Below are positions 1-64,000 of a DNA stretch of 64,000 nucleotides, piece after piece. This stretch comes from Cladosporium halotolerans (taxonomy: Eukaryota): positions 124,001 through 188,000 of the forward strand of contig NW_027191485.1 in the NCBI RefSeq assembly GCF_011745625.1, written 5' to 3'. The notes below the pieces were generated by a model. That model searched no databases, had not been told where the DNA came from, and saw only the letters and a program-made list of their open reading frames with translations. The translations under genes and the position numbers were made by a program. Position 1 is the first letter of the stretch. Every line of letters starts with the position of its first letter.

Positions 1-1201
1 TGGTTGCAGAAGGAGTGGGTGGAGAGCGGCGACGGGCAATGGAGGGAGGCGGCCCCGGGACTACCTATTCGGTGGTGAAGGAGTGTTGGAGGGCTGTGAC
101 ACAAGACATCCGGGCTGGCGTCTGTCAAGCGCGCCGGTGGTGGGCACGCGTCGATCGGGGCGGTGGTGGAGTCGCGGCGTGCACAGCACCGCGGACGATG
201 CTTGACGTAAGCCCCGCGACGCCCGCATCCGCCAAGCGCCTCGTCATGCGCGGGCGGTGCGGCAATTTTTTGTAATCTACTACACGGTTTTGATCATATG
301 GTGGGGAGCATCACGAGGCTAGGAGGTCTATGGCTGTTTGTGCGAGGTGTGAGTGAAGGGCGCTGCCGTCACTGCGAGACAGAGCAGAGCAGCGCGGGCT
401 GTCGCAGCGAGCCACCGGGCAGCGTCAGCCAGCACCGGCATCACCAGCCTCTCGCCCACGGCCCACCACAGCCAGCAGCGCGCACAGATCTCTCCGCAAA
501 TCACGCCCCCCTCCTTCTCAGCCCTACTGGGCAACGCCAAGCGCCTTCTCTCGCGCGCGCATCTCCACCCACCGAGGTCACCGTCCTATTGGCGCACGTT
601 ACGATCCGACCACCAATGTATCGCACGCAAACAGTCTTGACTTCCTCCTCGGTCCGTCTGCCCTGTAAGGCTGCGCGGATAGTTCGGCCGGTCAAGTCAT
701 CTTGGCCTTGGGCCTGTGCTGGCGCGACGCTTTCTCGCTGCCTGCTGGGCTTGACGCCCGGCTGCCGCGGCCGGAGCGGCAGTGACGGTGTATCTCCGTG
801 CTGTGTGTTGTGTGTACATGGGCTTGCGAGGCGGTGCTGAGAGCTCGCGGTGCGAAGTCTGTCACGTGCTGGTGGAATCCTGGGCTTGAAGTGCGTGTGA
901 GTACGTGGACTTCCTGTGGCTGTGGTAGAGCTAGTGGCCCGGGGGGCTTTTCGCATCCGCAACGACAAGCCACCGTAAGGATACAGTCGAAGTTCTAAAT
1001 GCGGAACGTCAAAGAGTCGTGGCTCAGCCATACAATGTGACAGAGGTATCTTCAGCCGACAGACAGCGAGCGGTGTGCCAGGCTTGCCCTGATGACCTCG
1101 CTCCAAATGGCGGGACGCACGTGTGGACCATTGCGCGTGTGTTTCGACCGAGAGAATACTCACAAACGGTAATTTACATCAATCAAGCATCAACTCGTCT
1201 C

Positions 1202-3084
1202 TTACAACCCAACCCCCTTCACCTCCCCCTCGCTCACTCCCCTCACCTGCCCCTCCACTACCTTCCCCTCAATAACCTCCCCACCCCTCCCCAACATCAA
1301 ATGCTCCACATTCACCTTCGGCCCCTTGAACCACTTCCTCGCATCAACCACCCACCAAACCACCGCCCCCAGCATCGGCGCCCCATAACACAGCGCCGTC
1401 CAATTCATACTCGCCGGGTCCAGATTCCGCCCCGTCACGCTCGGCAAGCACAGGATCGGCACCATGAGCGTCACGAACGCGCTGCCCACGGCGCCGATCG
1501 GAATGCTCGCGCGGCCCAGGTTCCAAGGGCCGGGGCGGAACCGGTTGCCGACGAAGAAGACGCGGATGACGATCGGGATCGTGAAGGCGACGAAGGCGGC
1601 GCACGCGCCGATGCTGAAGATCGCCCCGATCGCCAGCTCGCCGCCGAAGATGAGCAGCAGGCACAGAGTGCCGACCAGGCTGTTGAGCCAGACGGCGTTG
1701 ACGGGCGTGCGCGTGTAGGTGTTGACGTGCGACCAGATGCGGGAGAGGGGGAAGACGTCGTCGCGGGCGTAGGCCTGGGAGAGGAGGTAAGCTTGGGGAT
1801 CTGAGAGGGTGGAAGGGATGGAGTGGAGGCTTACGAATGTCACGCGCGACGCGGCGATCATGCAGCCCTGGCCCATGGCGAAGCCCGCGATGATGGTGAG
1901 GGAGAGCACGGCGATGACGATCTTCTGCGGCAGGATGTCGTTGAGGTAGGCCGCGAAGGGCTGGCCCAGGTCGCTCTCGAGCACCGCCGTGATGTCCACG
2001 ACTGTGTAGGCGACGACGAGCTGCAGGAACCAGCCGAACGTGCCGCCCATTGCGGAAGTGAGGAAGATGGCGCGGGGAGAGGCGACGTTGGCGTTGCTGC
2101 ATTCTTCTGCGAGGTGGAAGGGCGAGTCATAGCCGCTCATTGTCCCTGTGGGCATGTTAATGAATTTGCGAGGCGGGTCAAACCGTGGGAAGGAGATCGC
2201 TTACAGATGACTGATACGAACGACATGAGAACAGAGACTCCGGGAGCAAAATCCGTGCCATCGTAGATGGTTCCCCAGACGTCACTGGAAGGATTGAACT
2301 TGGAAAGGCCATGCGCTGTGCGGTCACAAGCCGCAGGTATGATGATGATCACGATCACCAGAGCGATGATGTTGAACGTCGAGCCAGCGCTGTTGACCTG
2401 AGCGATCCATCGCGTCGGGAAAGACGCCATCACGCTGTGGATGATCATCAACAGAACCGTAAGAAGAAAGACCTATATTCTCATCAACTGATGTCCAAAG
2501 CCTGCTTTGACACCGCAGCTCACCTGGTAATTTGTAGGCACATAGCTCGCATTCTGGATACTAGCCGCAGCCAGTATCATCGAAGCAGTGCCGTAATTCA
2601 CACTCGGCGCAGCAGTAACCTGCCCTAGCCAGTTCGACCAGCCCGTAAGCCAAGCAGCCAAAGGACCCCAGCCCGGCGGCGCCAGCACAGCAGCCGCATA
2701 GTACAGTCCTCCACTGGTCGGCATAGACGAGCACAGCTCAGCCATGGAGGACGCGATCGACTGGATGCCGACCATGGCCACCAGCCAGCCCCAGGTCATG
2801 CCGGCCGTCCCCGCGTAGCCCATGCCGTAATAGAGCGTCGAGGCGAAAGACGGCAGCAGGCCCAGGACGGCGAACGACACGCAGAACGTCGACCACAGGG
2901 TGAACTCGCGCTTGAACTCGGGCTTGTAGCCCAGCGAAGCGAGGACCTCCTCGTCGGCGTTCCACTCGTGGTCGCCCTTGTTCACGGGTATGTCGCCGCC
3001 CTCCAACACGGAGGTGACCGGCTCTTCCGCGACCGTGTGCCTGTGCCCGGTGATGGATACGGTGCTGCCTTTGTGTTCGGACAT
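1202..3084 (-). CDS. Amino acid/GABA permease (APC family, Uga4-like); introns 2473-2523, 2146-2204, 1775-1834
   Basis: LGYKPEFKREFTLWSTFCVSFAVLGLLPS, SSMAELCSSMPTSGGLYY, GYDSPFHLAEE and AASRVTFAYARD motifs; many TM segments; GT..AG introns restore the frame. Confidence 0.9.
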
Positions 3085-3810
3085 TTTGGCGCGTTGGTGT
3101 TGTTCATGGAATGGATATGGAGATCCTCGCGTGTGTATCCCGGAGTCGAAACGAGCTTGACGGTAGCAGCTCGGCAGGTTATATGCAGGGAGGGGAGAGC
3201 AACCGGAAACGCCATATTCGCCAGCAGTACATGTAGCGTGAGGTCTAGATAGCCGTAGGACTAGGGTTGATAGAGGCGGGCCAATCCCGAAGAAGAAGTG
3301 TCAACCAGAAGCGAGACAAAGAGTTTGGTGGCTGAAAAAGAGCATAATCGATCAGACAACGGCGAAGGAGAGACCATGGGTCGTAGAATTAGCCACATCA
3401 TTGTGTCGCGGGGGCGGCGCGCGTGTCGCCTGTTCGAATCAGATCGTTAATCACACATGGCGTGTGACATGCTACGACGTTGCGACGCCGTTCGGTCCAG
3501 CAGAGTGACCCTCGCTCCATGCCGGGCGATTGCGATCGTGGATTTCTGGAGTATCGTCAACTAACGCATGACCTGTCGCGTGGTGTTACCATCGCCTTAT
3601 CACCATTCGAGTCTCGTGGTATGGTCAGCCTGTAAGAGCGGGGGAAGGTAACTCAATGGAGGAGGTTCAAGCGGAGAAGCGATAAGAAACGACAGGGGTC
3701 CTCGGCTAGATAGCTCGCGTGAATGGCCAATGTACGAGTGCTTGGAGCGTTTAAAGACAGAGAGACGCTGTATAAATGAAGGCCTGCAAGGAAGAATGGA
3801 ATGCCCATCG

Positions 3811-3988
3811 GTCATCCAGAGATCTGAGGTCCATAGATTTTCTGGACTCTGATTACTCCTAGGTATCTCTGTTTTTCGGAATAAAAAGAATTCACGCGGT
3901 ACCTTTTTCAACCGGCTATCGAGACCACGTTTTAATCTGGAGAGTAAGATACTCGACTCTGTAAGAACGCATCGTAATCTTGAAAAGC
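3811..3988 (+). repeat. Diverged intergenic direct repeat, copy A (copy B at 7841-8023)
   Basis: Colinear shared blocks ctaggtatctc / ataaaa / ttcacg.ggt / accttt / cggct.tcgagacc / aagaacgc.tcgtaatctt.aaaag. Confidence 0.75.
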
Positions 3989-4160
3989 TTTAATGCTTTC
4001 GCATGCATAGTGGGCGGGGGCACAAATATAAGTGTATCTTATGATGTAGTGAGTATGCTTCCAGTTATCCAACCCTGAACCACGAATCAATCGCTCGCTT
4101 CTCGTAAAACATGACGCTCGAAAACATATCAAGTAGACAAACAAACAGGACTTCCCTTAA

Positions 4161-5324
4161 TCAAAACCGCTTCTTCGCTTGCTTGGCCAAGGCCTCAAGC
4201 TTTCGCCTCTTCTCCCGCTTCAATCTCTCCTCTTCCTCCAAGGCTTCCTGGTCTTCTCTGCGTGCAGCGCGTGCAGCAGCGGCCTCTTCACGTTCCATTT
4301 CGTCGAAGCCTCCCTCCATATCGTCCGACTCGGACATGTAATCGTCTTCCTCTTCTTCCTCGGCATCCGACAAATCGGACCATGATGCATAGCCGCCGTA
4401 TTTGTCTTGCCCACCAAACTTGTCCTTCTGTTTCACCGGCTTCACAGGCTGTGAGGGGTCTGCTTTCCTCATCGTACCAGAGTAGCTGAGCGGCGTCGGA
4501 CCTTTTCGCATAGTACCCTTATAGCCCACATCAGCGGGACCTTTCTTTTGCTGAGATCCGGGCTTGCCGTCACCCGGAGTCCCGCTCCTGCTCCTGCCAG
4601 CCTGCTGAGCCATCTTTCCCTTCACTGGTGCCCCCTTCTGCTTTTGCTTCTCGGCCGCCTCCTGAGCCGCTCTTCGCTCCCTTTCTCTCTTCGATAGCTT
4701 CTCCACAGGTTTGTGAACGATGTTGCTGGCGCCAGTTGTCTTTGCTGCCTGTTGTGCTGCGGCAGCTCGGGCGAGAGTAGCGGCGAATCCTCCTTTCTTC
4801 GCCGCGGGAGCAGGTGCAGGGGCGGGTCCGGATCCAGGTTTGGGTGCAGCCGCGGGAGCGGCAGTGGGCTTCGCATTTGTGGTTGTCGCAGGCCTTGTCG
4901 CCGGATTAGCGGATGCTGGAGCACGGGCAGTGCCCTTATACGAGCCAGCGACGGCTGGACCAGATGTTGTGGCGTTTGCTCCAGGTGTCTTCGTGGGTTG
5001 CGTCGCTCGCGACATCGGCGCGCCAGCCTCAGTCTTCACTGTCTTCGATGCAATTCCAGAACCTCCATCCTCGGCCTTCCGCTTCAGTGTCGATGCTCCT
5101 GCGGGGTTGGCGGGTTTCGCGCTTTGGTTTGCGATTGCGGTAGGCTTCGGTTTGGGCGCGGGCGACGACGAAGCCGCGGGTCTCGAGGCAGGCGACGGCT
5201 GAGTATTTGCTGCGGGTCCATCCTTACCCACTGATGCCAATAGAGCGGCGAACTAGAGGAAAGAAGTTAGAGGACTGTTGTTTGAGTGCGATGAGGGGAG
5301 TTGAGAATGACGTACCGAGGACAT
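4161..5324 (-). CDS. SPT2: SPT2 chromatin protein; intron 5253-5315
   Basis: C-terminal SPT2 signature ESDDMEGGFDEMEREE...ARREDQEALEEEERLKREK; GYKGT motifs; 9-nt first exon ATGTCCTCG|GTACGT. Confidence 0.8.
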
Positions 5325-5827
5325 GATGTCTGTTGCCTGCTCGTAGTTGATACTGTGCTGTGATCTGCTGAATTGTGCTGCCTCCGGCCCAAAGAGAATG
5401 TTCAGGGCATTAGGAAGGTGATGAGGATGCGACCTGGGGTCAGAGGCAGTCTTATATAGACAGGAAAGATTCAAAACATGTGTACAGTGACTTCGGCACT
5501 CGCTTGACAAGAGGCGAGGGCTCGGAAGCACGACGGCCCTTTCCGATGGAAGCTGGCGAATGCCGCGAACAAGCCAGCCTAAGGCAAACTCTTGGCGGCC
5601 CACGCAGGTGCGAGATTTCCAGCTTTTGCGGAGCGCGAGCGGCTAGTACTTTTCGCAACGACCACCCATCTCCCCAGGACTCGAAGATTCAGTCTGCGCA
5701 GCGCGCTTAAAAGTGATTGATTCTCCTGTCTCTACGAAACACCCGACAGTGAGTCCCCGCCGCGACATATCCACCGCACATGCGACGCAACAGCGAACTG
5801 ACGAATTGAGCGACAGACACCGTCAAG

Positions 5828-6232
5828 ATGAAGTACATGGCAGCTTACCTCCTCCTCAGCCTGGGCGGCAACACCTCCCCCTCTGCTGAGGACATCAAGG
5901 GCGTGCTCAGCTCTGTCGGCATCGACGCCGACGAGGAGCGTCTCTCCACCCTCCTCAAGGAGCTCGAGGGCAAGGACATCAACGAGGTAAGGCATCTGAA
6001 TATGCGAAAAACGCGCGAAACCGCCCATTGCACAGTTCAAGACTAACACACTTTCCAGCTGATCTCTTCCGGCTCTGAGAAGCTTGCCTCCGTTCCCTCT
6101 GGTGGCGCCGCCGCCCCCGCTGCTGGTGGTGCCGCCGCCGGTGGTGCTGCCGCCGAGGAGGCCCCCGCCGCCGCCAAGGAGGAGGAGAAGGAGGAGTCCG
6201 ACGACGACATGGGCTTCGGTCTGTTCGACTAA
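5828..6232 (+). CDS. RPP2: 60S acidic ribosomal protein P2; intron 5987-6058
   Basis: [35 protein letters not shown]... and C-terminal [16 protein letters not shown]. Confidence 0.98.
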
Positions 6233-6647
6233 GCGCGAACTCCAACTCCGGATGTTTGACATGAAAGCCTGGCTATGGGATGGCTTTTGGTTGATGAAGG
6301 GCGCGACTGGATTGATCTATGGAAAGTGGGGGGCAAGGAAAATGGCAATGTCATGGACTTGTCGTTCGCGAGGATGCAAGCCCGGCGTCCGGTTATCTTC
6401 GCAATGAAACCAACTTCATCGGCCAATATTGTTTCACTCACATGTTTCTGTGACCATATACCTGCGCATCCCGCGACAGCATTTGCGATTCCCTTGCTTC
6501 TTAGCAGAGGGCTGAGTCGCAGACCATTATTGCCATATATCCAGCTGTTGAATTGATGCACCATCCATAACACCAACTCTACTTCTGCATTTGCACCAAA
6601 ACGATCTATGTCCTGCCATACGGCCTCGACATTGCGCGGGGCTCCTG

Positions 6648-6655
6648 TCACGTGA
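6648..6655. promoter_or_regulatory. Palindromic E-box TCACGTGA (Cbf1-type) about 160 bp upstream of RPS15
   Basis: Exact TCACGTGA; Cbf1 sites are known in ribosomal-protein promoters of some ascomycetes; function here is inferred. Confidence 0.35.
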
Positions 6656-6809
6656 TCGCAAAAAGTTCGCGGCACCTTCCGCAGTCCCACTGGTGCTTGG
6701 CAGAATTCGAAATGCGCTCCTCAAGAAACCTTCCGCTGGCTGTGCGTGAACGACTTCCGACCCAAGCGACCGCCGACAGACACATCTCCATCCGTCAACA
6801 GCAGACAAG

Positions 6810-7582
<773 letters not shown>

Positions 7583-7840
7583 AGTATTCTACTGGGAAGG
7601 AAGACGGTAATCTGCTGTATTTTGTGGCGGAGTATTGGGAGATGGAACTTTTTCTGGAGCACGTAGCATAATGAAATGTGTTCCTGCTTCTGAACCTTGG
7701 GCTTTCTGTTTACTCAATCGAGTGTGTGACGTTTGCAATGCTATGTTGAACCACATGATATCCCATTTGCCATACCGCACACTACCCTGGTTCAGAGACC
7801 ATGAGCAAGCCGGCGCCATCAATAGCTGTTGCACCCTTCG

Positions 7841-8023
7841 CTCATCCGAGTGTTTCTGTGACATGAGATTGTCTATTAGTCTCACTACTGCTAGGTATCT
7901 CCGGAACGAAAGATAAAAGATTCACGTGGTGCTACCTTTCTCTATCGGCTCTCGAGACCGAATGTTGAGCCGGAGGGTAGGTGATGTGTTCACCCTAAAA
8001 GAACGCGTCGTAATCTTCAAAAG
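7841..8023 (+). repeat. Diverged intergenic direct repeat, copy B (copy A at 3811-3988)
   Basis: Same colinear blocks as copy A. Confidence 0.75.
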
Positions 8024-8990
8024 TCTACAGTCTATCAGCTGCGCGATGGACTCGCGGACGACGAGACATCGATCACGATCCAGCAGCCTGATGCTGCCAC
8101 CACTTTGACGCCAAAGTTTCTGCACTTCCTACGCTTGCTACGTATAGTCGATAAGGTAGATTCTCCAAGTAAAAGTTCAGAGTGAATAGTCTGAAGGAGA
8201 AGGTAGCGCGTTATTCTTTGTTTTCTTTGGGAAAACCGAGGCGCTCTGAAAAGATCACTTGATGATTTCCGACAAGCGATGTGCACACCGATCACGATTC
8301 AGAGGCTTGATCCTGCCAGCCCTGATCGATCCGGTCCAGACTCGACAATGCCACACTACGCGTCACGGCGATGTGTTCAGTGTTCACACTAGGGAATATG
8401 ACACCCCCATTGTTTTTACGGGGCGTTGACAGCCGTGACAGCCATGGACGTGCGACGGATTCATCAACCGTGCGCAAGGAGTGGTGCTAGCGGTGTGCAA
8501 CCTCCGCCTGCAGTGGCCGCGCACTTCCTGTTGTGCAACAACAACATTCATTGACCGCCATCACAATCGAGTACATTTATCGACAACGGTGAGTCTTCAC
8601 GACGCGCTGAGATGGGCAGATCGCCTTCAATATGCAAAGATCGTTTCTAGAAGAAATGTGATGGCGCTCAGGCCCATTACACCCCGTTTCGGCCCAAGTC
8701 CATGGTGAAACCGGAAGCAAACGGGCCTTGTACCAGGATGCCCTGGGAGGGTGCAGCCCTACCGCCTGATACAGATGCAGTGCTCCGTACTCTTGAGCGC
8801 GAAGAATGATCCTGTGGGTAGATAAATCCTTTCCCCGGTGCGTCTGCACCCGGTGCGACCATCCGTTCATACAGTACATTCAAGACCCTTACGACCAGAC
8901 CTTCAACGACACTTCTTTTGTTTGCATACACTCTCGTTTCTTTTCAAATACCCGAAACGCTCTCTTCTTTGTCATCTCATTCCACGTATC

Positions 8991-9937
8991 ATGCCTCCAC
9001 GCTTCCTGATACGCATGCGCAGCCAAGTTGCCATGCAGAAGCAATGGCATCAGGACCCTTCACCAGACCCTCCTCCTTATGAGTTGCCAGATGCCTTCAA
9101 TGTTCAGGAAAGCCAACCTGAACAACGGCAACCGTCAGGCCAATCATATGAGGCACCACCTGCGTACCGACGACGTCAACAAGGCATTCTCGACGCGTCG
9201 ACCGACCTGCATTCCTTTCCAGAACATAGCACCATTCTGGTCGTTGGAGCCTTCAGCCGGCAGGGCATGCACATCATCGACCGACTCCTCGACCAAGGCT
9301 ACCGAGTTCGTGGCGCGGTCTCGGATAGCCGAGAAGCGGCTCAGACATCCAAGTATTTCGAAGCCAGACATGACCGCGACCAGTACAATTCTTGCATCAT
9401 CCCGGACATGACCCTCGAGGATGCCTTCAAGACAGCCGTCGATAGCTGCTCGGGGATCATTTTTGTCGCGGGGAATCGCACTTCTGCCGCGAACGCCAGA
9501 GGACCTGTCTTCCAGAAAGTGGAGAACGTACTGGACGCGGCGAAGAAGGAAGGCAGGATGTACAGATTCGTTTACTGCACTCCTGGCTGCGGTGCTGTTG
9601 CAACAGTGCAGTCTTCGGATGGGAGAAGAGACCCACCTGCGTACGAGACTAGGCGCAATTATCGTGTCAATGCTTCCAAAGACAGCACGGAAGCGGCAAT
9701 CTGGGACTGGGCGTACAGATCGCAGCCCGGGTTTGCCCTCGACACTGGTGAGTGCTTAACCCTGACCGTGAGATCTGTAACAAAAATTGACTGATCCTTT
9801 TCGTAGTATCGCTTCCTAGTTCCTTCGGTGCCGTTTCAAATGGTGTGGTCAATGGCCCTACGGTCTTTCAACGATCATTAGGCAGCTCCCACCCTCTCAG
9901 ACGCTCAAGCCCGCAGCCGATTGGCACAGCGATGTAA
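8991..9937 (+). CDS. Degenerate NAD(P)-dependent epimerase/Gre2-like reductase-fold protein with PPxY motifs; intron 9748-9806
   Basis: STILVVGAFSRQGMHIIDRLLDQGYRVRGAV, IPDMTLEDAFKTAVDSCSGIIFVA and ASKDSTEAAIWDW resemble the aldehyde reductase II/Gre2 family; catalytic motifs are altered. Confidence 0.7.
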
Positions 9938-11354
9938 CACCATACAGCCTTCGTCACGAATTCTGAAGGCGATTGATGCCTTCCGCGGCATCACCAGCAC
10001 ACATACTGCGGGTGTCGATGGCAACCCCAAACAATTGTCCGAGTCGCGCTGGCCGTGCACCAGGGCTTTGAGACGGTGTCGTATGCGCTGGCTGGCCTAA
10101 ATCGACGGAAACCTCACATTAGAGGTTGACTGCCTTCGAGAATCAGCATCGAGGCGAACAATCGCTGCGCCCAGGAGGTGTATGCAACATCATGACTCAA
10201 GACTTTCATAGCTCTACATATAGGTGCTCATCTGGAATGAGATACATGAATGACAACAAATTTTAAAGTGTTCGAGTGGAGCATCAATTGCACCCATAGT
10301 TTCCCGGACGTCACGGTTCGTTAGGCGGTATTGCAAGTCAGAAGATGTTTCATTCAAGTTGCGTCGGAGATGCCTGTCGCACCTCCCTGAGATCAGGAGT
10401 CTCTCGACATCAACGACCTGACAGCAGTCCCTTAGGCTCGCGTCAACGCAAGGACGAGTAAACAGAAATGAGACCTTCATGTTGTTAAAGTTGCATCTCC
10501 CCTACTATGAATGCATATCAATGTACATCGAGGTAGTAACTAGAGACATTTCATCGATAACTCTGTAGTAAGCGGGAAAAAGGTTGATCGCGTTGTGAAT
10601 GAGCTCTTTGATGATGATACTTCGGACTGGCATGATTATAGGAAAAATCAGCACGTCGGAGACGTTCCTGCTAAGTAAAGCCCATATCCTCTGCTATGAG
10701 TGCTTGCATCAACGTACATAAAATCTAGCTATGCCGAACATGGCACCAAGAACAATGCGCCAAGCTGGTCAAACGTATCAAAATAGGCCACTCCCTAAGT
10801 CAAGCTCCTATAGTCAATAGTCATATCAGCGTACGTCGAAGGACCTGCGAACGCGCCACTGAGATGAATTGCGGTCGATCAAGTGTCAGAATTCTCGCAA
10901 CACTGCCAGCCATACTTGCGCCTATCAAGCCAGTAGGGACCGCCAGGTTGCCATGAGAATTGCCTGTCAAAAAATTTGGTAGTATTCAATCACGTCACCA
11001 TACATACCTATAGCGACAAGCAGCAAAGCTCATCACCTTAGCCCAAACTCTGCTTCCTGCATTGAGCTTAAGCTGAAGATCGCCCGAGCATATCATATGA
11101 GCTCGAATGTCATCACAGAGAAAGATATAAAAGTAAATAGGAGCCATAGTGAAGTTACAAAAGAAACAGGTACTCGCGTATCTACAAATTGCTACACTGC
11201 GTGCCATCACCTCACAGATGGCTTGGGAAAGCGTAAGAGGAAATCTCAATACTGCTTTCTACGCTTCTCAGTCGCTCTTCTGTAATATACACGAAACTTC
11301 CGCCATCTTGTCCCTAGAATTTTTCATCTAATCACCCGATCCTCGATGAACACT

Positions 11355-13662
11355 CTACGAGAAGTTCTTGTTGAAGCTGACGACAATGTCCTTGACCTTG
11401 GCCTCGAGCTCCTTGCTGAGGGCACCCTCGTTGCCAAGCTTGGTGAGGAAGTCGCTCTCGTTGGAGCGGAGGTGAGCAAGGAAGTCAGACTCCCACTGGA
11501 GGATCTTGTTGACGGGGATGTTGTCGAGGTAACCGTTGATACCAGCGAAGATGAGGGGAACCATCTCGTTGACGGCCATGGGCTGGTACTGCTTCTGCTT
11601 GAGCAGCTCGGTGAGACGCTCACCACGGTTGAGGGTCTGCTTGGTGGCAGCGTCAAGGTCAGAGCCGAACTGGGCGAAGGCAGCAACCTCACGGTACTGG
11701 GCCAAGAAAAGCTTCAGGGAACCAGCGACCTGCTTCATGGCCTTGAGCTGAGCGGCGGAGCCGACACGAGACACAGACAGACCGACGTTGATGGCGGGGC
11801 GGATACCCTTGTAGAAGAGCTCAGCCTCCAAGAAGATCTGACCGTCGGTGATGGAAATGACGTTGGTGGGAATGTAAGCAGAGACGTCACCACCCTGGGT
11901 CTCAATGACGGGAAGGGCAGTGAGGGAACCGCCACCGAACTTGTCGCTCATCTTGGCGGAACGCTCGAGGAGACGAGAGTGGAGGTAGAAAACGCTGGAG
12001 GTTGTCAGAATGCGTTCTGTAGCTGCGGAAAACTCAAAATACTCACTCGCCGGGGTAGGCCTCACGTCCAGGGGGACGACGGAGGAGGAGAGACATCTGA
12101 CGGTAGGCAACGGCCTGCTTGGACAGATCGTCGTAGACGATGACAGCGTGCTTTCCATTGTCCCTAAACCATTCTCCTATTTTCAATTCAGGGTTAGCGG
12201 GATGAAGCAGATGGTAGCGGCACAAGTTGCCTTACTACCAGTGAGAAACGGATTTGAACTTACCCATGGAAGTACCGGTGAATGGTGCAATATACTGCAG
12301 AGGACTTGGAAGGAACAAGAACCGTCAGCTAAAAGTGTCCAGCAGCAAATGAGAACTTCGCAGGGGGAGAAGGGGGGGGGGGATTTCACTTACGCGGCCT
12401 CAGAGGCAGTGGCGGCAACGACGATGGAGTACTTCATGGCGTCGTTCTCCTCGAGGGACTGGACGAGCTGGGCGACAGTGGAACGCTTCTGACCAACGGC
12501 GACGTAGATGCAGTAAAGCTTCTGGGTCTCGTCCTTGCCGTTGTTCCACCTCTTCTGGTTGAGGATGGCGTCAAGAGCGACGGCAGTCTTACCGGTCTGA
12601 CGGTCACCAATGATAAGCTCACGCTGGCCACGGCCGATGGGAACCATGGCGTCAACGGACTTGAGACCAGTCTGCACGGGCTGGTTGACGGAGCGGCGGG
12701 GAAGGATACCGGGGGCCTTCTCCTGGGCACGGCGCTTCTCGGTGGTCTTGATGGGACCCTTGCCGTCAATGGGGTTGCCGAGGGCGTCAACGACACGGCC
12801 GAGGAGAGCCTCGCCGACGGGAACGTCGACCTGGAGTATGAGAGTCAGTATATGGTTCGAGTGGCGTCACTAGATCTCGGGAGGAGCTTACAATCTCGCC
12901 GGTACGCTTGACGGACTCGCCCTCACGGACAAGTCTGTCGGAACCGAAAAGCACAACACCGACCTGGCCGGCCTCGAGGTTCATGCACATGCCCTTGACA
13001 CCGGAGGCGAACCTGCCCGATGCGTTAGTATTCCGGTCGAATGGAGGCTTGGCGGCAAATTAAAGATGCGACGTACTCGACGAGCTCCTCAGCCTGGACG
13101 TTGTTCATGCCGTGAACACGGGCGATACCGTCACTGAATATCCCGTCAGTCCATGTTGTTCGTTATGATCCTCGATGATATTTTTCCCGTACCCGACGGA
13201 GAGGACGCGGCCGGTCTCGGCGAGACCGGACTCCTCCTGGACACCGCGGATCCTCTGCTCGAGGATAGAGGTGACCTCGGTCGGGGAGGCCTTGGCGTCA
13301 GCGGCATAGCTGCGAGCGAAGGAGTTGACGATGGGGGCGGTGTTGCGCGCCTGTATGGAAGAAGCTGTCGTTAGCGCGCTAGTCCCTGAAGCCAGCTCGG
13401 AGCTGGGGCAGCAGCATCTTCGCTCCAGCCCGACGTCGCCGTGCAGCGCCATCCCAACCATTGATGCTCCGTCCCATGCGCATTCCGAGCGATGGCGGCG
13501 GCCATTGAGGCGTCTGGGCGGCAGACGTGACGGCGGGCGGTCGAGGTCGAGAGCTGCTGCGCCGGCGGCGAGGTGTCAAGGAGTACATACCGCAGAAATT
13601 CTGCTGCTGGCGGCGACGGCGCCGGCCGCGCGCGAGCTCGTCCTGAGAGCGGTCCTGAACAT
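11355..13662 (-). CDS. ATP1: Mitochondrial ATP synthase F1 subunit alpha; exons 13662-13591, 13350-13193, 13133-13077, 13012-12892, 12830-12394, 12304-12264, 12176-12047, 11994-11355
   Basis: [18 protein letters not shown]-loop, [38 protein letters not shown]; Arg/Ser/Ala-rich presequence. Confidence 0.98.
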
Positions 13663-14287
13663 TGTGAAGCTGAGTGAGGTGATGAGACCGCTTCCTCAGC
13701 AATGCGGCGATGGTTTAGAGATGGATGAGCGGAGAAGGGAGATGTGGTGGTGATGTCCAGTAGCGAAGCGGGTGAGCGAGGAAAGAGCTGCTCTCTTCCG
13801 CAGCGGCCGTGCACAGCTGGTCCTTGGCGTCGCTCTAGGGGCTGCCCGAGCGACGGCGACGACTTGTGGCGGGAGGTGATGGTTGGCACTTCTAGTTGTT
13901 TTCGCACGAGCTCTGCAATGCGATGCTCTTCACTTTGCAGTGGACGTCAGGCTCACTCATCGACAATGCCTGCTGCTTGCTGCAATACTGTGTTTCCTCT
14001 CACATGACGCCTCAGGCAGAAACGCGGTTCCGAAAAAGCCCGCCCGTCTAGTTTCCTCGGCACTAGCCTCCAATTGGCCCATGTTCACCCAGGCTGTCGC
14101 ACTACTACTACACCTGATCTCATCGGCAGTCAGCATCTCGACCACCAGAAGTGTGAGGTTGCTCGACCCGACAGTCAGTTCAACTTCGCTGCTACTCCAT
14201 CGTGTTGTAGCCACATACCACCAAATCCTTTTCCAACTCTGCCGCCGCTCCTCGAAACCCTTCTGGCCCAGCCTTATCGCCTTCAAC

Positions 14288-15226
14288 ATGGCTCTCAACC
14301 TCGAAAAGCAGTTGCAATTTGTAGGAACAACCAAATACTTCAGTCTCACTTGAGGCAGCAGACACTAATATGTGACAGTACGGAGCTTACCATTACAATC
14401 CGGTTTGTCCGCACGCCCTGGCCCGCCATCGCTGATGGGTTGATTTCTGGAGGCCTTCCGCATTAGCCGCTCTGCTGGGCAACACTTTTGCCAGAATAGT
14501 TTCAACTTCTCTGACGGCGATGGCTTAGCGTCAGAAGATGTACTTCAACACCAAGGGATGGTCTTCAGATTTCAACACATCAGCGGTGGTACTGCCTGCC
14601 GAGCCTCCCTCTTACTTACGCCCAAACACAGGTCAACGTCGCCATTCACATCACATGTGTACCAGCAATCCTTCTGACCGCCTTTCTTTTCGTAGGTACC
14701 ATGCTGAGCTTCTCTCTGCGCCGTCCATATTTTTGACACATTTCTGCAGGGTACAAATACTCCGGCTGTCCCTATCCCTGATTGGCTCAGCATCCCCAAC
14801 TTGCCGCCTAATTTGGGCACGATAGCAGCTGTGGTCTACAGCACCTTATACGTGCTGATGGAGCCAGTAGCTGGAGGCTTGCTTGCGCCCATACTGATTG
14901 GCGGAACGGCATATGCCAACCACCTGACTTCAAACTACGGCATGACCGCCAACTACATCGCCATCGGCGTTCACGTCCTATCGTGGGTGGCCCAATTCAT
15001 TGGTCACGGCATTTTCGAGGGCCGCGCCCCGGCGTTGCTCGACAACCTCGTCCAGGCCTTGTTCCTGGCTCCCTTCTTCGTCTGGCTGGAGATCCTCTTC
15101 ATGTTCGGATACAGACCGGAACTGAAGTCCAGACTGGACGTTGCAATCCAGAAGGACATCAAGAAGTTCCGCGACGACGCCGCCGCAAAGAAGGCCAATG
15201 GATCAACGAACGGTCATGCCAAGTGA
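14288..15226 (+). CDS. DUF962 ER membrane protein (Mpo1/YGL010w-like 2-hydroxy fatty acid dioxygenase); introns 14321-14378, 14403-14631, 14692-14749
   Basis: LEKQLQFYGAYHYNPVNVAIHITCVP and WVAQFIGHGIFEGRAPALLDNLVQALFLAPFFVWLE. Confidence 0.9.
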
Positions 15227-16181
15227 AATACAACGCGCTGGAAGCCGACGACGAACAACTACCACGCAAGGGAAAATCGAGAAGATGAAGCGGTACTCGG
15301 GTGTGTACATTTCGACGGCAATGTGTGATTTTCTTCTTTCCTCTTTTCTCACACGGTTAGCACGGCGAAAACGGAAGCATTTCAGATTGATTACTCGAGC
15401 TTCTTGAAGCGTTTTGCGTCGCCGCAATCGGGCTCGACCAGGGTTGCAGAGCGTTTCTATTTCTAGTTGTTCGTGCTCTTCATTCATTCTCATCACAATA
15501 TCAAATTCAAATCATGCTATTCCCCTTCAGATGAGCTTGGTGCATCCCTCAAGAGCAGCAAGCGTAGACAAGCAACATTTGCTTCGTGGTTAAACCGACG
15601 CGCGAGCGTGTATCAATACTCGATCATAGCAATCGAGGAGCATATTATTGGCGAGATCAACAGATCATTTCTCCATGTAGTGTAACGCTTTCAGCGTACT
15701 GCTGAGGAGGCCTCGCAGATGGTCCATCACGCAATCTAGACATATTGCATGGCTAGAATAACGTTCAATACGCTCCCAAATCTGTACGTGGTCCGTGGAG
15801 GTCTGTTAATTGGACAGACTAATCGATCATCCACATCTACAACGATTTGGACTTCATGGACACGTGTGAAACTAAATCGCCGTCTCCACGATCTCGCCAG
15901 GTTTGAGTGTCCTAGTGTGAAAACGATGCTCTGGCTGAGTGGGGAACGCATGCAAGCTGCGGTGGCGAAAGCAAGTGCACCCTCCGCGTTCTGCAATCGT
16001 CAGACCGACGACGAGTCAAAGACCACAGACAACTGGCGCTGGACCGCCAAAACACACACGATACTCACGAAAATACGCCCTTCACATCGTAATCTACCTT
16101 ACTCCACTACACACGAAGCTAGACGACATCCTGGCGGACGACACGGGAAGATCCGAGGACGGCGCACAGTCCACACAGCCC

Positions 16182-17207
16182 ATGCCCTTGACGATCAAGC
16201 CTCCGAGGCCGCCATCAGAGCCTACGGGAGTCGCACCGCAGCCTGCAACCTCGAACGACGGCTCCTCGTCGCCTGTCGCGCCTGCGTACAGCCCCATCAC
16301 ACCCAAGGTCCAACCTGTGCTACCGGCCGTAGGCCATGGCGACAATGGCTTCGACGTCCCTCCAGTGCCGCCGGCGGACACTGATGCCGACATGATCCAC
16401 CACGATCTACCTGTCGAGCACTCATACGAGCATATACCTCATCACACGTTGGGAGGGAAAGCGCCCATACCGCCGCCGCCTGTGTCGAACATACCCGAAA
16501 CGCCGTACATGCCCGAGCCGCCTCCACAGCCATTCTCCAGCGAGGACTCTACAGATGCGATTGCGCTGCGCGCCGCGATCTCGGCTTTACAATTTCAAAA
16601 ACAGAAGGCGCAAGGAGATCTACAGGCGCTGGATGCGCTCAAGAAACAGGCGATGCAGGACCCCGAGCGCTTCCGGCGCGAACTTGTGTCGGGGGGACTG
16701 AAAGAGCAGCGACATAACTTTGGTGCCATTCGAGATGTACTGGATGCGCCAGCAGAGGACGGCGACGACGATGATGAGGTCATGCTGGGCGCACAGGAGG
16801 AAGTAGACGGTGCCGATTCGCGAGGTGGTGCTGAGCCAGACTCTCAAGCTTCATCCCAAACGTCTCCGCTCAAACAATCGACAAGCAATCAGTCGCCCTT
16901 CCCACCCATACCAGGACCACAGGACGTTGTCCGTATGCCGCCGATCAATTGGGAAAAGTACAACATCGTCGGCGACCCCCTAGATGCTCTCCACGAACAG
17001 CAGCGACGATGGCCAGGCAGTGCGCCGGGTGCAGACTACCGAGGGCGGGAACATTCTGTCGCTGCGCCATACAGCCCATTCCTCGACAATTTGGATTCTC
17101 AGGCACAACAGCAGCCGCAAAGTGCTAGGAATGGCAGTCAAGGGACCGCTCCTATAGCGCCTGGAGCGGACCAGGCGATGGAGACGAGGAGGACTAGCAA
17201 GAATTGA
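16182..17207 (+). CDS. Hypothetical protein (Pro-rich N-terminus, coiled coil)
   Basis: Long ORF with coding-like bias; ordered blocks DAIALRAAISALQFQKQKAQGDLQAL and PGPQDVVRMPPINWEKYNIVG; start codon inferred. Confidence 0.75.
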   Translation: MPLTIKPPRPPSEPTGVAPQPATSNDGSSSPVAPAYSPITPKVQPVLPAVGHGDNGFDVPPVPPADTDADMIHHDLPVEHSYEHIPHHTLGGKAPIPPPPVSNIPETPYMPEPPPQPFSSEDSTDAIALRAAISALQFQKQKAQGDLQALDALKKQAMQDPERFRRELVSGGLKEQRHNFGAIRDVLDAPAEDGDDDDEVMLGAQEEVDGADSRGGAEPDSQASSQTSPLKQSTSNQSPFPPIPGPQDVVRMPPINWEKYNIVGDPLDALHEQQRRWPGSAPGADYRGREHSVAAPYSPFLDNLDSQAQQQPQSARNGSQGTAPIAPGADQAMETRRTSKN

Positions 17208-17855
17208 TAGCTGTACCGCGTAGTGCAGACTGTTGATAACAGTGTGAACTTCTCAGCGTCCCAGCATGGCTCTTGCTTTAGATAGACAGGATATTCAAAT
17301 GATGCACTACGCAATGCATGATGAGAAATGGCATTACGATCTGATCTTCCCACATCCTCAATCCTCAATCCTCAATTAATAGCCACCAGTGCACGATATC
17401 GCTGAGTCGCCTCGAAGAGAATCGAATCTCGTAGAAATGAATCTTATTCACTCCTCGTCCGTCGGTCCGAGTATATAGAGCAAAACATACTTTGGTACCT
17501 ACATAGATGTACAGTATAGGCTCAGGCATGCCAAGCGCGGCAGGCTTTCCGCGTACGGCGCTCGCGCGACTTCACTCCAAGAATGTTAACGAGCGCGCGC
17601 CGTGCATCATATGCCCCGTCGACCTTTCAAGTGCTGAAAGGCTTCCATTACTTCGACCTCTCAATCTCGCGCCGATCAATCTCTCTGGAAGTCTTTCAGG
17701 CATATTACTCAGCCCTTTTGCACGCACCCCGCTCCCTGGAAAATCATCTGCGACAATCCACCACCCGCCGCCCGACATCCTCGCAACCGCAATAAAGCCT
17801 CGACAGCCCTCCCGTCAACCCCTCCAGGCGCGCGCGCGCCTCTCCGACCGCAATT

Positions 17856-18500
17856 ATGTTCTTCGTGCACGAAATGGAAGAGCGCATCCCGCTGCACCCC
17901 TCCTACTTCAGCTCGGAAGCGCCCGACTCGATCCGCGAGCTGCTGTACAAGCGCAAAGAGGGCACGAACACGGGCACGATGATGATCGTGCGGATCATCG
18001 GGATCCTGGAGATCAGCGAGCCGAAGGTCGCGCCCGGCACGGGCATGGCGCTGTACACGATCTCGTACCGCGCGGTCGTGTGGCAGCCGTTCCGCGGCGA
18101 GGTGGTCGACGGTGAGGTGTCGCAGGTGGTGAATAATGGGTTCTTCGTGGATGTGGGCGCACTGAGTGTTTTTGTTAGCAAGGCGGTGAGTTTATGCGAT
18201 CTGAAGGGGTGGAGGGTGAGGTATTGGAGATCGAGGGAGGCTGATCGGTATGATGCAGATGATTCCGAGCCAGCTCAAGTTCTCTATGGAGGGCGCGACG
18301 CCTTCTTTCGCCGACAATGAGGGCCAGATCGTCGAGGCTGGGTCGCAGGTGCGGTTGCGCATCAAGGGTATCCGTTCCGAGTTGAACCAGATGTATGCTA
18401 TCGGCAGCATCCGTGAGGATTATCTTGGGTACGGCGCAATGGCCTTCTCGAGCCGCTCGGTTCTATTCGCTAACTGCTCCACAGTCCTCTTATGCAATAG
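17856..18500 (+). CDS. RPB7: RNA polymerase II subunit Rpb7; introns 18186-18258, 18429-18484
   Basis: MFF...IPLHPSYF, YRAVVWQPFRGEVVDG, AIGSIREDYLGPL. Confidence 0.93.
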
Positions 18501-18854
18501 ACCCGGAACGGTAGGCCTTTCAATGCTCTCCGCGCAAACTCCAGCGGGAGAGCTCCTTTCATCTTTATTACAGCGGTGTACCAACAACTTGGACTTCAGC
18601 GCGGCGTTGGAGAGACTGATCAAAGCGGTGCTCAAAATGGAAAAGAAAGCGGGCGAGGGAGGATCATGTTTACGTTTTTCATGTCGATCAAGATACCCAA
18701 TCAGGACCAAATGTTCGTCAACTACCTGCTTCACTTCATCTGTGACGCTCGATTACTTCTCCTTCGATCTGTGACCCCAAATTACAACAAAGGTATATAC
18801 AACGACGACACCACATCCCAAGCAACCCCGCCGATGTCCAAAGAAAACAAAATC

Positions 18855-21111
18855 TCACCGCTCATTCTCCATCGCATACCAAAACTCCTCATCCACCCCC
18901 TCCCTATCCGGCACCTCCCTCCCGCCCACATCCAAGCCCTTCACCCGCATCTCCAAATCCTGCCAGTCCACATCCTCCCACCGCAGATTCAGCATCCGCA
19001 GCCGCACGCCCCACTCCTCCATCATCTGGATCATGCTCGTCGTGCTCTTCGTGATCGGCTGCTGGTTCAGCAGCAGCAGCAGGCCGTCCAGCCACTCGGC
19101 CGCCAGATCGGGGGAGGAAGGGTAGAGGTCCAGGAGTACGGATTCGGGCGCCCCGGGGCCGGAGCCGAGGATGCTGATTTTCGTTGTCGGTTGGGGAGGG
19201 GGCGCGGCGCGGACGGAGTCACGGATTGTGGAGGTCGTGGATGCCGTGCTCGCGCCTGCTGCTGCTGCTGCTGCTGTGGCGCCGGGCTCGGAAGCGGAGA
19301 CATTGCTGTCGACACTTGTGACGACGTTCAGGTCGATTTTCTCGTGGAGCTCGTCGAGCGTGGGGTTCTCGTACGTCTTGGCCGGGTAGGTCTGGTAGTG
19401 CAGGTAGCGGCGGGTGGGGCTCAGGCGGACGAAGCGCCAGGCGACGGCGGTGGAGGAGGACTCCGGCGCGGTCGGGAACCAGCTGCCCTGCAGCATGCAG
19501 CGGATGCGCTGCTCCTTCATGAACTGCAGGCTCTCGTGGTAGAGCTGCTCGCGCACCTGCACGAGGTGCGGGCCCCACGCGTCCTCATAGACTTCGCTCA
19601 GACCGTCCATTTGCCAGGCGCGCGCGGTCTCAAGAGTGACGGTGCGCATGTCTTCTTCGATCTTGCCGATTTCTGTCCGCCGGGGTGCTAGGCCGATCAC
19701 GCGCTCGACGACGATGCGGATCAGCTCTTCGATCTTGTAGAAGTCTTCTAGTCCCGCGCCGGAGAGCTTCCAGAGGCGCAGGAAGGCGTTGAGCGTCGCG
19801 GTGTGTAGTCTGCCCCATTGGAGGAGTAGTGGGCGGTAGATCTTGTCCAGGTTCCTGGGTTGGTCGAACCGGTCGCCGGCGGATATCCCTCGCGTGTGAC
19901 CCATCGTGACCGGCGCCTCCAGCTCTGCAGTCTCGTCGACCTCGAAGTGCTCGTACATGATGAGCGTGACACCCAGACTCGCTCGCACCAGCGGACACCG
20001 CTGCTCGCGCGGTTGAACAGCCTGCTCCAGGAAAATCTTATGATAGCTGTCGTTGTTCCGCCTCGCATAGTCCACCAAATCCATAATGCCCAAATACCCC
20101 GTCTCCTCAAACTCCCAAGTGGGATTCTCCGTCTCAAACCCCAGCCGCCGCCATTTCTCCGGATGGTGTCTGCGACTGCTCTTCCTCCCAGTCAGCTGAT
20201 CCAGCGTGTCCTCTGCCGTCTGCTCGAACTTCTCCGGCCTGCTCAGGATGTGCACCGTCTTCAACGCCCGCTTGTGCTCCGAGATCTCCGTGTTGACTTT
20301 GACGCCGCGCCACTTCCGCAGCATGATCTTCGTCAGGCCCTGGAACTCCAGAATCGCGGCCGCGAGCGGCGAGCTCATGTCGCTCGCCGCGTCGCCGCGC
20401 ATGAGCATCCCCACCGCGCCGATCACGCCCAGGTCTTGTAGCCGCTTGATGAACTTGGGCCATTCGTTTTCGCCGCCGTTCGCGACGGCGTCTCGCATGA
20501 GGGCGTTGACGAGGTGTAGGGCGCTTGCGCAGAGGGCGTGGTCGGAGGCGCTGAGGCGCTGGACGAGGGATTCCAGGAAGGTCGGCCATTCGTCCAGGGC
20601 GGGTCTGATCGCGCCGAAGCCTGTGTTGGCTGCTGTCACGTAGTCGGAGGCGCCGTTCAACGGGCGGCTGACGACCAGGACGAGGATCGTGAGGGCGTTG
20701 CGCACGATGTTGACGAGTGGGTGGGTTACGGCGAGTTCGACGGCCTTGTGGTTCCCGATGTCAGCGCATGTATTCCTCTATCGTCACTCTCTTTCCCCTG
20801 CTCAATACACGTCTTGTCCAAACCCGCCAATTATCACTCACCTTCTCAACAACCTCCCCATCCACAACCTCCCACCCCATGTCCAGCTCGAGCAACACCA
20901 CCAAGCCTCCCAGCGCATACGCCTGCGCGTTCCCACTCGCAGCCAGCACGCACTCGCGCAGCGCCGGCAACCCATCGCCTTGTATGAACGCGTCCGCAAA
21001 CGAGGGATCCGCCAGCAGGCCCTGGAGTTTGAAGACGGCGTATTTGCGCGCGCTCTCGCTGTTGGCATTAAGTCCTGCGACGAGGGTCTCGACGTCGGGT
21101 GGGTCGTCCAT
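18855..21111 (-). CDS. ELMO/CED-12 family protein with C-terminal PH domain; intron 20745-20841
   Basis: WRRLGFETENP, CPLVRASLGVT, FMKEQRIRCMLQGSWF, WRFVRLSPTRRYLHY, AAEWLDGLLLLL. Confidence 0.88.
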
Positions 21112-22852
21112 TGTGTGAGGTGTTGTGGAGGAGAGCGCAGGTGGCGTGGATTTGTCGCGTGTCTCTGGGCGTATGTAGGAAGTGTAGGGTAGTGTATATA
21201 CTGATCGAGGCGCAAAATAGGCAGAGGTCGCGAACTCCGTCGTACTCTTTCACATGCGCCGCCGGCGCGTCCCTCTTCAGTGTCGCGACCGCAATTGTTC
21301 ACACGCGCAGCCAATCGACCTATCTCCAAAAATGTCCCAAGCTCTTGATTCAAACGAAAGCAGCCGTCGTCAATATACAATATATCCAAAGGTAAACACA
21401 GCGCGCACATCAATCTTCACACCAACGACCCCTTCCCAAGGAGCTCCCTCCCAAGCGCGCGGGCGCCGATCGCCGTTGGCGCTGGCGTCGCGCAGTTGCA
21501 GTAGCCCCGATGCGATCGGAAACTCCACGCCCACACTGGGTCTTCGAGAACAATTCGTGGGCCCGGCTGCTCGGAATGTGAAGACTGGTCCAGGCCAGGC
21601 GGAGTGGAAGCAATTGAATGTTCCTATAGTTGAATGGGATGCGATCAATTAGGGCTCGAGTTGTCACGACGGATGTGGGGAGCTCGCTGGGAGACTTGAC
21701 CCTGAGAAGGAATCCCTGTGGGCGATCTGAACCAGGATACCTAATACTACCTTCCACCAGTCATCCGGGAGTCTGTGGCATGTCTCTCTTCCCCCCTCGT
21801 TCTCTCCGGTGAACGTTACATCCCCAATTCCTATGAGAGATGGTAGCACTTCAAGGTCGATTTAGATTCGGGGGAGGCTTCTGAAATACCGACAATAGTA
21901 GCTCTCCCTGAGATGAATAAATTTGTTACTGTACTACCATCCCTCCCCGACTTCCCTAAAGTGACCCTCCGGCAGAGACCCAAGAAACATGTTGTGACAC
22001 GGGGTTTGGCAGAACCAAGTTTCTATTCATCAAACCACTGCTCCCTCTTCGAGAACAGGGCAGCAATCCCACCCTACCTAGGTATCATCTCCTCTCTCCA
22101 GTGGTTAAAGTCTCTCCTTCCCACCCATTCAGATCCTCCTCTACCATATACCCAGCTAATAAGTCCCAACATTACACGAACCCAGACCAAAAGACTCGCT
22201 CCAGAACGCATCATCATCGTCAAAAAAGAAAGAGTCAAACATGCATTCCATCCCCGGTACCGTCATCGATGTATCCCCATTACAACCCTCCATTTCCCTT
22301 CAAACTTCCTCTTGATACCGAAAGAAGCTAGGGGGAAAAAAACAATGCAAGCGCACTCGACCCCGTGACTCGTGTAATAGCACCTTACCAGACCCAGGCT
22401 CACGCCCAGCCGGTTTTGCGTGGCCTGCCCATCCACCCACCAAGCGACCAGGCTTCATTACCACCATATCAGTATCCCGAGCCTAAGTGAAGCTCGGAAG
22501 GCAACTGTACACCCCTCCCGGCGCGTTCCATCGCGGTCTGTGGTGGGAGAGGCGGAGGACTGGGCTGTAGTGGGATTATGGCAAGAGTTCTCTCGGCCGG
22601 TTCCAAATCCTGTATTAGAGGGCAGTCTCACTGAGCGAGGTCGATTCGCCTGCCGAGCGTACTGGCTGGCTCGACGAGCACCCTGCTCCCGCCCAGCCGT
22701 GTGCCAAGTCGAGCAGCTGTCTAAGCCTCCCGGCAGTGCAAACACGCTCTGCGGCGCGGAGAGCCGACAAAAGAGGGATCGTATCTTGCGTTCGAACGAT
22801 AGCTCGATAAACCCTAGCGGGTTCCCGAAAACCTCATCTCTCACGTCAGGCC

Positions 22853-24803
22853 TCATTTCCGCCACCCGACGTTCCACAGCACGTGCGCGATGTCCCTCGC
22901 CGTGTTGACCGTCTCCGACAGCCGGCCGAACATGCCCGCGGCCATGAGGTCGTCCTCATCCTCCTCGTACGGCATGAACATGCCGCTCTCCGTGCGCCGC
23001 ATGCCCTCCATCTCGTACGGGTCCGAGGCGTCCGGCGTCGTCGGCAGGCCGTACGCTCTGCGCACGGCGTCGTCCTCGTCGTCGTCGAAGGAGTCCCGCG
23101 AGATGGCGTAGCCGCCGTTGGCGCGCGCCTGGTGCACGGCGGCGGCGTTGGCGGCGTCGCGGGCGCTGAGGGTGGGCGGGGTTTCTTCTGAGGGGGAGGC
23201 GGCGGCGCCGAGGGAGGATTTGGGGTTGGAGGCGCCGAAGGACCAACCTGAGCCGGAGGAGGGGGTGGAGTCGTCGTCGTCGTCTTGGCCGAGGAGGAAG
23301 TTGCGGCTTGGGCGGGCGGGACGGAGGGTTTCTTGGCTGGCGCTTGGGGAGAGCTTGCTGGAGCTCCAGGAGCGGGTGAGGCTGGGTGGTGGTTGTTGTT
23401 GTTGTTGCTGTTGCTGGTTGACTTCGGCGTCTTCGCGCTTGTATTTCAGGGTTGTTGATGGGAGGGTTTCGATCGTCTTGAGGTTGCTGTGGGAGCCGTT
23501 TCTGCTGCCGAGCAATCCCTGGCTGGAAGTGTTTCTTCGGACGGGTGGGCGTTTCATTCGCCTCATCATCACGACTCCGTCGTCTTCGCTTTCTGAGCTT
23601 GAGGGGCCGGTGGTTTCGCTCTCGATGGCTTCCTCGTCTTCTTCATCAATACGTTTGCATTCGACAGCGATGCATTGCTCGACCGTGTCGTCGAAGCGGA
23701 TGTGTTTCTTCTCACGGCATTCGGACGGCGTTTCGGTACCTGATGTGCTCTTGCTGGTGAAATACTCGATCTGGTCTCTACTAGGGACCTCTGAGTTAGC
23801 ACCCGGCACGAAGTCGGAGTAAGTCCTTTCATGTGATTTCTTCATCGCAGATCGGCGGCCCTGGGCCTGGATGGAAGCGGCGGCCTGCTTCAGCAATGAC
23901 GATGCGGAGATCGACCTCTGCAACATGACCTCAGACATGCTGCGCTTCTTAAGGATGGGCTTCTTGTGTGTGAAGGAAGTGTTTCTTGAAACAGCCGTGC
24001 TGGAGGTGTTTTCATGATGGGTGATTGGGTGAGTGGCGGCTGGCTTGAGCGGGCCGTATAGCCAGGTGACATCGCTTTCCTTGAGCCTAGGCATTGTCAG
24101 TACATGCAAATCTGATGGAGACAATATTATTTACTCACCAGTTAAGCGTCTCCGGGCTGACGGTAGGTAGGTGATATTTGCTCTTCACCCACGTCCGCCA
24201 GGCCGCATTTTCGAGTCGACTTTGCTGTCCGTAGACCTTCCTCTGCGACACGATATGTCGCCAGGACGACCAGACGTCTTCTTCCCTCCAATCGTGACTG
24301 AGGTAGTCGACATGTTGTGATGGCTCTTGCTTGATCGCGGTGTCATCCGCTACAGGTGTGGGGAGAGGCGAGTCGGAGGCGGTGGTATCCGAAACAGTTG
24401 TATTTGACTCCGTTTGTTCGTCGCTCGAATCGCTCGGCTCACTTGACTGAAGGAAACCATCGAAGCAGGGGTAGTCATCTTCGAAGTCATCCTGCCGACT
24501 GTATTTGTCGGCCAGGGAAATGCCGTTACTAACCGGTGTCGGGTCCTGCTGGGCCATGTTGGCCAGATTTGACGTCGACGCTCGAGAAGGTGCGAGGCTC
24601 GGAGCCGGTAGTGATACCCGCTCATTGTGTTCTGCATGATCCATTGGCGGAGGGGAGGAGAAGGTCGGCCTGGGTGTCGGTGGTGTCGAACTTGTGGAAG
24701 GTGGTGATGTGCCGAGGAAGAGTGACGAGGAGGCAGGGGAAGATTTGCGGGAATTGTAGAATGAACCCTCGCCGTTCTGGCTGGGAGCCAATACTTCGGC
24801 CAT
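22853..24803 (-). CDS. Protein phosphatase 1 regulatory subunit, Reg1-like (DUF1752); intron 24087-24138
   Basis: HVDYLSHDWREEDVWSSWR, RLENAAWRTW, VSPETLNW|LKESDVTWLYGPL, KPILKKRS and PP1-docking motif KHIRF. Confidence 0.88.
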
Positions 24804-25713
24804 GTTTCTTTGTGGATATGTTTTGGTGGCTTCCGATGAGAAGAGAGATGGATTGGTTCGGTCCAACGAGTGTGCGATCAAAGAATGGTGGTCTTCAATG
24901 CCGTCGAGGAGCGGGACTTGAGGTCTGTAAACAGCGATGCCTGCGCGGTGCGGCTCTGTTGTTGGGAGGCTGCCGTCATGTGTATGCCGAAAGGGGTGTG
25001 TGTCGGTTTACTGCGTCTGCCCGTTCATTTCTCCAGGTGCGCAGGCAGGCGGACGAGGCGGAATGGCGCGGCGGCGGCGGCGAGGAGCGGAGGCGGGGCG
25101 AGTGAGGGCGCGGTCGGCGAGAGCGAGGGCGATTGAAGAGGCGATTGGGGTGGAGGAGTCGGGGTGTTGTGCGACGGGTTGTGGGATGGAAGAAGGCGGG
25201 CGAGCCGCTTGGCCGCGGTGTCTGTAAATCTGGTCCGAATGAGTGGGTCCCGAAACTGAAGTGGGCGTTGGAGTTGGAGTAGCGCGCGATCCAGACGGCG
25301 GCGCTAAACCTCGGGCCAAACCGGCGCTGGCGGCGCTGGCGACAGACTGCGGGAGTGCGGGGTGGGCGAGGGCGAGGGCCAGCCAAAGGCACGGGGACGG
25401 GGGCCTCAGCAGGCCAGGCAGGCAGGCAGGCGGACAGGCAGGCGGGTGGACTCGCACTGGTGTAGAGACAGGGAGCGGCGTGCAGGCGCGTGTGGAGCTG
25501 CTCGTGCTTGGTGCAGCGCGGTGCAGGGTGGTGCAGGAGCAGGGAAGGCGGGCTAAGGCAGTCCAGGCCGCTGTGCGGTGATGCGACTACGGACGAGATA
25601 CGTCGCTACTAATGTACTAATGTTGCTGCTGGCCGCGCCGGGAGCAAGCTCTGGCCTCGAGGCCTACTTTGGCCGCGGCGTAAGGCAGGCTTCTGCCGAG
25701 CTGCTGGGACTCG

Positions 25714-25802
25714 CTGGCCGCGGTAATCGTGGCACTTGGACTGGCCGCGGTAGGCGTGGCACTTAGACTGGCAGCGGTAGGCAAGCCACTTGGACTCGCC
25801 GC
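25714..25802. repeat. 27-bp minisatellite, about 3.3 copies
   Basis: ctggccgcggtaatcgtggcacttgga / ctggccgcggtaggcgtggcacttaga / ctggcagcggtaggcaagccacttgga / ctcgccgc. Confidence 0.85.
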
Positions 25803-28800
25803 CCGGACGGGAGGCGGGGAGGGCAGGGTGAGATCGATACGCGCACGATCAGAGCCTCTCCCAGGATTTGTTTTCCCCAGGCCGTGCGGGCGCTCGATCA
25901 GGGGCGGGGAAGGGAAGGGTGGGCAGCACGGCTGAAGACAGGATGTGGATGCGACGCGACGCCCTGCGCTGCGCTGCGTTGCACTGCGATGGCGAGGGCG
26001 ATGCGGCGCAGAAGACAATCGCGGGCGCGTGTATGTGTGTGTCGACAGGCTTGGACTGTGGGTGAGCAGCTGTTCCCCGTGTGCCTCGTCTCCACCCGCC
26101 TGCAGACACCATCCCAGACGCCATCCCAGACGCAGCTCCCCGGCCTGCTGGGCCGGCGCCGAGCCACAGGACGCGGAGAATCAGCACAAAGCCAAACCGC
26201 CAGTGCCAGCGTCATCGCCGCCGGCCTGCCTTGTCTCGTCGGTGCGCCCTCGCCCTGCCCTGCCCTGCCTGGCCCCTGATCTGCACGCCGCGCACCGTGC
26301 GCGCACACGCACACACACACAAAGAAAGGACAGGAAGACGCGCCCGGCGACCGGCCCAAGGTCGACGGCGTCCTGCCGTGGCTGCGTGCGCCTCCGTCTG
26401 CTGCTGATGTGCGAGCGTTTTTGACGGCCAGCCCGGCGGAGCGCGCACCGTTACACACGCATGCACAGCAAGGCACAGCACGGTACTAAATACATCCAGC
26501 ACAGTGCATACACGCACACCGTGCAGCGCAAGCAGTGCGTGAGGCAGGCAGCTTGCGTCGGCGCGATGGCCGCACGCTCAAAATGCCTCGACTGCCCCTC
26601 ACCTCCCTCGCCGCCATGACATGCATAAATTGCCCGGTCCGATTCTGCCTCAGCCCTCGGGAAGCAGTGGACACCACCTACTCGAGCCTTTGCAAGTTGC
26701 AGGGAGGCAGGTCGTTGCCGAGACACTTTCCCTCTTCGTCGTCTCTGCCGCGTCACCCCGTCGCACGGTGCCAGAGGCCTGCTGTGTAGAGCGCTCCTCC
26801 GCCGCGATATGAGAGGTTATCAAGGTGTGTGGCGGCAGCAGGCGAGCTGCGATGCGCCTCGTACATGCACAGTACATGTGGCATCCCGCCCGCGCCCCGG
26901 TACCGTGCATTCGCGTGTGTAGCACAGCGCCAGACGCCTTCCGCGTCTTCCCAGGCGAGCGAGCCGGCGATACGCCGTCTGCGCTCGCTGCCAGTAGCAG
27001 AGCGCCCTCATCTATCAGCCTGCCGTGCCTGCCTCAGCCCAGCCGTCGTCTCGCCTGTACAGTACGTCCACTAGATTGCATGATCTGCCATGCAGCGGCG
27101 TTAGAAACCAGCCAGAGTCGGTCCGGCAGGGATCGGCAGCGCTGCATCCGACATTAGCGCACGCAACAACCTGAGCAGTGCTGAGCTCTATCGAACCCTT
27201 CCCTTGGTACGTACCGCACGTGTACCTTTGTTTACCTCACGCCCTTCGTCCACCGTACGCATTGGGAACTGCAGCGGCGTGCGCGCCATGCGGCGAAGAA
27301 GCTACTCAGCTTCTATCGGACGAGTGCGAGCGCTTGCTTCCTTATCGAACACCAAGCGGTTCTCTTCCCCGAGAGTTTCTGCTACACATCACCTGCTCTC
27401 CAGAGGCGTTCGCTGGCCGTAGCAAGCATGTAATCCCAATCAGCAATCGCGTCGTGCCCGTATGCGCGTCTCTGGCGCTATCTCTCCAACCGCATCTCCC
27501 CGTCTCCACTCTGCTTACCCTGTCCCCAGCGATGAGTGCGATCGAGCTCTGCAACGGCTCGCGGCATGCCTCCCTGCCAAACTGCCTTCCCCATCACTCC
27601 GCAACAAAAGCACGGCCAATGGCAGGCCCATGCCATGGCACTTCTCCAAAACGTTCGCAATCAGCTGGTCCACAGTGGCACGGTGCAGGAGGCCCAGCGA
27701 GTAGTGGCGTTTGAATGTATCACCGCGTGCGTGGTGGCGCACAGCGCTATACTTTAATTCTCGCCTGCTTCCGGCCAGCGCAACGCTCATGCCCATGCGC
27801 TGAGGAACGGCATGGCATGGATGCGCCTGGTACACGCTGCAATACTGCAAGTCTGCACGCACACCTGCGGACAAGATGATGAAGATGGACGTGCAGGGCG
27901 CGCGCATGGACTTTCAGATCTCCAGCCGCCTGTCACGGTGCAGCCAGCACACGCAGCACGCGCAGCACATCCACCGACAACGCCTCCGACCACCCAGACC
28001 GACGGCACCGCAGACAAGGGTCGCCTCTCAACATTCGGAAGCGACAGCTGTGGCTGCACAGGCGCCCTGCACGCGAACGTTAGCCGGCATGTGGGCACGC
28101 ACGTCTGCACATCTCGATGTGCGCTCGCACTGTGCGCCTTGACAGACGCCACGCCATTTTGGTGCTCAGCAACACCCAACAGGTCCATGCTCACTGTGCT
28201 ACTGCATCCGGATCATGCAAGCCACGCCCGTCGTTGCGCCATCCCAGCCATGGGTAGCTGTCCACGCTGCTCCCTGGTTGGCTCTCGCTCGAGCATGTGA
28301 ATGTCTCGGTTCATCAGGCGAATCTCGGCCGCTGTGCCTTGACGCCATTGCGCGAGTAATCGCGATTCAGAAGGTGATTATTTCGCAGATGACACTATGT
28401 TGCAGAATCTTTGATACTGGTGAATTGCTCCATTTGCAAGGGCAATTGGAAGACCCCACTCGACAGGTTGTCAAGCCTGTCATCGTGGACCCCGCAATTG
28501 TCGTCTAGACCCTGCCCTATCGACCTCACCTGCACGCCTGCCTGTTTCAACCGAACCACCACATCGTTATCAGTGATACGTACCGCTGCTGATTATGCAA
28601 ACATTACCCTCGAATTACACTCGAGCGCCTCAACCCCGACCTTGGAGCGCCTCAGCGGCAAATGAATCACGTCCTTGTTCAAGTTCTCACACCAGGCATA
28701 CCAGGCCCACAACCTGCGCAGCTCTCCCCAACTGTGCATAGTGCAATAACCGCGCGACACACGTAATAAGACGCGCTTCGCAATCAACCTGCCTACCCAG

Positions 28801-30757
28801 CCCCGGCATTTATGCCGAAGTCTCTCTACATGATGTGACTTGCCGGTCAACGCGCATCGCTACCAGTCCGGCACTGGCAATGCCCCTCTCGACAGCCACC
28901 GCGACATGTGAGACGGTAGATAGACCACCACCTGCAACTACCCAAAACACCGCTCCCTCGGCCTTGGAGCGCATAGCGACGGAATCAGCTCGCGCCCATC
29001 TGCCCGGCGAGAACAGGTCGCACGAAAACTGATAACGCCCAAGACCCTTTTACCCCATGGAGGCCCGGATTCCTCCGCATTATCTCCCCCCAAGAAGACC
29101 CTCATGCCGTGGAACCGAATCTCATCCGCCCCTCCGCCGCAACCCATGTCTCCAGGGCTGCCCGCCCGGCTTTCCCGCTTCAGTCTCCCTCGCAAACTTT
29201 CTTCCCCGGCTACGCGCTCGCCGTGCCCTAACGAGAACGACGCCTCTCTGCCAGGAACCCCCCTGCCGTACCGTACTTCTCGCTCACCATCCGCTACACC
29301 AGTAAGACCTAGCCGGCTAATCCCCTGGGCCATGCCCGCCGCTACAGCGCACAACACGGCACGCACGCAGGGGCGTAAGGTAAGACGAGACGAGGCCGGG
29401 CACGCCAGGCGCCCCATTACCACGGCCACGACCCTGCCTCAGCTCCTCACCTGTATTTGCTACTTCCGTCCTGTCCTGTACGTACAGTGCGCTTTTCTAC
29501 CGCGCGTCCGTTCCGCCCGGCACCGCGGACCGGTTGTTGGTGTTTGGGTACCGCTCTCCCACTCCCCTCTCCCTCCCGCCTCCCCGAAGACCGTACCACT
29601 ACGTACTGTACATGTCGCCAGCCGCTCCCTGCCCGGCGGCTCTTCCCCGGATTCGGACGCAGGCCTGCCCGTCTGGGGAAGAGGGAATGGGCAGGGTGCG
29701 TGATGACAAGGACTGTTGTCATCAGGAAGGAAGGGTCGAGACTCGAAGGATGAGCTGGGTTGCTTCCCCGGTTAGGTAGGTGAGTATGGCTGGCTGTCTG
29801 GCTGGTTTCGACGGGGAACCGGGCCCTGGCAGGATCAAGTGGGTTTCTTTTTGGCTTTCGTTTGCTTTTCTCGTTCCCCACGGCGACTGATGAAACGCGG
29901 AGGCGGAGAACCATGCTTTCTGGACGTGGAGGTACGGTACTGTGAGAATCGAGATTCGGGCTTTGCCATGTTTGGGGTTGTCTGGTGAGGCGGAATTTTC
30001 CATATGGAAGAGGATGTTGCGATCCGGTCTTCGCTCGAGGGCAAAAGTCGCGCTGCCAGAAGCCTCGACGGTCCAATCGATGATGAGGAGACCTATCGAG
30101 CGATGCTGATCGGGGGATCGGACGTCTTCGAAACGAAAGAAACAAAGACGCCTCTGAGCTCTAAGCAGGCACTGTGATCAGGTCAGCACCCAGGGGTCCT
30201 CGTCTTCTTGCGACAACATTCCGAATCCTCCATCTGGACCTCGCGCGTGCTCTTCCTAGATCCAACAACATCAGGCTAAAGCCAGCGTCACATCACATCT
30301 CAGTCTCAGTCTCATCTCATCTCAGCACCACGTCTCACAATCCCGTCGCTTCCACCTCCCAATCCAGGCGCGCTCTCAGCCCATCTCAGTCGCCGTGAAT
30401 CGGTTTTCGAACCCAACCAGGTCTTTGTTTCCGATCTTGCAATTGTTTCCTTGTCTGTTCAGCACGATATTTCGTTTCGCGCTTGCTCTCTCGCCATCAC
30501 GCGAGAAAGCAGCCATCTAACAAGCTCCCTCACTCACATCAGCGTCCATCCGTAGGCTCGAGCTCCGTCCGTGCCGCCAAAAGGCAAACATCGAGGAACG
30601 GCGACATGCGACTCCTCATCCCATCGTCAGCACGCAAATCAACCTCACCAAGCAAGAGGCTCCGCCGTCCCAAACCGCCCGCAGCATTAAGATTCCGCCA
30701 TCTCACCCAACCTCCCTCCGCACACTTTTCTGCTCGACCAAAAGAGCGTGCGCGGGC

Positions 30758-30762
30758 AAAAA
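30758..30762 (-). terminator. RNA Pol III oligo-T terminator of tRNA-Gly
   Basis: TTTTT immediately 3' of the discriminator base. Confidence 0.8.
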
Positions 30763-30858
30763 TGCATCGGCCGGGAATCGAACCCGGGGCTGGCCGACAT
30801 TCGAGGTCTGGGAGACCAGGGATGGCAACGGCCAATTTTACCACTAAACCACCAATGC
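30763..30858 (-). tRNA. tRNA-Gly(GCC) with 25-nt intron at 37/38
   Basis: GCATTGG/CCGATGC acceptor stem, A box TGGTTTAGTGGT, anticodon stem GGCCG-TTGCCA^T-CGGCC, T arm CCGGG-TTCGATT-CCCGG; mature length 71 nt; followed by T5. Confidence 0.95.
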
Positions 30859-31218
30859 TTATTAAAAGGATAAGATTTTGTACGGTATATACAGACTGGC
30901 AAACGGTGAGCATTGGAGGAAAGAATGGTGGATGATGCTGGAGGTAGGTGGAGGTGGAGGTACGGCAGCGCGAGGGTTGCAGAGAGAAAGACCGAAGACA
31001 TCTCGAAAGATAGTGAAGCGACAACTGGGAATGAAGGCAGATAGATGAGTTCTGATCGATCATTAAAATTCTCTTCTCATTTTCCAACACGAACCAAGCC
31101 GATTCATGTCTTCATGCCAAAACGATATATATGTACATTGCTAAAGACAACCACTCCGCGAGCGACCCAAACTTTTCAAACACGTCCGCGCTATGCAACG
31201 AAAACGCCCACCTAGTCT

Positions 31219-32955
31219 CTAATAGACGAGCGCACGCTTCGACCTCGCACGCAGCGCAGGACCGTACTTGTACGCCACGAACGGGATCAAACTCAGCACC
31301 GTGCCGGCAATCGACAGGATCAAGCCGGCGTACTGGCTGCCGACGTTGTGGAAGAACTGGCTCGCGAACAGCGGCGACACGGCGCCCAGGGTGTTACGCA
31401 GGAAGCCCTGGCCGGCGATGGCCGACGACGCGGACTGCCCGTAGCAGTCGGCGGTGTAGGAGTACGTGGACTCGAAGACGAAGTAGATGCCGAAGGCGAT
31501 GGGCGCGAGCGCGATCGTCGGCGCGATCCAGTGCACGTAGCCGTACTGCGTGAAGGAGTAGATGAAGAGGCCGATGGGCAGCCAGACGGCGCCGTACATG
31601 GCGCCGTACAGGCGGTCTTCCGGCGTCACGCTGCGGCTCTCGTCGGCCACGATGCGGTTGTACTTCTTCATCTGCCATTGGTTGGCGATCCAGCCGCCGG
31701 TGCAGCCGATGCAGAGAGAGATGTAGGGCAGGCCGCCGACGCCCTCGTTCCAGCCGCGCTTCTCCTGGAAGGTGATGGGGATGACGCTGAGGAACATGAA
31801 GGTCACGAACCACGTGAATCCGATCCAGAGGCCAAAGGCGAATACGACGGGTTCCGTGATGAGCATCTGGATGGCCTTGACGGAGGAGTTCTTGAGTAGG
31901 ATCTTGACCGAGGGCGTCGTGATGTCGTCGCTGGCGACGTAGCGCTCGTCGCCGGTGGCTTTGCGGACGGCTTTGGCGCGCTTGTGGAGGGCGACGCCGC
32001 CGCGGGTCTCGGTGAAGAGGACGACGATGGCGATGAGGAGAGGCACGTTGGCGATGCCCTGGACGCCTTCGATCCAGCGCCAGCCGATGGTCATGTCGAT
32101 GAAGCCGGCGTAGATGGGCGCGCCGACGGTGCCGAGGATGGCAATCCAGGAGAAGGCGGCCATGGGCTGGCCACGGTGCTGCGGCTCGTACAGGTCGTCG
32201 AAAGTACCGCCGACGAGGATGGTTCCGATGCAACCGAACAATCCGAGGAGGAGACGCAGACCGATGATGGTGCTGATGCTCTGGCCGAGGGCGAGACCGA
32301 TGAACAGAAGCGAGAAACACAGGTATCCACCGACGTAGATGATCTTGCGGCCAACCATCTCGCAGAAAGGTGCGAGGAAGAGAGGGGCGAGAGCGCAGGC
32401 GAAGTTGAAGGTGAACAGACCAAACTGGCCGAGCAGCTCTTGCGTACCGAACTCAGTCGTCATCTTGCCGATACCAGAGCTGTATGCGGTCGTCGCGAGA
32501 CCGATGAAGAGGGTCATCAGACACAGCAAAGTGGTGATGAGGCCCTTGTAGGCCGGACTCCAGTTGAACGGGTTCTCTTTGTCGCCATTGGCGAAGAGGA
32601 GGACGATGTACTCCTTGCCGTTCTCGGTGACCTTCTCAGTCAGGGTGAGAGGAATGTCGGCACCCTCGATCTTCTTCAGAGGCGCCAATTCATTGTCGTC
32701 GATCGTGTCGTCGTTCTGCCATTCCTCGAGGTATTTGTCGCCAATGATGCGGCCGTACTGTTTTCCGTCGTTCTCGCCGTCCTTCTCGTCATCACCACCG
32801 GCATTGCTGTTGCGGGCACTGGCAGCAACTTCTGAGCGGGTGGTAGCCACAGAGCCATTTCTGGGTGTTTTGGCACCAAGCTTGCTCTCAGCGTCCAGAG
32901 ACCAGACACTGGCGTTCCTGGAGGGAGCGCCCCTTGTAGGCGTGGGTCTCACCAT
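31219..32955 (-). CDS. MFS transporter, DHA1 family (12 TM; Bsu1-like)
   Basis: DKENPFNWS, APLFLAPFCEMVGRKIIY, GWRWIEG, LITEPVV, PEDRL, YGPALRARSK; intronless. Confidence 0.9.
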   Translation of the reverse strand: MVRPTPTRGAPSRNASVWSLDAESKLGAKTPRNGSVATTRSEVAASARNSNAGGDDEKDGENDGKQYGRIIGDKYLEEWQNDDTIDDNELAPLKKIEGADIPLTLTEKVTENGKEYIVLLFANGDKENPFNWSPAYKGLITTLLCLMTLFIGLATTAYSSGIGKMTTEFGTQELLGQFGLFTFNFACALAPLFLAPFCEMVGRKIIYVGGYLCFSLLFIGLALGQSISTIIGLRLLLGLFGCIGTILVGGTFDDLYEPQHRGQPMAAFSWIAILGTVGAPIYAGFIDMTIGWRWIEGVQGIANVPLLIAIVVLFTETRGGVALHKRAKAVRKATGDERYVASDDITTPSVKILLKNSSVKAIQMLITEPVVFAFGLWIGFTWFVTFMFLSVIPITFQEKRGWNEGVGGLPYISLCIGCTGGWIANQWQMKKYNRIVADESRSVTPEDRLYGAMYGAVWLPIGLFIYSFTQYGYVHWIAPTIALAPIAFGIYFVFESTYSYTADCYGQSASSAIAGQGFLRNTLGAVSPLFASQFFHNVGSQYAGLILSIAGTVLSLIPFVAYKYGPALRARSKRALVY

Positions 32956-34240
32956 GATGTGAGATGTGTTGTGAAAGTAGTGATCGACACTTAGGGAGAC
33001 GCAAGAGTAGTCGGTCCGGAGCACATGGGAAAGGAGACTCCAGATAACAGCAATAAATAGTTTCCTACCTCTTGTGTACTATGACGCTCTCCGCCCAGCA
33101 CAACGGGGACTCCATTCCCAACGAAGCACATGGGCCTCGCTGACGAAGGTGGCCACTGCTTGGCAAGCATAACGGCAGCGCAATCACGTCGGCGGCCGAG
33201 TTGTCGCAGGCCCACGATACCACCGAAGTGCCTCCTAACACCCATCCGAGCGTTCCAGGAACGGGCGGATCTCGCCACACGTGTTTGGAATAGCGTCGAA
33301 CGATAAGATTTTTGAGCCGCATCTTCTGCGGCGTGGATTTGTTCTGGAAGAGCCGCAGAAGCCGAGCGCCGAACAGCGTCCAGAACGCACGATGAGTGGC
33401 GATAAAGACCCTATCACGCAGACTCTTTGGCGCAAATTCAAAGGTGAGGTCTTACGAGTACACCAGCGCGACCGAACAAGCGCCGGACCGCTCTGCGAGT
33501 GATCCACACGGGCCGCGCCTAGCCTCTTCGGAAGCTTCTTTCCTGAATCCTTTCTGATGACGGCATACCCTATGCCGTTGTCTCCCGAGATCCAGATCGT
33601 GAGGCGAATGGCCGAAGAAGCCCTATTCTGTGGTGACCACGAAAGAAAATTGCGGCCCTTGGTTTTGTGTTGACCGAAGTAAAGGCATCGGGCAAGCTGC
33701 TCCGACAGAATTATGCAAACAATCAGTCAGCGTGCCCTCGGCGGCGAACACGGCCTGAAGTCTGCAGATCACAACCGCTATCGTTAGACAACAAGCCGTC
33801 CCTCATCAGTTGAAAGCAGAGTCGGCACGCTACAGCAAACTCACTCCGCGCCCCATTTTCCGGTGTTGCTCCATCTCAACAACTCGATATGCAGTTAGCG
33901 GGCTGCGCAACAACCAGCTCGTGGAGCCGATGCCACGCCATGCCATGCCATGCAGTGGCCTGCGTTTGAGAGGCCCTAACGGTATCTCGGTCAAATAGCG
34001 ATAGTGCTCCGGAGCGGTCAACGGGGAAGCCAGAACAATAAAGTGGAAGTTCTGCGGGTTCAGTCGTGCAACGCTCGTCGGCGAACCGAGCGAGCCACCG
34101 GGCCTTCGGCGCTCCTCGTTTGCATCGTGCACATCCGTGATCTGCCGTGTCTTGAATCATGTGGCTGTTTCGGGACGTGGGACATCGGAAGCCGTTGGGT
34201 GTAGGCGAAACCGCCCGAGATACACTTGATACAGTACACT

Positions 34241-36122
34241 TCAAACCAGTCTGCCTTGCCTGCCTCTGCGACCTCCAACCGCAGGTCCCTCTCCCAATTC
34301 GCTTCCTGCCGCGCTCGTTGTCCTGCTCATGGGCTCTGCGCCAATCCCAACCTGCCCTCGCAAAGCAGCACCCATGCTTCCTCCCACGGCGGGTGCGGGG
34401 GCTGACCCGGCAGCATTAGCCGTGGCAGCAGCTTGCACCCGCAACCTCTGCTCCAGAATGCTGGCGACTGGGGCAAACCCCGTGGCAGGCACGCGGTCAA
34501 CTCCACGACCGATGAGCGCAGGGCCCGTCTCCAGGAGAGGAAGACGGTAGGGCTGGCTTGCACCGAGAGATACGCCGAGCGCCTGATCGAGCAGCGCGTT
34601 GCGGACCTCTGCCCCGTTCGCAGGCTCGCCTCCAGCTTCGGCCATATCGATGTCTCCACTATCGTCTGTCCGGGCGCCGGCGAAACTGCTCCCGGCGCGC
34701 CTCATGAGCTCGAAGTCGTTCTCCGCGTCCAAGTTACTGACAGACGGGGGCGCAGGGGCTCCGCTCTTTTCACTCCGCGTCACTGCGTGGTAGTTCGGCA
34801 CGACCGGGGCGAATGGGTTGTCTCGTATTGGGACTGCCGCGGGATTGCCGCTTGCGGCGGCCGCCGCGGTTGCGAGGTCGGACAGCGCAGCGAGCGGGTT
34901 TGCTCGCGCGCCGCCACGTGTGAGGACCTGATGCGATGACGTGCGCTCCATCTCGGGAGCCGCGACTGGAGGCGTGCTCACTGCTTCTGCAGCAGCGTCT
35001 TCTCCATCAACAGCAGACGCGTTTTCGCGTCCTTCGTTGTCGACCGATGGCTCCGCCGTGGCATTCGTGTTTGAGTTCGAATCTTGTTGTTGTTGCGGCT
35101 GGTAGAAGTATTTGTAGGTCGCATTCTGGGCCGTGTTGGTAGCAAGGGCAAGTTCCTTGTCCGTGAAGAGACGCTCCAAGCTGTAGGCTGGTGCTTCGTA
35201 CTGAGCATAAATGCTCTTGTCGCGGGCGTCCTTGAAGGGACTTCTGCCGCCTCCCAAATTGTCGGGCGGAGGAATCGAGCGGAATGCCGGGACGGGCGAT
35301 TCGTTGCCTTCATCTTCCATAGCGGGTAGCTTGCGCTTCCTCTTGCCATTGTCATCACCACCATTGGGGCTGACAGCGCGATGCCGCAAGTGTCTCGTCT
35401 TACGATTGTATCCTCCACCAGGCGAGCCCGGGTTATTGACGCTGAACTGATTCGGGTTCAGTAACAGTGCGCTACTATCCGCGATGTCTAGTTGCTCCTT
35501 GTCTCGCAACAGCTGCTGCCGTCTCTTGGTAATTGTGGTAATAAGCCTTTGTCGGATCTGGCTGGCCAATGCTTTGTGCTCTTCCTCGGCTTGGTGGATT
35601 TTCTGCTGGGTCAAGCGATCGACTTCTGCAACCGAGGCCTGGTATTGGTTCTGTGTTGCTGTCAGCATTTGTATCAGTCGTCCATGGTCGTCGTCGACCT
35701 ACGTGTAAGGCGGTCAAATCCGCATCGCGGTTTTCAATCGCATCGTTTGCCTCTCTGACGAAGGTTCTATACCGATTGCCAGCCATGGCCCAGTAGTCTC
35801 GTTGTGCCGCATCGTCGCCTGGCATGTTCGCACCCATGCCTTCAACAAGCGACCTAATCTCGTCTCCGCCATCTTCCAAAGGTATGCCCTCGTAAGGGTC
35901 TGCGCGCAAGATGAGGTTCATGTCAACTTGCACAGCCTGCAGCTGAGCACGATAGTGCTGATGCTGATTGGCATTGAACGAATCCATCATCTGCTGCAGC
36001 TTTTCAACCATGCGATTGCGGCGCACATCGCGTTTAGTCATTTGTGGTTGTGGGACAGGTGAAGGCGAATCGCGCTCGTACGGCGAGCCATGACGGGGCT
36101 GCGTCATCGCCATGTCCACCAT
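34241..36122 (-). CDS. Sds3-like histone deacetylase (Rpd3L) complex subunit; intron 35651-35702; start at 36122 or 36113
   Basis: TKRDVRRNRMVEKL...HYRAQLQAVQVDMNLILRADPY; coiled coil; RQQLLRDKEQLDIADSSALLLNPNQF. Confidence 0.75.
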
Positions 36123-36895
36123 TTGCGCCTTGGAGCACGAATGTGGTGTCGAGACTGGTGTCCTTGCGATTGCGCGACCTCTTATGGTTGTTGTGGATAC
36201 GGGGATATGTCGATCAGAATCGATGTTGAACGATCGAGAGGTGCACAAATGGATGAGGTGACTAGTGACAGTGGCGCGGAAAGTCCGTCGTATTGTTCTT
36301 AGCGGTGCGCATGAACCACGCTTGGTATGAGGGAGCCGTATGTTCAGTTCTTGATGCTTGACCTCTGCGCGTGCCTTTCGGCTGCGACAAACGCCGAGTC
36401 CCGACGTCACTCCTTTCGCGAGGCAACTTTGGCGACGCTCTCATTTGGCCTGCCACATCACTTCCTTCACCTCTTTCACTTATTAGTCGCCTCCCCATAA
36501 CTTACACGTAGGTATCTCTCAAACTTCATCTTGCTTTGAAGGCGATTCCACATATGGACAGCTTCACCCGGTTCATGGCACGCTTGTTGTCGACCCGTTC
36601 GCTAAGGTTTGTCGACTTCAGCCGGTCCAGCTGCCAGGAACAATCCCCGCAGCAGGTCGACATTTCTCCGTCCACTCCATGGCTGCCATGCTACCGTCAA
36701 TTCTTAGGCCATGCAGCTATAGAGGGCATGTTGTCATTTCGAGCAATGAACCGCTCGAAATTAGCACTCCGTCCCATTGCCAGCTTCGCTTAGGGTTGGC
36801 TTAGTTCGCAGGCGTGGTGAAGCGTAGGTCTTAAATAGCCGTTCCCCTCTTCCTCGTTCTGTCTGGTAGTTGGATTGTCTTCGGCCGCGTCCAAT

Positions 36896-39451
36896 ATGGT
36901 TCTCTCAACATCCATACTATCGCTCTCGCTGGTGGGAAGCATTGCTTTTGCCTTGCCTCAAGATGGCTACAGTTCTCCACCTGAACACCCGGACGGCAAC
37001 GATTCTCTTGCCAATGCGCCCTACAGGTGAACCAAACAATATTCGAATGAAGGCCATGACTTGTACTAATACTGTTCCAGTGTGTTCCCCTTTTCCATTT
37101 GCGATCAGATGTCCGCCAGGCTTCCATAGCCTCAATGAGTTATCGTTCGCTTCGATGTAACGTCTCAGCTTACGATACGGACAGAGAACCCAGGTCTGCC
37201 CGTCGAGGACCGAATCGCTGACCTACTTTCGCGGATGACCATTGAAGAGAAAGCGACGCAGCTGATGCAAGGCGACATTTCCAATTGGCTCAACGTCACA
37301 TCGGGTGCTTTCAACCGCACAGGCCTGGAGACAAGCTTCGATCAGAAGACGGGAAGCTACTATGTCGGCTACCCAATTAGCTGGGACTGGCTTGCCGAGA
37401 ACATTCAGCGAGGTCAGGACTACGCTGTCAATGAGACACGCCTGGGCATTCCTCCGCTCGTCCAGACCGAAGGCATTCACGGCTTCCTGATTGGCAACGC
37501 AACCATCTTCAACAGCCCTATTGCCCACGCATGCTCATTCAACAGGACTTTGATCGAGCGAATGGCCGAGCAAATTGCTGTTGAAGCGAAGACGCTTGGC
37601 GTAAACCAGCTGTTCGCTCCAGTCGCGGACCTTGCAAGGGAACTGAGATTTGGCAGAGTCGAGGAGACGTATGGTGAAGATCCTTACCTCGCAGGCGAGT
37701 TGTCTTTGCACTATGTTCTCGGCCTCCAAAGTTTGAACGTTTCGGCGATGATCAAGCACCTTGCCGCTTCATCGATGCCCGAGCAAGGCCTCAACACTGG
37801 CCCTGTGCACGCAGGTGAGCGCGAATTGCGGACTACCTGGCTCCCACCGTTCAAGCCGGCAATCACCAAGGGCGGCGCTTGGTCAATCATGAGCGCTTAC
37901 ACGAGCTATGACGGGGTCCCTCAGGTTGCCGATGCTCATGTGGTAACCGACATTCTCCGCGACGAGTGGGGTTATGAGTTCTATGTGATGAGCGACGCTG
38001 GTGCAACCGATCGCCTTGCAAGCCCCTTCCGCATCTGTCCTTCTCCGCTCAACAAGTACGGTCAAGCCGTCAACGAAGGCAATGAATGTGTGACTCTCAA
38101 CGCGTTGCCGGCCGGAACAGATGTCGAAATGGGTGGTGGTTCCTTCAATTACCGCTCTATTCCTGAGCTCGTCGAGGCTGGCCGTCTGGATATCTCTGTT
38201 GTTGATCGGGCTGTGACGCGCTTGTTGCGTGTTAAGTTTACGATGGGCTTATTTGAGAACCCTTACATTGCCGCCCCAAAGAGTGAGTGGAATAACCTGA
38301 TCAATACACCTGAGGCAAAGGAGCTGGCCCGAGAAATGGACCGTGAATCGATCGTACTCCTCAAGAACGACCAGGAGATTCTGCCCATCAAGAAGGATGC
38401 CAAGGTCGCTGTCATCGGGCCCATGGCAGATGGGTTCATGAATTACGGCGACTACGTCGTGTACCGGTCTCAGTACCGCGGTGTCACTCCTCTTGACGGT
38501 ATTCAGAACGCTATCGGAAATGGTTCTGTCACCTACGCACAAGGCTGTGAACGCTGGTCTTCGGACCAAAGTGGATTCCCAGAGGCCATCGAGGCTGCTG
38601 AGGCTGCTGATGTCGCCGTCGTGGTGGTTGGCACATGGTCTCGCGATCAACAAGAGCTTTGGCAGGGATTCAATGCCACCACTGGTGAGCATATCGACGT
38701 CTCGGACCTCAGCCTCGTCGGAGCAATGGGTCCTCTCGTCCGCGCAATCGTGAACACAACGACTCCGACTGTTGTGGTCTTCAGCTCAGGCAAACCAATT
38801 ACAGAAGACTGGATCTCCAATACCACAGCATCGCTGGTGCAGCAATTCTACCCTGGCGAGGAAGGCGGAAACGCCCTTGCAGATGTTCTGTTCGGCGACT
38901 ACAACCCCTCCGGCAAGCTCTCCGTATCCTTCCCTCACGATGTCGGCACCCTGCCCATCTATTACGACTACCCTAACTCCGGCCGCACAACAAACCCTGG
39001 CATGATTCTTCCGGGCGGCGAAATTGTCTTCGGCTCTAACTATGTCACCAACACTCCGCAGCCCTGGTTCCCATTCGGATTCGGTCTGTCTTACACAACT
39101 TTCCAGTACTCGAACGTATCCCTCTCGGCACAAAATGCCAGCGCGACCGATCACATCACCGCAACAGTCTCTGTCACCAACAACGGCACCCGCGACGGTG
39201 CCGAGGTTGTTCAGCTCTACGTCAAAGACATGCTCGCGTCAGTCGACATCCCGAACATCAGGCTCCACGGCTTCGAGAAGGTCCACATCCCAGCCGGTGA
39301 GACGGTCGAAGTGGAGTTCCCGCTTGATGTGAGTGAGCTGGGTGTTTGGAACAGCCAGATGAAGTACGTGGTCGAGCCTGGGGACTTTACCATCTATGCT
39401 GGCGCAAGCAGCTTGGATCTCAGGGGAAATGCCACGCTGACCGTTGCATGA
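36896..39451 (+). CDS. Secreted glycoside hydrolase family 3 (beta-glucosidase/xylosidase); exons 36896-37025 and 37185-39451, separated by a predicted stwintron
   Basis: Signal peptide MVLSTSILSLSLVGSIAFA; EGIHG, RFGRVEETYGEDPYL, IKHL, VMSD nucleophile, NPSGKLSVSFP, FGFGLSYTTF, Fn3-like C-terminal domain. Confidence 0.93.
37026..37184 (+). other. Predicted [D1,2] stwintron (internal intron 37027-37080; external intron G37026 + 37081-37184)
   Basis: Nested excision gives TAC A|AG AAC (YKNP); internal GTGAAC..TACTAAT..CCAG; rebuilt donor G|TGTGT..GCTTAC..ACAG. Confidence 0.8.
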
Positions 39452-39983
39452 TTCATTCGTGGGATAGTCTTATCCCGAAGTGGGGTAGCATAAGGAAACT
39501 GCGAGATTTCGTCTTATGACCATGCAGCAGTTTCATATCTGTGAGTGGTGTCACCGGACATACGTCAACTCCGAACCGGTGTCCCTTTTCATTGGTCCAT
39601 AGCTGTCTCCGACATCCGAGTATTCCAAACTACGCTATGCCTTCATTCGTATTCCTCCTCTCACCATTCATCCATGTGCTCGGATATTTATGCGATCAGT
39701 AATTTACAATGTGTTGATATTCCCCAGTCGGAACGGGACAGCAGTCAATTTTTCTGGAGTTAAAGACGCATCGAATGCGTAAACTCCGCTCAGCTCGCAA
39801 GACTCCGTGGCAAGCACAAGGCTGACCAACCTAACCTTACCTCGTACACAAAGTAGTTGTTGATTCCTTCTCATATCTGGAGAATCATATGGCCGGAAAT
39901 TCTAGAACCATGCCAACTATATTAACGTCTCCCCGCCAAATGAAGGTCTCGCCATAGACTTTCCATACAAACAACTCTTCCCA

Positions 39984-41028
39984 ATGGCCGACCAATACTT
40001 CAACCAGCAGCCCCACGGCTCGAAGAACAGGGTCGAGAATGTTGCGGTTGTGGGTGTAAGTAACATGCAAGCCTACTCAGTGATCACTCAAGAATGACAA
40101 TGATTTACAGGCCGGCGGCCGAGTCGGCTCCTTCATTGCCCACGCACTCCTCTCAACGGGCAAACACACGGTCACAGCCATCAGTCGCGCAGAGAGCACC
40201 TCATCCTTCCCGGAGAATATAATACGCCGCAACGTCGATTACGATGACCACGAATCCCTCGTCGCCGCCCTACGCGGACAGGACTTCCTCGTCTTCTCCA
40301 TGAGCGTCTCCGCCCGCGACGCCCAGGCCAAACTCATCGCGGCCGCCGCAGACGCTGGCATCAAGTGGGTCATGCCGAATGAGTACGGCGCTGATTACGA
40401 GCGCGACATCGCTTATGGCGAAGACACCGGTCTCGGACCGCCGGCTCTCACGGCACGCAAGGCGATCAAAGACGCCGGCATGAATTTCGTCGCGCTGTCT
40501 TGCTCGTTCTGGTACGAGTTCAGCCTGGCGGGCACCGCGGTGCGGTATGGGTTCGATTTTGACAAGCGGGAGGTCACGTTCTACGACGATGGTGAGACGA
40601 AGATCACGACCTCGACCTGGGAGCAGTGCGGGCGTGCCCTGGCGGCTTTGCTGTCTCTGCCCGTCTTGCCGATGAACGAGCAGGATGGGCAGCTAACGCT
40701 GAGCAAATTCCGAAACAAATCGTGCTTCATCGGATCTTTCCGCGTGAGCCAGAAAGATATGTTTGCATCCGTGCTGCGTGTGACGAATACTGAGGAGGCT
40801 GACTGGAAGATCGGGTATGAGGACTCGGAGGCGCGGTTCAAGCGTGCGAGAGAGCTATTCGCTCAAACGCATGAGCAAGGGTACTACGGAATGCTTCTCT
40901 ATTCTCGCACGTTCTTCAAGGATGTCTTCTTGAACTTTCAAAAATTGCTGAGCAACAAAGAGCTGGGCTTGCCAGAGGAAGACTTGGATGAAGCTACTGC
41001 TCGAGCCGTTGAGATGGCAAAAAAGTAG
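39984..41028 (+). CDS. NmrA/isoflavone-reductase-like (CipA-like) oxidoreductase; intron 40056-40110
   Basis: NVAVVG|AGGRVGS Rossmann motif, AADAGIKWVMPNEYG, CSFWYEFSL, TSTWEQCGRA. Confidence 0.88.
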
Positions 41029-41227
41029 ATGAAGGACTGTTGAAATCTTTGGTCTTTCCTCCACGTGTTCGCCTGATGTTAGGTACCTTGCTAATGAGAA
41101 ATGGAAGGCGTCCCGCATGCGTAGACCTGATGCCATTGCTGTCGTTATTCGTCTTCTATGTAATTAGCCTCCCTTACCGTAAACTCTGGCTCCCCAAACC
41201 ATGCTTTGACCGCCAAATCGCAGCATC

Positions 41228-42469
41228 TCATGCCGCTACTTGAGCCTCGTACCAAGCCGCCTCCTCCCTCTGCAGCATCGTAGTTACCTTCTCGACTTCT
41301 TCAGCCAAGCCCTGGATATTAGTGTCCCAAGCGCGGAGGTTCATCGCACTCGAGTCCTTTCCTCCTTCTGTCGTGTTGAAATGGATAACTCCCTCAATTT
41401 GGTCAATCGAGCCAGAAAGGCGGCTCGACTCGATCATGCCAGCGGCGTACTGTTCCGCGCGATCCGCGTCCGTACCGAGAAGAGCACCCAAAGCAGAAAG
41501 AGAAATGTTCTGATACAAGCGTGAGACAGCGAGAAGGTTGTGCTCAAGGACGGCCTTGTCGAGCACTGTTGTCCCATCGCTAGTTTTGGCAAGCTGATGA
41601 TCTTTGAGGCCAGCAGCGAAAGCGGCGACTTCGGTTGGTGCGAGCAGACGATCAAGGAAGATTTTCTCAAGGATTGAGAACTCGGCAGTGTCGGCTGCAC
41701 GGTCATCTTTGTAGAGCTTGCCAAGCTGGCGGGCGCGAGTCGGGCCAGCAGGGCCAAGTACAGCGCAGGTGATGGCGGCGGAAAGTGTGTGTAGGCGCTC
41801 TTCCTCGTCGATGGTTCGTTCCGTGCTGAGGGAATAGTAGGCGGATGATGCGTCGAGGAAGTTATTCATCGAATCGCTTATCCGCGCTTGCGAAAGCTGG
41901 AACTGGAGCTTGACGACCTCATCCGTGACGTTGTAGATGATCTGCTTCAGGCGGTTGAGATATGCTACTGCGTTGGTCGGGTTTTCCTCTTCGAGATAAC
42001 AGCGACAAATGCGGATCCAGACTTGAGCCTTCTCGTCATCGCTTACAGCACGCTGGGACGAGTCAAGAGTGATGACTTGGAGAGTCTTGGCGGAGTTGGT
42101 GAAGTCTTCATCTGTTTCGTAGGCATCTGCAAGAGCGAATTTGAGATCCGTGTCCTGCTGTTCGAAGCTGACGGTCTTCGGTGCAAGGATCTGAATGATC
42201 TGGTTGCCAGCCTCGATCTTGACGTCGTTGTCCTGGAGATCTCGGTATTGCTCGACAAAGCCTGAGAGGAGTGGCCGTGAACCGATGACGCCGATGTTGT
42301 CGGAGAGAATGCTCTCAACGTATGCTACCAGGTTTGCCGCCAAGTCACTCGCCGAGGATGACTTGATGATCTCATTGAGGGTGCTGCTATACGCCTCTGC
42401 TCGCTGAGGGTTTGGCGGAGAAGACTCAAGCTGATGTAGTCTGGAGATGACTTCTGATGATGCAGGCAT
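41228..42469 (-). CDS. CSN4: COP9 signalosome subunit 4 (PCI domain)
   Basis: VSFEQQD, CAVLGPAGPTRARQLGKLYKDDR, LDKAVLEHNLLAVSRLYQNI, GSIDQIEGVIHF. Confidence 0.93.
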   Translation of the reverse strand: MPASSEVISRLHQLESSPPNPQRAEAYSSTLNEIIKSSSASDLAANLVAYVESILSDNIGVIGSRPLLSGFVEQYRDLQDNDVKIEAGNQIIQILAPKTVSFEQQDTDLKFALADAYETDEDFTNSAKTLQVITLDSSQRAVSDDEKAQVWIRICRCYLEEENPTNAVAYLNRLKQIIYNVTDEVVKLQFQLSQARISDSMNNFLDASSAYYSLSTERTIDEEERLHTLSAAITCAVLGPAGPTRARQLGKLYKDDRAADTAEFSILEKIFLDRLLAPTEVAAFAAGLKDHQLAKTSDGTTVLDKAVLEHNLLAVSRLYQNISLSALGALLGTDADRAEQYAAGMIESSRLSGSIDQIEGVIHFNTTEGGKDSSAMNLRAWDTNIQGLAEEVEKVTTMLQREEAAWYEAQVAA

Positions 42470-42984
42470 GGTGGAGTGTGGAAGACAGGCGTATGATTTA
42501 ATCCGAGAGGTCAAGACCGCAGTCGATGAAGACCAACGGCTCTGACGAAGTGGGGGCTTGCTTGGAGGTTTTACGCAGAAGCGATGGGACAGAGCTATGT
42601 TCCGTTTGCTCCGAGGGGGATATTGCAGAATCCCGTTGAGTATGTGTAGCACACTGTATTGACCGGGTCTTGCTGAGCGGTTGCGGTTGGTGATTGGAAG
42701 TTGGTTGTGGTCGGTGTTTGCTGGCGTGAGGTCGCCATCGATGAGGCAAACGCCACGCCTGTGGCTTCGGCGTCTTGTGGCTTCGCACGAGCTTCCCTGC
42801 CTGTGATGCAGCCTATTGTCGACCTTCATGCCTGCGTACACCAACGCAAACACTCACCATACGACCCATTGCACTCAATCACCTCGACCAAAGACTAGCC
42901 CCTACTCTATCGTAATCGATCTTTAAAGCTCTACTGCGCTTCATCGATAATCAAGGCGGCATCGCCCAGCGCGTCGCAAGAACC

Positions 42985-44049
42985 ATGGCGGACATGGCCA
43001 TCAAACCCGAGATCAAGGCGGATCCAGCGGACAGCAAGGAAGGCCTTGCAGACGTGGACGAATTCGAAGAAGATACCGACCTTTACATCCCTCACGATCC
43101 TCCGCAAGGCTGGCTCGCGCGCGTCCCGCCTGAACTATGGCAAGCGTGGAGCGAGATGTACAACGACGCGCCCGCCGGCGACGACAAGATCAAGATCGGC
43201 TCTCTGCGCGTTTATGAGAACACGGAAGGCTCGGTAGATCAGAAGCTGGAGCTGCATCTTGAGAAAAGCGTGCAGCCAACTAGAGACTTGCCCAAGACGT
43301 ACAATCTCAAGCTGCAGACGTCCGCCTACAACAACTCCGTCGTCTTCTCCGAGAAAGACCTCCCTGGACACAAATCGCAAGCCTTCGGCCGCAACCGCTA
43401 CAACCCTGGCAAATCGGCGGGCATCAACAAGAATGATCGATACAACAAAGAGCCAGCGAAGAAGATCGGAGGATACAGCTCGGTGATACCCAAGCAGACC
43501 GCGCTCGCCGCCAAAATCCTGCACGAGGCCAACCTCGTTCCCGTCGAAGACAACGAGTACTACAAATCGCTCGAGCGCACGCTCACAAAAGCCATGCAGC
43601 CCAAAGTTAACACGACCTTCCAGCTCGGCCTGGTCAAGGGCGGCCAGCCGGGCCAGCAGAACAACACCTTCAGCAGCTTCACCACCACCTCGCGGCCGAA
43701 GGGCAAGAAGAAGGCCGTCAAGGAGAAGGCCGTGCGCATGTCACAGACCGAGATGTTCGATGCTCTGCATCGCTGCTTCCGCGAGTTCAAGTACTGGTCG
43801 CTCAAGGCGCTGCGGCACCGCCTCAATCAGCCGGAGGCGTACATCAAGAGCTCGTTGGAGCAGATCGGACATCTCATTCGCAGTGGCGACTTTGCTATGC
43901 AGTATGTGCTCAACCCTGACTACGCGGCCAGTCTGAACATTAAGGATGGCGATGTGGCTGCGGAGGCTGCGGAGAGCGGGGAGTCGGATTCTGGCGAGGA
44001 GGCGGATGACGATGATATGGAGCTGGAGGATGTGAAGATGGAGTCATAG
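42985..44049 (+). CDS. TFG2: Transcription initiation factor IIF subunit beta (Tfg2/RAP30)
   Basis: WLARVP...W, IPKQTALA, KAVRMSQTEMFDALHRCFREFKYWSLKALRHRLNQPEAYIK. Confidence 0.92.
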   Translation: MADMAIKPEIKADPADSKEGLADVDEFEEDTDLYIPHDPPQGWLARVPPELWQAWSEMYNDAPAGDDKIKIGSLRVYENTEGSVDQKLELHLEKSVQPTRDLPKTYNLKLQTSAYNNSVVFSEKDLPGHKSQAFGRNRYNPGKSAGINKNDRYNKEPAKKIGGYSSVIPKQTALAAKILHEANLVPVEDNEYYKSLERTLTKAMQPKVNTTFQLGLVKGGQPGQQNNTFSSFTTTSRPKGKKKAVKEKAVRMSQTEMFDALHRCFREFKYWSLKALRHRLNQPEAYIKSSLEQIGHLIRSGDFAMQYVLNPDYAASLNIKDGDVAAEAAESGESDSGEEADDDDMELEDVKMES

Positions 44050-44266
44050 CATTATTGTTGGTGATGCTTGATCCTTGTTTTATTAGAACTTATGATACCC
44101 AAGACCCATAAAATTCATTGGAAGACCCTCAAGTTGGCTATGGTGTCACTGTCTCCACTGAGAGACTAAGTACATTTAGAACGCCGAACTGTTTCAATCA
44201 AGACCAAGAACCGGACTCCAACCAGAGACCATAGTAATGTACATTGTAGCGCGATGCAACCAACAT

Positions 44267-45985
44267 TTAGTCACGCTCATCAACCAACCCCTCCCGCTCC
44301 TCCTCCTCCGCCTCCCTCTCCTCCGCCTCCCTCTCCTCCACCTCCTCTTCAGCACCTTTCCACCCAGTACCAGCCTGCACCAGGACCATCAATGCCGCCA
44401 ATCCCGCGCCGCTCAAGAAAAGCATCTTCAGCGCCTCCTCATACGCATGGATCGCAACATCTCTCTGCACGCCCTCCAAGCTCCCCACCAGCGCCGGCGA
44501 TCCAAGCAACCTCACGACCAGTTCCTCGTTCTTAATCCCGTGCTCGGCGAATTGCCGCGTCAGAGAGTTGTACAGCGTGCGCGAGAACATCCCGCCGCCG
44601 ATCGCGGAGCCGAAGGAGCCGGAGAAGCCGCGGAAGGTGGCGAGCAGGCTGGTCGCGACGTAGTGTGTGCTCTTGGGTGTCAGATGCAGCAAGTGAGCGA
44701 GGTTGTAGTTCAGCGCTGCGCCGGTCGCGCCGCCGGAGATGAGAATGTCGAGCACGTAGAGCCATTGGTTCGAGTCGTGCGTGGACAGCATGGCCAGGAG
44801 GACCATCGTGATAGGGAAGATGGCGTACACGACGAGCGTTGGAAAGTAGAATGACCCCGAGCGACGGATGTGCAGGCCGCCGACTATGAGGCCGCCGAGG
44901 GCGAAGCCGGCGTTGGTCGGGATGAGGATGGCGCCGGCGCTCGCGGGCGACCAGCTGCGGACGGCGATGGCGTAGGTCGGCGTGTAGAAGAGGACGGCCC
45001 AGCGGGCCATCATGTAGCCGACGGTGCCGAGGCAGGTCAGGAGCAGGCCGCGTGATTTGAGCAGGGCGACGGGGATGATGGGGTCTTGGGAGAGATAGAC
45101 TTCGTTCAGCACGAAGGTGGCGAACGTGAAAGGCGATAGAAGGAGAGGGAGCAGTGGGATTTTCCGCGGTGCGCCCAGGCTGTATAGGAGAAGGACGATT
45201 GAGACGGTGAGAGAGATGGCTCCCAAGTAATCGAGCTTGGCAAGGCGCTTGAACGTGGAGTCTTTGGTGTCGTCTTGCTTGCCAGTCGTGAAGGTTGAAG
45301 GAATGCTTAGGAGAAGACTTGCGCCACCGAGGAGGGCAATGGGCGCTTGCCCAAGGAATAGCCAACGCCATCCAACGTGCGGAAGCAGAGCGCCGGCAGC
45401 AGTTGCACCAACAGCAACGCCAATCGTGAAGCCAGTGTTGAGGAGGCCAATGGCTAGGCCACGCTGTTTGGCGCTAGTGAGCTCGAGGACAATGATGATG
45501 GAGACGGTGAAGATCCCTGCGGCACCAATGCCCGTGAAGACCCTCCCAACGATGAAGCCAGCAAATTCATTCGCGAGGCCTGATATAATCGTGCCAATGG
45601 CCAGAAGTACCGTTGAGGCAAATATCGTAACTCTAGGCGTGAATACTGCCGCAAGCTTTCCATTTAGCGGTCCAAGAGCACTCATAGCAATCAGGTATGC
45701 CGATGTGAACCAAGAAGTCCGCTCGAATGCGTCTAGATCCTCTGCTATCGCAGACTGGGTGGTCGTTAAGATAGAAATATTGGTCGATTGCAAGAAAATG
45801 AGCAGGCCGAGAGCGATGGCCGAGAGCACAGCTCTGAGTGTCGTGATTGATTGTGAAGCATGGTCGTCGCCTTTGGTACGATTATCGGATCCTCTGTTTC
45901 TCTCTGCTGTCGGTGGTTGTACGATTATGAGTGGCGCTCTTTCATCATCGTCGTTCGTACGCTGTTGTCCCTTGGGTCGAGGCAT
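44267..45985 (-). CDS. MFS transporter, DHA2/Vba-Fnx-like (about 14 TM)
   Basis: SWFTSAYLI, GRVFTGIGAAG, RGLAIG, GWRWLFLGQAP, LDYLGA, DPIIPV. Confidence 0.9.
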   Translation of the reverse strand: MPRPKGQQRTNDDDERAPLIIVQPPTAERNRGSDNRTKGDDHASQSITTLRAVLSAIALGLLIFLQSTNISILTTTQSAIAEDLDAFERTSWFTSAYLIAMSALGPLNGKLAAVFTPRVTIFASTVLLAIGTIISGLANEFAGFIVGRVFTGIGAAGIFTVSIIIVLELTSAKQRGLAIGLLNTGFTIGVAVGATAAGALLPHVGWRWLFLGQAPIALLGGASLLLSIPSTFTTGKQDDTKDSTFKRLAKLDYLGAISLTVSIVLLLYSLGAPRKIPLLPLLLSPFTFATFVLNEVYLSQDPIIPVALLKSRGLLLTCLGTVGYMMARWAVLFYTPTYAIAVRSWSPASAGAILIPTNAGFALGGLIVGGLHIRRSGSFYFPTLVVYAIFPITMVLLAMLSTHDSNQWLYVLDILISGGATGAALNYNLAHLLHLTPKSTHYVATSLLATFRGFSGSFGSAIGGGMFSRTLYNSLTRQFAEHGIKNEELVVRLLGSPALVGSLEGVQRDVAIHAYEEALKMLFLSGAGLAALMVLVQAGTGWKGAEEEVEEREAEEREAEEEEREGLVDERD

Positions 45986-46365
45986 CAAGTTTGATATGCA
46001 GCCTACGTTACCATGCCAATGAAGAAGACTTCTTGCAATTCTTATAACGACAGTATGCTGAGATGGGCTCCTTCAATGATGTATATCGTAGGTATGCTCT
46101 CAATTGGAAGGATTACAAATGCATGGCCGCGATATCCGGCCCCGGGTAAAGATGACGACCCGCCTAATGCGGCATAGCGTCATGCACTGACAGGGCCGAC
46201 CCTCCCGTGGCATGCAGCCCAATGACGCATGTGACGCCAACCTCGTAATCGCTGTGACAACGGTGCGAGGCTGCCTTATGTTTAGCGATGAGTGAGCGAA
46301 TGATGAGAAGGTTCACTCGACATCGTTCATTTTCCTAAAAGAATAACTATGCAGCACTCCTCGAC

Positions 46366-47616
46366 ATGAACCGTGGCAGCCGCGCTCAGTATTCTCGAGG
46401 TGGCTTCAACGGGCGCTACAATTCTTCTCGCGGCCGTGGTGGAGCAAGTAGAGGCGGCTCCCGATCCACGACTGCCAAAGATGTTTTCGCCGACGGCATA
46501 TGGCATTGTAATTGCACCCCGCGGTTGCCAGCTGAGCATTTCAAAGTGAAGAAAGAGGGCAAGAATCAGGGGCGCTGGTTCTATACATGTCAGAACCAAC
46601 AGGCGCAACGATGCGACTTCTTCCTCTGGGATGAGGATGCGAAGCTTCGAGAGGAGGGTGCGGTGCTCAACAACAGTCGTACTGAGCCGTCGGCTAAGGG
46701 AGTCTCGGCTGCTCAAGATGGATGGGATGCTGGTAGAGGTGGTGGCGGATCAAAGGGAATGTTTGCTGGCATAGATTCTTCGACTGCACGGCTGAGCAAA
46801 GCTCGGGTACAGGAAGATGATGAATCAACCGACGATGAGAGCACACTAGTACCGCCATCCTCTACGAAATATGCACACAGCAACGTTTCGAAGCGTAAGG
46901 CTGAAGCAAGCCTTGACGATGACGACGACGACGAGCTGTTACCTTGGCCTTTGACTGGTCAGGAGGAACAAGAGCTTGTGGATGCCACCGATGCTTCTGC
47001 GCCGCCAGAGACGCCTCGCAAAGCGGCAAAGACAGGAATCTATGCAACTCCTGCCACGACTGTAGAGAAGAAGCGAACGATTCCCTGGCTGCAACAATCA
47101 GATGACGCTACATTCACGCCAACGACGCCCACTGCAGCCCCGACTCGACAAGCAGACTATCTTGACTCGCCATCGAAACCATCTACTAGAGCTTTGCCTC
47201 CAATTGAAGAGCAAGCCTACGGACCGACGCCAACTCTGCAGGCTTCGACACCTGGGACCCAGCCAAAATCCCCTTCACCATCGACCAGACACAGAGATGC
47301 CCTGGCCAACCCAGCCGACAGCTCTAGCTCCCTGACAAGCGAGGCGCTCGCGGCTCTTGACGCCATCACGATCCCTCCAAATGTCCTGGGCAATCTTCGC
47401 AGTATCCTATCAAAGCATGACCTGAAGACGCAGGGAGTTGTCAAAGGCCGCGACATCTCAAGGCTTGCGCTGAAGGCGAAGGAGGCCAAGATTGTGGAAT
47501 TGCAGGCCCGGATCGCAAGCCTTGAAGCGGACAGGGAGGTCGACAGGGGTGTGATCAGAGGGCTGCGGTGGGAGGCTGAGAATCATGTAAGTGGTATGGC
47601 GACGAAGGATGAATGA
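46366..47616 (+). CDS. GRF zinc-finger protein with RGG-rich N-terminus and C-terminal coiled coil
   Basis: HCNC...KKEGKNQGRWFYTC.....RCDFFLW. Confidence 0.82.
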   Translation: MNRGSRAQYSRGGFNGRYNSSRGRGGASRGGSRSTTAKDVFADGIWHCNCTPRLPAEHFKVKKEGKNQGRWFYTCQNQQAQRCDFFLWDEDAKLREEGAVLNNSRTEPSAKGVSAAQDGWDAGRGGGGSKGMFAGIDSSTARLSKARVQEDDESTDDESTLVPPSSTKYAHSNVSKRKAEASLDDDDDDELLPWPLTGQEEQELVDATDASAPPETPRKAAKTGIYATPATTVEKKRTIPWLQQSDDATFTPTTPTAAPTRQADYLDSPSKPSTRALPPIEEQAYGPTPTLQASTPGTQPKSPSPSTRHRDALANPADSSSSLTSEALAALDAITIPPNVLGNLRSILSKHDLKTQGVVKGRDISRLALKAKEAKIVELQARIASLEADREVDRGVIRGLRWEAENHVSGMATKDE

Positions 47617-48073
47617 GGGGCGACAGGAGATGCTGCGAAAGGCTATGATTCGAGAATGCTCATTTGATACCCTATGGGCGGTCCTTTCTTGGCGCTAGTA
47701 ACTGCAATAATTACTCGTACGAAGACTATGATCCGGTAGGGAGCATTTTCCCACCTGCAGGCACGCATGACCCTCACTTTCGATGCGCTCTTGCTGCACC
47801 CTTTTCGCGCTCGCGAGGCGTGAAGCCAGCTGCGCCGTTCCTTCCTTCACTCACCGATACTGGCACGCGTCGCTCTACCTTAGGCAGCCATCCGCTCCCA
47901 AGCACCCCGAATGTTGCACCTCGCCTGAGCAATTTGTCCGATTCTCACGGCAACTTCACACATGAACAAGAACACTGAACCTGCCATTCCCGACGACCCA
48001 TCTCGCATCCACAGCTCACAGCAAACCAACATCGACCTCGCCGCCTGCAACGCCTGTAACTTTGCCTCGCAAA

Positions 48074-49827
48074 ATGTCGACTTCATGCACGTTCCTGGAC
48101 AAGCTCCCAGCGGAGATCCGGGCGGCTATTTACGACTATACCTTTGGCCCCAGCCGCGTCATCAAGCCCAAGAACAGCACCGCTAGCCTGGGCATATCCA
48201 GATCTACTCTCGCCAGAAGTGTCTGGCCCGATCGTTCGGGCATCGACTCGAAGGGGGACATCACTCTGGACACGGCGGTCTTGACCACCTGCAAAATTGT
48301 CTTCGAGGAGGCTATCAACGTTCTCTACCGTGACACAACTGTTCGGGGGACTATGACGGAGCTTGCGAAGCTCTTGGAAAACGCGAGATTCAAAACGACT
48401 GTACGCCAAGTCGAGGTGGCTGACTGCATCAATGGGCATATGAAGAGCGACTTCTACCCCACTCTCAACCGCCTTCAGAGCCTCCCTCAGATCTGCTCAG
48501 TGGCAATTCTCACCGACTGCCTGAATCACGTTTACCCAATGGACGTGAAACAGTCTTTCGTCACGGTAAAAGACTTCTGTGAGACGACTTGCCTTGGCCC
48601 GACGACCTGTGTAAATATCGGCCGTTACAAGCTCGCGGGAATGTTTCACCGCGTTGAACTCGTCAATCGAAAGCTGGTGCACTTATGGCGGAAGGTACAA
48701 GACATGCCAGCCGACTATGACGCCTTCGGTGAGTGGAGGAAATGATGGACAAATGGCCGTCGCAGAGCACGATGCTCAATAGAGCCGCATGGGTTCTGCA
48801 AACATCATTTTGCTGTTGGGTTGGATTGCATGACGAAACGATCAAGATGGTGCTGTCAGGGGAACTTGAAGAGCCGAGGAATCAAGCAACTTTCTTCGAA
48901 TCGATTGAAGAAAAGAGGAGATCTGTTGTGGAAGAATACACGAAGAGCCTGATAGGTCTTGAGCCTTTCTCGCCCGAGGGTCTGACGGAGCCAGGATTCT
49001 CCACGTCTAAGCCCGACGTCGACTGGAGAACCATGCTTCTACGCCAAATTAAGCCTGGAGCCAACTCTTCTGCGCTCGAGTGGGCCAACAATTACCTCTC
49101 AAGAAACATTGCGGCGTTCATAGCGAAGGATGCGACCCATGCGGCTTCCACTACGGAAGTCCACGCCGCGCACTGGGCTGAAGCTGACGGTGGCATTCAT
49201 ACAATCGAGCACAAGCTGTCCCAAGAAAGGCTGGCTTACGCCGGCATCGCGAATTTGGGCTACATCTTGGACCCCATACGTGACCATCTATTGATCGTGC
49301 TCGATTCCGCTCAATCTTGGATCGACGAGATCCGAATTCAAGGCCTCATGGGCACGAACCCTTTCCACGCTGCGTACTCGGGTCTTCTCAGCTACGACGA
49401 AACAAGGCAACTCACATATCTTGCGCACGCTCTCATGCCTGATTATGGCCATGCTGTCGGGGTTCACGGCTACGAGGAAGATCTAGAGGCGTGGTCATCT
49501 GACTTGCTCAAGCGCTACGTACTGGTCACTGCACCGTCAGAAGCTGCAAAGCTGCATGAAGTTGGCTTGACCTTTCTTCGCGGCCTCTTTTTCACGGTCC
49601 TGGATCTTCTCAAATCCGCATACTACAGACACCGGGCGAAAGCTTTCGTGATGGCGAATGAGAACTATTCAGAGCCACCGAAAGGCATCGACGACGATCT
49701 GTACAAGCCTTTGGCGTGGAAGTTTGGTCGCCTGTTGTCCAGCGTCTGGCGCGGGGACGAGCTGCGTGGCCTGGAGGATCCTGACACGTCTTCTGATGGC
49801 GACGATGATGATGACGATGATGATTGA
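48074..49827 (+). pseudogene. Hypothetical F-box-like protein split by an apparent 1-nt frameshift near 48740 (pseudogene, sequencing error or cryptic intron)
   Basis: FLDKLPAEIRAAIYDYTF and AVLTTCKIVFEEAINVLY; ORF1 stops at 48745 and overlaps ORF2 (to 49827) in the -1 frame. Confidence 0.55.
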
Positions 49828-50006
49828 ATGCATTCACTGCGTACGGGCTACCCGTGATATTTAGTCCAGCCCGTAGACTTCTGCAATTCTCGAGGCATGT
49901 GATGCAGACGAAAGGAATTGACTGGTTTTATCATGGGTTCAATACAGTGAAATTGCAGGTAGCTTTAGGTAGTCCGTTCAAATCAGGGAATCTTCTACAT
50001 GAATGA

Positions 50007-51797
50007 TCAATGTCCGAAGGGAATGCGTCCCGGCGCAGAGTAGCTGTGCTCCATCATCGGCGCCGCCATCCAGTCCGCATTTGCGTTGTCAAGGAGGGAA
50101 TAATCTTGGTCGAAAGACGAGAATCCCACACTAGGCTGCAAATTCAACACTTGGGTGCAGATGCTCTCCTCGATCGGGTTGAGGAATTGTGTTGCGTGCG
50201 ACATCGGCACCGGGTTGGCGAAGTTACCGCAGAGCGCGGGCGTGAAAGTCGCGACTCCCTGCATCATGCCAGCGACGTTCTTGACGTCCTCGGTGATAGC
50301 CTCTTCCTCCAAGTCAACATCCACAGCCTGAGTCTCGTCCTCCTCATCAACAACCGCCCTCCCCTCATTCACAACCTCCACCTCAACCAACCACCCATTC
50401 TCCTTCAGCCACTTCATATCCGGCCCGCGACTTCCCCCCTTCGCCACCACCGACGCAGCCACAACCCCCACCTCCCCCTTCGGCTTCCTCCCCCTCTTGC
50501 TCGGCGAAAAATGGCCCCGCTTCAAATGCTCCGCAGCATTGTAGTCGACATTGTATTGCTTGCCGGCCTTGCAATACTTGCAGATGTCTAGCCCTTTCAG
50601 CGGCGCGATGCCCGACGCGCCGGCGCCGGCGGCGGGCTGCCGGCAGACCCAGACGCGCTTGCGGCGCGCGTGCACGTTCTCGGTGTGCCGCTGGAGTTCG
50701 TGTGCGCCGCTGAGGATGAGGTTGCAGTGCTTGCAGGGGTGGGGTTCTTTTGTTTTGGGCTTGGTGGGGAGACGGGAGATAGGGAGAGCGTGCTTTTGGG
50801 TCGTGAGGGGCTTGGGTGGGAGTTTGGTCGATGAAGATGAGGTGGCGTGGGTGGTTTTGGAGGCGAGCGGTTGGGCGGCGCCGTTGGCGATGTGTTTGCG
50901 GCGGCGCGAGGCGGCTTTTTGGGAGGCGGTGGTGCTGGATGCGGTGGAGGTGCTGGTTGCGGATGGGGTGCGTTGCATGGTTGTTGGGTGGGTGGTGGTG
51001 TTGAGCTGAGGTGCGGTTGAGTGCCATGGCATTCCGGTACCGGCGAGGTTAGTAGGAGGGGAGCTTTCGAAAGAAAAAGGAGAAATATCTTGAGAAAGAA
51101 ACCCACTTCCTGTGTTCTTGAGACACTCGCCTTGCTCGAGACTAAAATCGTTACCGCCCAGAGTAGCTTGCATGAGAGTGCTACTACTCGGTGTCTCTGT
51201 GACACAGCTCATCACAGATTCGGCTAGTGAAGGAAACTCGTTTTCCTGATCAAAGGCAAAGGGAATGGAAGCATCAAGATCAGACAGACCAGTAGACTCG
51301 ACACGCAGCATGCGCAGATCTTCTGTCATCGACAGACTCGATGTGCTGCTACCCTGCCTGCTCATGGCCTCACCTCCTTGGAAGGATGGATTGAAGGACG
51401 AACAAGGCGACAGGTAGTAGTTTGAAGGACTTAGACTTGACGAGAACGAAGAATTTGGCGTCGGTGCGAAAGACGAGGCCGACGAGGCCAGTCGATCGGT
51501 CATCGGCAGGTTTGACAGAGACGGAACTGATTCAGCGTTGAAGCCGTCAAGTCTTTGCCTTTTCGATACTGTCACGTCAGCACCTTGTCTGCTTGCGATG
51601 AAGTCGCAAGGGTCGAACACCATTTCACCTTCAAGGGAAGGCTTTGGGATGTTCGTGTCGTGTCGATTCGCCAAAGTTGGCTGCAAATTACTCGGTCGTC
51701 TTATCGCGACGGGGCGAGTCCGATGAGAATTGCTTATGCTTCGTCTCAGCGATGGCACAGCTAATGAATTCGACGGCGGCGAGAGATGTGTAGGCAT
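50007..51797 (-). CDS. Putative C2H2-type zinc-finger regulator (KLAP1-like architecture)
   Basis: CKHC...GAHELQRHTENVH..RVWVC and CKYCKAGKQYNVDYNAAEHLKRGHF...RGRK; Ser-rich N-terminus. Confidence 0.75.
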   Translation of the reverse strand: MPTHLSPPSNSLAVPSLRRSISNSHRTRPVAIRRPSNLQPTLANRHDTNIPKPSLEGEMVFDPCDFIASRQGADVTVSKRQRLDGFNAESVPSLSNLPMTDRLASSASSFAPTPNSSFSSSLSPSNYYLSPCSSFNPSFQGGEAMSRQGSSTSSLSMTEDLRMLRVESTGLSDLDASIPFAFDQENEFPSLAESVMSCVTETPSSSTLMQATLGGNDFSLEQGECLKNTGSGFLSQDISPFSFESSPPTNLAGTGMPWHSTAPQLNTTTHPTTMQRTPSATSTSTASSTTASQKAASRRRKHIANGAAQPLASKTTHATSSSSTKLPPKPLTTQKHALPISRLPTKPKTKEPHPCKHCNLILSGAHELQRHTENVHARRKRVWVCRQPAAGAGASGIAPLKGLDICKYCKAGKQYNVDYNAAEHLKRGHFSPSKRGRKPKGEVGVVAASVVAKGGSRGPDMKWLKENGWLVEVEVVNEGRAVVDEEDETQAVDVDLEEEAITEDVKNVAGMMQGVATFTPALCGNFANPVPMSHATQFLNPIEESICTQVLNLQPSVGFSSFDQDYSLLDNANADWMAAPMMEHSYSAPGRIPFGH

Positions 51798-53090
51798 TGC
51801 CGAAACATCTTCGGCGATGCGTGGATGACTGCTGAGAGGTTCGAGGGCGCGTTTCCGTCCGGCGAAGGCCTGAGTAGGTTAGCTCGGATGACAGCAGCTT
51901 TGTCCCAGAGTCCAAGTCAGAGAGCCGGAAGTCCATACATGAGAGAGACCGCTTTCCAAAGAAGAAGCGAATCGTGGGACGGCACTTTCGGCGGCATCGT
52001 CGTCGGCCAGGAACGCTTTCGCCTGGGCCTTGTGCTCGGACCAGAGTCGGTTCTGGGTTTCGGGCGATTCGTTGGTAGTGAAGATGGCCAGCTTCTCTCG
52101 TTCCAACCTTGTGGTCAGGGTGCTACCCAGATTGCTGGCCATTGTGACGAGGCTGACTCCAAGAATCAGGGTGACCAGCTAACTTCAGCCTGTGAAACTT
52201 GGACTAGGATAGCTTGTTGGACAGGCTGTTGTAAGGTGATTTTCGCTCGGTATTATAAGGCAAAGACACACAGCCTTCTTATGGCCTCCATCACGGGCAG
52301 TCTGATATTGCGGCCTCTTGGTCAGGCCGCGATCAAGGCAACGCGCGCCAGCTAGCTCTGCTACAAAAGGAGTCATGCGCTTCTCTGCAGCAGCACGGCG
52401 CCACCAAGGCAAACGAATGGGGCGGACATATGCATATGCAGCCGCCCCTGTATCAGCAGAAGAAGCAGTGAGGCAGCGAATGGGGGGAATGGGACGTCGA
52501 ACCGGCTTGGCGGGGGACGGCTGGAAGCCATCCCCGACGACAGCTCATCAAGTACTATACTCGATTCTATCGCTGTTCCAAGTAGCACCGAGCCGCGTGT
52601 ATAAGGCACGCCGGCCTGAGATCGGACCATGGCTCTGGACTGCGTGGTTTTGAGACGGCACAACCCTGGGTTGCCAGCGTGCGTGCGGCAGCCACCGACG
52701 CCCTGGCACCACCCTCTCTGACGGCTGGCCGGTGATGCGCTGGCAGTACATTTGCCTCAGGCATGCTCGTCGGGGAGTCTGGCCTGGCCTGAGCATGTGT
52801 GTGTCACAATAGAGATAGCCAGATATTGTTGTGTGACCTGAGATGCACGACGTGGTGCCCAAGATCTAGCCAGATGCACTCGCGCGGGAAGACGAAGGCA
52901 ACGATGTCGCACGTGACTATAATCCTACGACACACGAGGATATCCCAAGATTGAAGTTCTAGGTATGTTTTCAATTTATGGGCATGATGTTGACATCAAA
53001 AAGAGCAGATTCATGAGCATGTATGGAATGAACAACTCGCAACCCGCAATCCCCAAGTACTCCTCGCTCTACATGTAGCAACTCGACACC

Positions 53091-55595
53091 TCACCTCTGC
53101 GCCCTTAGCCCACCCCTCCCACCCAACCAAGCCAAGCCCCGATTGCGCCTCCATGCAGGATTCATCCACGAAGCCCCATCCGCCTCCTCGACATCATCGT
53201 CATCGTCCCAATCCATGCCGCCTACATCTCCCTCAACGAACCAATCGTTCTCCCCGCTCTGGCTGGCTTCCAGCACGGCGTCCAGCATGCTCTCCTCCGG
53301 TGGCGGCAGCAAAGGCAGCATTGCACATTGCCCTTCGCTCATTATTGCAGGGTTCGCCTTGTCCGGTGTCGGCCGCGAGATTTGAGAGCTCTTCTCGGCT
53401 GCTCTTTGCGCTAGACGTGCGATTCCGCGCGCCCGGAGGGTTTCTTCGTTGTTCACAGGCGGGAGGGGCTCGGGTGGCTCTGCGATGATGGGCGCTGGTG
53501 GCTTGCTCATCGTGGTCTGCACGACATCTTTGGCAACGACTTTCTCGATCGGACTGAGATCTCCATGCTGCGGGAACCCAGGAGGCGTAGTGAAGCGTTC
53601 GGTCTCGATCCCAGTGGTATCGTTTTCGCCATCTACGTCCATTTCTTCAACGTCGTTGGCTTCTTCAGGCTCGACGGCGAGCAACGCACCTTCACATTCA
53701 GCATCTTCGAAGCCAAAGTCATCGAAAAATTCGCAGATATCGTCAACGATAGCATCGTCGCTCCGCCGCCTGGGCACGAACAGCGCGCTCTGGTAGACGC
53801 GGTCGATGGCTTCCTGGAACGGCTCCATGCTCGCGACGCTGTTCTTCCGTGGCAGGATGACGGGCTTGGGCAATCGGATAGGGCCTTGAACGTAGATCGA
53901 TCTTTGCCATGCCGTGAGCTCTGGTGGCGTCACGGTTACAACGGAGCCGCCGCGGAGGTGGATCTGCGTTGCTGTTGGTGTCGTGGTGCCGGAGGCTGGG
54001 GGCGAGTTCTCGGACAGCGGTCTGTTTTCCATGATTGTTGTGAGACGGTGCGGAGAGAGGTCTTCACTGGGGAAGTATAGCGTTGCGTCAAGCGAGCTGT
54101 TCACCTTTGCATCTGTTTCCCCAACCACGGAGAGAGGGCTGCGACTGACGCTGCCGCCGCTCAGTGATCTGTTGCGCGCTGCAAGGAGCGAATTGCGAGA
54201 AGGCTGATAGAGCTCTGTCGGGGTTGGGACGATGCTGTTTGGTGTCTCTGGCAATTCTTTGTCCAGAAAGCTGGTAGCCGATACTATCTGCGTGGTTTTG
54301 ATTCCTGAGAAGAACCCAGTCGTTTGAAGCATGGCCATTGTCTCACCCTTGATTTTGCGTTGCTTCGGGGGTGCGAGAGACGTTGGGGACCTCGCCTTCT
54401 TCTGGGTACCGAACCTTGCAGAGGCGCTGGAGCTCCCTCGTCTGTGGTGAGCAACGAATTGCCGCCGGATTCCAGCTTGCTTGCCGACTCTTTGCGGATG
54501 TACATGCGGTGGGGTCGCTTTGGGAGACAGAACTCTGCTACTCCCAGTCCCACTTCGCGATGAATACGCTTCCGTCTTTGGCGGCGCCTTGCGGATCTGA
54601 AGAGGTTTGATACCAGTCAGAACGGACAATTCAGCCGGCGCTGTGGCCGCGCGAGAGGGACGAGGTGGACGTGGTTGCTCACCTCTTGATTGACCGATGG
54701 ATATCGGATCTTGCATTCTGAGTCCTGCCATTGCGGCATCGAGGCCGGTGTCTGCGGACAGCGTGTGCTGTTTCTTCGGCGTCGCCGCTTTCGGTGCGGT
54801 CGACCTGACTGGGTTCGAGTTGGGACGACCTCGCCTCAGCGGCGACTTCGCGGGTATAGGCGGTGGTGGCGTGGAAGGTGGTGGAGAAGACAAGCCTGGG
54901 AGCATTGGCGGGCTCGGGAGTGGTGGTAACTTTGGGCTGCTCGCATATGGAGTGACGAGCGGACTCGGCTGCATTGGAAAGGCGCCGGGAACTGGTGGAG
55001 GTGTATTGTACCCAGATGGTGTAGCCGGACTCGCGCTTCGAAATGAACTCGCAGCCAGCGACTCGGGCGTGAGTGCACGAGGAAACGAATCTGACGTTGA
55101 CGACAAAGGAGGGCTCAGGAACATCTCTCCGGAAGGTCTTGCTGGACGCTTTGGCGGGGCCCTGCCTTTACGGTCTGCGCCAGGGGAATGAGCCGCACCA
55201 TCCCCTCTGAGAGACTCGACGAAACTTCCAGCATCGCTACCGGTATTCAAGCTTGGTGGCCCAGGTGGTGCCGGCGGAGGTGGTAGCAGCGTGGCAGGCA
55301 GACTGACGCCGCTCCCTCCTTCTCTGGCCGACTTTGCCTTCCCTGTAACCGGCCTCTTGATCTTCCAGGCCTCTTTGTCAGCCTCGTTGATCTCCTCGAC
55401 TTCCCGCTTGTTGCCGGAGAATCTGCTGGGTTTCTTCTTATCGGCTTTCGGACTCGACGCGTCCTTCGGCTCCAATTCGCTCGCACTGCTGATGCTGGCT
55501 CCACCTGTACCGCTCGCGCGCTTTGCTTGTAACTGAGCGCGGCGTGCCTGGATCTCGGCGCGGGAGAGAGTGGCGGTTGGCGGCGGGGCAAACAT
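53091..55595 (-). CDS. Large Pro/Ser-rich hypothetical protein
   Basis: About 830-codon open frame; ordered block ATQIHLRGGSVVTVTPPELTAWQRSIYVQGPI...RRRSDDAIVDDICEFFDDFGF; start codon inferred. Confidence 0.75.
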   Translation of the reverse strand: MFAPPPTATLSRAEIQARRAQLQAKRASGTGGASISSASELEPKDASSPKADKKKPSRFSGNKREVEEINEADKEAWKIKRPVTGKAKSAREGGSGVSLPATLLPPPPAPPGPPSLNTGSDAGSFVESLRGDGAAHSPGADRKGRAPPKRPARPSGEMFLSPPLSSTSDSFPRALTPESLAASSFRSASPATPSGYNTPPPVPGAFPMQPSPLVTPYASSPKLPPLPSPPMLPGLSSPPPSTPPPPIPAKSPLRRGRPNSNPVRSTAPKAATPKKQHTLSADTGLDAAMAGLRMQDPISIGQSRGEQPRPPRPSRAATAPAELSVLTGIKPLQIRKAPPKTEAYSSRSGTGSSRVLSPKATPPHVHPQRVGKQAGIRRQFVAHHRRGSSSASARFGTQKKARSPTSLAPPKQRKIKGETMAMLQTTGFFSGIKTTQIVSATSFLDKELPETPNSIVPTPTELYQPSRNSLLAARNRSLSGGSVSRSPLSVVGETDAKVNSSLDATLYFPSEDLSPHRLTTIMENRPLSENSPPASGTTTPTATQIHLRGGSVVTVTPPELTAWQRSIYVQGPIRLPKPVILPRKNSVASMEPFQEAIDRVYQSALFVPRRRSDDAIVDDICEFFDDFGFEDAECEGALLAVEPEEANDVEEMDVDGENDTTGIETERFTTPPGFPQHGDLSPIEKVVAKDVVQTTMSKPPAPIIAEPPEPLPPVNNEETLRARGIARLAQRAAEKSSQISRPTPDKANPAIMSEGQCAMLPLLPPPEESMLDAVLEASQSGENDWFVEGDVGGMDWDDDDDVEEADGASWMNPAWRRNRGLAWLGGRGGLRAQR

Positions 55596-56128
55596 AGCGA
55601 CCGGTAAAGATAGGAATATCGCGTGGCTGATGCAAGGGGGGGACCACTTGCTGTCCTTCTCGAATTGACAAACTGCACGCAATTTGATTATGAAGAAACT
55701 ATACAGCGCTGAAGGCGCAAAAGTGCAGAAGAAGGTCATGGTGGCTCTGCCTTGGTTCCCTTTGTGCTGCGGCTCACTACTGACCGCTGAGTGCGGCAGG
55801 ACTCTGCGGGTTGGACAAAGAGCGGACTAGGGTGAGCTCTTTGTCCGGATTCGGTGGTTGTGCAACCGTAAGTTTGGTTGTTGGCTTGGAGCTGAGAGGT
55901 GGTGGCCTCTGTTAAGTATTCTCTATGCGAGGGGATCCAGATTGTGATAAGGGTCATGATAACGTTTTTCTCCAGGATCATGTAAGTACGTCCATTCTGG
56001 ACGTTTCTGATGAGGTCGAGTGCGTGTATCTCCAGAGAATTAAGGCGGTATAGTCCGCTGCCTTCGTGAACAAGGTTTCATTGACACTGAGAGCCTTCTG
56101 CTCTCTTGTGCGCTCTTAGCAAACCAGC

Positions 56129-57121
56129 TCAACGAATCCTCCTCACAGCTTCCTTTGCAACCTTACAGCAGTGTCTCTGCCTGCAGACAGCACAAAACGC
56201 ATCTGCCTTGTGTCCGAGCGACCTTTCGACGGCAATGCCGGCGGTCGCCGGCTCGGCCGTCACCATTGGCTCAACACCGCTGGTCTCAGGCATCACCGTG
56301 GTGCTCTTGGAGTGCCAGGTCGTCTCGGTCGAGTCTCCAGTGGTGCTGAGAAGTCTGTAACCCTCCTCGTCAGACTCGACATTCCACTTGGCAGCGGGGT
56401 AATCGTCGGGTCTGTAATGGCTGCTGCTGCCGTCGCGAGGCCGGTTCTCGGGCAGCGCTTTGATGACCCAGTCCGGGACCACGTAGGGTCGGATCGCTGG
56501 TTCTGGCGCTACTGAGGTGTCGTTCTCGGTGGGCGGGCCAGAGATAATCAGCAGGACGAAGCCGATCGCTACTCCCCAGCGGATATAGTAAGCAAGCGTG
56601 GCTCGCGCCGCTCTCAATTGCTGCCGGGTGAGGTTGGCGAGGTGTCCGTGGTTGGCTGTGTCGTACAGAACATAGATCTCAGTGGCGGCCGGGCGCAATG
56701 CCTCTTGGAGATCTCTGACAACAGCACGAAGGCCGTGGACGAGGCGGAGGGTGATACGGCCAGCAAGCAGGACTAGTTGCGCCAATATGCCCAGAATGAC
56801 CAGCACGAACTGGGCCAAGCTAACTGCGGCGCGGCCAATGATGAGACTCACGGCCTGGGCGAACCCCTCCCATCCACTGAAAAGCTTACCCACCTCTTCA
56901 TGATGGGTCTGGTAGTACGCCCAGCTGCCCAAGAGGGCCGCAAAACAAAGTACGAATCGGTCGATTGTGGCGGCGACGGCGTCGGTGGTATCGTCGGTGC
57001 TATATGCACCAAAGAAATAGGCGGCCAGGGCCGCAATGAAGGCCCCGACGATGATGGGAGCGCTCTGTAAAATGTCAGAATACCAGCGCATGGTTATCTT
57101 TCCACCATGTATGGTGTACAT
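56129..57121 (-). CDS. Hypothetical membrane protein (about 4 TM) with C-terminal CAVCRQRHCC motif
   Basis: 330-aa ORF with hydrophobic stretches; no family recognised. Confidence 0.55.
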   Translation of the reverse strand: MYTIHGGKITMRWYSDILQSAPIIVGAFIAALAAYFFGAYSTDDTTDAVAATIDRFVLCFAALLGSWAYYQTHHEEVGKLFSGWEGFAQAVSLIIGRAAVSLAQFVLVILGILAQLVLLAGRITLRLVHGLRAVVRDLQEALRPAATEIYVLYDTANHGHLANLTRQQLRAARATLAYYIRWGVAIGFVLLIISGPPTENDTSVAPEPAIRPYVVPDWVIKALPENRPRDGSSSHYRPDDYPAAKWNVESDEEGYRLLSTTGDSTETTWHSKSTTVMPETSGVEPMVTAEPATAGIAVERSLGHKADAFCAVCRQRHCCKVAKEAVRRIR

Positions 57122-57669
57122 ACCAACACGCAGACTCGCTGGAGCGAGACGAGAAGGCCCGCGCTCGAGTCCATTGTTGCTGGTTGAAGATAGTTTCTTT
57201 GTTGATCGAGTGGTAATTGTCGCTAGGAGGTTGCCGAATCCGGGCTTGTGATCAACGAGAGGAAATTGGAGTTATCCTCGCGAATCGTGAGATCGGTATG
57301 TTGTTGCAGTCCAAATTTTAGATGGGACGAAAACCTGTTCATGTTGCTGGTCGTTGTCAAGTGAACCGCCTAGACCACGCATTTGATCACTCGGGCTACT
57401 AATATCATGGGTGAATGTCTGCGGTGCCCTGGACAGAGTACTGCAGTGACGGCAGCCGGGTTCAGCACGCATCCGGGGGAGTTGGCCAATGGGAAGAAGT
57501 ATTCCTACGATGGAAGTGAGAAAATGGGTTGATTGAGGTTACATTACTCGAGTATCTGTGAGAAAGCACTTTTCAATGGGCTGCTGCCAATCTTTACCAC
57601 TCCCTAAAGGTCATATGCCCACCGAGGTAGGTATGCAATACTGTACATTTCATGAAAGTCGTCCATCCG

Positions 57670-58829
57670 TTACTTCGCTGCTGGCTGGGCAAGAGTAGAG
57701 CCTTACTTTGTGTCAGTCAAGATGTCATTTGTCATTGGATGATACTTCTTACCTCCATCAGGGTAAAGAATCTGCTCGTTGTAGAACAAGCCGCCATTGC
57801 CGGCCAAGAAAAGGATTGTGGCTGCCATATCGCTGTCGTGGCCGCCTCTGCCGGCCGGGTTGCCGATCTTTGTGGAAAGCTCAGACTTGTTCTGCTCATT
57901 GCTCTTTCCGGTCGTCATCTCAGAAGGGAAGATGCCCGGTGCAATGGTGTTAACGCGGACCTTGCAGTCCTTAAACGTTGTTGCAAGCATACGGCCAACG
58001 TGGGTGAAAGCTGCCTTCGAGGAGGCGTAGGCGAACTGGCCATTGCTAGATCCCTTCATTTGGCCGCTGATGGAGCTGACGTTGACGACCTGGGACGTGT
58101 ATCCAGGGGTGACATCTCGGCCCTTGGCGAGGAGAGGCAGCATGGCCATGGCCATGAAGTACTGACCAGCGACATTGGTCTTGAAAGTCTCCGCCCACTG
58201 GGAGTCCTCTGAACGGAGGAAGTGCTTGCTGATGGCATTGGCGTCCGTCATTTCAGGCTGGCCGTTCGCGGCTGCAGCTCGTTAGTTCAAAGTCTGGCTT
58301 GATTGATTCATGCTGGCCACTCACAGAACTTTGTGTTATCGTCTCGTGCAATACCAGCATTGTTCACTAACAGGTGGAAGCCATTCGGCTCCTTCGCCTC
58401 AAGATCCTTGGCGAGCTGAATGGCGCCCTCTTTGCTGCTGACATCGCCTGGAAGGGCGTGCAAGCTACCCGGGCCAGAGTTGTACGTCTTTACTGTGCTC
58501 TCCAGAACTTCCTTGCGTCTTCCTGTGATGTAAACCTTCGCGCCGTTCGAGACAAGAGCCTGTGTGATCATGAGGCCAATGCCAGTGCCGCCGCCCGTGA
58601 CGACGGCAGTAAGGTGGGAGACATCGAATAGAGTACTAGCCTTCAGCTGCTCGTTGGTACGCTGAGCTTCTGGGATGTCAGCAGCTTTCCATATCTTATC
58701 GTATCGACATGCGTCGTACTCACAAGAAGACATGGCTCGGTTCTGGATGATAGTGAAAGCTGGCTTCGAGGTTGTAGATGCTAATGGTCTGAGTGCGCTG
58801 GGTGCTGATTTTGCGAAGAAGGATAGCAT
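57670..58829 (-). CDS. Short-chain dehydrogenase/reductase; introns 58667-58723, 58272-58324, 57702-57752
   Basis: VTGGGTGIG, LLVNNAG, VVNVSSISG, YASSK, RVNTIAPG. Confidence 0.9.
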
Positions 58830-59363
58830 TGTTGAGACGGTGATTCTATGCTAACTGCCTCCTATTACGATATCAATGGAGGACCATGCCTCGTCGACTC
58901 CACAGAGAGGCATCTCATGATGACGTCTAACATCATTGATGTCATTGAGATCGTGGAGCCCGGCACACACGCCGGAGTCCTAATTCTCACCTCCAACATC
59001 GACTCAAAGACATTCTAGCATGAGTACTCTCGACAAGCCGTACGGCGATTGCGTTATTGTGACAGCCTGCGGCAGGATGGACTCCTTTGCAGCTTGCTGA
59101 AGTTGCACGCTGGTGGGCAGGCGAGCGCCGATTGGACCTCGGCATCTCGCCTTCCAGCCCAGGCAGCCGTGGCACCACTCACATCCTCCTACGCCATGGC
59201 AACTTGCAATAATGCGGCAAGGAGTCTCTTTCTTGCGACCTCGCTTCATGGTAAATCTCGAAGGCTGTATTCAGGCGCCAAAGAGCGTACTGATACCGCC
59301 GAGCAACTCCCAAGAGTCCGAGACTGTCCTTTCTTGTCTTCACGCTCCACCCATTGCTCATTA

Positions 59364-59370
59364 GGCTAAA
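59364..59370 (+). promoter_or_regulatory. XlnR-type site GGCTAAA upstream of GH43
   Basis: Exact consensus about 135 bp before the GH43 ATG and about 60 bp before TATAAG (59431). Confidence 0.5.
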
Positions 59371-59504
59371 CGCTTGCTTCCCTGTACAAGCTCAAGCCTC
59401 AATTCCCGGCTCAAGAGGTAGGACGGTAAGTATAAGGTCTAGGTTCCGCAGTGTAGTCTTTTGTGAAGTCAATCTCCGATACTCCGACACACAACACCGC
59501 AAAC

Positions 59505-60494
59505 ATGACCGACCCCACTCAGAAGGACCCTAGTCCCATCGTCAGCCACCTCTTCACAGCAGACCCGAGTGCTCATGTCTTCAATGGGAAACTCTACATC
59601 TACCCGTCTCACGACAGGGAGACTGATATCCAAGACAACGACAATGGAGATCAGTACGACATGAACGACTACCACGTCTTCTCCATGCCCAATGTCGAGG
59701 GCCCCGTCACCGACCACGGCGTCGTGCTCAAGGCTGAGGATATCCCCTGGGTCGACAAGCAGCTCTGGGCTCCGGATGCCGCCGAGAAGAATGGAAAATT
59801 CTACCTCTACTACCCTGCCAGAGATAGGGAGGGCATCTTCAGAATCGGCGTGGCCGTCGGTGACCAGCCCGAAGGCCCCTTCAAGCCCGACCCGGAGCCC
59901 ATCCCTGGCAGTTACAGTATCGACCCTGCCAGCTTTGTCGACGACGACGGTCAGGCCTACCTCTACTTCGGTGGCATCTGGGGCGGTCAGCTTCAATGCT
60001 GGCGCACCGGCGAATTCAAGCGCGAGGCATACGAGACCATGGAGGCCAGCGGCGACGAGCCTGCGCTCATGCCTCGCGTGGCCAAGCTGAGCGACGACAT
60101 GCACACCTTCTCCAGCGACGTGCAGGACCTTGTCATCAACGACACAGACGGCAAGCCGATCCACGCCAGCAAGCACGACAGGCGTTTCTTCGAGGCCGCC
60201 TGGATGCACAAGTACAATGGCAAATACTACTTCTCCTACTCGACCGGAGACACGCACTACCTGGCTTACGCGATTGGCGATTCCCCACTTGGCCCTTTTA
60301 CATACCAGGACCGCATTTTGGAGCCGGTAAAGGGTTGGACGACCCATCACTCGATTGCTGAGTTCAAGGGCAAGTGGTATCTCTTCTACCACGACACAAG
60401 TATTTCGGGCAAGAACCACTTGCGTTGCGTGAAGATCAGGGAGATTGTGTATGATGAGCAGGGCAAGATTAAACTTGCGGTCCCTCAAGAGTAG
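59505..60494 (+). CDS. Glycoside hydrolase family 43 (GH43_1-type beta-xylosidase/arabinofuranosidase), no signal peptide
   Basis: ADPSAHVFNGKLYIYPSHD, QLWAPD, SIDP, RRFFEAAWMHK, GWTTHHSI. Confidence 0.95.
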   Translation: MTDPTQKDPSPIVSHLFTADPSAHVFNGKLYIYPSHDRETDIQDNDNGDQYDMNDYHVFSMPNVEGPVTDHGVVLKAEDIPWVDKQLWAPDAAEKNGKFYLYYPARDREGIFRIGVAVGDQPEGPFKPDPEPIPGSYSIDPASFVDDDGQAYLYFGGIWGGQLQCWRTGEFKREAYETMEASGDEPALMPRVAKLSDDMHTFSSDVQDLVINDTDGKPIHASKHDRRFFEAAWMHKYNGKYYFSYSTGDTHYLAYAIGDSPLGPFTYQDRILEPVKGWTTHHSIAEFKGKWYLFYHDTSISGKNHLRCVKIREIVYDEQGKIKLAVPQE

Positions 60495-60576
60495 ATACAG
60501 TCAAGGAGGCATAGAATGGTTGAATAGTCACGAAGTTTGGCGATTCTTGTTTTTAAAAGATGGATTGGTTATTGCT

Positions 60577-61393
60577 TCAGCACGCCCAACCACCGTCCAC
60601 GGAGTATGTAGCACCAGTGACGAATGAAGCCTCGTCGCTCAAAAGCCACGAGATGAGGTTGCCGCATTCTTCTGAAGTGCCTAAGCGATCAATCGGAGTC
60701 TGGTGGTAGCTTTGATCGACATCCTCCAGAGCGTTACGCTTGTGCATGAGAGGTGTTTCGATCGAGCCCCTGCGAAAAACAGTTAGCTCCATATCCTCAA
60801 CTTGACGAAACAAAATCAACTTACGGATTCACAGCATTCACCCTAACATTCCTCTCCCCAACCTCCTTGGCCGCACTCCTCACGAGCCCCAAAATACCAT
60901 GCTTGCTTGCCGCATACGCAGCGTGCTTCGCAAAGCCAATGGTCCCCTGCACCGAGCTCACGCAAACCACGCTCCCGGGGCCTTTGATCGCCGCCAGCTC
61001 CGCGCGCATACAGTAGAACATGCCCGTCAAGTTCACGCCCATGATGAGATCCCACTGGTCGTCCTCAATGTCCTCCAGCTTGCGCGTGCCATGGTGCTTG
61101 CCGATCACGCCCGCGGAGTTAGCGGCGCCATCGAGCTTGCCGAATCTCTCGACGATGGCGGCGATCCAGGAGTCGACGGAGGAGCGTTTGCTGACGTCGA
61201 GGGGCGTGAAGAGGACACGATCCGAGGCCTGCTGGAATGTCTTGCGGGCGGTCTCGAGCGCTGCAGGGTCGATGTCCCCGATTCCTACGCTCGCGCCGCG
61301 GGCGTGGAGGATCTGGGCCGTCGCGAGCCCGATGCCTGACGCGCCGCCGGTGATCGCGAAGACCTTGCCTTGCATGTCGTTTTCGCGGCCCAT
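60577..61393 (-). CDS. Classical short-chain dehydrogenase/reductase; intron 60770-60824
   Basis: ITGGASGIG, ANSAG, YAASKHG, RVNAVNPG, SFVTGATYSVDGGW. Confidence 0.92.
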
Positions 61394-61619
61394 CTTGGCT
61401 GTATTGTAGGAGTGAATCCTTCAAGAGCAAGGGTTTGTCTGGGTGGACGGGTTGGAAAACATTTGGCACTTCGGCATGCTCGGCCTTTGAAAGAATGCCA
61501 TGTCGGCTCGCAATGCCCCGTTGCCGTCTTCTCCTCCACTCGGCCCTGCTGTGGGGAGCTATTGGCTTGGGGTCACGGGGTCGGTTTGCCCTTGGTGGAA
61601 GTGTAAGTGGAGTCAGCCC

Positions 61620-61626
61620 GGCTAAA
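61620..61626 (+). promoter_or_regulatory. XlnR-type site GGCTAAA in the SDR/DUF4267 divergent promoter
   Basis: Exact consensus; SYGGRG (CreA-type) hexamers nearby at about 61658-61695. Confidence 0.35.
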
Positions 61627-62055
61627 ATAAAGTGGCGTCCGTGTGGATTCTAGAAGCGTGGAGTGGTGGTGTTGGTGGGGTCGTTTGCGCGGGGAAAGCC
61701 GTGGGCGGTTGACCCTGCGATGGGCGAGAATTGTTTATCTTGATCTTTTACGTTCTTTCACAATTTATTGAATGAGAGCAACGTTGGCAGACAAGCTGAC
61801 TCTGTCGAAATGCCGATCGAAGATGCCTGGCGTTGAGCCCATGTTCACTGGAGGTGAGTGGTGTGATTTGCTGACACGGATATGTGATGGAGGTGGGAGG
61901 TGTGGTGAGAGGTACAAGGAAAGCTCAGCGTATATAAGAGCTGTGAGCCATGGTCGCACTGATGGCATCGCAAGCTACTTGAGATTCCTGTCTTTAAACG
62001 ATCAAGAAGCATTGATCCTCCTTCGAACGCAAACAGCGGATCAAACCTCAAGACA

Positions 62056-62466
62056 ATGGCATCCTCCATACTTTCTCCAGACTCGCAACTGCTACCCAAC
62101 ACAGCCGCAGTGATTAGTCTAATCCCTACAACGCTCGGAATCACCGCGATGCTCCGTCCACGCCACATGCTCAAACTGCTCCACTTTCCAAGCCCAAAAG
62201 ATGCCGAAGCGCAAAAGGTCGTCGATAATCTGATGCGAATGTTCGGCGGCCGAGACTTAGCCCTAGGGCTCTTCGTGCTCGCCGCACGGTATTTTGGTAA
62301 CCGCGAAGTGCTTGGATGGATAATGGTAGCTGGCTCAGTTGCACCCGCCGTGGACGGTTGGGCTACTCGGCTGCAATTGGGGCAACGAGAATGGGACCAC
62401 TGGCCGTTTATTGTGGTTAACTTGGCTCTTGGGGGTGGGATGCTGGGATGGTTTGGCGGGCAATGA
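62056..62466 (+). CDS. Small integral membrane protein (DUF4267-like)
   Basis: 136 aa, 4 hydrophobic segments, MFGGRDLALG, AVDGW, EWDHW. Confidence 0.75.
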   Translation: MASSILSPDSQLLPNTAAVISLIPTTLGITAMLRPRHMLKLLHFPSPKDAEAQKVVDNLMRMFGGRDLALGLFVLAARYFGNREVLGWIMVAGSVAPAVDGWATRLQLGQREWDHWPFIVVNLALGGGMLGWFGGQ

Positions 62467-62593
62467 AAGAAGCGCGAGAAGGAAGCACCCAGATGAACGA
62501 AGCACAGATTTTGACTGCTCGTGGATATTGAATTGGGTATTGGATCATGATTAACGCCTTGCTTTCAGTATCAAAACCAGACAGCCTTGTCTT

Positions 62594-63314
62594 CTAGCCT
62601 CGCTTCTTCGCTTTCTTGCTGCTCTTGCTCGTAGTCTCAGCTACATCTTGGGTCTCACCAAGCGATGCTGAAGCAGTGAGTTTCGTCTGAGGTCCCGGAG
62701 CAGCGAGCTCATCGCGCTCGTCGCGGAGGGCGCTCTTCTGGTCAACATCACCGACTGCCTCTATGCTGCTGGCGATCCATTGCTGGAATGGCTTTGCGAC
62801 AAAGTATCCGTCTGCTGTGAACCAGGTTGTGAAGGGTGTTTTGATCTGTCTTGTGCTGGGGGTGGAAGAGGAGGAGGAAGTTGTGACGTCGAGATAGTAG
62901 GTCGGGTCGTGCTTGTTGGTCTTAGATTGGATGGAGACCTGGTTGTAATGTGTTAGCGTCTCATGTGATCTGTCGCCGAAGGACAATGTAACGCACTCTC
63001 TTGCCATCTTTGCTACCCTCGAACACCAACCCCTTCTCCACAAACCAGAGCCAGTACGTAAAGAAGCCGTTCAGAATTGCATATGCGGCCACAGCGACAG
63101 CGGTCCAGCCTTTTGTCGCTTCCCAGCCGAGCTTGTAGTCTGCCACGAAAGTTGCTCCAGCGATAGCCACAGCAGTATAGCCGACGACAAGCTTGACGTC
63201 GGTCTTGGTGTTGTCCTGCTTAAAGCCAATGCCGCGAAGGTAGTTGCCCAGCGCGTCGTCGGTCGTATTCTTGAGGTCGGGAAGAGAGTACGGCGATATC
63301 TTGGTTTCCGCCAT
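62594..63314 (-). CDS. SPC2: Signal peptidase complex subunit 2 (Spc2/SPC25); intron 62939-62996
   Basis: YSLPDLKNTTDDAL, DVKLVVGY, PFTTWFTADGYFVAKPF; Lys-rich C-terminus. Confidence 0.9.
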
Positions 63315-63572
63315 GATTGCAAGTTCCAGAGCCTCTGACTGAATAGGGCAACCGAGTTTGAAGGCAATCCTTTTCAGGTTGTACGTGAGCCGTGTGTTGA
63401 TCGCAACATTGAAGCTGCTTGGTGGAGGACAGCTAGCGTTCGGCTTCGCTTGGCGTTGCGGATCCGCTGCATGTGAAGCTGGAGGTCAAGTCAGGACGAG
63501 CGCAACCGCACCTCGACTCGACCCGATTGCCGCCTCACCCTTCGACCACCACCCTCTCTCCAACTCGCAACC

Positions 63573-64000
63573 ATGGCCGGCCTGGTGGAACAGCAGATCC
63601 ACCGGGATCCTGCGCTCTTGTACGCCCACCCCGCCGCGACAACAGGACATCACTGACATCCTCCCGCAGCTACTGGATCCTCCTCCCGATCACCGTAGTC
63701 ATGATCCTGACCGGCGTGCTCCGCCACTACCTCAGCACACTGCTCCAATCGACGCCCAAGCGCCAGCCCCTGCCGAAAATCCGCGAGCAGCGCTCGCTGC
63801 AGCGCGCCCAGAACCTCCGCAACAACTACCAGCAGGTCTCGAAAGCGGCCTTCGAGCGCCGCAAGGAGGCCTTCCTCGAGGGCGCGAAGGAGGGCAAGTT
63901 CCTCGCTGACCCGGACGCGAGGGGCAAGGCCAGGCCGAATCCCATGAGCGACCCCGCGATGATGGAGGGCATGATGGGCATGATGAAGGGCAATGTCGCG
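63573..64000 (+). CDS. EMC3: ER membrane protein complex subunit 3 (5' part, runs off the window); intron 63620-63669
   Basis: IHRDPALFYWILLPITVVMILTGVLRHY...NPMSDPAMMEGMMGMMKGN. Confidence 0.93.

Follow-up and report, generated by a model that had tools for sequence, protein, structure and literature searches.

The locus described here raises the question of how an upstream exon with a signal-peptide-like N-terminus can be joined to the long open frame of a GH3 gene, given that no single conventional intron connects the two in frame. A preliminary description of the window (the whole 64-kb stretch of DNA analysed) answered that the two exons are separated by a spliceosomal twin intron (stwintron) of the [D1,2] kind, in which one intron lies between the first and second nucleotides of another intron's donor. 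We consider it very probable that 37026-37184 is such a [D1,2] stwintron. The definition given in PMC5587772 fits it feature by feature. Hundreds of [D1,2] stwintrons have been described from Pezizomycotina (PMC5587772, PMC9024468), so that it represents a known class, as had been stated, and not a new one.

Results

The GH3 reading frame is held by the 770-codon open frame 37139..39451 (+) of the open-frame list. Its product carries the GH3 N-terminal domain (PF00933; 3.2e-48, 165.2 bits, cut-off 27) and the GH3 C-terminal domain (PF01915; 8.9e-53, 179.7 bits, cut-off 31), both exceeding the Pfam cut-offs and placing the protein in the GH3 family, together with an Fn3-like domain (PF14310; 2.4e-23, 82.5 bits); 7386 homologues were found at E <= 0.001 out of 7990 scored candidates. 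Upstream, the frame that opens with the ATG at 36896 continues until the TGA at 37028-37030, and the end of exon 1 reads ..TAC AG/GTGAAC. The exon 1 peptide has a hydrophobic N-terminus resembling a signal peptide (putative), followed by a linker whose end, ..SLANAPY, is conserved among orthologues. Removing 37026-37184, the sole intron position of the gene, gives a single open CDS of 2397 nt and 798 codons, bearing out the expectation that a second excision to CAG 37184 restores the GH3 frame. The 798-codon protein has numerous N-x-S/T sites in its mature part, and relatives have signal-like N-termini; we predict that the host is a GH3 gene of the secreted type, putatively encoding a beta-glucosidase/xylosidase, in a Cladosporium-like fungus. 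The TATA-like element listed in Table 1 gives a weak hint of a core promoter. All coordinates and motifs given in the preliminary description were present when the sequence was read directly and recomputed.

Table 1. Features of the GH3 locus, in window coordinates
Feature	Position	Strand	Basis
TATA-like TTAAATAG	36831..36838	+	sequence; ~45 nt upstream of spliced-contig starts (36880-36884)
Exon 1, coding part	36896..37025	+	open frame; 43 codons and base 1 (A) of codon 44
G1 of split external donor	37026..37026	+	mature junction 37025/37185 versus intermediate 37026/37081
Internal intron, 54 nt	37027..37080	+	sequence; X3 record 5 skips exactly these nt (GT..AG)
External intron remainder, 104 nt (105 with G37026)	37081..37184	+	kept in X3 intermediate, absent from mature contigs X3/X4/X5
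Exon 2, coding part	37185..39451	+	open frame to stop; AG finishes codon 44 = AAG (Lys); all three domains

The architecture of the nested intron can be followed from its 5′ end. GGTGAAC at 37026-37032 provides the 5′-GGU start of a [D1,2] stwintron, with G1 directly before the full internal donor. The internal intron contains the elements of a complete U2 intron (at least 42 nt), namely the donor GTGAAC at 37027-37032, TACTAAT at 37064-37070 and the acceptor CAG at 37078-37080; ACTAAT matches DYTRAY with a spacing of 7 nt to CAG, the putative branch point is A37069, 11 nt from the intron's 3′ end, and the donor deviates from GTRWGY at position 5 (A, not G). Excision of this intron places G37026 before TGTGT (37081-37085) and regenerates a donor, GTGTGT, a hexamer included among the 24 that search model A accepts. 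The external acceptor used is CAG 37182-37184, which is followed by AG AAC CCA GGT in frame with 37139..39451. No strict DYTRAY element was found in the external intron; its branch element is probably GCTTAC at 37168-37173, which has one mismatch to DYTRAY and aligns with the GCTAAC/TCTGAC branch elements of relatives' introns, with the A at 37172 as the candidate branch point. G37026 thus acts as exon in the first splicing step and as intron in the second.

Enumeration of the splicing routes agrees with the claim that no single intron from the GT at 37027 suffices: no GT/GC..AG intron beginning there brings the exon with the ATG at 36896 into frame with the GH3 coding region. One-step loss of 37027-37184 leads to a frameshift and a stop, and loss of 37027-37080 alone meets the predicted TAG, at 37127-37129. 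Only four canonical two-step routes have a net loss of 37026-37184, all of them starting at 37027, and among these only acceptor 37080 leaves a good donor (GTGTGT), the others leaving GCCTCA, GTTATC or a 17-nt remainder. It also follows from the sequence that the order would be obligatory, the external intron being removable only after the internal one, because there is no GU at 37026-37027. The [A2,3] alternative, previously judged unsuitable, needs a G as the first base of exon 2 and fails because 37185 is A; taking AG 37185-37186 as acceptor shifts the frame, and no [A2,3]-type junction was seen in the contigs of the four runs examined. A donor GTTCTC at 36972 combined with acceptor 37184 keeps the frame, but the contigs read straight through 36972.

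These contigs came from four of 24 public runs, X1 (probably DNA) and X3, X4 and X5 (guessed to be RNA, their kind not being on record); contigs were matched at a minimum likeness of 90, and joint sides of at least 30 nt were counted as safe. The mature joint from 37025 to 37185, which had been predicted to look like a GG..AG gap over 37026-37184, occurs in one contig each of X3, X4 and X5, that is, in three studies and 3/4 runs, with sides of 30, 142 and 146 nt. It skips 159 nt with GG..AG ends and without microhomology ('both' = 0), and repeat-mediated artefacts are therefore excluded. The contigs of all three runs cover exon 1 and end it at 37025, and one of them (X4 record 6, 2598 nt, starting at 36884) fits a whole mRNA.

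The predicted intermediate, which lacks only the internal intron, is present in one X3 contig (record 5; 147 nt, mean word depth 2.2), a thin and unreplicated support from 1/4 runs. Its joint runs from 37023 to 37078, which with the cut moved by +3 corresponds to loss of 37027-37080 with GT..AG ends and hence to the junction 37026/37081 of the new donor; its shorter side measures 28 nt, which falls short of the safe 30 (31 if 3 ambiguous letters are counted). Beyond the 54-nt skip the contig has no further differing letters, and it continues through 37081-37194, so that 37081-37184 is retained. Records 4 and 5 of X3 are two joined forms with a common exon 1, both beginning at 36996, as in a splice graph. 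In the stwintron literature such an intermediate, termed a 'splinter', is used as proof (PMC9024468 sections 2.2, 3.2). Contigs are by nature silent on whether the intermediate is on-pathway or a dead-end isoform, and it is by inference that we place it as precursor of the mature form.

The outcomes that the preliminary description had named as counting against it did not appear. No other junction was seen at the locus in the contigs of the four runs; spliced contigs begin at 36880-36884 in three studies, upstream of the ATG and not downstream of 37080, and the DNA-like contig extends past these points. That independent contig (X1 record 1, unspliced) covers 36700-37400 in one piece with no gaps or indels and shows no differing letter from 36880 to 37194; because it is unbroken and gap-free, the genomic sequence is not an indel artefact.

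Three other accounts of these junctions can be weighed. On its face the mature junction looks like a GG..AG gap, and the 159 nt might leave in a single step as a non-canonical intron with GG..AG ends, the RNA lacking 37027-37080 being an unproductive by-product of alternative splicing; the time order of the molecules is invisible in contigs, and such a by-product would carry a stop. We hold this to be very improbable, however: U2 introns begin with GU, occasionally GC (PMC5587772), the internal excision makes the accepted donor GTGTGT exactly where it is needed, and RT-PCR has confirmed the same arrangement in other fungi (PMC5587772, PMC9024468).

It is less probable still that the joined contigs are DNA of processed (intron-less) alleles or assembly artefacts, exon 1 being dead and the protein starting at MTIEEK without a signal peptide. 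Such an account could draw on the guessed run kinds, on the 13/13 closest models that start inside exon 2, and, weakly, on the failure to find a public protein with the exon 1 peptide. Yet X3 contains two joined forms sharing exon 1, contigs of X3, X4 and X5 start at 36880-36884, and the X4 contig is of mRNA size although X3, X4 and X5 also contain contigs of 8-19 kb; furthermore, 'both' is 0 at the 159-nt joint, the exon 1 frame is open and ends in the conserved ..SLANAPY, and N-x-S/T sites are many and relatives' N-termini signal-like. Least credible of all is a different two-step route: either the internal intron is 37027-37139 and the donor GTTATC is used next, or a 1-nt exon T37081 lies between 37027-37080 and 37082-37186 (giving ..APY-S-NPG..). 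Both are formally possible with GT..AG ends and the frame kept. But the intermediate seen in the contigs uses 37080, and the mature junction seen there is 37025/37185, not 37081/37187; GTTATC and GTGTTC are without G5, and orthologues carry K or R here, not S.

In 99 of the best 120 homologues an N-terminal extension ends in Y/C-K/R directly before the conserved block (93 K, 6 R), and the stwintron model yields ..APY-K-NPG.. at the same point. Among 14 related metagenome loci, a plain phase-1 GTACGT intron sits at exactly the same codon position in seven (L001-L004, L007, L008 and L010, together 5 distinct sequences with 85-90% protein identity), as one form of the suggested orthologue check had anticipated, and 7/14 are intron-less there; the position is common to close relatives and empty in more distant ones. 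The plain introns are 178-254 nt long, read GTACGT .. CTAAC/CTGAC .. YAG and lie between bases 1 and 2 of the same Lys codon. They share with the stwintron its codon, phase and an alignable 3′ end (GCTAAC..YAG versus GCTTAC..CAG), but have one canonical GTACGT donor and no nested intron, and are otherwise not alignable. Local alignment of the internal core with the five distinct relatives' introns did no better than shuffles (96-566 of 1000 reach the score), and with the external core 110-1000 of 1000 shuffles reach the observed score; a 24-nt resemblance to the L007 intron at a similar offset is equalled by 404/1000 shuffles.

A DNA tree of 10 rows, from which L006 was omitted for its shortness, places the window as sister to the clade of all canonical-intron loci (support 90/95) and has the intron-less L009 and L005 as outgroup. 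On this tree, gain of the internal intron in the window lineage and its loss in the sister clade take one step each, so that neither polarity is favoured.

Motif screens show how far the splice signals depart from published patterns. The strict 2017 [D1,2] pattern gave no match. When one substitution was allowed in its 5′ hybrid motif and another in its external branch motif, there was a single match in 64 kb on both strands, at 37026-37184. The 2022 model A, judged by inspection of its listed donors and branch motif, excludes the GTGAAC/GCTTAC case, and both published search models demand G at donor position 5. The genome-screen motif is a search heuristic, not a definition of the class. No second copy of the intron was found in the 64-kb window or the 14 related loci, and the 159 nt have no unusual fold (z = -0.29; 72/200 shuffles fold at least as well). 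Within these 64 kb and 14 loci, the intron thus does not resemble sister stwintrons or introner-like elements, whose mark is several similar copies in one genome with terminal symmetry or a stable fold.

Discussion

In the [D1,2] stwintron that we propose, a U2 spliceosome would first excise the internal intron (CAG/GUGAAC .. UACUAAU .. CAG), upon which G37026 would adjoin UGUGU and create the donor GUGUGU. In the second step this donor, a branch near 37172 and the acceptor CAG 37182-37184 would serve to remove the 105-nt external intron, joining A37025 to A37185, with codon 44 becoming AAG (Lys) in a 798-codon frame that would include the export signal. The two junctions observed in assembled contigs from runs guessed to be RNA, the frame, and the match with orthologues are in keeping with this scheme; its step order, branch points and secreted product are inferred.

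It is informative to compare the locus with systems already described. Recursive splicing (ratchet-point, zero-length-exon) occurs in long animal introns, and there too a first splicing event regenerates the 5′ splice site used in the second. In the GH3 gene, by contrast, the donor that is regenerated sits 1 nt upstream of the first, a splice-site element is physically split, and both introns are short and fit intron definition; PMC5587772 names recursive splicing as distinct from stwintrons. Unique [D1,2] stwintrons of Pezizomycotina include those in the A. nidulans DHA1 antiporter gene and in lipS (PMC5587772, PMC5639578), and 81 are reported from Hypoxylon sp. CO27-5 (PMC9024468). The GH3 stwintron resembles these in its 5′-GGU start, in the internal U2 intron between G1 and U2 of the external donor, in two consecutive splicings with a detectable intermediate, in the frameshift that follows when the distal sites are used in one step, and in having been missed by automatic annotation; like the lipS stwintron, it sits where relatives have a standard intron. 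It differs in its host gene (GH3) and taxon (Cladosporium-like, Dothideomycetes), both new, in its donor with A5 and its external branch element GCTTAC, and in the length of its internal intron, 54 nt as compared with 74-108 nt in four example rows of Table S1 of PMC9024468.

The alternatively spliced [D1,2]/[A2,3] stwintrons of Helminthosporium solani and Trichoderma reesei DHA1 (PMC5587772) have an identically laid out [D1,2] half, and GTGTGT can here also be read in the genome from G37080; with A37185 as first base of exon 2, however, the [A2,3] route would be either without an acceptor or frameshifted. The propagating 'sister' stwintrons of Hypoxylaceae/Xylariaceae, which have near-terminal inverted repeats (PMC9024468, PMC12403724), share the [D1,2] architecture, but the GH3 stwintron shows no second copy in the 64-kb window or the 14 loci and no unusual fold, and occupies a position common to relatives' introns, not a new one.

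No prior stwintron in Cladosporium or in a GH3 gene was found in a literature search, in which 'glucosidase' and 'glycoside hydrolase' were absent from the main texts of PMC5639578, PMC9024468 and PMC12403724, and the GH3 Pfam number and name from Table S1 of PMC9024468; the supplements of other stwintron papers and the founding 2013/2015 papers lay outside the search. The case adds a transcript-contig-supported example beyond the two classes, Eurotiomycetes and Sordariomycetes, from which most are known, and shows that a nested intron of the [D1,2] kind can be called correctly from raw sequence alone. Because its signals lie outside the search motifs, stwintron censuses are lower bounds, and stwintrons with off-consensus internal donors would escape current screens.

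Because such a nested intron calls for two rounds of splicing, ordinary gene finders would cut off the putative export signal. Exon 1 is absent from 13/13 of the closest public protein models (82-99% identity), all of which start within exon 2, one of them being an NCBI eukaryotic model of 738 aa that starts at the internal MTIEEK; a search for a public protein with the exon 1 peptide found none, which is weak evidence, as none of the 34 candidates was scored. The stwintron authors state that automatic annotation never gets [D1,2] stwintrons right (PMC5587772 section 9; PMC9024468 section 2.3). The earlier prediction that gene finders miss the signal exon is thus supported in part, the models having been compared as proteins only. 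None of the 13 closest public models has the 798-codon form with its putative export signal. In secretome and CAZyme inventories of these common moulds the GH3 enzyme would wrongly be listed as intracellular, and the same mis-annotation is expected at any 5′ exon junction that carries a [D1,2] stwintron.

We can suggest only tentatively, and at somewhat less than even confidence, that the stwintron reflects a recent change, either a gain or a loss, inside a single genus. In the case of gain, the donor of the plain phase-1 intron that relatives still carry may have been where the internal intron originated, via insertion or in-situ 'stwintronisation'; in the case of loss, reverse transcription of a long-lived intermediate may have removed the internal intron and left relatives with the plain one. 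If this is true, sister lineages of Cladosporium with a single nested intron as their only difference would offer a natural before-and-after pair for intron birth or loss.

Reading frame and splicing routes

The gene in question belongs to a fungus, its best named relative in the homologue search being a Cladosporium protein (91% identity). The observation made in the preliminary description is confirmed, and its interpretation as a [D1,2] stwintron, with one intron nested in the donor of another, is supported by two predicted junctions, a restored frame, homologous proteins and related loci. Exon 1 would reach the GT at 37027 in phase 2, whereas phase 1 is required by the GH3 frame that follows CAG 37182-37184. 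As first described, no single intron from 37027 restores the frame when all GT/GC..AG pairs are enumerated; excision of 37027-37184 in one step causes a frameshift and an early stop, and excision of 37027-37080 alone runs into the expected TAG, located at 37127-37129. Removal of 37026-37184 gives a single open CDS of 2397 nt. Only four two-step canonical routes have this net effect, each starting at 37027, and a good donor (GTGTGT) results only from the one that uses the acceptor at 37080. The [A2,3] route had likewise been considered unsuitable, correctly, as base 37185 is A, not G. An alternative donor, GTTCTC at 36972, could yield an in-frame ..GY-K-NPG.. product, but the contigs described below show that it is not used. 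The sequence CTACAG plus GT occurs twice in exon 1, at 36966-36977 (GGCTACAG before TTCTCC) and at 37020-37032 (CCCTACAG before GTGAAC).

Features of the GH3 gene and its surroundings
Feature	Position	Strand	Basis or description
Divergent upstream gene, Sds3-like domain	35478-36440	minus	domain search
TATA-like TTAAATAG	36831-36838		about 45 nt upstream of spliced-contig starts
Exon 1 frame, 43 codons	ATG 36896, TGA at 37028	+	hydrophobic start; ends ..SLANAPY, then AG/GTGAAC
GH3 open frame, 770 codons	37139..39451	+	GH3 N-terminal, GH3 C-terminal and Fn3-like domains (domain search)
Downstream neighbour, NmrA-like / NAD(P)-binding protein, one open frame	40084-41025	+	domain search

Junctions in public sequencing runs

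Four public runs, all as Logan contigs, were compared over 36700-37400 (min_likeness 90); X3, X4 and X5 are presumed to be RNA, a guess with no RNA run on record, and X1 is probably DNA. A single X1 contig spans the whole stretch without gaps, its seven substitutions all lying outside 36880-37194; hence the genomic sequence is independently reproduced, with no indel. In one contig each of X3, X4 and X5, from three studies, 37025 is joined to 37185, the mature junction predicted from the sequence; 159 nt with GG..AG ends are skipped, there are no letters that could be placed on either side, and the flanks are 30, 142 and 146 nt long. At 2598 nt, the X4 contig is compatible with a full-length mRNA that ends about 190 nt beyond the stop. 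Furthermore, a 147-nt X3 contig (record 5) starts in exon 1 at 36996, lacks precisely 37027-37080 (GT..AG) and matches the whole of 37081-37194 without a mismatch. This is the intermediate predicted by the stwintron model, seen in one contig of one run at depth 2.2 with a shorter side of 28 nt; molecules of this kind, named 'splinter', served stwintron authors as proof, from read archives and RT-PCR (PMC9024468). Neither the one-step junction of 37026 to 37185 nor any other appears in the contigs of the four runs over this interval, which carry neither strand nor kinetic information. At synonymous site 37195 the window's strain differs from all four runs, which have G instead of T (GGT to GGG, both Gly).

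Splicing would proceed as two consecutive U2-type reactions under intron definition. The internal 54-nt intron would leave first (CAG/GUGAAC, UACUAAU with A37069 as putative branch point, CAG), followed by the external 105-nt intron, whose donor, GUGUGU, would be formed only by the first step. Because there is no GU at 37026-37027, this order would be obligatory. Both junctions and the reading frame are shown.

The spliced contigs of X3, X4 and X5 begin at 36880-36884, and not downstream of 37080; the DNA-like X1 contig continues upstream. Transcription would then start just 12-16 nt upstream of the ATG. A further contig of X3, 348 nt long, comes from the intergenic stretch up to 36847 (36700-36847 plus about 200 nt upstream) and stops about 30 nt short of the GH3 contig; it could stem from the divergent upstream gene (its 5' end), from an extended GH3 leader or from carried-over DNA.

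Homologous proteins and related loci

An N-terminal extension that ends in Y/C-K/R (93 K, 6 R) just ahead of the conserved ..P.LPVE.R..DLL.RMT block is present in 99 of the 120 best homologues, many of these reading ..SLANAPYK..; the stwintron model's product, presumably secreted, reads ..SLANAPY-K-NPG... All 13 of the closest proteins (82-99% identity), including an NCBI eukaryotic model of 738 aa beginning MTIEEK, start inside exon 2. The expectation that annotation would lose the signal peptide is partly supported by these protein models, with the stwintron as a possible cause. P0045, P0056 and P0063, orthologues (annotated or called) belonging to other lineages, Dothideomycete and lichen-fungus, also start at the internal MTI.EK, and their 5' exon may have been overlooked for a similar reason.

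The comparison with orthologues proposed earlier covered 14 related metagenome loci (L001-L014). Seven (L001-L004, L007, L008 and L010), which comprise five distinct sequences at 85-90% identity, show a plain phase-1 intron of 178-254 nt at this position, between bases 1 and 2 of the same Lys codon; its donor is GTACGT, its branch element CTAAC or CTGAC and its acceptor YAG, and the spliced product is ..SLANAPYKNP... The other seven (L005, L006, L009 and L011-L014; 52-81% identity) have no intron here. At its 3' end, GCTTAC..CAG, the window's external intron can be aligned with GCTAAC..YAG of the relatives, and no alignable similarity was found between the rest of the intron and theirs. A DNA tree places the window as sister to a clade made up of all plain-intron loci (90/95) and puts intron-less loci outside; this placement therefore fits gain of the internal intron in the window's lineage and loss in the sister clade equally, paths both discussed in PMC5639578. 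In L007 and L008 the GH3 N-terminal domain is interrupted by one more canonical intron of 70 nt (GTAAGT..CTAAC..CAG; L007 2139-2208, corresponding to window 37825); its absence from the window indicates that the gene's intron content is in flux between closely related lineages.

Comparison with known stwintrons

The layout agrees with the published definition of [D1,2] stwintrons, which have been described from A. nidulans, T. reesei and H. solani (PMC5587772). In lipS, stwintrons occur across Leotiomyceta, with an ordinary intron in that position in early-diverging classes (PMC5639578), and hundreds of [D1,2] stwintrons are described in Hypoxylaceae and Xylariaceae (PMC9024468; PMC12403724). 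Compared with these, the present case differs in its host, a GH3 gene, in its taxon, a Cladosporium-like fungus, and in its short internal intron. Its signals also depart from those published: position 5 of the internal donor is A, and the putative external branch element deviates from DYTRAY. The stwintron pattern published in 2017 gave no match in the window, and 2022 model A would exclude this stwintron too, because its listed donors and branch motif omit these signals. Judged on the 64 kb, it is not one of the 'sister' stwintrons. No earlier report of a stwintron in Cladosporium or in a GH3 gene was found in a literature search short of the 2013/2015 founding papers and most supplements.

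The stwintron is a well-evidenced addition to a class that is already known and has become fairly large, and specialists would not find it surprising. Its usefulness lies in annotation and, as a possible young case, in research on how introns arise and are lost.
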